A stretch of 45,848 nt of DNA from contig JAYEOM010000042.1 in NCBI GenBank assembly GCA_034722955.1, positions 2,165 to 48,012 of the forward strand, in the 5' to 3' direction. Shown piece by piece: positions 1-45,848 of the stretch (its first letter is position 1; every line of letters starts with the position of its first letter). The notes beneath the pieces were generated by a model, which saw nothing but the letters and a program-made list of their open reading frames with translations, was not told the origin of the DNA and made no database searches. Origin of the DNA: Campylobacterota bacterium. GTDB taxonomy: Bacteria; Campylobacterota; Campylobacteria; Campylobacterales; Sulfurovaceae. Both the position numbers and the translations under genes were made by a program.

Positions 1-49
1 TCAGGTAACAACTACAACTAATTAGTTGTAGTTGTTACCTGACCCCTAC
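1..49 (-). repeat. Perfect 42-bp palindrome (1-42) with a GTAG foot on the minus strand; REP-like hairpin, possible pdxA terminator
   Basis: TCAGGTAACAACTACAACTAATTAGTTGTAGTTGTTACCTGA is its own reverse complement. The minus strand reads GTAG-GGGTCAGG..., and the pdxA TAG stop lies inside the GTAG. Truncated by the window edge. Confidence 0.75.
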
Positions 50-1050
50 TTTTCAAATTTTGGACTTCTATTTTGGTGTTTATCCCCTTGGAGTGCCCTA
101 AGAGACACTATATACTTCGCAGCATTTAAATAACTCAAGCTATTGATCTCACTGCCTCTGTAGGCAATATCAAATGCCGTGCCATGGTCTACGGATGTGC
201 GTAGTATAGGTAGATTTAGTGAGATATTGATCCCCTCGTCAAAGTATAGAGCTTTGAGCGGTGTGAGTCCCTGATCGTGATACATGGCTATATAGTAGCT
301 ATAGTTTGCTCTTGTTTTTGGGGTGAACGCCACATCTGGTACGAGAGGATCGGTAAAGATATCTTTTCCTAGAATCTCATGGGCATTGAGTATCGATTTT
401 TTTATGATCTGCTCTTCACTGCCAAGAACACCATCATCTCCAGCATGGGGGTTTAGCCCAAGGAGAGCGATCTTCTGACGGTTTAGTACCTCATCCCCTG
501 CTTGCATCTCAATAACAGTATAAAAATCTACTAAAAATCTTGTCAAATCTTTTTCATTTATATTCTCTGCAACTTCCCTAAGAGGGATATGCTCGGTAAA
601 TAGTGCGACATACATCTGAGGGCAACCCAGCATCATGATCGCTTTAGCATCAAAAAAATCCCTCAAGGCATCAGTGTGTCCTTTGTAGTGGATACCTGCA
701 AGTTCCCAGGCTTTTTTATGGATGGGGAGTGTGATGATGGCATCAACCTGCTGCTCTCTTGCCAACTCTACAGCTTTGAGAAAAGAGCTATAGCTATAGT
801 GACCACTTGCAACAGAGACTCTGCCTGGTTCTATAGTGAAAGGTTTGCCGACAGACTCTAAGGTTTGGAAATCATCCGGTATGGGAAGCTTGAGTAGTGT
901 GGCGGCTTGTGTGAGCATGATCGGATCGATGATATATATGGGATCAACCATAGCTGATATCTCTCTATGGTTTCTAAGTGCAAGCTCGATACCGATACCA
1001 TTGAGGTCACCTATAGAGATAGCGATGCGTTTTAACATACTGCTGCTCAT
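46..1050 (-). CDS. pdxA: 4-hydroxythreonine-4-phosphate dehydrogenase
   Basis: GDLNGIGIE N-terminus; TLPIHK, GHTD, GLNPHAGD, AMYHDQGL and RTSVDHGTAFDIA motifs; overlaps pdxJ. Confidence 0.97.
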   Translation of the reverse strand: MSSSMLKRIAISIGDLNGIGIELALRNHREISAMVDPIYIIDPIMLTQAATLLKLPIPDDFQTLESVGKPFTIEPGRVSVASGHYSYSSFLKAVELAREQQVDAIITLPIHKKAWELAGIHYKGHTDALRDFFDAKAIMMLGCPQMYVALFTEHIPLREVAENINEKDLTRFLVDFYTVIEMQAGDEVLNRQKIALLGLNPHAGDDGVLGSEEQIIKKSILNAHEILGKDIFTDPLVPDVAFTPKTRANYSYYIAMYHDQGLTPLKALYFDEGINISLNLPILRTSVDHGTAFDIAYRGSEINSLSYLNAAKYIVSLRALQGDKHQNRSPKFEK

Positions 1051-1829
1051 CGAAACATCAAAGCACGCATATCCAAGATAGCCTGTTCAAGTCCGGTATA
1101 GATAGATCGTGCGATGATGGATTGACCTATATTGAGCTCCTCTATCGACTCCATCTCTACGATCTTTCTGACATTTTGATAGTTCAGTCCATGACCGGCA
1201 GCTACTCTCAATCCCAGCTCAACAGCGTCTCGACTGAGCCGGCTTAGCTCTCCAATCTCCTCTAAAAGCATCTTGTTGAGAGTGGCTCTAGGGAGTTCAA
1301 GCTCAGGTATACTGTATGGTGTATTGAGTAGGTTGCCATAGAGCATCGCATATATGTTGGCATATTTTCCTGTATGAAACTCTATCCACTCTGCACCCAA
1401 ACTTTTAGCTGCCTCGATACTCTTAACAGTTGGGTCTATGAAGAGGGATACTTCTATCTCATTGCCATGGAGTTTGTCGATAGCTCTCTTGAGGCTGAGC
1501 TGTTCTCCTGTCACTGCGAGTCCACCCTCTGTTGTCACCTCTTCACGCTTCTCAGGTACGATAGTAGCTCGATGTGGCTTGAGATGGGTAACTATATCGA
1601 TGATCTCTGTCGCCGTAGCACACTCTAGGTTGACTGGAAGTGTGGAGAATTTGACGATATTTTCAGCATCACTATCTCTGATATGTCGTCTATCTTCGCG
1701 AAGGTGAATGGTGATCTGGTCTGCACCTGCACGCTTGACGATACTCAAAGCATCTATAGGATCGGGATCAGCAATCTTTCTAGCCTCTCTCAGTACAGCG
1801 ATATGATCAATATTGACACCAAGTAGCAT
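1047..1829 (-). CDS. pdxJ: Pyridoxine 5'-phosphate synthase
   Basis: LGVNIDHIAVLREAR, ITIHLREDRRHI, VPEKREEVTTEGGL, AGHGLNY, ELNIGQSI. Confidence 0.98.
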   Translation of the reverse strand: MLLGVNIDHIAVLREARKIADPDPIDALSIVKRAGADQITIHLREDRRHIRDSDAENIVKFSTLPVNLECATATEIIDIVTHLKPHRATIVPEKREEVTTEGGLAVTGEQLSLKRAIDKLHGNEIEVSLFIDPTVKSIEAAKSLGAEWIEFHTGKYANIYAMLYGNLLNTPYSIPELELPRATLNKMLLEEIGELSRLSRDAVELGLRVAAGHGLNYQNVRKIVEMESIEELNIGQSIIARSIYTGLEQAILDMRALMFR

Positions 1830-1975
1830 ATTTAATCCTTTTTAATAAGTAGCAGATTATATCAAAATATGATAGTTTTTATATAGTCCTTAATGATTTT
1901 TCTAAATTTATTGATTTTATATTAACTATCTTGGTATACTAATTTATAACTATCTATTTCATCAAAGGAGAAAAT

Positions 1976-2233
1976 ATGAAAAAAGTTATCGTTATCTCTA
2001 CAGTTGCTGTATCACTTTTGCTTGGAGTTACTGGGTTGCAAGCAGAAGAGGCGAAAGCAGTTATGCCTGATAAAGTTGTCAAAGAAGAGGCTACAGGAGT
2101 GAAAGATGCCAAGGTCAAGGGTGAAGATGCTGCCAAAGCTGCAGTAGAAGAGACCAACTCAAAAGAGGCATTTAAAGCTAAAGAGGATGCATCAACTTTC
2201 AAGAAAGAGGCTGAAGCAGACGCGAAAAAGTAG
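1976..2233 (+). CDS. Small secreted low-complexity A/E/K-rich protein
   Basis: AAAGGAG RBS; TGGTATACT extended -10 upstream; Sec signal peptide ending LQA; charged mature region. Confidence 0.8.
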   Translation: MKKVIVISTVAVSLLLGVTGLQAEEAKAVMPDKVVKEEATGVKDAKVKGEDAAKAAVEETNSKEAFKAKEDASTFKKEAEADAKK

Positions 2234-2259
2234 AGTAGTAGATAGTAAATATTACTAGT

Positions 2260-2287
2260 AGTAGAGACAGTAGATTTTGTCTCTACT
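2260..2287. terminator. 10-bp stem hairpin between convergent genes (GTAG-REP-like)
   Basis: AGTAGAGACA-gtagattt-TGTCTCTACT. Confidence 0.65.
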
Positions 2288-2379
2288 TGGAAACTGATTC
2301 TATACGATGATGGATACTATTCAAATTAGGAACAAAGCAGATGGATGAATTTGTTTTTGGGAGACTCCTTGGGGTAGCC

Positions 2380-2874
2380 TTAGTATGAGTGAGATATCAT
2401 AAAGTCATCACAGGTGTGTCTATCTCCTGACATGAGACCAATGGTCACAAAATTATCTGCATATAGTTCGATACTACATTGAGAAAATCCCTTTCTAGCG
2501 ATCACCTTGCCAATCTTTTTCTTATTGTTGCATAGCGATTTGTCATAGCCTAAGAACATCGTTTTGATATACTGTATGGAGTCATCACACAAGATCTTAT
2601 CTTCTACTGCAGAGTTATCATCTATAAATTTCAGTGTATATCCTGCTATCTTGAGGATACACTCCTCCTCTTTTTTCTCTTCTGTAGATTGCTGGTCTCT
2701 GTATTTCTCGTCTGTAGGTCTCTTTTCTGTATACTTATGTCTGCTGGGGATCTTTTTTTCGCAAGGAACTATATAGTTCATACTCCCTTTGCGTTCATAA
2801 CATTTGCCATCCTCCATAGTCAAGATCTCGGCATAGGCAGATATACTTATGAGTAGTAAGATAATATATTTCAT
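2380..2874 (-). CDS. Hypothetical secreted Cys-containing protein (164 aa)
   Basis: True start is probably ATG 2874 (AGGAG RBS; signal peptide MKYIILLLISISAYA). The longer ORF call to 3144 runs through the REP doublet. 7 Cys. Confidence 0.75.
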   Translation of the reverse strand: MKYIILLLISISAYAEILTMEDGKCYERKGSMNYIVPCEKKIPSRHKYTEKRPTDEKYRDQQSTEEKKEEECILKIAGYTLKFIDDNSAVEDKILCDDSIQYIKTMFLGYDKSLCNNKKKIGKVIARKGFSQCSIELYADNFVTIGLMSGDRHTCDDFMISHSY

Positions 2875-2912
2875 TAAAAACTCCTGAAGGTTTAAATAAA
2901 ATCCAATATTTT

Positions 2913-2976
2913 GGGTACCCACAAGGGATACCCCTACGATAAAACTATCTGTAGAGGCAATCCCTTGTGGTTGCCC
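2913..2976. repeat. Inverted pair of GTAG-type REP sequences (REPIN-like doublet)
   Basis: 2913-2937 reads GTAGGGGTATCCCTTGTGGGTACCC on minus; 2951-2976 reads GTAGAGGCAATCCCTTGTGGTTGCCC on plus. Each has an internal palindrome, and together they form a long hairpin. Confidence 0.75.
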
Positions 2977-3351
2977 TTTTGATGTTATTTGTTGTGTACG
3001 CATAAGGATACTACACTTTTTGCTACTTCTGAAATTTATTATAGCATAAAGTCTCCGAATGATTTTCTTAAATGTTATCTGATCCCTAGCTATCCCAGTC
3101 CAGTAGACGCTGTTGACCTTTGAGTTCTCGTATATGTGTGGCATCTTGACTCATCTCGATGACTCCTCGATGCCACGGTCATAAAAGACAACTTGATCAT
3201 TTTCATTGGCATAGGATGCCCATCGGGGTACTCTCCCTCGAAAGGGGAAGTTTCATTATTTAAAAATTCACTCATTATTGATTGACCTTTGATATTTTTT
3301 CGGAGTATAGCAATAAAACCTACAAAAGAGGATAATACGCTATAATAACTT

Positions 3352-4716
3352 ATGAAAAATATCACCCCGAAAATCTTACTCATCTCCATACTCTGCTGGC
3401 TCTTTGTCTCTTCTCAAGTCGTTGCTGTCTCTCCAAAAGGTTTATCACTGTTGTCAATCTCATCGATACCCTATCCTGCCAAAGAGGCAAATGTCTCACA
3501 GATAGAGTATACTGATAGATACAGAGATATAAATATCCCGGCATTCTGGATCAGTAGAGTTGATCAGCCAGATCGCAGGATACTTACTCCTATAGGAGTC
3601 AAGCAGTTCAATGATCAAACAGCCTACAGAAAGAAAATCATAACACTTGCCAAAGATTTTGATACCAAATACAATAGTGAGTGGGTCAAACAAAAACTTA
3701 AAAAACTGCATACCTTTATATCTGAGAGAGCCTTCTATCTTGAAGATGGTAGAGCTATAGATGATGGTTACCTGGAAAAGCTCCAGCAAAACAGTCATAT
3801 AGATGCTATAGAAGATCCTATCAAGATCCGTTATGGAGTTATCACAGAGTATGCCCATCAGCGGATCATCCCTAGCAATATCACACTACTCAAAAAACCA
3901 AAACAGATCTACTTTGACCGAAACCAAAATGCTGCACTGGATATCGGTACACCTGTAGCAGTACTCCATCAAAGTGCAGATACTCAGTGGTATTTTGTCA
4001 CCTCAGAGACGAGTTATGGCTGGGTAGAGACCAAAAATATAGCTCTAACTACAGAGGATAAGATGCTATCTTTTTCGCAGAGCAGACAATTTGTAGTTAC
4101 TATAAATCCCAAAAATGCAATCTTTGTAGATGAGAACTATTATAACTTTGTGCGTATGGGTGTCAGGCTTCCCTATGTCGGCAGGATAGGGAGATATGTG
4201 CAAGTAAAGATCCCTATGCGTAACAACAGGGGAGAGTTGAAACTAAAGATCGCAACGATCAGCTATGATGATATCCATCTAGGCTACTTACCCTATACTC
4301 CACGCACTATCATCACTCAGGCATTCAAATTTCTCCATGCTCCATATGGATGGGGTGGGATGTTTGGAGAGCAGGACTGCTCCAAATATCTCCAAGAGAT
4401 CTATAGCACTGTGGGGATAATACTGCCGAGAAACTCTGGTGAACAGAGAGAGGCAGCAAAACCCCTCATAGATTTTCGAGGAGACTTTCAACAACGCATA
4501 GATGCACTCCGGCAGAGAGCTGAGCCTGCATCGACACTACTATATCTGCCGGGTCACATCACTCTATATCTAGGGAGTTATGATGGAAAACACTACATGA
4601 TACATACAGTCTGGGGAGCTATAGAGGGTAAAAACCCTATCGCCAAAACAGCTGTGACAACAGTAGAGTTCAAAGATTATATCCAGCAGATGGATAGTGC
4701 CATCTCTGTCAAATAG
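3352..4716 (+). CDS. SH3-domain NlpC/P60 (C40) cell-wall peptidase
   Basis: Signal peptide; SH3b-like WYFV..SYGWV; catalytic PYGWGG...DCS, LPRNS, PGHITLYLG. Confidence 0.9.
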   Translation: MKNITPKILLISILCWLFVSSQVVAVSPKGLSLLSISSIPYPAKEANVSQIEYTDRYRDINIPAFWISRVDQPDRRILTPIGVKQFNDQTAYRKKIITLAKDFDTKYNSEWVKQKLKKLHTFISERAFYLEDGRAIDDGYLEKLQQNSHIDAIEDPIKIRYGVITEYAHQRIIPSNITLLKKPKQIYFDRNQNAALDIGTPVAVLHQSADTQWYFVTSETSYGWVETKNIALTTEDKMLSFSQSRQFVVTINPKNAIFVDENYYNFVRMGVRLPYVGRIGRYVQVKIPMRNNRGELKLKIATISYDDIHLGYLPYTPRTIITQAFKFLHAPYGWGGMFGEQDCSKYLQEIYSTVGIILPRNSGEQREAAKPLIDFRGDFQQRIDALRQRAEPASTLLYLPGHITLYLGSYDGKHYMIHTVWGAIEGKNPIAKTAVTTVEFKDYIQQMDSAISVK

Positions 4717-4726
4717 ATCTCATAGC

Positions 4727-5308
4727 ATGACGAGTGGTGATAGACTCCAGCTCACTTCTGACTGGTTTATCCGATATAAATTTTTCAACTCCCTCTTTTT
4801 GGGGCTTAGTGTAGGTGCTATCTTTACTATCTATGCACCGCTGGACCCATCTATCTACTCTATAGGCGGTATATTTCTGGCACTTGGCATGCTAGCAGTA
4901 GCAAGACTCTATCACCGCATCCTCAACACAACTTGGTTTTTTCGTATCTCACTTATGGTAGAGGTTGTGCTGCTCTTGGCTATCGTATACTTCTTGCTCT
5001 TTCCATACACTTACCAGACAGCTCTACTGGTCTATATAGGGTATCAAGTCACATTTGTATTTGGTAGCTACCTGATCAGAGCAGAGACACTCATACTCAA
5101 ATCTGACAAACTACTGACCAGACTAGACAGTGCCAAACAGTTGGGTTATCTCATAGGTATGACTCTCTCCTACCTCTTCTATCAGCTTATAGCAAGTTAT
5201 GGTATCCAGGGCAATCAAGAGAGAGTTTATGATCTGCACTACCTGCTCTTTACCACAGAACTTATTGTTATTGGCTTGATACTCAAGAGTTTCAAGCCCA
5301 ATGGATGA
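4727..5308 (+). CDS. Integral membrane protein (MFS-like half)
   Basis: About 6 hydrophobic segments; ATG 4727 just after the upstream stop (ORF track start 4697). Confidence 0.7.
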   Translation: MTSGDRLQLTSDWFIRYKFFNSLFLGLSVGAIFTIYAPLDPSIYSIGGIFLALGMLAVARLYHRILNTTWFFRISLMVEVVLLLAIVYFLLFPYTYQTALLVYIGYQVTFVFGSYLIRAETLILKSDKLLTRLDSAKQLGYLIGMTLSYLFYQLIASYGIQGNQERVYDLHYLLFTTELIVIGLILKSFKPNG

Positions 5309-5370
5309 TTTGAGCTTGATTTTGTTGTATACTTTCATATTGGCACCCAAGATAATAAAAAGGAAATATA

Positions 5371-8300
5371 GTGAAAAAAAATATAGAGACAATTGATGGA
5401 AATGAAGCTGTAGCTCGCGTAGCTTATAAACTAAATGAAATCATAGCTATATATCCTATCACCCCGGCATCTCCTATGGGTGAACTTAGTGATATCTATG
5501 CTACACATGGTGAACAAAATATATTTGGGACAGTTCCCGATATTATGGAGATGCAGAGTGAGGGTGGTGCTAGCGGTACGATACATGGTGCACTGCAGAG
5601 TGGTGCATTGACTACAACCTTTACAGCTTCACAGGGTCTACTGCTGATGATCCCAAATATGTATAAGATAGCGGGTGAACTTACACCGACAGTCTTCCAT
5701 GTAGCTGCTCGCTCTCTAGCTGCACAGGCTCTATCTATATTTGCAGATCATAGTGATGTGATGTCAGTGCGTCAGACAGGTTTTGCTATGTTGGGTTCCA
5801 ACTCAGTACAAGAGGCACATGATTTTGCCTTGATAGCTCAGTCGGCTACACTCAAATCACGCATACCTTTTTTGCATTTTTTTGATGGATTTAGAACTTC
5901 ACATGAGGTCAAGAAGATTGAGATGCTAGATGAAGTCACTATGAGAGATATGATAGATCATGGCCTTGTCGCGGAACATAGAGAGCGTGCATTGACACCT
6001 GACAATCCATTTGTCAGAGGTACATCACAAAACCCTGATATATATTTTCAGGGTAGAGAGAGTGTCAACAGCTATTATGACAAGACACCCGATCTTGTTC
6101 AGGAGACGATGGAGAGGTTTTCCATATTAACAGGGCGGAGTTATCGCCTTTTTGACTATGTTGGCTGTAGAGATGCAGAGCGGATCATCATCATAATGGG
6201 CTCTAGCTCAGAGGCAGTCGAAGAGAGTGTAGAGTATCTCAATGCGATAGATGAGAGAGTAGGTATGGTAAAGGTAAGACTCTATAGACCATTTTCTATA
6301 AAACACTTCATAGATATACTTCCCAAGAGTACCAAGTCTATAGCTGTTTTGGATCGTACAAAAGAGCCTGGATCATTGGGTGAGCCACTATATTTAGATA
6401 TCGTCTCTGCTCTCAATGAATCAAAAGAGGATCACACTCTTGGCTTTGAGATGCCTCATATCATCGGTGGCAGATATGGTCTATCCTCCAAAGAGTTCAC
6501 GCCGGGTATGATCAAAGCGATATTTGATGAGTTGAGCAGAGAGAGACCAAAAAACCACTTTACGATCGGTATATACGATGATGTCACAGGCTCTTCACTG
6601 AAGTGGGATGAGCATTTTGCCATACCAAACAGAGATATCTTCCAAGCCATATTTTTTGGACTCGGATCTGATGGAACAGTAGGAGCCAACAAAAACTCTA
6701 TCAAGATCATAGGGGGTCAGACTGACAACTATGTCCAGGGTTATTTTGTATATGACTCGAAAAAATCAGGCTCCATGACCACTTCGCACCTTCGCTTTGG
6801 CTCAGAGCCTATACACTCAACTTACCTGATAGATAAAGCTGATTTTGTGGCATGCCACCAGAGTCTATTTATGGAGAAGTTTGATATTTTGCAACATGCC
6901 AAAAAAGGAGCAGTTTTTCTACTAAATTCACCTTTTGACCAAGAGCATGTCTGGAGACGACTGCCTCGTGTGATACAGGAGGAGATCATAGATAAAGAGA
7001 TCAGGTTTTATGTGATTGATGCTTATAGAGTAGCAAAAGAGAGCCGAATGGATCGCCGTATCAATACTGTGATGCAGACCTGTTTCTTTGCTATTTCAGG
7101 TGTTTTGCCACATGATGAGGCTATCAAACATATCAAAACCTCTATCCAAAAAACTTATGGTAAAAAGAGCAAAGAGATAGTAGAGCTGAACTTCTCTGCT
7201 GTAGATAATGCCCTAGATCATCTCAAAGAGGTAGATATACCCAAAACCGCAGAGAGTAGACTTCCTCTGGAGCCACCCGTCAAGGGAAAGATGAGTGAGT
7301 TCGTTAGCAGTGTTACTGCACATATTATCGAGGGCAGGGGAGATGAACTGCCAGTGAGCAGTATCCCCGCAGATGGAACATGGCCAAGCGGCACAACAGA
7401 GTATGAAAAACGAAACATTGCACAGGATATACCTCTCTGGGATCCGGATGCCTGTATCCAGTGCAACAAGTGTGTATTGGTCTGTCCTCATGCTGTCATC
7501 CGCTCCAAAGTAGTGGATGAGAGTGAACTTGATGATCTCCCTGATATTTTCAGAAGCATCAAGGCTAAAGGTAAAAAATTCAATGAGAGTGAAAGATTTA
7601 CTATTCAAGTATCTATGGAGGATTGTACCGGATGCTCACTATGTGTAGAGGTCTGTCCAGGGAGGAGCAAAGCAGACCCCGAGCTAAGGGCTATCAACAT
7701 GAGACCAAAACTCCCACTGATGGAAGATGGTATCAAAAACTGGGACTACTTTTTAGGTCTGAGTGAATATGATCGTTCCAAACTCAATCATACCAAAGTA
7801 AAAGAGAGTCAACTGCTACAGCCTCTTTTTGAGTTTTCCGGTGCTTGTCCGGGGTGTGGTGAGACACCATATATCAAATTGGCGACTCAACTTTTCGGCG
7901 ATCGTATGATCGTTGCCAATGCAACAGGGTGTTCATCTATCTATGGTGGCAATCTACCTACAACCCCTTGGACCAAAAATCAAGAGGGACGAGGTCCAGC
8001 ATGGTCAAATTCACTATTTGAAGATAATGCAGAGTTTGGTCTAGGCTTTAGGCTGGCAATAGACAAACATGAGGTGCAGGCGAAAGAGATACTAGCAGAA
8101 CTTGGTGAATATATAGACCCAGAACTCTCAAAGGCTATATTCTCTGCAGATCAACATAATGAAGCTGATATTTTTGAGCAGAGAGGACGAGTCGAAGAGT
8201 TAAAGGATCAGTTGCATACCATACAGACTGATGAGGCAAAAGATCTCTTGACTCTTGCCGATTATCTGGTGAAAAAGTCAGTCTGGATCATCGGTGGTGA

Positions 8301-8925
8301 TGGCTGGGCATATGATATCGGCTATGGTGGGCTAGATCATCTCCTCGCTAGTGGCAAAAATGTCAATATATTGGTACTTGATACTCAAGTATACTCCAAT
8401 ACAGGCGGTCAGCAGTCCAAGGCTACACCTACGGGAGCTGTTGCCAAATTTGCAGCTGGAGGAAAAGCAGAACTGCCAAAAGATTTGGCACTGATGGCTA
8501 TCCCATACGGCAATGTCTATGTAGCACGAGTAGCGATGGGTGCGAGTGACACGCAGACACTCAGAGCATTTATAGAGGCAGAACGATATGATGGACCATC
8601 ACTCATCATAGCCTACTCTCACTGTATAGCACACGGATATGATCTAAAGCATGGCATGGATCAGCAGAAAAAAGCCGTCGAGTGTGGTCTATGGCCGATA
8701 TTTAGATACAACCCAGAGCTAAAACACTCCGGAGAGAACCCTATGAAGCTAGACTACAAAGGACCAAAGATCCCCGTCAAGGAGTATATGTACAACGAAG
8801 TGAGATTCAAAATGGTTGAAAATATGGATGCCAAAGTAGCCACAGAGTTTCTAGAGATAGCTACCGATCATGCAAAAGAGATGTATAGGCGTTATGTAGA
8901 TCTGAGTGAGATGAAGCAGGATTAG
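5371..8925 (+). CDS. nifJ: Pyruvate:ferredoxin (flavodoxin) oxidoreductase, single-chain
   Basis: DGNEA, YPITPAS, EMQSEGGA, GLGSDGTVGANK, two CxxCxxCxxxCP ferredoxin motifs, FSGACPGCGE, TPP motif GGDGWAYDIG. Confidence 0.97.
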   Translation: MKKNIETIDGNEAVARVAYKLNEIIAIYPITPASPMGELSDIYATHGEQNIFGTVPDIMEMQSEGGASGTIHGALQSGALTTTFTASQGLLLMIPNMYKIAGELTPTVFHVAARSLAAQALSIFADHSDVMSVRQTGFAMLGSNSVQEAHDFALIAQSATLKSRIPFLHFFDGFRTSHEVKKIEMLDEVTMRDMIDHGLVAEHRERALTPDNPFVRGTSQNPDIYFQGRESVNSYYDKTPDLVQETMERFSILTGRSYRLFDYVGCRDAERIIIIMGSSSEAVEESVEYLNAIDERVGMVKVRLYRPFSIKHFIDILPKSTKSIAVLDRTKEPGSLGEPLYLDIVSALNESKEDHTLGFEMPHIIGGRYGLSSKEFTPGMIKAIFDELSRERPKNHFTIGIYDDVTGSSLKWDEHFAIPNRDIFQAIFFGLGSDGTVGANKNSIKIIGGQTDNYVQGYFVYDSKKSGSMTTSHLRFGSEPIHSTYLIDKADFVACHQSLFMEKFDILQHAKKGAVFLLNSPFDQEHVWRRLPRVIQEEIIDKEIRFYVIDAYRVAKESRMDRRINTVMQTCFFAISGVLPHDEAIKHIKTSIQKTYGKKSKEIVELNFSAVDNALDHLKEVDIPKTAESRLPLEPPVKGKMSEFVSSVTAHIIEGRGDELPVSSIPADGTWPSGTTEYEKRNIAQDIPLWDPDACIQCNKCVLVCPHAVIRSKVVDESELDDLPDIFRSIKAKGKKFNESERFTIQVSMEDCTGCSLCVEVCPGRSKADPELRAINMRPKLPLMEDGIKNWDYFLGLSEYDRSKLNHTKVKESQLLQPLFEFSGACPGCGETPYIKLATQLFGDRMIVANATGCSSIYGGNLPTTPWTKNQEGRGPAWSNSLFEDNAEFGLGFRLAIDKHEVQAKEILAELGEYIDPELSKAIFSADQHNEADIFEQRGRVEELKDQLHTIQTDEAKDLLTLADYLVKKSVWIIGGDGWAYDIGYGGLDHLLASGKNVNILVLDTQVYSNTGGQQSKATPTGAVAKFAAGGKAELPKDLALMAIPYGNVYVARVAMGASDTQTLRAFIEAERYDGPSLIIAYSHCIAHGYDLKHGMDQQKKAVECGLWPIFRYNPELKHSGENPMKLDYKGPKIPVKEYMYNEVRFKMVENMDAKVATEFLEIATDHAKEMYRRYVDLSEMKQD

Positions 8926-8949
8926 ATGGACATCTCCTTGGGATATCTC

Positions 8950-9136
8950 AGTTGAAAGGGTACGCGATATGGAAATTTTATTTTCAGTACTGTTTTAATA
9001 CTTGGAGTGGTTAGAGTCGCGATTATGTGGCTTGACCATAAAAAGTGTAAAAGGCAAAAGAACACTGATTGCGACAAGTAGTCACACGAGACTTAGAGAA
9101 GTGGATTTCTCTAGGTTTCAGTGTACCCTTTCCACT
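8950..9136 (+). ncRNA. Structured RNA / type I toxin-like mRNA with long-range SD-sequestering duplex
   Basis: 8950-8965 pairs with 9121-9136 (10-bp perfect core GAAAGGGTAC/GTACCCTTTC). 13-bp hairpin at 9088-9119 whose non-Watson-Crick pairs are G-U on the plus strand. Confidence 0.5.
8969..9081 (+). pseudogene. Frameshifted small hydrophobic peptide, type I toxin-like
   Basis: ATG 8969 after AAAGGG SD. One extra T in the TTTT run at 8981-8984 gives MEILFFSTVLILGVVRVAIMWLDHKKCKRQKNTDCDK (TM helix plus basic tail). As sequenced it stops at TAA 8996. Confidence 0.45.
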
Positions 9137-9158
9137 CATAAACTGCAGAAGATCAGGA

Positions 9159-9419
9159 TTAGACCATAAGCTCCTGCTTTAGCTTCTCCTGATTGAGTTT
9201 TTTGACCAGTTTCCTTCGGAGTAAAATATACTGTTCATTGTTGAGGTTTAATAATTTCGCATTTTCTATTTGATCTCTCTCCTCTGCTATCATCTGTAGT
9301 AGTTTGTACTCTTTTTTGGTCAATCTTTTTCTAAGTATTGGTATAAGATCCTCTTCGCTTTTGAGTGGTTTGATCAATATATTGATATTTGCTTCTATTG
9401 TGTTGTTGAGTCTAGACAT
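9159..9419 (-). CDS. Hypothetical protein (possible HTH)
   Basis: AAGGA RBS; last gene of the plsC-crcB run; RLTKKEYKLL resembles a LuxR/sigma4-type HTH start. Confidence 0.7.
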   Translation of the reverse strand: MSRLNNTIEANINILIKPLKSEEDLIPILRKRLTKKEYKLLQMIAEERDQIENAKLLNLNNEQYILLRRKLVKKLNQEKLKQELMV

Positions 9420-9427
9420 CTGTTTCC

Positions 9428-9826
9428 TTAGAGTTGCCCTTTGGCAAAGTGTAGAACCATCATATAGCCGATACCAGCCATAAATATAGTTCCGAAGAGA
9501 TTGAGTGCCATATTGGCAAAAGCATGAGCATATTGACCTGCTTCAAGCAAGAAGAAGCTTTCGATGGCAAAGGTAGAGTAGGTTGTCAATGCACCGAGTA
9601 CTCCTGTCACCAGAAATGATTTGAGGTGTGGGGAGAGTGTAGTGTTGAGATGAAACCAAGCAAAGAGTACCCCGATAGCGAGGCTTCCTATCAGATTGAC
9701 AGCTAGTGTACCAAAGGGGAGAGTATGGACGATGTGCCGATTGACAAATCCGTTGATCATCATACGAGATACGGCACCTATAGCACCACCGCTAGCGACT
9801 GCGAGAATGGTTAACCAGTTCATCAT
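9428..9826 (-). CDS. crcB: Fluoride efflux channel CrcB/Fluc
   Basis: GGAIGAVSR, PFGTLAVNLIGS, TGVLGALTTYSTF. Confidence 0.96.
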   Translation of the reverse strand: MMNWLTILAVASGGAIGAVSRMMINGFVNRHIVHTLPFGTLAVNLIGSLAIGVLFAWFHLNTTLSPHLKSFLVTGVLGALTTYSTFAIESFFLLEAGQYAHAFANMALNLFGTIFMAGIGYMMVLHFAKGQL

Positions 9827-10502
9827 CTACAATCTTCTGCATACTCTGTCTCATCTCATCATACCAATCATCAGGTGCCTTCTGGATATCTATAGTCGGA
9901 AGATAGATAAATTTTACTGTAGAGTTATGACCTGTTCTATCATGTTCATTGAGTAGATGTTTACTCCCGGTTATGACAACAGGCTGTACTTTCAATCCCA
10001 ACTTGTTCGAGATAAATTTTGTTCCTGATTTGAAAGATAATAGCTCTTGTCCTTTAGCACGGGTACCCTCTGGGAAGAGGGCTACTGTGCGATGTTTGAC
10101 CTCTACAGACTCTTGGACATCTCTGAGTAGTTTTTTCAATCCAGCCTTATTTTCCCTATCGATAGAGATCATATCAGAGTTTTTAAGCAGATAACCAAAC
10201 CAAGGTGTATCAAAGAGCTCTTTTTTGGCTATCCATCGAAGGTGACTCGATTGTAACGCTTCCATCCCTATAATATCTGCAATACCTTGATGATTCATGA
10301 CGATCATATCTGCTTGTGGGTCCGCACTCCCAATCTGTAGTAGCTTGCCTCCCATCAAGAAGAAGATCGCACGATTTAGATTGTGCATGATCGACCCCTT
10401 ATATTTGGGAAAGAGTGTGATCATAGGGATCATGATAACAGCAACGATGAAGGATATGATAAATGCACCCCAGTAAAATCTAATTTTTGCAAAGATCTTC
10501 AT
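9792..10502 (-). CDS. plsC: 1-acyl-sn-glycerol-3-phosphate acyltransferase
   Basis: NHQxxxD, AKKEL and FPEGTR motifs. Confidence 0.93.
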   Translation of the reverse strand: MKIFAKIRFYWGAFIISFIVAVIMIPMITLFPKYKGSIMHNLNRAIFFLMGGKLLQIGSADPQADMIVMNHQGIADIIGMEALQSSHLRWIAKKELFDTPWFGYLLKNSDMISIDRENKAGLKKLLRDVQESVEVKHRTVALFPEGTRAKGQELLSFKSGTKFISNKLGLKVQPVVITGSKHLLNEHDRTGHNSTVKFIYLPTIDIQKAPDDWYDEMRQSMQKIVDDELVNHSRSR

Positions 10503-11523
10503 CTTTTATCCATCCTATTGTGTTGTTTTTATACTCTATTTTGTTAAATTCTGTTCGTTCACCCAAAAGTGGTGTTGTGAACTCATCATCAACTTTGATA
10601 CTAACACGACTCGTATGGGTGGGTAGTATGTAGAGAGATGATCCCTGTTTAACACAGATATCTTTTTTGGGTGTATAGAAAGTTAAAAGTGTGATCACTG
10701 TAACAACAGCTATGATGAGATAGAAAAAGTCTCTCTTCCACAAGAAGAGTAGAAAAAAGAAAATACTCAATCCAATAAAGGTAGATTTTTTGAGTTTATC
10801 AAAACTATCATCCTTTGGATTGATCTCTGACTGTGCAGAGACAGAGTAGTCTTTTATGACAATAGGGACATCCAGAAAGAGATACTGCCCCTTGATCGTA
10901 TTGAAATAGGTAAACTTCAAATGTTTCTGAGTTGCAGGTATCACAGCGTAATACTCAGCTCTTACTTTAGCATTTTGGCGTTTGATATTTTCAATTCCAT
11001 CTTCAATAACCATCTTTAGATGCATATTTTCAAGGTTTGCTTCAAAGGCTTCTATAGAGAGTGTCACTAGATTGTTTTTGCTATCGTATGTAGATGCTTG
11101 TGAAGTTTTGATCTTCATCTCAGCTGCCAAAACACCAGAGAACTCTTCTCTCGATTTAAGTTTGACGATAGGGATATCAGTAGCTCCAAGAGAGATGATC
11201 TTCTCTGCATCTTGGATAGTTAGCTTTGGGAGATGAAATTTACCGCTATCTGCCTTGAAGTAGAAGGTATAGAATGAATCATTTCCATTTTTAACTATAA
11301 GCGGATTTTTAAAGAGTGGTTGATTTTTCCCTTTTGTGTCGAAGGAGAATTTGGGTCTCTCCTTGGTTGACCCTATCTCAAGAACAGTAATGGAAAATAG
11401 TTGATTCTCATAAGCTTTTTTTGGAATATAGCTGTATTTATACTCTTTTCCTGCGAGTAGAGAGGATGTGAAGCCTATCAATAGAGCAAAGAGTATAAGG
11501 AGAGGCTTTATCCGGACTCTCAT
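10480..11523 (-). CDS. Membrane-anchored periplasmic protein with C-terminal SH3-like domain
   Basis: Signal peptide, two TM helices near the C-terminus, KIEY..IGWI; usual position between purQ and plsC in Campylobacterota. Confidence 0.8.
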   Translation of the reverse strand: MRVRIKPLLILFALLIGFTSSLLAGKEYKYSYIPKKAYENQLFSITVLEIGSTKERPKFSFDTKGKNQPLFKNPLIVKNGNDSFYTFYFKADSGKFHLPKLTIQDAEKIISLGATDIPIVKLKSREEFSGVLAAEMKIKTSQASTYDSKNNLVTLSIEAFEANLENMHLKMVIEDGIENIKRQNAKVRAEYYAVIPATQKHLKFTYFNTIKGQYLFLDVPIVIKDYSVSAQSEINPKDDSFDKLKKSTFIGLSIFFFLLFLWKRDFFYLIIAVVTVITLLTFYTPKKDICVKQGSSLYILPTHTSRVSIKVDDEFTTPLLGERTEFNKIEYKNNTIGWIKDEDLCKN

Positions 11524-12209
11524 TACTGTTCAAATCCTTGTAGCATTTTGATACCATCTTTGGAACCTAGTATTGACTCTAGTGCTCTCTCAGGATGCGG
11601 CATCAAACCAAAGACATTTCTCTCTCTGTTGCAGATACCTGCGATAGAAGTTACAGAGCCATTGACAACGACAGGCTCACCCTCCGCATCACAATATCGC
11701 AGCAGTATTTGATCATTTTTTTCGAGCTGCGAGAGTCCATAATCATCGATATAGTAGTTTCCGTCAGCATGAGCTATAGGGATGTTTAGTATCTCGTCAC
11801 TGTCACATTTGTTCAAGAAAGCATTATCACTATTGACAACTTTAAGATGTTGTAGTTTGGAGATAAAATGAAGATTATTGTTTCGTTTCAATGCCCCTGG
11901 AAGAAGTCCTGCTTCTGTGAGGATTTGAAATCCATTACAAATCCCCAATACTCTACCTCCATTGTCAGCATATGCTACAACAGCTTTCATAACTGGAGAA
12001 AAGCGTGCAATAGAACCAGATCGCAAGTAGTCACCATAGCTAAATCCGCCTGGAACAACAACAAGATCAGTATCCTTGGGGAGTGACTCCTCCTTGTGCC
12101 ATATCAGCTCTGTGGTGTGTCCAAGCTTTTCAAATGCATATTGTGTATCAAAGTCACAGTTTGTACCGGGAAATCGTAGTATCGCTACTTTAAGTTGAGA
12201 TACTTGCAT
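11523..12209 (-). CDS. purQ: Phosphoribosylformylglycinamidine synthase glutaminase subunit
   Basis: FPGTNCD, PGGFSYGDYLR, GICNGFQIL, GLMPHPER. Confidence 0.98.
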   Translation of the reverse strand: MQVSQLKVAILRFPGTNCDFDTQYAFEKLGHTTELIWHKEESLPKDTDLVVVPGGFSYGDYLRSGSIARFSPVMKAVVAYADNGGRVLGICNGFQILTEAGLLPGALKRNNNLHFISKLQHLKVVNSDNAFLNKCDSDEILNIPIAHADGNYYIDDYGLSQLEKNDQILLRYCDAEGEPVVVNGSVTSIAGICNRERNVFGLMPHPERALESILGSKDGIKMLQGFEQ

Positions 12210-12448
12210 TAGAGTATCTCAATAGTATAATCTTCGATTACTGTGTTAGCAAGAAGCGTTTCGCACATCTCCTTGACCTCTTTTTGAGCCTCTTCTCTAT
12301 CTTGGGTATCTAGCTTGATGATGATCTGCTTACCGATACGAACATCCTCAACTCCTTTGAAGTTCATAGATTCGAGTGCATGGTGAGCTGCTTTTCCTTG
12401 GGGATCCAGAACACCCTCTTTTAGATATACATTGATAATAGCTTTCAT
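12209..12448 (-). CDS. purS: Phosphoribosylformylglycinamidine synthase subunit PurS
   Basis: LKEGVLDPQGKA, VRIGK, LLANTVIEDY. Confidence 0.97.
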   Translation of the reverse strand: MKAIINVYLKEGVLDPQGKAAHHALESMNFKGVEDVRIGKQIIIKLDTQDREEAQKEVKEMCETLLANTVIEDYTIEIL

Positions 12449-13165
12449 TTAACTCTCTCCCAATATTCTATTTAGTACCTCTTCATAGGCAACTTTGAGT
12501 CCGCCAAGTCCTTCTCTAAATCTATCTTTATCCATCTTCTCTCCACTTTGACTATCCCAGAGTCTGAAGTTGTCAGGACTCAACTCGTCGATAAGGATGA
12601 TATTGTTATCACTATCACGACCAAACTCAAGCTTGAAGTCAACTAGTGTCAAGTCTCTCTCTGCATAAAAAGTTTCGAGTAAGGTATTGATGCGGCGTGC
12701 CATATAACGCATATAGTCTAGCTCAGACTCATCTTTGATCAACTCTAGTATAAGACAGTGCTGATCATTTAGTTTGGGATCACCTAGTGCATCATCTTTA
12801 TAGTCAAACTCGACAAGCGTAAAAGGAAGTACTTTCCCATCCTCGATACCGAGATTTCTACTTAGACTTCCTGTTGCTATATTTCGGACGATTACCTCTA
12901 TGAAGATGACATCTGCTTTTTTATGCAGCATATGATTGTCATCGATCATTTTGACAAAATGAGTAGGAATACCTTTTTGATTGAGATGTTTGAAAAGCTC
13001 TGTTGAGATTTTGTTATTGAGGGCACCTTTGCCCTCTTCAATAGACTTTTTTTCACCATTGAAGGCAGTCAAGTCATCTTTAAATTCTGATATGTAGAGA
13101 TCGGACTCCTCTGTTGACCATATCTTTTTTGCTTTTCCTTCGTAAACGAGTTCTACTTTTTCCAT
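12449..13165 (-). CDS. purC: SAICAR synthetase
   Basis: [45 protein letters not shown]. Confidence 0.98.
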
Positions 13166-13167
13166 GA

Positions 13168-14547
13168 CTATTTTTTCTCCTGCTCTTTTGGGGTTATGAT
13201 CATCAATGCTTTGAGGATATCAATAGCACTTTTGAGTTGGGCATCACTATAGATCTGATCTTCTGTCAAGATAGTTTTCTTGAGTTTATCCTCCTCTTTG
13301 CTCCTCTTCTCCTGAGACTCTTTATTCTCTTTATCACTCTTACCATTGACCTTTTCCAATTCACCTGTAAGATGTTTTTTGAGCTCTTTCTCTTTGAGGA
13401 TAAAACTATTGTTGTTGTCTCGTGCAACTTTTCCGGGATGAACTATGATATCAGGTGTTACACCCTCTGCTTGTATGGTTCTACCACTAGGAAGATAGTA
13501 TCTAGCTACAGTAAGACGAAGTGCTTCACCTTCACCCACTGGCATGACAACTTGAACACTCCCTTTTCCAAAGCTCTTCTCTCCTACTACAATAGCCCTC
13601 TTGTTATCTTGCAGTGCACCGCTGACGATCTCACTAGCACTGGCAGATCCTGCATTGATCAAGACAACCAGAGGTGTTTTTGTGATCGTATCTTTGGCAT
13701 GAGCTTTGAACTCAGTATTTTCACTATCTTTTCTCCCCTTTTGACTAACAATAATGCCATCATCTATAAAAATATCTGTGAGTCCTACAGCTTGGTCTAG
13801 CAGTCCTCCGGGATTGTTTCTGAGATCTAGTATGATACCGGTACGGTTGCTATCTTTTTTGATCGCTGCAAGGACATCTTTTGTCACTTTTTGGTCAAAT
13901 GAAGTGACATGAAGATATAGGATATCATCATCTATTTTTTTAGAGTAGACAGATTGGATTTTGATAATATCTCTAGTGATTTTTATCTTCAGTGGTTTGG
14001 ATTCGCCTTTTCTAACAATAGTTAAGAGAATATCACTCTTTGGTTTTCCACGCATGATCGCTACAGCTTCATCGATGGTCATACCTAGAGTTGCCTTATC
14101 GTTGATCTTTAGAATTATATCTCCTGCCTTGATGCCAGCTTTGTCGGCCGGGGTTCCATCGAGTGGTGCTATGACTGTCAGTACACCATCTTTCATCCCT
14201 ACGCTTATCCCTAGACCACCAAACTCTCCGCTGGTTTGAACATTGAGCTCTTCAAAACTCTTCTTATCCATAAAAGATGAGTGTGCATCAAGATTGGTGA
14301 GCAATCCTTTGAGAGCTTTATCTATCAAGTCACTGCTATTTAGATCATCTACATACTGCTGTTCGATAGCATTCACTATTTTTGTAAATTTGATGTAGGA
14401 TTCAAGTTTACTCTTTTGTCTATCCTCATTTTCTGTTTTACTATCTGCCAAAGCAGTTGTAGCAACAATCAATGCAGCAGTAGCTGTAGCAATAAAACCC
14501 AAAGCGATATCTCTTTTACTCTTTTTAATCATAGGTACATTATCCAT
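13168..14547 (-). CDS. ctpA: C-terminal processing protease (S41 family, PDZ)
   Basis: [46 protein letters not shown]. Confidence 0.93.
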
Positions 14548-14709
14548 TTGGTCTATAAAATTTGAGTTATATTTTATTTAAAAAATGCTTAGAGGTGCCT
14601 ATAAGTACCAGCCCACATCTAATTTCATATTTTAACGATAAGAGAAAGGTGCAGGTAGAAGGCAGATTTTTGAAGGATCAACCAAAGTTAATAGAGAATT
14701 GTGAATAAA

Positions 14710-14739
14710 CTTGACAAGAGATGACTAAAGCTGTATAAT
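14710..14739 (+). promoter_or_regulatory. Consensus sigma70 promoter of clpB overlapped by a HAIR-like (HspR) operator
   Basis: TTGACA(14711)-17 nt-TATAAT(14734); CTTGACA-N7-ACTAAAG resembles the HAIR consensus CTTGAGT-N7-ACTCAAG. Confidence 0.75.
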
Positions 14740-14769
14740 AGAGAACAAGAATTAAAGGAGTTATATAAA

Positions 14770-17343
14770 ATGAGTATATTAGAAAAATTAACTAATCAAA
14801 TGACAGCAACAGTCGAGTCAGGTCTATCATTGGCTCTTCACAATAAAAACCAGGAGGTGGAGCCGATTCATCTGATATGGGCACTGCTGACCAATAGCGG
14901 GTCGATATTGCATCAGGCACTCAATAAGATGAGTGCAGATAAAGCAGCGATTGAATTAGAAGCAAAAAGTGCATCAAAAAAGTTGCCTACAGTCTCTTCT
15001 GTTACCAAGGAAAATATTAAACTGTCACAAAATCTCATCCGTTCACTGCAAAATGGTGAGGGGGTAATGTCGGTCAATGGAGACCAATACCTTGCTGTTG
15101 ACAGCTGGTTAATCGCCAACAGTGATGAGGCTTTTATCAAAGATATCATCGAAAAGTATGTAGATATTTCTGAGTTTAAGAAGACACTTGAGTCTATTCG
15201 GGGTGGAAAACAGATCGATTCTCAGAGTGGAGATGAGACGCTTGAAGCCCTAGATAAGTATGGTATCGATCTCAACCAAAAAGCGATAGATGGTGAGTTG
15301 GATCCTGTCATAGGTAGAGATGAAGAGGTGCAGAGGATGATGCAGATCCTCATCCGAAAAACCAAAAACAACCCGATCCTCATAGGTGAACCTGGAACTG
15401 GTAAGACGGCTATTGTAGAGGGGTTGGCACAGCGTATCGTCAACAAAGAGGTTCCGCTGAGCCTTCAAAATATGCGTGTTGTTTCACTCGATATGAGTCG
15501 ATTGATCGCTGGAGCGAAGTATCGCGGAGAGTTTGAAGATCGGCTTAAGGCTGTTATCGATGAAGTAAAAGAGTCTTCCAATATAATACTCTTTATCGAT
15601 GAGATTCACACGATAGTTGGGGCAGGAGCCAGCGAAGGAAGCATGGATGCTGCCAATATCCTCAAGCCTGCACTAGCACGGGGTGAGCTGCATACTATAG
15701 GTGCGACGACACTCAAAGAGTACCGTAAATATTTTGAGAAAGATGCAGCCCTGCAACGACGCTTTCAGCCTGTATTGGTCGGTGAACCGAGTATCAATGA
15801 AGCACTTCAGATACTCAGAGGGATCAAAAATAGACTAGAGACACACCACAATGTTATCATCACAGATGGTGCATTGGTCGCAGCAGCGAAACTCTCTGAT
15901 CGCTACATTGCCGATCGATTCTTACCCGATAAGGCGATCGATCTTATCGACGAAGCAGCAGCAGAACTCAAGATGCAGATAGAGAGTGAGCCTAAAGATT
16001 TGGCAAAAACCAAACGAGAAATCTCTACACTGCAAGTTGAAAAAGAGGCACTGAAGATGGAGGAGGGTGACAAAAACAGTTCTCGCCTTGAAGAGATAGG
16101 CAGAGAGTTGGCCGATCTCGAAGAGAAACGCATCTCCCTGCAGAGTCAATTTGATAATGAAAAAGAGGTCTTCAACCAGATAGCAGAGGTCAAGAGTAGT
16201 ATTGAGTCACTCAAAACAGAAGCAGAGCTTGTTAAGCGTGAGAGAGACTTCAACAAAGCAGCTGAGATTGAGTATGGTCAAATCCCTGCCAAAGAGGAGA
16301 GTCTCAAGGCACTAGAAGAGAAGTGGTCTAGGATGATGGATGAGGGGACTCTACTCAAAAATTCAGTCGATGATGAGATGATCGCCGGTATCGTCAGTCG
16401 TTGGACGGGGATATCTGTCAACAAGATGATGCAGGGTGAAAAAGAGAAGATATTGGCTATAGAGAGCATACTCAAAGAGGAGGTAGTAGGGCAGGGAGAA
16501 GCACTCAAGGCAGTTGCTAGAGCTATCAAGCGGAACAAGGCAGGATTGAGTGATCTCAACCGTCCTATAGGCAGTTTTCTATTTCTAGGACCTACCGGTG
16601 TAGGTAAGACACAAGTGGCAAAAACACTAGCTAAGTTTCTCTTTGACTCTGACAAATCTATGGTTCGTATCGATATGAGTGAGTATATGGAGAAGCACGC
16701 AGCCAGCAGATTGGTCGGTGCACCTCCTGGATATGTAGGTTATGATGAGGGTGGGCAACTCACCGAAGCGGTACGCAGAAAACCATACTCTGTTGTACTT
16801 TTTGATGAGATAGAGAAGGCACATCCTGATGTCTTCAATACACTCCTACAAGTGCTTGATGATGGTCGCCTGACGGACAATAAAGGGGTTACGATAGATT
16901 TCAAAAATACTATCATAATCATGACCTCCAATATTGCCAGTGACAAGATCATAGAGTACAGTGATCCCCAAGAGAAGAGAGATGCTGTCAATGAGGAGTT
17001 AAAAAATTATTTCAAACCTGAGTTTCTCAACCGTTTGGATGATATAGTCATCTTTAACCCGTTAGACTTGGATGCTATCACCAGTATAGTAGATATTCTC
17101 TTTAGTGATATTCGGAGTAAACTAGCAGAGAGAGAGATAGAGCTCACCTTGACAAATAGAGCAAAAGATTATATCGCCAATGCAGGATTTGACCCTGTCT
17201 ATGGTGCACGACCACTCAAAAGAGCACTCTATGAAGTAGTCGAAGATAGACTAGCAGAGCTGATCTTGGAGGATAAGATAGTAGAGGGGTCACGAGTTGA
17301 ATTTGATGCAGACGGGAGTGAAATCATTGTCAATATCAGCTAA
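14770..17343 (+). CDS. clpB: ATP-dependent chaperone ClpB
   Basis: Two AAA+ modules ([16 protein letters not shown]), coiled-coil middle domain, [18 protein letters not shown]. Confidence 0.97.
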
Positions 17344-17345
17344 AT

Positions 17346-18122
17346 TTATCTAAATGTAGTTCCGCCATCTACAACAAGTGTCTGACCTGTAATCCAGCTA
17401 GCTTCAGGAGTACAGAGGAAATAGACAGAGCTAGCTATATCTTCAGGCGTTCCCATACGGCTAATAGCTGATCTCTTAACTGTTTGGGCTTTGACCTCTT
17501 CGTAGTTGGTAAAAGCCTTGAGAGCATCAGTATCTATAGGACCTCCTGAGACTGCATTGACACGGATACCCATCTCTCCTAACTCCACCGCAGCATAACG
17601 ACTCATCGCTTCAACTGCTGCTTTGTTGGTGCCGTGACCTGCATAGTTATCTATATATATGAGATTTCCTGTACTTGACATCGTGACGATAGCACCGCCA
17701 CCTACTTTTTCCATCCTCTTGGCAGCCTCTTGGCTTCCGACAACAAAGGCGTTAACTGTAGCGGTATAGATATTGTTCAACCCTCTAGGTTTGAGACGCA
17801 TGAACTTACCATAACCTCCCACAACCGGGCGACCATATATCATAGCATTGGATACAAAGAAGTCAACTCTGTCAAAATCTTCATCGATTGCCAAGAAGAG
17901 AGACTTGAACTCTGTAGGCTCCAAGATATTGAGGGGATAAGCTTTAGCTTTGATACCATATTTTTCTATCAATGTATTTGCAATTTCGTTGGCAATCTCT
18001 CTATTGCTATTATAGGTAAATGCAACATCTACACCCTCTTTGGCAAACTTCTCTGCGATAGCTTTGCCAATCCCTTTGCTCGCACCTGTCACGACAACGG
18101 TTTTGCCTCTCATCTCTAACAT
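17346..18122 (-). CDS. Short-chain dehydrogenase / enoyl-ACP reductase (FabL-like)
   Basis: TGASKGIG, NAVSGGPIDTDAL, WITGQTLVVDGG; usual position downstream of dapA. Confidence 0.85.
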   Translation of the reverse strand: MLEMRGKTVVVTGASKGIGKAIAEKFAKEGVDVAFTYNSNREIANEIANTLIEKYGIKAKAYPLNILEPTEFKSLFLAIDEDFDRVDFFVSNAMIYGRPVVGGYGKFMRLKPRGLNNIYTATVNAFVVGSQEAAKRMEKVGGGAIVTMSSTGNLIYIDNYAGHGTNKAAVEAMSRYAAVELGEMGIRVNAVSGGPIDTDALKAFTNYEEVKAQTVKRSAISRMGTPEDIASSVYFLCTPEASWITGQTLVVDGGTTFR

Positions 18123-18125
18123 ATT

Positions 18126-19019
18126 TTACGCTCCTGCTATAGTATAGTTTTTCATAGTATCTTCTATCTTCTTCATGTTTGCACTGCTAGGTGCAACAAG
18201 AGGGAGTCTATACTCTAGTGTATCTATCAATCCTGCGATATACATTGCCGCTTTTATCGGGATAGGATTGCTCTCACAGAACAAGACTTTATTGATAGGG
18301 AAGAGTTTATCATTGATCTCTTTGGATTTAGCGAAGTCACCCTCAAGAGCTCTCTTGACTAGTTGACTCTTCATATCAGGCAGTAGGTTTGCCGTGACTG
18401 AGGTGATCCCTTTGCCACCATTGGCAAGAATAGGGTAATCTATAGCATCATCACCGGAAAAGAGATGAAGTTGGGGTCTTTTGGAGAGTAGTTCAACTGC
18501 ACGCTCTATCGACCCTGTTGCCTCTTTTATGCCAAATATATTTGGAACATCATCAAAGAGTCTGCATACAGTATCAGGGAGTATATCTACACCTGTTCTG
18601 CCCGGAACATTGTAGAGCATGAAGGGAACCTCAACAGCTGATGCTATAGCTTTATAGTGTTGGTAGAGTCCCTCTTGACTAGGTTTGTTATAGTATGGAC
18701 TGACAGAGAAGATAGCATCAACACCACAAGACTCAGCATGTTTGGCTATATCTATGGCTTCATGGGTTGCATTGCTTCCTGCACCGGCAAGTACTTTTGT
18801 TGTGCTGTTTCTGCAAACTTCAACAGCAATCTCTATACATCTCTTATGTTCATTGTGACTGAGTGTTGCACTCTCACCGGTTGTCCCGACTGGACAGACA
18901 GCATCTATGCCATTGTTGATTTGACGCTGGATAAGTTTGGCAAAGGTAGCCTCATCTAGTCTGTTGTTTTTAAATGGTGTAATCAGTGCAGTTGTTGCAC
19001 CTGTGATGGTATTGTTCAT
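18126..19019 (-). CDS. dapA: 4-hydroxy-tetrahydrodipicolinate synthase
   Basis: GTTGESATL, PYYNKP, LYNVPGRTG, GIKEATG, ESNPIPIK. Confidence 0.98.
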   Translation of the reverse strand: MNNTITGATTALITPFKNNRLDEATFAKLIQRQINNGIDAVCPVGTTGESATLSHNEHKRCIEIAVEVCRNSTTKVLAGAGSNATHEAIDIAKHAESCGVDAIFSVSPYYNKPSQEGLYQHYKAIASAVEVPFMLYNVPGRTGVDILPDTVCRLFDDVPNIFGIKEATGSIERAVELLSKRPQLHLFSGDDAIDYPILANGGKGITSVTANLLPDMKSQLVKRALEGDFAKSKEINDKLFPINKVLFCESNPIPIKAAMYIAGLIDTLEYRLPLVAPSSANMKKIEDTMKNYTIAGA

Positions 19020-19038
19020 AATTTAATTCCTATTTTAG

Positions 19039-20382
19039 TTAACTATCTGTTTTATTGATCTTCTCATCAGCTTCTCTTAGGATAACTGTTGTAGCAGAAG
19101 TGTTGTCAAAATATTTTTTGGCAATACGGGTGATCTCTTCTACTGTAAGTCTATCCAATTTATCTTCATACTCTAGTAAAGGTTTGATATTTCCTTTAGA
19201 TAGGTACTCCCCAAAAAGTGAAGCAACATTGCTGGAACTCTCCAGAGAGTAGATGAAATCTGCTTTAGCATTGATCTTGAGCTTGTTTAGCTCTTCTTGG
19301 GTGACATCACCATCCTTGAGTCTCTCTAGCTCTGCCAAGATCTCTTTTTCTGCCTCTTCTGCCTTGATACCAGGATTGCATAGTGCCATGATCAGAAATA
19401 CACCTGGGTCTTTGAGTTGCATATTGTATGCAGTAACCATATTGACAAGATGCTTCTCATTTATCAAGTTCTTCTCTAGGCGGCTACTCTTACCAGCACT
19501 TAGTATTTCACTGATTGCTGAGAGTGCGACTTGATCATCATCCTCAAAATTGGGGATAGCATAAGTGATAGCAAGGGTATCAACTTTGTTGTTCTCTTTA
19601 TGAAGTATAGCTCGTTTAAAACCATCATTTTTGGGTTCAATAGCAGTCACTTTTGGAATAGTATGTCTATTTTTGATCGAGCCAAAATATCTCTCTGCTT
19701 CGCTATAGACTGTTTCTGGTTTGATATCTCCTGAGACTATCAAGATAGCATTTTCAGGCTGGTAGTATCGGTGATAGAACTCTTGGATATCTTCTATCTT
19801 CCATGATAGTATATCTTGCATAAATCCAATAGGCAGCCAATGGTATGGATGATAAGTGTACTGCATATTGAAGATTCTGAAATATAGATATCCCAATGGA
19901 TTGTTGTCAGTTCTCCATCGTCTCTCTTCGGCCACAACATCTCTCTCTTTTTGAAACTCTTCATCTTTGAGTAGGAGATTGTGCATCAATTCGCTAAAGA
20001 GTTCTAGTGTCATACCTAGATTTTTACTGGCAGTTTTGATGTAGTAGTGTGTCATATCAAAACCTGTGCTTGCATTGTTGACACCGCCATGACTCTTGAC
20101 AATAGTGTCAAACTCTCCAGCCTTGTATTTTTTGGTCGCCTTAAAACTCATATGCTCAAGCATATGGGCTATGCCACTTTTCCCCATGATTTCGTTACGA
20201 CTACCGACTCTATAGTAGATGTCACTTGTGATGACCCCAGAGCCGTTGTCCATTGGGATAACGACTACTTCCATCTTGTTCTCTAGTGTTTTGGTAAAAT
20301 ATTGTGGCAGTGAATGGGCCATTGTTACTCCTGTAGTGATCAATAGTGTATAGACTATTGTGTGAATGGTTCTCTTAAACAT
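19039..20382 (-). CDS. M16 family zinc peptidase
   Basis: HMLEH inverted zinc motif, NASTGFD; alternative start ATG 20322 has an AGGAG RBS. Confidence 0.92.
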   Translation of the reverse strand: MFKRTIHTIVYTLLITTGVTMAHSLPQYFTKTLENKMEVVVIPMDNGSGVITSDIYYRVGSRNEIMGKSGIAHMLEHMSFKATKKYKAGEFDTIVKSHGGVNNASTGFDMTHYYIKTASKNLGMTLELFSELMHNLLLKDEEFQKERDVVAEERRWRTDNNPLGYLYFRIFNMQYTYHPYHWLPIGFMQDILSWKIEDIQEFYHRYYQPENAILIVSGDIKPETVYSEAERYFGSIKNRHTIPKVTAIEPKNDGFKRAILHKENNKVDTLAITYAIPNFEDDDQVALSAISEILSAGKSSRLEKNLINEKHLVNMVTAYNMQLKDPGVFLIMALCNPGIKAEEAEKEILAELERLKDGDVTQEELNKLKINAKADFIYSLESSSNVASLFGEYLSKGNIKPLLEYEDKLDRLTVEEITRIAKKYFDNTSATTVILREADEKINKTDS

Positions 20383-21450
20383 CTACTCTCTCCAGTCAGC
20401 TCCAATGGCTTCAGAAATATGGCTATAGCCATCTGCTTTCAAAAGTTCCACCAGACCTTCATTGATATCTTTGATAAGTGTAGGACCTAAATAGATCAAC
20501 ATACTATAGACTTGCACCAGTGAAGCCCCTGCCTTTATACGGCGATAAGCCTCTTGGGCTGAATCTATCCCTCCAACACTAATAAGTGTTGTTTTTCCAT
20601 AAAGCTCTTTTGCCAAGGCTCTAAAGAGGCTGTAGCTCTTCTCCTTGAGTAACTCTCCGCTGATACCACCAAAATCTTTTGCATGTTCAGTGAGCGAATA
20701 GTCGATAGTTGTATTGGTGGCGATGATGCCGCTAGCTCCTGCATCGATAGCAACTTGACAGATAGATATGGCATCCTCAGGACTCATATCTGGAGCTATT
20801 TTGAGTAGGATAGGTCTATCTGTGATCTCTTTTGCTAGTTTAAAGAGAGCTGTGATAAATGATTCATTTTGCAAGTCTCTGAGACCAGGGGTATTTGGAG
20901 AGGAGATATTTATGACGATATAGCTGCCATAGTCTTTGAAAGCTTTGAGTAGTATCTCGTAATCCTCCAACGCTTCACCCTCAGGTGTGACTTTGTTCTT
21001 GCCTATATTGATACCGATAGGGTAGTCAAAAAAGTAGAGTTTTTTGAGGCGTTGAAGCATATAGTGGCTTCCTCTATTGTTGAATCCCATAGCGTTTTGA
21101 ATAGATCGATCTTCGATGAGACGAAATAGGCGAGGTTTGGTATTGCCATCTTGTGGTTTTGGTGTTACAGTTCCGATCTCAGTAAAGCCAAATCCCAAAG
21201 CAGGCATAGGTAGGATATACTGCCCATCTTTATCAAAACCTGCACCTAGTCCAACCGGATTTTCAAAGCTGTCACCCCAAAACTGCTGCTTTAGCATAGG
21301 GTCAGAGATGAAGTATATATTTTTGAAATATCTCATAAGAGGTGTGCAGTGAGCAATAGTTCTCAATCCAACTCCTGCAATAGCATGTGCAGTCTCAGGA
21401 TCAAATTTAAATAGTATTTTTTTGATGTTTCCGTAGGATAGTAGTGACAC
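20383..21450 (-). CDS. pyrD: Dihydroorotate dehydrogenase (quinone)
   Basis: NPVGLGAGFDK, GTVTPKPQDGN, NAMGFNN, NISSPNTPGLR, KIAPD. Confidence 0.97.
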   Translation of the reverse strand: MSLLSYGNIKKILFKFDPETAHAIAGVGLRTIAHCTPLMRYFKNIYFISDPMLKQQFWGDSFENPVGLGAGFDKDGQYILPMPALGFGFTEIGTVTPKPQDGNTKPRLFRLIEDRSIQNAMGFNNRGSHYMLQRLKKLYFFDYPIGINIGKNKVTPEGEALEDYEILLKAFKDYGSYIVINISSPNTPGLRDLQNESFITALFKLAKEITDRPILLKIAPDMSPEDAISICQVAIDAGASGIIATNTTIDYSLTEHAKDFGGISGELLKEKSYSLFRALAKELYGKTTLISVGGIDSAQEAYRRIKAGASLVQVYSMLIYLGPTLIKDINEGLVELLKADGYSHISEAIGADWRE

Positions 21451-21509
21451 AGGGTACTCCCAAAATAAAGTAGGATATTATATCCTAAAAATTTTAGAGG
21501 TACCTATAT

Positions 21510-21534
21510 ATTTCACCTCTCTAGGAGGTGAAAT
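21510..21534 (-). terminator. Hairpin terminator of FG-GAP gene 1
   Basis: ATTTCACCTC-tctag-GAGGTGAAAT; paralogous to 23132-23158. Confidence 0.75.
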
Positions 21535-21555
21535 TAGAGATCGTGAGCAGGAGCT

Positions 21556-22473
21556 CTATTTTCTAACTGTCAAAGTCTTTGCACCTATACCTTGGGAGTC
21601 TCTCTGACCAGTTATACCCATATGCCAGATGTAGTGTTGGTTGCAAACCTCTCTCTGCCATAATATATCAGAGTAGCCATCACCATCATAGTCTCCAACA
21701 CTTTTGACTACCATATAATCTTCTACTTGAATTTGAGAATCTATTTTACCATTTGCATCCATATGCCAAATGAAGTGTACGCCATTAGCATTTTTTTGCC
21801 AAATGATATCAGAGAAACCATCAGCATTGAAGTCTCCAGTCCCTTGGACTGTCAAAGTCTTTGCACCTATACCTTGCGAGTCTATTTGACCAGCGGCATT
21901 CATATGCCAGATATAGTGTCTAGCATCACCATCTCTCTGCCAGAGGATATCGGAGAAACCATCGCCATTGAAGTCTCCAATCCCTTTGACTACCATAGCA
22001 ACTTCACCTAGATCTTGAGAATCTCTTTGGCCATTTGCATCCATGTGCCAAAGATGGAGTTTGCCATTGATATTCTCTTGCCATAGGATATCGGAGAAAC
22101 CATCATTATCGAAGTCTCCAACCCCTTTGACTGTCATTCTGACTGCTCCCAAATCTAGCGTGCTTCTTTTTCCGTTTGCATCCATATACCAGATCGTGTG
22201 ACTATTGTCACTTTTTTTCTGCCATAGGATATCAGCGAAGCCATCACCATCAAAGTCTCCAGTCTCTTTGGGTACCAGATTAATCGCACCCTGAACTTGT
22301 GCATCTATCTTGCCATATGCATCCATATGCCAGACAAAGTGTACTTCACTGATATTCTTCTGCCAGAGAATATCAGAGTTCCCATCACCATTGAAGTCGT
22401 TTTGGACTGAAGTCGCAACAGCATCAAGGGTAAAAATCGTAAACATCGCAGTGATTATGACTTTTTTAAGCAT
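21556..22473 (-). CDS. Secreted FG-GAP/VCBS-repeat beta-propeller protein, paralogue 1
   Basis: Signal peptide plus six ~47-aa repeats GDFNGDGxSDILWQ...HxIWHMDAxG. Confidence 0.9.
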   Translation of the reverse strand: MLKKVIITAMFTIFTLDAVATSVQNDFNGDGNSDILWQKNISEVHFVWHMDAYGKIDAQVQGAINLVPKETGDFDGDGFADILWQKKSDNSHTIWYMDANGKRSTLDLGAVRMTVKGVGDFDNDGFSDILWQENINGKLHLWHMDANGQRDSQDLGEVAMVVKGIGDFNGDGFSDILWQRDGDARHYIWHMNAAGQIDSQGIGAKTLTVQGTGDFNADGFSDIIWQKNANGVHFIWHMDANGKIDSQIQVEDYMVVKSVGDYDGDGYSDILWQREVCNQHYIWHMGITGQRDSQGIGAKTLTVRK

Positions 22474-22586
22474 AATAAATCCTTTTCTTACAGAGTTGTG
22501 ATGGAGACAATAAAGTAAAATCTACCACCATTCAAGTATGATTATAATTGATATGTTCTGAATATAAACTTAGATTTTGACAAAAT

Positions 22587-22664
22587 ATTGCATACCTAAT
22601 GCAATCTCTTAAAAACAGAATATTAAAAAATATGATATAATACCTTATATCAATTAAAGGAGGT
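22587..22664 (+). promoter_or_regulatory. Inverted repeat, extended -10 promoter and strong RBS for the 22671 gene
   Basis: ATTGCAT-accta-ATGCAAT (22587-22605); TGATATAAT (22633-22641); AAAGGAGGT (22656-22664). Confidence 0.65.
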
Positions 22665-22670
22665 AAAAAA

Positions 22671-23126
22671 ATGGTAGTAAAATCAAGAGATAAATTAGCA
22701 CAAAAGCGTTCAATAAGAGGGTATGCCAAACAAGCAGAGTCCAATAAGCTGTTGGCACTGTTGTCAGAGGTACCAGACTACAGAAAACCTCAGGGCAAAA
22801 GACATAACTTAGGGCATATTCTCTATCTATCAATTTTAGCAGGACTGATGGGTGCAACAGACTATAAACAGATATCTATCTGGATAGGGAAACATATCCA
22901 AAAAGAGCAGATCAAAAAACTTTTGGGTGTAGAGTTTATTCTTACTCCAAAGAAGAGTGCCATATCGAGTATCCTATCAAAAGTTGACAGCGAAGCACTC
23001 AAGCTTCTCTTTAGAGAGTGGATAAGAGCTTATGCTGAGACAACAGGGGAAGATCTACAGGCCATGATAGGAGATTTTGGAGATGAGTTTATCTTTACTT
23101 TTGATGCTATTACCCAAAAAAACTAA
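22671..23126 (+). CDS. ISAs1-family transposase-derived protein (N-terminal transposase-associated domain; catalytic core deleted)
   Basis: VPDYRKPQGKRHNL..IL.L..LA.L.G...Y..I..W is the ISAs1/H-repeat N-terminal signature. No IDGK motif. Ends IFTFDAITQKN at CAAAAAAAC. Confidence 0.8.
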   Translation: MVVKSRDKLAQKRSIRGYAKQAESNKLLALLSEVPDYRKPQGKRHNLGHILYLSILAGLMGATDYKQISIWIGKHIQKEQIKKLLGVEFILTPKKSAISSILSKVDSEALKLLFREWIRAYAETTGEDLQAMIGDFGDEFIFTFDAITQKN

Positions 23127-23131
23127 ATATG

Positions 23132-23158
23132 CATTTCACCTCTAAGAGAGATGAAATG
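23132..23158. terminator. Hairpin between the convergent ISAs1-derived gene and FG-GAP gene 2
   Basis: CATTTCACCTC-taaga-GAGATGAAATG (the mismatch is a G-U pair on minus). Confidence 0.7.
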
Positions 23159-23176
23159 AGAGAGGCCAGAGTGAGA

Positions 23177-24124
23177 TTAATCTCTAACCATCATATAGTT
23201 TGCACCTATACCTTGTACATTTATCCAGCCAAGTTCATCCATATGCCAGATGAAGTGTATGCCATTAGTATGTTTTTGCCAGAGGATATCGGAGTAGCCA
23301 TCACCATTGTAGTCTCCAATACTTCTAACTAAAAAATTCTTTCCACCTTGAACTTGTGAATCTATTTTGCCAAATTCATTCATATGCCAGATGAAGTGTA
23401 CGCCATTATCATTTTTCTGCCAGAGGATATCGGAGTTGCCATCACCATTGAAATCTCCAACCCCTTTGACTGTCATATAGTTTGCACCTATGCCTAGTGT
23501 ACCTATCTGTCCACTTGCATCCATAAGCCAGATGAAGTGTCTCTCGTCACTACTTCTCTGCCATAGGATATCAGAGTTGCCATCACCATTGAAATCTCCG
23601 GCTCCTTTGACAGCAAAGGTCTTTGCTCCTAGAGCTTGACTTGCACCTACTCTGCCATCTGCATCCATGTGCCAGAGATGGTGCCCACCATGGATATTTC
23701 CTTGCCAGATAATATCAGAGAAACCATCACCATTGAAATCTCCAATGGCTTTGACTGTCATGTGATCTGCACCTATTCCCTGTTGCCCCGGATCTGTCGG
23801 ATCTGCAAGATCATATATTCTACCATTTGCATCCATATGCCAAATGAAGTGTCTCTTATCACTATCTCTCTGCCATAGGATATCAGAGTAACCATCACCA
23901 TTGAAATCTCCGGTCCCTTGAACTGTCATAGTAGCTCCACCTTGAACTTGTGAATCTATTTTGCCAGCTGCACTCATGTGCCATATAAAATGCACATCAT
24001 TATCATTTTTCTGCCAGAGTATATCTGAGTTACCATCACCGTCAAAGTCGTTTTTGACAGAAGTAGCAGCAGCATCAAGAGCAAAAACAGTAAACACTGT
24101 AGCTAACATTACTTTTTTATACAT
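23177..24124 (-). CDS. Secreted FG-GAP/VCBS-repeat beta-propeller protein, paralogue 2
   Basis: Same signal peptide style and six repeats; insertion DLADPTDPGQ after repeat 2. Confidence 0.9.
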   Translation of the reverse strand: MYKKVMLATVFTVFALDAAATSVKNDFDGDGNSDILWQKNDNDVHFIWHMSAAGKIDSQVQGGATMTVQGTGDFNGDGYSDILWQRDSDKRHFIWHMDANGRIYDLADPTDPGQQGIGADHMTVKAIGDFNGDGFSDIIWQGNIHGGHHLWHMDADGRVGASQALGAKTFAVKGAGDFNGDGNSDILWQRSSDERHFIWLMDASGQIGTLGIGANYMTVKGVGDFNGDGNSDILWQKNDNGVHFIWHMNEFGKIDSQVQGGKNFLVRSIGDYNGDGYSDILWQKHTNGIHFIWHMDELGWINVQGIGANYMMVRD

Positions 24125-24267
24125 AGTAAACCTTTATCATGTTTGAAATTTTTGATGAGGGTGTAAGTGACTATGCCACCATCAAAATATGAGTATAATT
24201 ATATTCAATATTTCTGAATATAGACTTGAATTAAAAAAAATATTTATAATTAGTTAAATTATATTGA

Positions 24268-24720
24268 TTAACGCAATCTTCTCTCTCGAACACTGTTTAT
24301 TTTCAAAACAGTTGAGGCAGAGTTGTTCTCTTTATGGTTTGGATATCCTATGATTACATCTGCCCCATCAGAAGCAAACTTCTCATCAAACTCTTCACCG
24401 CTGAGATTGGCAGAGGTGGTATAGACCCAGCCAAGTTTCTGTATCAGCAGCAGATGCCTTCTCTCTTTGATGATGCGATAGGAGTCTCCGCTAGGAAAGA
24501 TAAAAGTTGTCTGCTTTGCTCTTCGTAGAAGATTTTTCTGTTTTTGGGGTACTCTGACGAAAGATGTAAGCTGCTGTAGGGAGGGTAGGGCTTTGATATA
24601 GTGTTTGTAGGGTGGTCTCTGCTTGAGAGTAGTCAATCTATCAGCATTTTGTGAGACAAAACCGATAGTAGTGTCGGTTTGTGTCAAAAATATATAATCT
24701 CTAAATGAGTTACAAAGCAC
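24268..24720 (-). CDS. Sua5/YciO/YrdC family protein (TsaC-like)
   Basis: TQTDTTIGF, TSANLSG, STVL; follows carB. Confidence 0.85.
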   Translation of the reverse strand: MLCNSFRDYIFLTQTDTTIGFVSQNADRLTTLKQRPPYKHYIKALPSLQQLTSFVRVPQKQKNLLRRAKQTTFIFPSGDSYRIIKERRHLLLIQKLGWVYTTSANLSGEEFDEKFASDGADVIIGYPNHKENNSASTVLKINSVRERRLR

Positions 24721-24731
24721 TGTATGGTGAC

Positions 24732-27700
24732 TTAGGAGAGATAATCTTGAAGTGCTTTTGGCTCTAGTGTACCATTGGCAGCTTTGAGCTCCTTGATCGC
24801 TAGGGCTGTTGCTTTTGCTGCTGCTATGGTTGTAAAATAGGCAACACTATTGCTCAATACTGATTGCCTTATGGCTCTAGCATCATCTTTGCTCGCTTTG
24901 TTGTCACTAGTGTTTATGGCTAAAGCTATCTCTTCATTTCGGATCATATCATCAATATTTGGACGACCTTCTGAGATCTTGAGTACTTTAGTAGCTTTTA
25001 CATCAGCCTCCTCTAGTGCCTTGTGTGTACCAGATGTAGCTACTATCTCAAAGCCAAGATCAGTAAACATTTTGCCGACCTCTCTGGCATGCTGCTTATC
25101 ACTCTTGGTAAGAGAGATAAATAGTTTTCCTTCGAGTGGTATATTGTTTTTACTCGCAAACTGACTCTTGGCAAAACTCATCCCAAAGGTCTCGGAGATA
25201 CCCATCACTTCACCGGTAGATTTCATCTCAGGTCCCAGTATGAGATCAGATCCTGGAAGTTTGTTGAATGGGAATACAGCCTCTTTGACTGCAACAAGAT
25301 CTTTGAGATTTGGCTCCATGATCTTCTTGTCAAAGTTGACAACACCAAAGGTGTCATAATAGGCGAGAGCCTCTCTCAGGTCGCCTTGTAGCATGACTCT
25401 TGTTGCGACTTTTGCTAGAGGAACACCAGTTGCTTTGGAGACAAATGGTACAGTTCTGGATGCTCTAGGATTTACCTCTATGAGATAAATTTCTCCTTTA
25501 TGAATAGCATACTGTATATTCATCAATCCTATGACCCCTAATCCTAGTGCGATATCTGCTGTCTGTAGTTTTACCTCCTCTTGCAACTCTTCAGAGATAG
25601 AGACAGGTGGCAGTGAACAGGCAGAGTCACCCGAGTGTATACCTGCCTCTTCGATATGCTGCATAACTGAACCGATATAGAGATCTGTTCCATCACAGAT
25701 CGCATCTACATCCAACTCGATCGCATTATCAAGAAACTTATCTATGAGTACGGGAGCATCATTGGAGACGCTCACCGCTTCATCCATATACTCTCTGAGT
25801 TCCGTATCATTGTAGACTGTACGCATTCCACGACCACCTAGTACAAAACTTGGCCTTACAAGTACAGGATAACCTATGCGATTGGCGATAGTCATCGCCT
25901 CATCTTTGGCAAAAGCTGTACCGTTATCCGGTTGTTTTAGCCCTAGTTTATTGATAAAAGTAGAAAACTTCTCTCTATCTTCTGCCAAATCGATCACTTT
26001 TGCTGTTGTTCCAGAGATGTTGGCACCTATGGCTGTAAGATTTTTGGCAAGCTTGAGTGGGGTCTGTCCGCCAAAGTGTACGATGACCCCATCTGGCTGC
26101 TCTAACTCTATGACATTTCTAACATGCTCAAAGTCTATAGGTTCAAAATATAGGATATCTGAAGTATCATAGTCTGTTGAGACAGTTTCAGGATTGCAGT
26201 TGTACATGATAGACTTGATCCCCATATCTTCTAGTGCAAAAGCTGCATGAACACAACAGTAGTCAAACTCAATACCTTGACCGATGCGGTTGGGACCACC
26301 ACCTATCACAAGTACTTTTTTATCAGCAGAGTTGAGACTCTTAGCGTTTGGAAATTTTGTGATATTTGTAGTGGAGTAGAGATAAGGGGTAAGTGCTTTG
26401 AACTCTGCTGCACAAGTATCTACCTCATTGTACTCAAGCACTACACCCAGTTTTTCTCTGGCCCTATAGATATCATTCTCTCCGAGGGAGAGACCCTCTT
26501 TTTGATTTAGTATATATGCTATCATTGCATCTGAGAAACCTTCACTTTTGATCTTTCTCAATCTAATCTCATCTGAGAGTATTTCGATATCCATATCCTG
26601 TTCACTAGCAGCAAGCTCTTCAAACTGATAGAGGAACCACTTGTCAATTTTGCATAGATCATAGATGACATCAACTGTCATACCGCGTCTAAGGGCTTCA
26701 AACAGATATAGTATTCGTCCTTCATGAGATCGTCTGATCTCTCGAACAAGCTCTTCTCCATCACATGATACTGGATCAAAACCGATAAGTCCTATCTCGA
26801 GAGAGCAGAGTGCTTTTTGGAAAGACTCTTTAAATGTACGACCCATACTCATCACTTCACCTACACTCTTCATCGCAGTGGTAAGTGTACTATCAGCCAT
26901 AGGAAACTTTTCAAAAGTAAAACGAGGCAGTTTAGTGACAATATAATCAATCACCGGTTCAAAACTAGCCGGTGTACCTGTGATATCATTGGTGATCTCA
27001 TCTAGCGTATATCCTACTGCTAGTAGTGTAGCAACTTTGGCAATAGGATAACCTGTCGCCTTAGATGCCAAGGCAGAAGATCTGCTAACCCTAGGATTCA
27101 TCTCTATAACTATCATACGACCTGTATCGGGATCGATGGAGAACTGTACATTGGATCCACCTGTATCTACACCTACTTCACGAAGTATTTTGAAAGATGC
27201 ATCTCTCATTCTCTGGTACTCTTTGTCTGTCAGTGTCAGTGCAGGGGCTATGGTAATACTATCACCGGTATGCACTCCCATAGGATCAAGATTTTCGATG
27301 GAACATACTATAATACAGTTGTCAACTCTATCACGAATAACCTCCATCTCATACTCTTTCCATCCCAAGAGAGACTCTTCGATGAGGATCTCAGAGATAG
27401 GACTGGCTTCAAGACCGCCTTTGACTATCTCTTTATACTCATCCATATTATAGGCAACTCCGGAACCTCCACCTGCTAGGGTATAAGATGCACGGATAAT
27501 GAGTGGAAATCCTATATTTTTTGCTGCATCTAGTGCTTCATCTATGTTGTAGGCATATTGAGATATGGGAAGATCCATCCCTATCTTGATCATAGCCTTT
27601 TTAAACTCTTGACGATCTTCACCCTTTGTGATGGCTTCAGGGGTAGCACCTAGAAATTCAATATCATTTAGCATACCTTTTTCATGCATGCTCATAGCCA

Positions 27701-27992
27701 CATTGAGTGCTGTCTGACCTCCCATAGTAGGGAGGATAGCATCAACACTCTCTTTTTTGATGATCTTGGCGATTACATCTTCTGTAATCGGTTCAATGTA
27801 AGTTCGATGTGCAAATTCAGGATCTGTCATGATAGTTGCAGGATTAGAGTTGATCAAGACAACTTTATACCCGAGCTCTTTGAGTGTTTTAGCTGCTTGT
27901 GTTCCTGAGTAGTCAAATTCGCAGGCTTGACCGATCACAATAGGACCGGAACCGATAAGTAAAATTGTTTTGATATCTTCGCGTTTTGGCAT
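24732..27992 (-). CDS. carB: Carbamoyl-phosphate synthase large subunit
   Basis: [24 protein letters not shown], duplicated ATP-grasp domains, C-terminal MGS domain. Confidence 0.99.
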
Positions 27993-28060
27993 AGTGGAGT
28001 TAACCTTGAGTTTTAGTTTTGTATTATACTAAATCATTGGTTAATACCCCCTGCAAGAGG

Positions 28061-29158
28061 TTAAAACATATCTAAGTTTTCAACCTTTGGTCTCGCTTTG
28101 GGTTTTTTCCTCTTTTTGACTGGTTGTCGTATAGCTGCTACCGGTTGCTGTATAGCTTCTGCCGGTGGCTGCATCTGCTCTGAACTAACCTCCTCCTCTA
28201 CTGTCTGGGTAACCGTTTTGTTCTCTTCGGGCAGTACAGATGGGATACTTGAAATTGCAGGATTGAGCATCTCATCAAGGCTTGCAATAGTTGGAAAAGT
28301 TTGATTTTGATCCTCTGTTGATCGGTTACTATCGCTACAGTTACAATCTGAAATATATCTACCATCAAATTTTGATGTAAGTGTCACTAAAGGATCTTTG
28401 ATAAGATAAAAATAATCAGGATGAAGCACATCGGCATAGGCTCTGATATAGGCTATTTTGTAACTACTCTCTATCTCAACCCTATCGACTACTCCTACAG
28501 GGATATCAGCAAAAAAGATAGTATCCAATCCACTCGTAACAACTTTGTCTCCCTTTTTTATCTCAGCCCATTTTGGTATAAACTTGACATACATCTCTTT
28601 CGCATCTATACCTATCACTATACCTGCAGCTCTATTTTCACCGACAAAAACAGAGAAACGGCATTTATTGTTTGATGTTAGAGCACCATAGAGATTGTTG
28701 TTGTGTATATGTGCGACACCTGCGGCTACATTGCCTTGAATCAGTCCATAGAGTCTCTTCTTGTCTCCCTGCAAACCTTCTGGCTTTGTCAATATAACTT
28801 GACTGAAACTGTTTAGCTTTACATAAGAGATAGCTTGGACTATCTCTACGCTTCTTCGAGGTATTCTCTCTAGTGAAGGAATTCGTCTATAGAGGTCTCT
28901 AACCTGTTTGATATAGTGTTTCTGTTCTAGTAGTCTCTTACGAAGAAATTTATTCTCTTTTGTAAGCTTTTGAATACTCTCTTTCTGGTAGACATAGCTT
29001 TTACTTTTATCCTCTACATCTCTGGTGATATTGGTATAAGTCTGTTTTACTGGATTGATAATAGAGAGTAGCATATCAACAATTTTGCCATCATTTCTTG
29101 TCATGACAAGCATCATAACAAGCAGAAGTAGGATGATAGCAAGAATTTTAGTCTTCAT
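28061..29158 (-). CDS. mreC: Rod shape-determining protein MreC
   Basis: N-terminal TM, coiled coil, GDKVVTSGLD..F; overlaps mreB. Confidence 0.92.
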   Translation of the reverse strand: MKTKILAIILLLLVMMLVMTRNDGKIVDMLLSIINPVKQTYTNITRDVEDKSKSYVYQKESIQKLTKENKFLRKRLLEQKHYIKQVRDLYRRIPSLERIPRRSVEIVQAISYVKLNSFSQVILTKPEGLQGDKKRLYGLIQGNVAAGVAHIHNNNLYGALTSNNKCRFSVFVGENRAAGIVIGIDAKEMYVKFIPKWAEIKKGDKVVTSGLDTIFFADIPVGVVDRVEIESSYKIAYIRAYADVLHPDYFYLIKDPLVTLTSKFDGRYISDCNCSDSNRSTEDQNQTFPTIASLDEMLNPAISSIPSVLPEENKTVTQTVEEEVSSEQMQPPAEAIQQPVAAIRQPVKKRKKPKARPKVENLDMF

Positions 29159-30182
29159 ATGCAGTTTGTTGTAGTAGATCTATCTCATCAAGTGCTTTGC
29201 CAGTCCCTTTTGCTACAGCTAGAAGAGGATCTTCCGCAATATAGACGGGTAGCTTGACAAGATCAGACAAGTATCTGTCTAGCCCTTGGATCAGAGCACC
29301 ACCACCTGTCAATATAATACCATTCTCTACAATATCTCCCGCCAAATCAGGAGGAGTCTCCTCTAGTATACTTTTGAGTGCTTCACCAATCTCATGGATT
29401 GAGTCTCTCATCGCTTCTCTGATATCTTCACTAGTAATCTCTATAGAGACTAAAGATCCCTCTACATGGTCACGACCTTTTACTGTTGCAGTCAACTCCT
29501 CTTTGAGAGGAATAGCAGTACCAATATTGATCTTGAGATCCTCTGCAACTTTATCACCGATAAGCAGGTTGAACTTCCTCTTTACATATTCAACAATAGA
29601 GGCATCAAATTTGTCACCGGCAACACGAATAGATTTGCTCAAGACTAAACCGCCTAGAGAGATAACACCGATCTCTGTGGTACCTCCTCCAATATCAACT
29701 ACTAGGTTTCCATTTGGATCTCTGATGGGAAGACCTGCACCGATCGCTGCTGCCATAGGCTCTTCGATAAGATAGACATATCTTGCTCCTGCATTGAGAG
29801 CAGACTCTTTGACAGCTTTGCGTTCAACCTGTGTCAACCCATAAGGAACACATATGATAATCCTAGGACTGAAAAACTTTTTTCGTTTGTGTGCTTTTTC
29901 GATAAAGTATCGGATCATCATCTCTGTAACATTAAAGTCAGCAATAACACCATCTCTCATAGGTCGTATTGCTTTAATGTTTCCAGGTGTTTTTCCAACC
30001 ATATCTTTTGCCTCTTGTCCTACAGCGAGGATGCGTTCTTGACCATGTTTGTCGATCTGTATAGCGACAACCGAAGGTTCATTGATGCTAATACCTTGAC
30101 CTTTGATCAAGACTAGCGTATTGGCAGTACCTAGATCTATAGCAAGATCATTGGAGAAGGCTCCCATTAATTTTTTAAACAT
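29148..30182 (-). CDS. mreB: Rod shape-determining protein MreB
   Basis: AIDLGTANT, EEPMAAAIGAG, DIGGGTTE, LTGGGAL. Confidence 0.99.
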   Translation of the reverse strand: MFKKLMGAFSNDLAIDLGTANTLVLIKGQGISINEPSVVAIQIDKHGQERILAVGQEAKDMVGKTPGNIKAIRPMRDGVIADFNVTEMMIRYFIEKAHKRKKFFSPRIIICVPYGLTQVERKAVKESALNAGARYVYLIEEPMAAAIGAGLPIRDPNGNLVVDIGGGTTEIGVISLGGLVLSKSIRVAGDKFDASIVEYVKRKFNLLIGDKVAEDLKINIGTAIPLKEELTATVKGRDHVEGSLVSIEITSEDIREAMRDSIHEIGEALKSILEETPPDLAGDIVENGIILTGGGALIQGLDRYLSDLVKLPVYIAEDPLLAVAKGTGKALDEIDLLQQTAYED

Positions 30183-30190
30183 TTTATTCC

Positions 30191-31405
30191 TTATGCACTT
30201 TTTTTATTTTTAATATATATAGGGTTTTTGCCGCTCTCTATCACTTCAGGTGTAATAATCACTTCATAATCTTCCAACTCTGGCAACTCATACATGATAT
30301 CAAGTAGAATCTCTTCCATAATAGAGCGTAAACCCCTTGCACCTGTCTTTCTATCTATAGCTCGTTGTGCTATCATATCTAATGCATTCTCTTCAAAGGA
30401 CAAGGTTGCATTATCTATCTCAAAGAGTTTTTGATACTGTTTGATCAGTGAATTTTTTGGCTCAACCAATATTTTGACCATATCCTCTTTAGTGATTTGA
30501 TTGAGTGTGGCATGGACATGAAGTCTACCTATCAACTCTGGGATCAAACCAAAGGAGACAAGATCCCCTGATTCGACGAGGTGAAGCATATCCTCCTCCT
30601 CTTTTTTGCTGCGTTTCTCCTGCCCAAAACCGAGTGCATTGCTGCCGAGTCGTCTCTTGATGATATCATTGAGTCCATCAAATGCACCACCGCATATAAA
30701 GAGTACATTGGAGGTATCGATCTGAAGAAAATCTTGATTTGGGTGTTTCCGCCCCCCTTTTGGCGGGATATTGACGACAGAACCCTCTATGATCTTGAGT
30801 AGGGCTTGCTGTACACCTTCGCCTGAGACATCACGCGTTATCGAACGGTTTTCACCCATTCTAGCAACCTTGTCTACCTCATCTATAAATACGATACCCT
30901 GTTCAGCCCGTTGTACATCTCCATCTGCTGCTTGGAGTAGTTTGGTCAAGATATTTTCAACATCCTCTCCTACATAACCAGCTTCTGTCAAGTTGGTCGC
31001 ATCAGCTATAGCAATAGGGACATTTAAAAATCGTGCGATAGTTTGAGCAAGCAGTGTCTTTCCGCTTCCTGTAGGTCCCAATAGCAGTATATTGGATTTG
31101 GCAATTTGTGTATCATCCTCTTTGATATCTTTAAAGATACGCTTATAGTGATTGTACACAGCTACACTAAGTGTTTTTTTTGCACTCTCTTGACCTATGA
31201 CATACTCATCAAGTTTGCCCTTGATCTCTTTGGGTGACAATAGATCTTCGTTGAACTCAAAATTTATAGATGCTTCCTCTTCTCCAAAAAGAATTTTATT
31301 GGCAGAGATTACACAGTTTGAGCAGATATAGGCATCGTTACCTGCGATCAATGGATTTTTTTCACTATCTGGTGAATTGCAGAAACTGCATAGTTTTTTA
31401 GACAT
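30191..31405 (-). CDS. clpX: ATP-dependent Clp protease ATP-binding subunit
   Basis: CSFC...ICSNC zinc finger, [28 protein letters not shown]. Confidence 0.98.
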
Positions 31406-32189
31406 CTATTTTCCTTGTAAACGGTATACCTCGTTTAGAATTTTTGACAAATTTACTTAACTGTTGAACATATTTTGAACTCTCTTCACTGTCAAGTTCG
31501 TTAGCTTTCTCCTGTAGAGGTTGACTCTTTTCAAATAGCTCTCTATAAGCACTCTTGAGTGCGTTGATATCATCCCGTTCTATATATCTCCTCAATCCTG
31601 TCAAGTTTAGACCACGGAGTGTCGCACGGTTCCCCTCTGCCATACAGTAAGGGGGAATATCTTGAGCTAGTGCACTGGCACCTGCCAGCATAGCATAGTC
31701 ACCTATCTTGACAAACTGATGAATAGCACTGAGTCCACCGATAATAACACGATCGCCCAACTCTACATGTCCAGCCAATATCGCACTGTTGGCGAGGATA
31801 CAGTGATTGGATATCTGGACATCGTGTCCTATGTGTATATGCCCCATTAAAAGATTGTTGTCTCCGATACTGGTAATGGAGCCACCACCCTCTGTACCGG
31901 GATTGATCTGGGCAAACTCTCTGATCGTATTGTTATCCCCAATGATCAGCTTAACTGCTTCTCCATTAAATTTCAAATCTTGAGGGATTGTTCCTATGGC
32001 ACAGTGGGAAAATATATGATTATTTTTGCCGATCTGCGTATCTCCTTCGATGATAACATGAGACTCTATCGTTGTATTATTACCAATTTTGACATTTTTC
32101 ATAATATAGCAGAATGGTCCAATTGTGACATCTTCACCGATGATTGCCCCATCTTCAACTATTGTAGTTGGATGAATACTATTACTCAA
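31398..32189 (-). CDS. lpxA: UDP-N-acetylglucosamine acyltransferase
   Basis: Hexapeptide repeats, PQDLKF, HIGHD, AIHQF. Confidence 0.97.
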
Positions 32190-32198
32190 TTAACTACC

Positions 32199-32648
32199 TC
32201 ACTTATCAACTATCATAGCTTTGAGTTCTGCTTGTGCAACGACTTTGTCATCTACATATGCTTTAGCATCTAGTTGCCAAACGGGTCCCTTGTTTTTGAG
32301 AACTGTAAGTTTGTAGATCAACTTATCACCAGGAGTTACGGGTGCTCTGAATTTAGCTTTATCTATACTCATGAAATAGACTACTTTTTTGTCAGCTTGA
32401 GATCTATCCTCTTCTGAAAGACTCTGAAATGCCAATACACCACCTGCTTGAGCCATCCCTTCGATGATCATCACTCCCGGATATATAGGGTGGTCAGGAA
32501 AGTGCCCTTGGAATACGGGTTCTGAGATAGAGACATTTTTATACCCCTCGATGGATACACCAGGCTGAAGATCAGTGACTCTATCAATCAGAAGAAAAGG
32601 GTATCGGTGCGGAAGTATTTTTTGGATTTCAACAACATTAAATAACAA
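32199..32648 (-). CDS. fabZ: 3-hydroxyacyl-ACP dehydratase
   Basis: [32 protein letters not shown]. Confidence 0.98.
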
Positions 32649-32735
32649 AAGTAGCCTTTATAGTTAGGAAGTTTTTTTTGAGGCATATTTTATCTAAATA
32701 AATATAAAGATTAGCTCAATAGTGACGATAGTATT

Positions 32736-33824
32736 TTATAGTTTGATCAAAACTTCTCTTACATCGCTATAGGTCCTGCTCTCACAAAGGATCTCTATCT
32801 TTTTGTCAGGTATCTTATCGACTACCAAGATCGCAGATAGAGAGAAGGGATCACTCTCCAGACTATCTCTCAACTTCATCTCCTTCTCAAAGGGTGGAGG
32901 ATTGAATATTAGCTCTATTACGCTTTTGTAGTCTCTATTTGCCAATTTATTATATCTGCTGAGTGTTATGAAGCGTACTTCATCACGGTTCATATAGTAT
33001 ATTTCATCTATATGGTAATCTATCTTTCCTCTGGAGTATTGGCTTTTGAGTGTAGAGTAGGGGAGAAAATGTGCAGGAGTTATCTCTCCTCTTATTTGGA
33101 GTAGACCTCTCAATAGTCTCCAGTTGAGAAAACGCTGTTTGATGATCTTGTAATCTACCCCTCTCTCTTCATACTCCAATCTTTTCTCATATAAGCCAAT
33201 GCGTTCTTCGATTGATTCTGGCTGTATCTGCCCTGATATTGGCAGAGAGAGCTCATCAGCCAATCTGTTTTGCTGATCTCGCTGCATAGTCAATCCAAAA
33301 AGACAACCACAGTAGTCTTGACGATATAGAGCATCCTCTTTTGCCACTATATTTTGCTGCTCTGTACCTGAGGCTTTTCTATAGTCCGGAGCTAAAAATT
33401 CCAATCCATACTGTCGTGCAAAATGATCACCAGCTTGCTGAAGTTGTTTGAGTGATTTTTTTGGGCTTGTTAAGAGTGTAGAGGTATAACTACTCTCTCC
33501 TAGCTCTTGTGCTCTCTTGGCAGAGACTTCAAATCGTCTCTCAAAGCAGATAGAGCATCTAGCCCCTTTTTCTGGTTCACTCTCTAATCCTCTAACTGCT
33601 TCAAGCCACCCCTCTGCATCATACTCCCCCTCGATGAGATCTACTCCCAGCATTTTGCATGATCGCTGGACATCCAAAAGTCTAAGTCTATATTCACTAT
33701 AGGGATGGATATTTGGATCATAAAAAAATCCTACAAATCTCTCATCAGGATACTCCTCCTGAAGCTTATGCAAAAAATAGTGACTGTCAACCGAGCAGCA
33801 GATATGAACTAGCATAAGAGTCAC
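32736..33824 (-). CDS. queH: Epoxyqueuosine reductase QueH (long Campylobacterota form)
   Basis: LVHICCS, PNIHPYSEY, EPEKGARCSIC, YRQDYCGC. Confidence 0.9.
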   Translation of the reverse strand: MTLMLVHICCSVDSHYFLHKLQEEYPDERFVGFFYDPNIHPYSEYRLRLLDVQRSCKMLGVDLIEGEYDAEGWLEAVRGLESEPEKGARCSICFERRFEVSAKRAQELGESSYTSTLLTSPKKSLKQLQQAGDHFARQYGLEFLAPDYRKASGTEQQNIVAKEDALYRQDYCGCLFGLTMQRDQQNRLADELSLPISGQIQPESIEERIGLYEKRLEYEERGVDYKIIKQRFLNWRLLRGLLQIRGEITPAHFLPYSTLKSQYSRGKIDYHIDEIYYMNRDEVRFITLSRYNKLANRDYKSVIELIFNPPPFEKEMKLRDSLESDPFSLSAILVVDKIPDKKIEILCESRTYSDVREVLIKL

Positions 33825-34867
33825 TCCATAATGATTTTAGCAACATTTTGACTACTGCCATGACTTAGATATGCTCTGAGTTCATCAGCCTTCCGGACAA
33901 ATAGTTTTTGATCAAAATTATAATACTCCCAGAGGAGATTGTCGAGTGTGACATCATCTTGGATAAGTTCATTGTGGAGTGTAGTACCATCATAATGGTT
34001 CAATATAATATTGGCAAGTCCTATCTGCTTGAGACCGAGAAGTTTTGTTCCGATAAAATAGTCCACTCTTTTAGCGATATAGTTCAAAACAAATGGAGTG
34101 CCTATGAGTGCAGCTTCGAGAGTAGCGGTTCCACTGCATATAAAAGCAAAATCAGATCTATAGAGGGCAGCTTGTGTATCTCTAACTATCTCAAACCCAT
34201 CCGTATCTCCATATAGTTCATCTATCATCTCTTGGTCAAAAGTGGAGGGTACAACAAGCAGGGCTTGCTCTGTATGAAGTCTCTTTTTGAGTTGACGATA
34301 GAGTGGCATCAGTTTGCTGATCTCTCCGCGACGGCTTCCGGGCAGATATGAGATCGTCTTCTCTCTATTTGATCTCTCTATTTGATCTCTCATTGTCAAC
34401 TTTATCTCATCAAGCAGGGGGTGCCCAACATACTCTGCTTTGTATTGATAGTAGTCGATCTCAAAAGGGAGGATACCAAGTAGTCTGTCGCAATAGGCTT
34501 CCAATCTCTTCACGCGTTTTGGACGAGTAATCCATACTTGAGGAAGTATATAGTATATGATCTCTTTATTTGGATAGGCTTTTTTGAGTTTTTTTGCGAG
34601 AGGAAGGTTGAAGCCAGAGCTATCCATCAGGAGAATTTTGTCTGCCTGTTTGGCGAGTGTGACCATCTCATCAGCCACCTTGAAAAACCAACGCAGCCTT
34701 TTGAGTGCATCGACCACTCCCATGATGGCCATCTGTGAAATATCATAGAGTGGATCTCCAAGGGAGCTGTCGAAGATACCCATCAACTCTATATCTTGAA
34801 TCTCTTTGAGTGCCTCTTTTAGATGCAGGTTGGAGGATGGTTCCAGTGCTGATACGAGAAGTTTCAT
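33821..34867 (-). CDS. lpxB: Lipid-A-disaccharide synthase
   Basis: SALEPSS, DSSGFN, PQVW, ILPFE, YVGHPL, LPGSR, SGTATLE. Confidence 0.96.
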   Translation of the reverse strand: MKLLVSALEPSSNLHLKEALKEIQDIELMGIFDSSLGDPLYDISQMAIMGVVDALKRLRWFFKVADEMVTLAKQADKILLMDSSGFNLPLAKKLKKAYPNKEIIYYILPQVWITRPKRVKRLEAYCDRLLGILPFEIDYYQYKAEYVGHPLLDEIKLTMRDQIERSNREKTISYLPGSRRGEISKLMPLYRQLKKRLHTEQALLVVPSTFDQEMIDELYGDTDGFEIVRDTQAALYRSDFAFICSGTATLEAALIGTPFVLNYIAKRVDYFIGTKLLGLKQIGLANIILNHYDGTTLHNELIQDDVTLDNLLWEYYNFDQKLFVRKADELRAYLSHGSSQNVAKIIME

Positions 34868-34894
34868 ATTTTTTTACTCATATATATGGATGTA

Positions 34895-35221
34895 CTATTT
34901 TATCTTGCAAGAGGAGCCAATTTCGCGAATGATAATCAAGTTGTGTTGATCACAATTGGTTTTGAGTAGGGATGGATACTCTTTGCCTGCTTTGACTCCA
35001 AAGGGTGCTACGATCTCAAACAGCTCTCCATACTTTTTTTTGTTGCCGGAAGCATCATCTACAGCAAAGGTAAAATATGCAGTTTTATCTTCTATTTTTT
35101 GAAATGTGGCATATCCAAATATCTCTCTATCGTTACACTCTACCCTATTTTGTGTTATTGCACATCCCAAAATAAGAGTGAGTGTTGGCAGAGAGAGGAG
35201 CATAGGGAGTGGGATTTTCAA
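34895..35221 (-). CDS. Hypothetical lipoprotein
   Basis: Lipobox-like LILGC; TTG start 2 nt after the helicase stop. Confidence 0.6.
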   Translation of the reverse strand: MKIPLPMLLSLPTLTLILGCAITQNRVECNDREIFGYATFQKIEDKTAYFTFAVDDASGNKKKYGELFEIVAPFGVKAGKEYPSLLKTNCDQHNLIIIREIGSSCKIK

Positions 35222-35223
35222 AA

Positions 35224-36693
35224 TTAGTCTCTTCTTGGCTTGCTATTTCTCTGTCCGCGATGTCCTCCACCGCCACCACTGCGGCTATTTCGTCTATTTC
35301 TATCGTTGCTTCCACCTGATCTGCGTCGTCTGCTTCCACTTCTATTTCTACTGTTTCCTCTATTTTGCATAGCTCTTTCTATGAGAAGTTCTATCTCCTC
35401 AAGCCCCAATCCTATGTTGTCTTTCCCTTTTATATTATGACTCTCTTGGAGTCTCGATGCCAAGAGATGGGCTATAGTCACGATATCAAGATCATGTTGC
35501 AGTGTTTTGACTAGGTTGATAGCATCTTCAGTGATCTGAGTATTTGCTATAGCTGCGATAAGTTCATTGGATTTACTATTTTGTACCTCTTGTCTAGTCG
35601 GTATCACCTGTGTAACCAGTTTGGCACCTACATCTTTTTCGATGCGTTTTATCGTTCTGAGTTCGTTGGGACTCACTAGGGTGATCGCTTCACCTGTTTT
35701 GCCAGCCCTACCTGTACGACCGATACGGTGTACATAGCTCTCAGAGTCAAAAGGAATATGGTAGTTAAAGACATGGGTTACATCATTTACATCTAGTCCG
35801 CGAGCTGCCACATCAGTAGCAACAAAGATATCTATACCACCCTGTTTGAACCCACGGATAGTCACCTCTCTCTGTTTCTGCTCCATATCACCATGGAGGC
35901 CACTGACTTTGAATCCTTGTGATGTTAAGTGTGAAACCAATCGATCAACCTCTTTCTTCATGCGGCAAAAGATGATACATTTGGTAGGAGTTTTATAGTC
36001 GATCAATCGAACCAATGCATCATCTCTCTCCCTATCTTGCACGACATAGTAGTGTTGTGAAATATTGGTATTGGTACTCTCTGCTTTGGTTATGGAGATA
36101 GTTTTTGGTCTGTTGAGGATCTCCTCGGCTAGACGGCGGATAGCTTTTGGCATTGTTGCTGAAAACATAAGTGTTTGTCGATCTTTGGGTATAAATGTAA
36201 AGATATTTTTGATCTCATCGAGAAATCCCATGTCAAGCATCTCATCAGCCTCATCGAGGACGACGACACTAGGACTCATTTTGATTCTGCCACTCTCTAG
36301 TAGATCTTGCAGTCGTCCTGGTGTAGCTACTACTATAGAGGCTTGCTTGATCCGCTCTATCTGCTTACCATAAGCTGTACCACCATATACAGTAGCCGTC
36401 TTAAGTCCAGAGAGTTTTCCGAAACGATAGAGCTCATCACTCACTTGCATCGCTAGCTCACGAGTAGGCACGATGACCAACCCTTCGATACTTCCATCTG
36501 CCTTCATTTGGTTCATCATAGGTAGTCCAAAGGCAGCGGTTTTACCTGTACCAGTTTGTGCTTGAGCTATGATATCTTGTCCTTCAAGGATGAGAGGTAT
36601 AGCCTCTTTTTGTACAGGACTAGGCTCTTTAAATCCAGCTTCATCGATCGATTGTTGTATGGTTGATTTTAAGTCAAAATCGGTAAATTTCAT
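35224..36693 (-). CDS. DEAD-box RNA helicase
   Basis: Q motif, AQTGTGKT, PTRELA, DEAD, SAT, HRIGRTGRAG; R/G/S/N-rich tail. Confidence 0.96.
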   Translation of the reverse strand: MKFTDFDLKSTIQQSIDEAGFKEPSPVQKEAIPLILEGQDIIAQAQTGTGKTAAFGLPMMNQMKADGSIEGLVIVPTRELAMQVSDELYRFGKLSGLKTATVYGGTAYGKQIERIKQASIVVATPGRLQDLLESGRIKMSPSVVVLDEADEMLDMGFLDEIKNIFTFIPKDRQTLMFSATMPKAIRRLAEEILNRPKTISITKAESTNTNISQHYYVVQDRERDDALVRLIDYKTPTKCIIFCRMKKEVDRLVSHLTSQGFKVSGLHGDMEQKQREVTIRGFKQGGIDIFVATDVAARGLDVNDVTHVFNYHIPFDSESYVHRIGRTGRAGKTGEAITLVSPNELRTIKRIEKDVGAKLVTQVIPTRQEVQNSKSNELIAAIANTQITEDAINLVKTLQHDLDIVTIAHLLASRLQESHNIKGKDNIGLGLEEIELLIERAMQNRGNSRNRSGSRRRRSGGSNDRNRRNSRSGGGGGHRGQRNSKPRRD

Positions 36694-36877
36694 TTTGTTT
36701 CTTTCTCTGTATGATATGTTTTCATCGAAATAGAATAAATCCTAGAAACAATTTAGTGTTATCATCTATATAGGATAGATTTGAGTTATCTGAAGAATTC
36801 TTAGTATTTGTAGAAAATTTAACGAATTATAGCGAGTTAATAAAAAAAAAGATAGGGGAAGAGGGTAATTGAAAGAT

Positions 36878-36901
36878 GTAAACAGACAAAAGTCTGCCTA
36901 C
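36878..36901 (-). terminator. Hairpin terminator of the cold-shock gene
   Basis: Minus strand GTAGGCAGAC-tttt-GTCTGTTTAC (G-U pairs), followed by ATCTTT. Confidence 0.65.
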
Positions 36902-36910
36902 TTGTAGTAC

Positions 36911-37129
36911 CTATTGTGGTGTTACATTCTCAGCTTGAGGACCTTTTTGGCCTTCACCGATCTCGAAAGTCACACTCTGACCTTCTGCCAAAGATATACG
37001 GCCAGGTCCTGTACTATTAACTTGTCTAAAGTGAACAAATACATCACTACCACCATTTTCTTGTTGGATAAATCCATAACCTTTTTCGTCGTTGAACCAT
37101 TTTACAGTTCCATTAAGCAATTCTGCCAT
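36911..37129 (-). CDS. cspA: Cold-shock protein
   Basis: GTVKWFN.EKGYGFI (RNP1), DVFVHF (RNP2), KGPQAENV. Confidence 0.95.
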
Positions 37130-37312
37130 AGTCGTACCTTTATATAGGAAAATACACTTCCTTTAGGAAGAGGAATCAAAATCGGAGAGTCTTTGGTCTA
37201 GCAGAACACTTACTGTCACACTAAAGATGAACTCACATCTCATCTTTCATCACGAGTATTATATCTACTTTTTATTATGTGTACCTGTAGTTTTTGAAAT
37301 ATTTGATAAATT

Positions 37313-38791
37313 TTACGATTCTATCTCTCTTAGCACATGATCTGGCAGTTTTTTGCTTGCTGCAGCACCTAGTTTTTCAAGTTTTTGAAATTGACTGCTT
37401 AGGCTACCTGTACCAGTATGAAGCTTACTATAGGTCTCATCATAAGTTTTTTGCAGAGTACCAACCTGTCTGCCCAATCTATCTACACTCTCTACAAAAC
37501 CTATAAATTTATCAAAGAGCAATCCTGCCCGTTTGGCTATCTCCATTGCATTTCTCTGCTGATACTCATATCTCCAAGTATTCTCTACTGCTCTGAGTGC
37601 AACCATCAGTGTTGTCGGCCCCACTAAAATAACATTTTTTTTGAATGCGTAGTCAAAAAGAGTGCTGTCATACTCCATAGCCATCAGCAGTGCACTCTCG
37701 ATAGGAATAAACATAAAGATAAAATCCAGAGTATCTATACCCTCTAGTCTTGTATACTCTTTATCACTCAGATCTCTAATATGTTTTTTGATAGATCCGA
37801 TGTGTTGATCGGCAAAAGCCTGTTTCTCTTCCATCTCTTGTGTAGATATATACTGTTCATATGCACGGAGTGAAGTTTTGGCATCTATGATGATCTCTCT
37901 GTTGTCTGGCAGATAGACTATGACATCAGGTCGATATCGACTGCCATCACTCTCATGTAGCAAGCTCACCTCTCGTCTATATGACTCTCCCTCTCTCAAT
38001 CCTGAGTTTTCCAGTACTCGCTCAAGGATCATCTCACCCCATATACCCTGTGTTTTACTCTCTCCTTTGAGAGCAGATGTGAGATTGTTTGCCTCTCTGC
38101 TCATCTGTAGGTTGATCTCTTTGATATGGTTGATCTCTACTTGAAGCATAGATCGCTCTTTGGTCTCTTTGATATAGACATCATTGATCTGCTTTTTAAA
38201 TGCTTCGAACTGCTCTTGAATAGGGTCGATCATCTTGGTTATATTCTCTCTATTCTGATGAGAAAAGTGTTGAGAGTTTGTTTGCAGTATCTTATCAGCA
38301 AGGAGTTGAAACTCCATCTTCATCTGCTCTTTGTTCTTTTGAAGTAGTTCAAGCTTACCCTCTGCTATGCCTCGTTCACTCTCTAGCATAGTCTCAAGCT
38401 CTTTTATGCGACTCTCTGCATAGGAGAGTTTTTTATGAAATAGATCAATCTTCTGCTGATACTGCTCCAATCTTTTCAAAAGTACACTCATAGATCTACG
38501 CTCACCATCAATACGCTCTCTATAGGCGGCTATTTTTTGGGCAAGTGCATTGGTTTTTTGTTGCTCTTGTTGATAAATCTTTTTATATTGTGTCAATAGT
38601 ATCTGATTGGCATTTTCAGTTTCAGAAGCGTCATAGAGTCGAGCATCCAGATCTGATATCTTGGACTCTAGCTTCTCTCTCAAGTTTTTATTTTCACTCT
38701 CATATCTATTTTTGAGTATGAGAAACACTATGAGCCATGTGATGAGCACAGAGACTAAGGCAGTGGCTATCAGAGGTAATAGTTCATACAT
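37313..38791 (-). CDS. rmuC: DNA recombination protein RmuC
   Basis: N-terminal TM, coiled coil, QGIWGEMILERVLE, RPDVIVYLP, IIIDAK, FMFIPIE, GPTTL. Confidence 0.93.
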   Translation of the reverse strand: MYELLPLIATALVSVLITWLIVFLILKNRYESENKNLREKLESKISDLDARLYDASETENANQILLTQYKKIYQQEQQKTNALAQKIAAYRERIDGERRSMSVLLKRLEQYQQKIDLFHKKLSYAESRIKELETMLESERGIAEGKLELLQKNKEQMKMEFQLLADKILQTNSQHFSHQNRENITKMIDPIQEQFEAFKKQINDVYIKETKERSMLQVEINHIKEINLQMSREANNLTSALKGESKTQGIWGEMILERVLENSGLREGESYRREVSLLHESDGSRYRPDVIVYLPDNREIIIDAKTSLRAYEQYISTQEMEEKQAFADQHIGSIKKHIRDLSDKEYTRLEGIDTLDFIFMFIPIESALLMAMEYDSTLFDYAFKKNVILVGPTTLMVALRAVENTWRYEYQQRNAMEIAKRAGLLFDKFIGFVESVDRLGRQVGTLQKTYDETYSKLHTGTGSLSSQFQKLEKLGAAASKKLPDHVLREIES

Positions 38792-38805
38792 TTTTTATCC
38801 CTTTG

Positions 38806-40701
38806 TCATTTGATCTGTTTGAGCCATATCTCCATATCTGCATCACTAGGCATACGCCAGTCTGCACGGGGAGAGAGGCTGATAGTTCCTATCTTGGGAC
38901 CATCAGGCATACAGCTTCGCTTGAACTGTTGAGTAAAGAGACGCTTGATAAATAGAGTAAGCCATTTTTTGATACTCTCTCTATCATACTCTCTTTCAAA
39001 TGCTTTGGAGGCTAGTAGGAGTATTTTGCTTGGTTGGGCACCATATTTGATAGTATGATATAGGAAAAAATCATGCAGTTCATAAGGTCCCACTATAGAC
39101 TCCGTCTCTTGTACTATCTCGTCATCATTGTGAGGGAGAAGTTCTGGTGAGATAGGAGTATCAAGAATATCATGCAGTATATGGGCTATAGCTTTATTGC
39201 TAGTAAAATATTCGATTACATATCGGATGAGAGTTTTAGGTATACCACTGTTGAGAGCATACATGCTCATGTGATCACCATTGTAGGTACTCCAGCCTAG
39301 TGCTACCTCACTAAGGTCTCCTGTGCCTATGACAAGACCACCCTGCTTGTTTGCCAAGTTCATCAATATCGAAGTTCTAGCTCTAGCTTGTACATTTTCA
39401 TAAGTTATACTATGTTCATCTCTGTTGTGATCTATAGCTTCAAACTCTTGGAGCGACAACTCTCTGATATCAATGCTCTTGAGTGTAACACCAAGAGCTT
39501 CACAGAGCTCTAAGGCATTGTTCTTGGTTCGTGTAGTTGTACCAAACCCCGGCATAGTAATAGCGATGATATCTCTATGATCCCATCCCATGATCTCAAA
39601 TGCTCTGTGTGTAGATAGCAGAGCTAGAGTAGAGTCCAACCCTCCAGATATACCGACAATGGCTTTTGATATGTGAGCATGGGTCATGCGCTTGATGAGT
39701 CCATGAGCTTGGATATGGATGATCTCATCACAGCGATGAGACTTCTCCTCTCTGTCACTAGGCACAAACGGATGTGCATCTATAAACCTATCGATACTGC
39801 TGAGTCTGGGAGTAGAAGCTACCTTTATGATGCGTACCTTTTTTCGTCTAGCATCGGCAAAGCTGCTCTCGGCAAGCCTCAGCCAGACTAGTTTTTGCAG
39901 ATCCACATCAGCTGTGATGAGTCGGTTTTCTAGCCTGAATCGCTCACCTCTTGCGAGAAGTGATCCATATTCGCATATGAGAGTATCTCCGCCAAAGACG
40001 GTATCGGTAGTAGATTCACCCACTCCACTGGATGCATAGGCGTATGCACAGATCGCTCTGGCACTTTGAGACTTGACAAGAGTCTCTCTATACTCAGCTT
40101 TGCCGATGAGTTCATTGCTTGCTGAGAGGTTGAGTATGAGGGTGGCTCCGTTGCTTGCCATATGGTTGCTAGGTGGTGTTACAGCCCATAGATCTTCGCA
40201 TATCTCTACTCCAAAGATGAGGTTATCATCATATCTGAATAGCAGATCTACCCCAAAAGGTATCTCCTCTCCTAGATACTCTGTCGTTGTCCGTACTATG
40301 TCATTGCCACTGGTAAATTGTCGTTTTTCATAGAACTCTTTATTGTTTGGCAGATAGCTTTTGGGAACGATACCGACTATTTTGCCTGATTGGATAACCA
40401 CAGCACAGTTGTAGAGTCGGTTGGCATCTAGCAGTGCTATACCGATGGCAGCGATAGTCTCTATATCTTTAGTCATATTCAAGATAGTGCGTAGTGCTTC
40501 ATTTTGATCGGCATAGAGTCTCTGCTGAAAGAAGAGGTCACTAGCAGTATATCCAGTAAGAGTAAGCTCAGGAAACACTACGACACTCACCTCTCTATCG
40601 TACGCCTCTTTTATGAGTTTGATCACCTCTTGGGCATTTTTTGCAGGATTTGCTACAGCTGTTTTGTTGACAGCCGCAGCGATACGATAAAAACCATGCA
40701 T
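38806..40701 (-). CDS. nadE: Glutamine-dependent NAD+ synthetase
   Basis: Nitrilase domain (FPEL, PKSYLP, EICEDLW) fused to a synthetase domain (GISGGLDS, ENVQAR, TPISPEL). Confidence 0.95.
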   Translation of the reverse strand: MHGFYRIAAAVNKTAVANPAKNAQEVIKLIKEAYDREVSVVVFPELTLTGYTASDLFFQQRLYADQNEALRTILNMTKDIETIAAIGIALLDANRLYNCAVVIQSGKIVGIVPKSYLPNNKEFYEKRQFTSGNDIVRTTTEYLGEEIPFGVDLLFRYDDNLIFGVEICEDLWAVTPPSNHMASNGATLILNLSASNELIGKAEYRETLVKSQSARAICAYAYASSGVGESTTDTVFGGDTLICEYGSLLARGERFRLENRLITADVDLQKLVWLRLAESSFADARRKKVRIIKVASTPRLSSIDRFIDAHPFVPSDREEKSHRCDEIIHIQAHGLIKRMTHAHISKAIVGISGGLDSTLALLSTHRAFEIMGWDHRDIIAITMPGFGTTTRTKNNALELCEALGVTLKSIDIRELSLQEFEAIDHNRDEHSITYENVQARARTSILMNLANKQGGLVIGTGDLSEVALGWSTYNGDHMSMYALNSGIPKTLIRYVIEYFTSNKAIAHILHDILDTPISPELLPHNDDEIVQETESIVGPYELHDFFLYHTIKYGAQPSKILLLASKAFEREYDRESIKKWLTLFIKRLFTQQFKRSCMPDGPKIGTISLSPRADWRMPSDADMEIWLKQIK

Positions 40702-40848
40702 ACTTAAACCTTTTCATTTGAGAAATAATAGTAAGTATATCCTTATTCTCCTTATTGTCGAGCAGACAACAGTTCAGACTCAAAAGGAGAAAAAGGCAAA
40801 AGGTTAATCGATGATTTTCTCGCAAATGCCCTAGGTGCAATTAGCTTT

Positions 40849-40928
40849 GGCTACTCCTGCGAATTATATTTTGCAAATCTTACCCTCTCTGTGGCTTCTA
40901 TCTGGGTGTTTGTTTCGTTGGGGTAGCC
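40849..40928. mobile_element. 80-bp MITE-like element with imperfect terminal inverted repeats
   Basis: GGCTACTCC ... GGGGTAGCC (8/9 IR); a second, truncated copy at 41553-41619. Confidence 0.55.
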
Positions 40929-40938
40929 TTAGTAGTCC

Positions 40939-41229
40939 CTATTGCATATTTCGGGTTAAAATCTCTTTTCGTTTCTGTGTAAATTTCCACCAAGGCTGAG
41001 GCTCTTCACCTTCCATGAAATCTACTACAGACATAAATACATCAATAACACAATGGTCAATATGTTTGCCTTTTTTTATACAAAGTTTATCGTATAAATC
41101 AAAGGGATCCTTTCCAATTAAGTGTTTAGGTTCGGATATACCTATTGATCTAAGGTCTGAACTAATAGCTTTTCCAAGATTTGGCAAGGCTTCTAGTTTT
41201 GAAACAGTCTCTCTATTTGGATTTTTCAT
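40939..41229 (-). CDS. Helix-hairpin-helix protein, Cdd1 pathogenicity-locus / mitomycin-resistance McrB-like
   Basis: LEALPNLGKAI..DL..IGI, GKDPFDLYDKLC, DHCVIDVF, PWWKFT; AAGGA RBS. Confidence 0.85.
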   Translation of the reverse strand: MKNPNRETVSKLEALPNLGKAISSDLRSIGISEPKHLIGKDPFDLYDKLCIKKGKHIDHCVIDVFMSVVDFMEGEEPQPWWKFTQKRKEILTRNMQ

Positions 41230-41303
41230 ATTTTCCTTGTGTGTATAAAATTGACAATATGTAATAATTGCTTTTCAAAAGGCTTTTTGTAAATTATTTG
41301 CAT
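41226..41303 (-). pseudogene. Truncated RelE/ParE-type toxin N-terminus
   Basis: MQIIYKKPFEKQLLHIVNFI(HTRKI*) starts immediately after the antitoxin-like stop (TAAATG). Confidence 0.55.
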
Positions 41304-41414
41304 TTATCTATTTATAGATTTTAGGTGCTGGTTTATTAGATTGCTCCATAAATCATCTTGTGAAATCATTTCAGCTTTTCCGCTTTCTACCTCTTCTAAG
41401 TCTTGATGTAATCT
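41304..41414 (-). pseudogene. 5'-deleted antitoxin C-terminus
   Basis: RLHQDLEEVESGKAEMISQDDLWSNLINQHLKSINR*, with no start codon upstream of the conserved part; TGTTATAAT promoter at 41427-41435. Confidence 0.55.
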
Positions 41415-41552
41415 AAAATATTTTAAATTATAACATCCTTAACTTTCGTACCTAAAATCTAACCAAATAATACCACAATACCCCTAAACACCTAACTCCA
41501 AAAAGCAAATTTTCACACCTATTGTAATAAAGACAAATTTATGACAGATAAG

Positions 41553-41619
41553 ATTATATTTTGCAAATCTTACCCTCTCTGTGGCTTCTATTTGGGTGTT
41601 TATTTCATTGGGGTAGCCT
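41553..41619. repeat. 67-bp direct repeat of 40863-40929
   Basis: ATTATATTTTGCAAATCTTACCCTCTCTGTGGCTTCTA...TTGGGGTAGCCT; 64/67 identical. Confidence 0.92.
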
Positions 41620-41621
41620 AA

Positions 41622-42188
41622 CTAAACAGAACCCATCAACTGCTTGGAACTTTCACCTACGAGAGCGAGCATCTCATCATATGATTTTGTAGCCTCTTCT
41701 ATATCATTGTCTTGTAACTCTTCGTAGAGTTTTTCTATCTTCTCTTCACTCTTTTTGAGGCGTTTCATATCGCTCTTTTCCAAGTCTGCCAATTCAAGTA
41801 ACTCATTCCATACAGAACTCTCATCGAGCATAATAGCAGTAAACTTCACACCCTCATACTCAAATGTACCATTACCATCCAAATCAGTCACTAGTAGGAT
41901 GTAGAGAGCATCTTTGCTCCAAAATGATTTATACTTTTCAAACATAGGCTTAAAGTCATGAAAGCTCTCAAGTTCACAAGCTAAGAACTTCATACTACTC
42001 TCATCATTTATCATAATAACTTGTCTAGCGAGTATCTTTGGAGGGAGTTTTCTATTAGGAGAGAGTGCTTTACCCTCCTCTACTATCAATGCTCCTCTAT
42101 ATCCAAGCAGACCATCACTCAACTCTCCATTGAATGATGGCTGCCAATCCAACTCATTCTCTTTGATATACTCTATTACTGTAGACAT
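41622..42188 (-). CDS. Hypothetical acidic protein
   Basis: 188-aa ORF, AAGGA RBS, host-like codon style. Confidence 0.8.
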   Translation of the reverse strand: MSTVIEYIKENELDWQPSFNGELSDGLLGYRGALIVEEGKALSPNRKLPPKILARQVIMINDESSMKFLACELESFHDFKPMFEKYKSFWSKDALYILLVTDLDGNGTFEYEGVKFTAIMLDESSVWNELLELADLEKSDMKRLKKSEEKIEKLYEELQDNDIEEATKSYDEMLALVGESSKQLMGSV

Positions 42189-42263
42189 AATTAATCCTTA
42201 ATATTATTTAAATCCTAAATATGCAATTGTTGTTCCCTAGAGAATCTCAGAGAGACAAGCCCT

Positions 42264-43823
42264 TTAGAGCATATAGTGTTCATACTCTTTAGGATAGGGT
42301 TTGTGGAGGAGGTCTCCACGGTTGAGCGGTGTGAAGAGTTCATCATAGCGTCTATATCGGGTTTGGTCTATACGATAAAATATATGCGTACGGTTGAGCT
42401 GGCTCGGTTCGGAGAGTCCTGCGGATGCATAGATCTCTACAAAGCTCTTGAGTGTCTCTTGGTGGAAGTTGGCGACTCTGCGTTTCTTGTCACTCACTAC
42501 GAGTGCGGAGGCGAGAGATTTGTCTTGAGTGGCGATGCCTGTGGGGCATTTGTTTTTGTGGCACTGGAGGGCTTGGATACACCCTAGAGAAAACATCATA
42601 CCCCTAGCACTCGCACAGAGGTCAGCACCCACTGCTAGCACTTTGACCATATCCATACCATCTATGATACGCCCTGATGCTATCACCTTGATATCCTCTC
42701 GCAAGCCAAAGCCCACGAGTGTATCCACCACAAAGACCAAAGCCTCTCGTAGTGGCATACCCACAGAGTTGGTATACTCCACTGGAGCTGCTCCTGTACC
42801 GCCCTCACCACCATCTACTGTGATAAAGTCTGGTTTGATACCTGAGTCATGCATAGCTCTACAGATAGCTATGAACTCCTCTTTTCTCCCTATAGCGAGC
42901 TTGAAGCCTATAGGTTTGCCGCCACTCAGCTCTCGAAGCTCTTGGACGAACTCCAACAAGCCATGCTCTGATGCAAATGCAGAGTGTTTGGGTGGAGAGT
43001 CGACTTGTGTATAGGGTTTGACCCCTCGCACTTCGGCTATCTCTGGAGTGTTTTTATTCGCTGGGAGTATGCCTCCATGTCCTGGTTTGGCTCCTTGGGA
43101 GAGTTTGATCTCTACCATCTTGATATTGGTGAGCTTGGCTTTCTCTTTGAACTTCTCAGGTGAGAACCCTCCCTGCTCATCACGACAACCAAAATACCCC
43201 GTACCTATCTGCCATATAATATCAGCACCCGTACTGAGGTGGTATTGGCTCAAGCCTCCCTCGCCACTATTGTGTGCGAATCCACCTATCTTGGCTCCAT
43301 TACCTAGGGAGAGTACTGCATTGGCACTCAATGCCCCAAAGCTCATCGCAGAGATATTGAGTACACTAGCACTATAGGGTTGCGAGCAGTTGGCTCCCCC
43401 TATGAGGACACGAGGGCTTTGGTCGAGGGTGTGTGCATCTATGGCTTGCAGAGAGTGTCCTATCCACTCATAGCCAGGGCGATAGAGATCGACTTTTGTT
43501 CCGAATGGGATGGTACTCATCATCTTTTTGGAGCGGCGATAGACCAAACCGCGTGTTTGGCGGTTGAAGGGGACACCATCTATGTCTGATTCGATAAAGT
43601 ATTGACGGATAGGCGGTCGCATCTCCTCTAGCACCCAGCGAAAACGCCCAACTATCGGATAGTTCCTCCAGAGAGAGTGTTTGGTCTGATAGATATCATA
43701 CCAACCTATAGCAACCACCAAGGCATAAGGAAGAACTATCCACCACAAAAAGGGATAGAAGAGTATGATAGGCAAGAGTATCAGCAGAGTTATAATAGTA
43801 AATTTCATAAATTGTTTTTTCAT
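42264..43823 (-). CDS. FMN-binding glutamate synthase family protein (membrane-anchored)
   Basis: N-terminal TM, NISAMSFGALS, EIKLSQGAKPGHGGILP, VDGGEGGTGAAP, CIQALQCHKNKCPTG. Confidence 0.93.
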   Translation of the reverse strand: MKKQFMKFTIITLLILLPIILFYPFLWWIVLPYALVVAIGWYDIYQTKHSLWRNYPIVGRFRWVLEEMRPPIRQYFIESDIDGVPFNRQTRGLVYRRSKKMMSTIPFGTKVDLYRPGYEWIGHSLQAIDAHTLDQSPRVLIGGANCSQPYSASVLNISAMSFGALSANAVLSLGNGAKIGGFAHNSGEGGLSQYHLSTGADIIWQIGTGYFGCRDEQGGFSPEKFKEKAKLTNIKMVEIKLSQGAKPGHGGILPANKNTPEIAEVRGVKPYTQVDSPPKHSAFASEHGLLEFVQELRELSGGKPIGFKLAIGRKEEFIAICRAMHDSGIKPDFITVDGGEGGTGAAPVEYTNSVGMPLREALVFVVDTLVGFGLREDIKVIASGRIIDGMDMVKVLAVGADLCASARGMMFSLGCIQALQCHKNKCPTGIATQDKSLASALVVSDKKRRVANFHQETLKSFVEIYASAGLSEPSQLNRTHIFYRIDQTRYRRYDELFTPLNRGDLLHKPYPKEYEHYML

Positions 43824-43901
43824 TTTTGTTTCATCTCCATAATCTTTTAAGTATATTTAGGCTTTATATAGTAGCAGAAGTTCCTAAACTTATCTTTGAG
43901 A

Positions 43902-45170
43902 TTATCGCCCTATCGCCAAAAGATACAAGATATTATCACTACTCTGCAAAAACTGTTTTGTCTCATCATCATAGTAAGCTCCCAACCCACTACACCCTAT
44001 ATCCAGCAGTTCACAACGAAGATAGATGATATGGGCTATAAAGCCAGAGAGTATGGTTGTTTTTTGGTATTTTTCGACTTCTGCAGAGGTAAAATAGAAA
44101 GTTACAGCACTCATGCTACCCAGCTTCTGCTCTAGGCTTAAGTACTGTGAACGCTCTTGGAAATCACCCTCTTTTTCTAATACACCATTTTTGTAGAGAC
44201 CTTGAGAGGTATCTGTAACGCGGTGGAGGGTGTAGTAGATGTTGATCCCCTGCGATAGAGCAAAGTCAAAGAGATTTTTGATGATCGTGCGGAAACTTTC
44301 AGCAGTGATCATCTCACCTCGAAAGGCACGGATAGAGCGTCTTTGGAGTATCGCCTCTTTGAGCTGTTCTCTAGGAACATTGAGGAAAAAAGAGGGCAGT
44401 GCTAGAGGTGCATCACTATAGAGAGCAGACTCCCTGTAGGCATCTTCTACAAATTTGTTGCTCTCTAGGTAGTCACAAGGAGCCACATAGGGTAGTGTCT
44501 GTTTGAGTGCTGTCGTCTCTATGCTACTACTCTCTCTATCCTCTTGCTTCTCATAGATAGAGGCGAGTGCTAGCTCTTCATCCCGAAAGCCAAAGGCTTC
44601 ATTGATAACAAACTTATCAAAGTCAAACTCCATAGAACTCTCTTTGCCCATTATACAAAGTGCAGCATAGATGGAGCCTAGCTGATGCCCTGTATCGAGC
44701 AGTATATAGCGGATACTTCTATCACGGTACTTCCAAGACGATCTAAAATATACAGCAGAGACAAGAAAAGAGACTCCTCTCCTCGGTTTTGTATCAGGGA
44801 AATAGGACTCTATACCATCCCTCTCTATCTCTTGGATAAGTGCGAGTTTGCATCTGTGGGGTTCATAGTGGTAGATACCATTGATAAGACCTTTGATGCC
44901 TCGTAGTTGGATATAGACTTCGCAGGGGTAGAGACCTCCTGCACTAGGTACTGTACGGAGTAGATAATCTCCATCAGGATAGTGCTTCTCAAAGGTGATA
45001 CCCGATATGAGATTGAAATCTGCAAGCTCTGGGTAGTCATCTATAGCAAATCGTGGATAGAAGTGAGGGTATGTTTTGAAGTTTTTGGGCTGTGTCTGCC
45101 AATCCAAAAAGAAAGCATTTTTTCTCACTGATTGGAAGCTGTGTTTGGTTTGTTGGTGAAATAGAGGCAT
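43902..45170 (-). CDS. SagB/ThcOx-family tandem nitroreductase
   Basis: RTVPSAGGLYPCE, WKYRDRSIRYILLDTGH; second domain RRSIRAF, GCSGLGAYYD. Confidence 0.9.
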   Translation of the reverse strand: MPLFHQQTKHSFQSVRKNAFFLDWQTQPKNFKTYPHFYPRFAIDDYPELADFNLISGITFEKHYPDGDYLLRTVPSAGGLYPCEVYIQLRGIKGLINGIYHYEPHRCKLALIQEIERDGIESYFPDTKPRRGVSFLVSAVYFRSSWKYRDRSIRYILLDTGHQLGSIYAALCIMGKESSMEFDFDKFVINEAFGFRDEELALASIYEKQEDRESSSIETTALKQTLPYVAPCDYLESNKFVEDAYRESALYSDAPLALPSFFLNVPREQLKEAILQRRSIRAFRGEMITAESFRTIIKNLFDFALSQGINIYYTLHRVTDTSQGLYKNGVLEKEGDFQERSQYLSLEQKLGSMSAVTFYFTSAEVEKYQKTTILSGFIAHIIYLRCELLDIGCSGLGAYYDDETKQFLQSSDNILYLLAIGR

Positions 45171-45248
45171 TTTACTCTCTCTTTTTGTATCGCTTGGTCA
45201 ATCGAGCAAAATCATAAAAATCACTCAACATCAGATATCGAAGTTGAT

Positions 45249-45647
45249 TTAGACAAACTTCATCGCCATCTCTTTGAGGATGGCATCACTGCTTGGGGAA
45301 GTTCCTCTGTATTTGACGATAGATATATCATAAGGCTTCATAGCATTGACTGTATTTTTACACGCTTTTTTGACGACGAGATAGTCACAGCTATTTAGTG
45401 CTGTTCCCATCTTGTTGTGTTGGGCTATATGCTCAGCATCATCATGGTCGTGACTACACTGATGATCCTCTCCCTCATCATGGTGGTGGTCGAGATCACT
45501 TCGTGGGTTATCTACTATCTCTAGCATTTTAAAAGATTTGAACATCCCTGCACCTATCATCTCATAGATAGCAAACTTTGGTGTATGTCCTGCATTGCCT
45601 ACAAATTTCATTGATTCATCTTTTACTGGTACGGCTATTTTTATCAT
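45249..45647 (-). CDS. NifX/NifB-like (FeMo-co-binding fold) protein with His-rich insert
   Basis: IKIAVP...GHTPKFAIY...EIVDNP...L.CDYLVV pattern; DHHHDEGEDHQCSHDHDDAEH insert. Confidence 0.7.
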   Translation of the reverse strand: MIKIAVPVKDESMKFVGNAGHTPKFAIYEMIGAGMFKSFKMLEIVDNPRSDLDHHHDEGEDHQCSHDHDDAEHIAQHNKMGTALNSCDYLVVKKACKNTVNAMKPYDISIVKYRGTSPSSDAILKEMAMKFV

Positions 45648-45848
45648 TATAATCCTTTTAATCTCTATTAATTTTTTGACATTCTACTCAAAAATAGTAA
45701 ATAGACCTACTTAACTAAGAGCCCAAATAAATCCAACCCAAATCCCAACCTCCGCTATATCCTAAAAAGCACTATTTTTTTGCTAAAAACCTATAGCTTA
45801 TAAACTAAAGAATATCTATCTCATCACACCTCTCTCTTTTTTTGATAT

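Follow-up and report, generated by a model that had tools for sequence, protein, structure and literature searches.

This locus raises the question of whether a short, strongly structured segment directly downstream of a PFOR gene is a working toxin-antitoxin module, the remains of one, or an element of another kind. The window, by which we mean the whole stretch of 45,848 nucleotides that was analysed, comes from a Campylobacterota bacterium of the Sulfurovaceae. The original prediction had described here a type I toxin-antitoxin-like locus in which a long-range duplex sequesters the Shine-Dalgarno (SD) sequence of a small, broken open reading frame (ORF). All of the features it described were found where it had placed them; the parts of the locus are listed below.

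8917..8926, no strand: left copy of the 10-nt direct repeat CAGGATTAGA, overlapping the PFOR stop codon
8940..9136, plus strand: what is left of the core of the family's small-ORF mRNA, spanning SD region to 3′ element; the homology of relatives begins and ends here
8950..8965, plus strand: 5′ arm of the inverted repeat, carrying the Shine-Dalgarno-like GAAAGGG at 8954-8960
8969..8998, plus strand: start codon and first 9 codons of the broken ORF, with a premature TAA at 8996-8998
8993..8996, plus strand: T4 run, site of the 1-nt deletion (frameshift); T5 in relatives
8999..9081, plus strand: remainder of the ORF, out of frame (rest of the hydrophobic helix, IMWL motif, charged tail), aligning with family peptides
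9066..9084, plus strand: hairpin around the stop codon (TGATTGC/GTAGTCA), from folding; it covaries in the family
9088..9119, plus strand: post-stop 13-bp hairpin with arms 9088-9100 and 9107-9119, from folding and repeat search; the strongest covariation in the family
9121..9136, plus strand: 3′ arm of the inverted repeat, from repeat search, equal to the conserved GTGTACCCTTTCC element
9046..9136, minus strand: equivalent of the family's predicted ~90-nt antisense RNA; fold kept, promoter absent
9154..9163, no strand: right copy of the 10-nt direct repeat CAGGATTAGA, overlapping the stop of an 86-aa minus-strand ORF

The inverted repeat, the hairpins and the frameshifted small ORF were confirmed to be present and to exceed chance. 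The two arms are complementary at 14 of 16 positions, and a repeat search paired 8950-8963 with 9123-9136 as 14 nt at 93%; an inverted repeat of 16 nt with two mismatches or fewer arose in 8 of 1000 dinucleotide shuffles of 8926-9160. The plus-strand fold (−78.7 kcal/mol, z = −5.62) was equalled by none of 200 shuffles and the minus-strand fold (z = −3.10) by one of 200. G-U wobbles on the plus strand had been claimed for the SD duplex; 8964·9122 is indeed a G·U pair, but 8953·9133 is a U·C mismatch. Both non-canonical pairs of the 13-bp hairpin are G·U or U·G on the plus strand, as had been stated. The alternative stem ACACTGA (9063-9069)/TCAGTGT (9118-9124) is also present and corresponds to the closing helix of the predicted antisense RNA.

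The GAAAGGG sequence lies 8 nt 5′ of ATG 8969. The frame opened by this ATG reaches a stop after 9 codons, the first 8 of which align in frame with intact relatives, and a second frame, open from 8956 to TAG 9079-9081, gives a stop-to-stop translation that aligns with the family peptides. Adding one T, as the original prediction had proposed, does open a 37-codon frame. The lesion, however, lies in the second T-run (8993-8996) and not in the first, so residues 5-10 of the repaired peptide that had been proposed are unlike those of the family.

Relatives place the window core within a cassette of ~330 nt. We collected 34 loci in genome contigs, which gave 37 distinct copies, and 131 loci on metagenome contigs, of which we retained 80. 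Within the window's family, 14 of 151 genomes and 4 of 11 genera have copies, at 1-5 per genome, and among the genomes searched the cassette is confined to this family (relatives labelled Sulfurovum, Sulfurovaceae and Nitratifractor). DNA matches of relatives span query positions 15-209 of 8926-9160 (window 8940-9134), and covariance model R1 matched the window at 8945-9134 with 176.5 bits over model positions 1-191. A search with R1 of 140 genomes from 25 other families of the order returned no true match; the sole R1 match outside the family (G176, 32.9 bits) fell on a longer histidine-kinase-like ORF, in its N-terminal membrane helix, and was rejected. Restriction to free-living relatives within the Campylobacterota had been anticipated, and the hosts of intact copies are related deep-sea and brine bacteria. 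Some copies adjoin genes for HigB, a HepT/MntA-like pair, HicB, TIR, integrase or RHS proteins, and about half of the sampled copies adjoin ordinary housekeeping genes.

The expectation that the family would be new was also borne out, in that no known protein or RNA family matched it. Six peptides gave nothing above the cut-off in Pfam/NCBIfam, where the best E-values (0.02-0.17) belonged to unrelated families. Rfam had no match in the window region (E up to 10) and none inside the cassette in six full loci (E up to 1), PHROGs gave no family match below E = 0.05, and the ESM Atlas held no informative neighbour (best score 0.80). Plasmids and phages searched with tblastn gave no match, and no relative was found among IMG/VR viral contigs. 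Searches of protein databases gave two unnamed entries and, at E up to 0.001, 19 representatives. A literature search for type I toxin-antitoxin systems together with Sulfurovum found nothing, and one for antisense-controlled type I toxins in Campylobacterota returned only a review on H. pylori.

Intact homologous ORFs, on whose existence the original prediction depended, are the rule: the ORF is intact in 31 of 37 genomic copies and in 69 of 80 metagenome loci, with a length of 34-37 codons. It is under purifying selection (pooled pN/pS 0.39, median dN/dS 0.27), and the entropy over codon positions 1, 2 and 3 is 19.9, 14.2 and 31.4, respectively. The peptide consists of a single hydrophobic N-terminal helix followed by a charged tail rich in lysine and aspartate, with Kyte-Doolittle means of 2.05 over residues 3-22 and −2.68 over the tail; peptide identity between copies is 50-89%. 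The family thus has the small (<60 aa), conserved ORF for a hydrophobic peptide that is sought in type I systems. The GAAAGGGTAC module stands 5′ of the start codon in nearly all copies.

The full cassette carries promoter boxes on both strands. A plus-strand −10 box was found in all 30 copies that retain the region, with exact TATAAT in 24. This box lies 5-6 nt ahead of the conserved 5′ end GTACCCTTT, which is followed by a leader of ~115 nt, the SD sequence GAAAGGG and the ORF. Two covarying hairpins and then the conserved GTGTACCCTTTCC element are located 3′ of the ORF. Directly past GTGTACCCTTTCC, the opposite strand carries a T-rich tract and a TAnAAT box aimed back into the gene. This box was detected in 32 of the 34 genomic copies and in 68 of 72 from metagenomes, with a variable third position and a fixed spacing to GGAAAGGG. 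To judge from its position and conservation, this convergent box should drive an antisense RNA of ~90 nt. The minus-strand consensus fold (alignment A4) paired 98.7% of cells compared with 84.8% in shuffles (none of 500 as high). Its closing helix is 100% paired and uses G·U at two positions, in 26 and 17 of 27 sequences, and these pairs become C·A when read on the plus strand.

An E. coli-type promoter scan called neither of the two −10-only boxes and called instead an antisense site inside the ORF, and canonical intrinsic terminators were predicted on neither strand. The ORF-internal site (TTTACA-18-CATAAT, 9051..9022; also called in L002 and L052) was rejected as the main antitoxin promoter because its two hexamers are Cys-Lys and Ile-Met codons read in reverse complement, and they deteriorate in copies that have other codons there. 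The only non-coding conserved antisense −10 box is the one at the 3′ end of the cassette. Layouts like those of AapA/IsoA or hok, which had been suggested for this locus, do not agree with a best antisense promoter candidate at that end.

Covarying stems, the other property expected of real relatives, were likewise found in the family alignments. The plus-strand consensus fold paired 91.8% of cells, against 79.6% in shuffles (0/500 as high), with changes on both sides in 13 pairs. The stop-codon hairpin shows 6-8 both-side changes per pair across the family, and the post-stop hairpin has them in 8 of 9 pairs (A2) and in 10 of 10 (minus-strand A4). The long-range helices covary weakly because their segments are nearly invariant, and the GTGTACCCTTTCC element is itself nearly invariant among 76 full-length copies. 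The SD core was predicted to be paired in all 28 full-length mRNAs (mean unpaired probability 0.06), so that the masking of the ribosome binding site by the mRNA fold that is typical of type I systems is seen in silico. Its predicted partner was the 5′ leader in 27 of these mRNAs and the 3′ element in one, and a 5′-3′ contact was predicted in 24 of the 28. The folding model therefore predicts that the SD of the full-length mRNA is bound by the leader, and the 3′ element by the 5′ UTR, and the duplex between SD and 3′ element, originally proposed as the mask, is probably not the main one in the family. Covariation did not discriminate between SD partners with either 28 or 76 sequences. Removal of the 3′ end in silico left the SD masked, a result that lends no support to an activation step in the style of hok or AapA. 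Should the mRNA end directly after the post-stop hairpin, the 3′ element would belong to the antisense RNA only and the 5′-3′ closure would not be real.

Measured against these copies, the window element is incomplete. Flank alignment with intact copies showed that the conserved promoter, ~95 nt of the leader and the antisense promoter region are all missing, which contradicts the view of a complete stand-alone locus. No TAnAAT occurs in the window at the position equivalent to the family antisense box, and a plus-strand scan of 8700-9500 for promoters and terminators found none. The run at 8993-8996 has four Ts in the window, whereas every relative with the same sequence context has T5 (16 of 16 genomic copies and 26 of 26 from metagenomes, 42 of 42 in all), which bears out the inactivating 1-nt deletion. 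Two other explanations had been offered for this lesion. Slippage could not switch the copy on, since promoters and leader are gone. A sequencing error is unlikely because T4, with no gaps, also occurs in contigs from four DNA runs (X1-X4), all from a single study and three of them possibly the source of this DNA. By the description of a functional module in the legend to Figure 7 of Arnion et al. (2017; PMC5416894), both promoters plus an intact ORF, the window copy is not one.

The setting is also exceptional. The element begins 15 nt past the PFOR stop codon, at a breakpoint in gene order. A search of the 13 other genomes of the genus gave no match covering the two flanking genes together; genomes in which both genes were found have them on separate contigs, and the sequence adjoining each gene is unlike that in the window. 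The same-genus genomes examined have PFOR followed by another gene. Because no relative has the two flanking genes side by side, an empty site for the 10-nt direct repeat could not be found. By sequence comparison, 8940-9136 is a decayed, non-functional family copy at a rearrangement junction, transcribed at most as a structured 3′ tail of the PFOR mRNA. With the leader lost, the SD module is the sole remaining partner of the 3′ element, which accounts for the clean long-range duplex seen in the window. A second copy in the same genome (G000:C24; L002, 1457-1570) is intact, and other decayed copies are L046, L072, L073, L078, L150 and L160.

Taken together, the comparative data indicate that the family is probably a previously undescribed type I toxin-antitoxin family of Sulfurovaceae-type Campylobacterota, with the window copy as its decayed relic. 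Its mechanism might be as follows. A plus-strand RNA of ~280 nt would carry a 20-nt leader segment able to pair with the SD, the 3′ part of the ORF and the 3′ element, and leader pairing would keep the mRNA closed and untranslated. The convergent promoter would give rise to the ~90-nt antisense RNA, complementary throughout to the 3′ UTR and the final ~12 codons, and its pairing would block activation, trigger degradation, or both. If translated, the peptide would insert into the inner membrane and arrest growth.

In hok/Sok (plasmid R1, enterobacterial chromosomes), the mRNA is shut by 5′-3′ pairing and inert until processed, the toxin is a small membrane protein, and decayed chromosomal copies are common. 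The new family resembles it in the predicted 5′-3′ closed mRNA, the small membrane peptide and the decayed copies. It differs in the antisense RNA, which lies at the 5′ end in hok/Sok whereas the candidate here is at the 3′ end; moreover, no overlapping leader ORF was seen, the six peptides had no match to Hok/Gef in Pfam (E up to 10) and Sok was not matched in Rfam. Hok/Sok, Ldr/Rdl, Fst/RNAII, TisB/IstR, Ibs/Sib and the other curated families gave no Pfam, NCBIfam or Rfam match.

AapA-D/IsoA-D, listed in the T1TAdb article (PMC8594479), come from the same phylum, and the account of these loci in Arnion et al. (PMC5416894) shares several traits with the new family: a small peptide ORF in an mRNA of ~250-280 nt, several chromosomal copies per genome and, at H. 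pylori locus II, a non-functional copy that has lost its promoter or ORF. A 5′-3′ contact and a masked SD are shared as well, being predicted here in 24 and in all of the 28 mRNAs, respectively. As described there, IsoA lies opposite the 5′ UTR and the start of the ORF, unlike the convergent 3′ promoter candidate of the new family, and AapA1 has 30 residues as opposed to 34-37. The SD unmasking by which 3′ trimming activates AapA was not reproduced in silico. R1, moreover, had no true match in the 140 genomes from other families of the order. In Fst/RNAII, TxpA/RatA, SprA1 and BsrG-type systems, a convergent antisense RNA overlaps the 3′ end of the toxin mRNA, a layout that the T1TAdb article, in its passages on locus organisation, lists for Gram-positive families only (PMC8594479); the hosts here, by comparison, are Gram-negative Campylobacterota. 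According to the same passages, Fst/RNAII and SprA1 interact outside the overlap (PMC8594479), and the predicted antisense 5′ end AAAGGGUAC of the new family is likewise complementary to the mRNA 5′ end GUACCCUUU. We tentatively raise the possibility of a new type I family of hybrid design in the Sulfurovaceae, in which a leader-closed mRNA like that of hok or AapA is combined with a Gram-positive-style convergent 3′ antisense RNA. In this design a 9-10-nt module would recur in three places, as GUACCCUUU at the 5′ and 3′ ends of the mRNA and, in complement, as the SD and the antisense 5′ end. Owing to this repetition the antitoxin could contact both mRNA ends, and 3′ element and leader could compete for the SD.

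Antisense control of a small membrane protein does not by itself make that protein a toxin. The family could instead encode a harmless one, for example a regulator or accessory subunit, whose expression is adjusted through a structured leader and a cis-antisense RNA; the window copy would then be a pseudogene of it. All family evidence concerns conservation, the purifying selection on the ORF would suit such a protein equally, several copies lie between housekeeping genes (IspDF, PurE, DnaE, Mfd, UDG, NosL), and no known toxin family matches the peptides. We nevertheless consider this unlikely. As many as five divergent copies are found in one genome, but the cassette is absent from all except 14 of the family's 151 genomes; decayed copies are frequent; other copies adjoin genes of type II toxin-antitoxin and defence systems; masking of the SD is predicted for every one of the 28 full-length mRNAs; and a dedicated convergent antisense promoter is predicted. 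Type I toxin loci typically have these properties, whereas small proteins with housekeeping roles seldom do.

Two alternatives concern the window element itself. It may have been exapted, and kept, to serve the PFOR mRNA as a structured 3′ UTR or a terminator-stabiliser, given its start 15 nt past the PFOR stop with no promoter or terminator between, its very stable fold, and the fact that every family helix is intact although coding capacity is lost. There is no U-tract 3′ of the structure, though, and the arrangement is absent from relatives, with PFOR followed by a different gene in the same genus, so that conservation is not available to demonstrate selection; we regard such retention as improbable, and it is in any case compatible with, rather than opposed to, the reading of the element as a relic of the type I family. 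A MITE whose ends form the inverted repeat had been named as a point that would count against the original prediction; the 10-bp direct repeat CAGGATTAGA could then be the target duplication. Like MITE/REP-type repeats, the window copy is short, structured, intergenic and one of many in a patchily distributed element, and the direct repeat that flanks it is perfect. Its inverted-repeat arms, however, are internal, 23 and 17 nt from the direct repeats; that repeat accompanies the window copy only; and chance alone should give ~0.2 exact 10-mers in 700 nt (an estimate). The cassette differs further in its selected ORF, its promoter boxes on both strands, its low copy number, its divergent rather than near-identical copies, and the lack of terminal inverted repeats, full-length cassettes carrying the repeated module at their ends in direct orientation. 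A MITE origin is thus very improbable.

With more than 100 natural variants aligned, the family provides comparative data on how toxin mRNAs may be silenced, and it possibly includes the first 3′-convergent antitoxin RNA in a Gram-negative lineage. It may also serve to mark genome plasticity among chemolithotrophs of vents and brines. Finally, a truncated relic may show a cleaner "regulatory" duplex than functional copies do, because the competing partners have been deleted.

The intergenic interval at 8926-9158 lies between two convergent genes. The inverted repeat, hairpin, alternative stem and ATG of the original prediction were each found exactly where they had been placed.

5371-8925, + strand: pyruvate:ferredoxin oxidoreductase (PFOR) gene (Pfam: POR_N, POR, EKR, PFOR_II, TPP_enzyme_C)
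9063-9069 and 9118-9124, + strand: stem ACACTGA/TCAGTGT, as originally described
9159-9419, - strand: 86-codon ORF without a Pfam family, with the CrcB gene next

Of the 16 positions in the arms at 8950-8965 and 9121-9136, 14 are complementary, and a 16-nt inverted repeat with at most two mismatches arose in 8 of 1000 shuffles. The claim of wobble pairs stood for 8964·9122, which is G·U, but 8953·9133 is a U·C mismatch and no wobble. Two G·U/U·G pairs occur in the 13-bp hairpin at 9088-9119, and the frame from the ATG at 8969 reaches a stop after 9 codons. For the + strand the folding energy is -78.7 kcal/mol (z = -5.62, equalled by 0 of 200 shuffles); the - strand has z = -3.10. Given these z-scores and the rarity of such repeats in shuffles, the structure is above chance, and the original observation is real.

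A second copy, with an intact 36-codon ORF, is present on another contig of the same genome (G000:C24). It shares GGGTAC/GTACCC modules with the window copy, and its post-stop hairpin has a different sequence and the same shape. Among 61 genomes, DNA matches were detected in G006 (five), G012 (three), G013 and G021 (one each). Peptide alignment A1 gave 34 loci on genome contigs, all from MAGs; their labels are Sulfurovum, Sulfurovaceae, Nitratifractor, Epsilonproteobacteria or Campylobacterota, and two more carry other Campylobacterales labels. With identical sequences dropped, there were 37 distinct genomic copies; metagenome contigs yielded 131 relatives, 80 of which were kept, and added 48 distinct full-length copies. 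Covariance model R1 (191 positions, 28 base pairs, SD through 3' element) matched 14 of 151 genomes and 4 of 11 genera in the window's taxonomic family, at 1-5 copies per genome, and scored the window copy at 176.5 bits over the whole model (8945-9134). No true match was obtained across 140 genomes from 25 other families of the order, and no relative was found in plasmid records, phage records or IMG/VR contigs. The sole R1 match outside the family (L080 1524-1700, genome G176) was spurious: it falls at the start of a longer histidine-kinase-like ORF, whose N-terminal membrane helix opens with a peptide resembling the family N-terminus. In sequencing runs X1-X3, short contigs over window 8993-9050 reach depths of up to ~340, versus 19-30 for the window's own contig. 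Since these contigs span the conserved ORF part only and their loose ends resemble other copies, other family members must be abundant in these samples.

Intact homologous ORFs, 34-37 codons long, exist in 31 of the 37 genomic copies and at 69 of the 80 metagenome loci; four further genomic ORFs are disrupted and two could not be judged (Ns or contig end). Several measures indicate that the ORF encodes a protein. For the 31 ORFs the pooled pN/pS was 0.39, the median pairwise dN/dS 0.27, and the summed entropy 19.9, 14.2 and 31.4 at successive codon positions. The peptide is strongly hydrophobic over residues 3-22 (mean Kyte-Doolittle 2.05) and has a hydrophilic tail (-2.68) that averages 4.9 K/R and 3.6 D/E. 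Searches with six peptides against Pfam and NCBIfam at E up to 10 gave no match above cut-off, PHROGs no family match and the ESM Atlas no informative neighbour. Public protein sets contained two unnamed entries and, out of 1.84 billion, 19 representatives with E no higher than 0.001.

Alignments with flanks delimit a cassette of ~330 nt. A -10 box lies 5-6 nt ahead of a conserved GTACCCTTT in all 30 copies keeping the region (24 TATAAT, 3 TATGAT, 2 TAAACT, 1 TACAAT); Campylobacterota promoters are not known to have a conserved -35. In 11 of the genomic copies scanned (L048, L056, L059, L060, L062, L063, L065, L066, L068, L073 and L077), a conserved ATG(A/T)CAAT-N-TGACA-like motif occurs ~25-35 nt 5' of the TATAAT box and could serve some of the promoters as a binding site for a regulator. 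The leader spans ~115 nt, with a hairpin and a GGGGTAGTGTTCTTCTTTTC-like segment that is almost invariant, and SD module GAAAGGGTAC is located 3-5 nt 5' of the start codon. The stop codon sits inside a small hairpin, which is followed by a post-stop hairpin of 10-14 bp and a 3' element, the nearly invariant GTGTACCCTTTCC. The ~45 conserved bases 3' of GTGTACCCTTTCC read on the minus strand as a periodic tract rich in T plus a hexamer, TAnAAT, located 3 nt ahead of GGAAAGGG. We see this hexamer in 32 of 34 genomic copies and in 68 of the 72 metagenomic copies that were evaluated; its third position is C, A, G or T and the others are fixed, a pattern that we take to be that of a -10 box, and hence of a putative antisense promoter.

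The stems covary. On 28 full-length copies (A2), the three helices originally described are 91.8% paired versus 79.6% in shuffles (0 of 500 as high), and 13 pairs have changes on both sides, mostly in the post-stop hairpin (eight of its nine pairs) and the stop-codon hairpin. Minus-strand RNAs from the predicted start to the U-rich tract were aligned as A4 (27 sequences; L047, with a hairpin deletion, omitted). In the A4 consensus fold, derived from and counted on this same alignment, 13 pairs are compensatory and 98.7% of cells are paired (shuffles: 84.8%; 0 of 500). The extreme 5' end AAGGGUACACAGA and the 3' part UCUGUGUUCUUU form a closing helix in 27 of 27 sequences, and the "alternative stem" of the original prediction is part of it. 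At two positions of this helix the pair is G·U in 26 and 17 of the 27 sequences, and the + strand equivalents would be C·A mismatches. Of the computational evidence that the predicted antisense RNA of ~90 nt is real, this strand-specific signal is the best.

The 28 full-length mRNAs were folded one by one (MFE). The main partner of the SD core was the U-rich leader segment in 20, another leader segment in seven and the 3' element in one, so functional copies give no support to the proposal that an SD-3' duplex acts as a regulatory switch. The 3' element paired mainly with the GGGGUAG leader segment (24 of 28). The SD core was paired with the 3' element at a mean probability of 0.12 and unpaired at 0.06, and it stayed masked when 14 or 55 nt were trimmed from the 3' end in silico. 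RNAalifold agreed with the single folds and also paired leader GUGUUCUU with AAGAACAC, near the ORF end. All candidate helices show high pairing across the 76 copies of A5; because their segments are almost invariant, covariation does not pick among them.

Candidate helices on A5: cells paired and pairs with both sides changed
SD / 3' element: 87.5%; 3 pairs (9 cells), and 18 A-to-G changes keeping G·U
leader GGGGU / 3' ACCCU: 98.9%; 0 pairs
GUGUUCUU / AAGAACAC: 94.7%; 1 pair
UUUUC / GAAAG: 89.0%; 3 pairs

The module GUACCCUUU occurs at the mRNA 5' end and near the mRNA 3' end, and its complement forms the SD and the antisense RNA 5' end.

The original prediction drew on Fst and Ldr as mRNAs activated by 3' processing, a mechanism that neither is known to use. 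Rfam returned no match to the window region at E up to 10, or to the cassette interior of six full loci at E up to 1. T1TAdb gives 24 families, with antisense overlap on the 3' side in Gram-positive families and the antisense RNA 5' of or within the mRNA in Gram-negative ones (PMC8594479). According to Arnion et al. (2017, PMC5416894), the 253-nt full-length AapA1 mRNA hides its SD by 5' UTR-3' end pairing and is activated by loss of 30 nt at the 3' end, IsoA1 pairs with the first 76 nt, and locus II, without promoter or ORF, is considered non-functional. In its predicted closed mRNA the present family is like AapA1 and hok, and in the position of its putative antisense promoter it is like the Gram-positive families; by sequence it matched none of them among the Pfam, NCBIfam and Rfam models searched. 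Paper searches, covering literature outside subscription journals, turned up no account of such a locus in Sulfurovum or other non-Helicobacter, non-Campylobacter Campylobacterota. Judged purely by conservation, covariation and architecture, the copies probably belong to a new type I toxin-antitoxin family.

The window element itself is almost certainly a dead relic. Its homology to relatives is confined to 8940 to 9134-9136; unrelated sequence stands in place of the promoter, ~95 nt of leader and the region of the putative antisense promoter, and a scan of 8700-9500 found no + strand promoter-like and no terminator-like site. With the leader lost, the SD module is the 3' element's remaining partner, which accounts for the clean SD-3' duplex. 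The ORF has T4 at 8993-8996, versus T5 in 16 of 16 genomic and 26 of 26 metagenomic same-context copies. Mis-sequencing had been offered as an explanation, but contigs from four runs agree with T4, as assembled contigs blind to minor variants: those of X1, X2 and X3 (depths 19, 27 and 30) cover 8600-9500 with no gaps and that of X4 covers 8949-9165 with no differences, so the deletion is not an error of the deposited assembly. All four runs come from one study, and three are possibly the source of the window DNA. The closest relative (L021/L046, 85% identity) is decayed too, without leader or SD and with TACAGT as antisense hexamer. Other decayed copies have a replaced 5' part (L072, L078), a 25-29-nt insertion in the ORF (L073, L160) or a 1-nt insertion leading to a stop (L150). 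Insertions of ~25-34 nt that start with GCCC and end with GGGGTG, in the ORFs of L073 and L160 and the leader of L131, look like a very small repeated insertion sequence.

PFOR neighbourhoods were compared between window 5371-9826 and L034, L040, L042, L038, L039, L043 and L044. No match in 13 other same-genus genomes spans the PFOR end and the 86-codon-ORF/crcB block, and genomes of the genus with both have them on different contigs; a DHO_dh-like gene follows PFOR at two of three PFOR-bearing loci examined (Pfam-confirmed in G001). The window's gene order is thus specific to its genome and the locus lies at a gene-order breakpoint, which leaves no empty site for comparison. The 86-codon ORF is conserved beside crcB in the genus, with matches from 9159 on in G001, G009, G012 and others. 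A perfect 10-nt direct repeat, CAGGATTAGA, at 8917-8926 and 9154-9163 brackets the intergenic element and overlaps both convergent stop codons; rearrangement microhomology, duplication or chance are possible origins. Some family copies adjoin HigB, a HepT/MntA-type nucleotidyltransferase pair, HicB, a TIR-domain gene, an integrase fragment or RHS-repeat genes, and others IspDF, PurE, DnaE, Mfd, UDG or NosL. One 16-nt string, which belongs to a palindromic REP-like hairpin, occurs at L023/L045 both just 5' and just 3' of the cassette.
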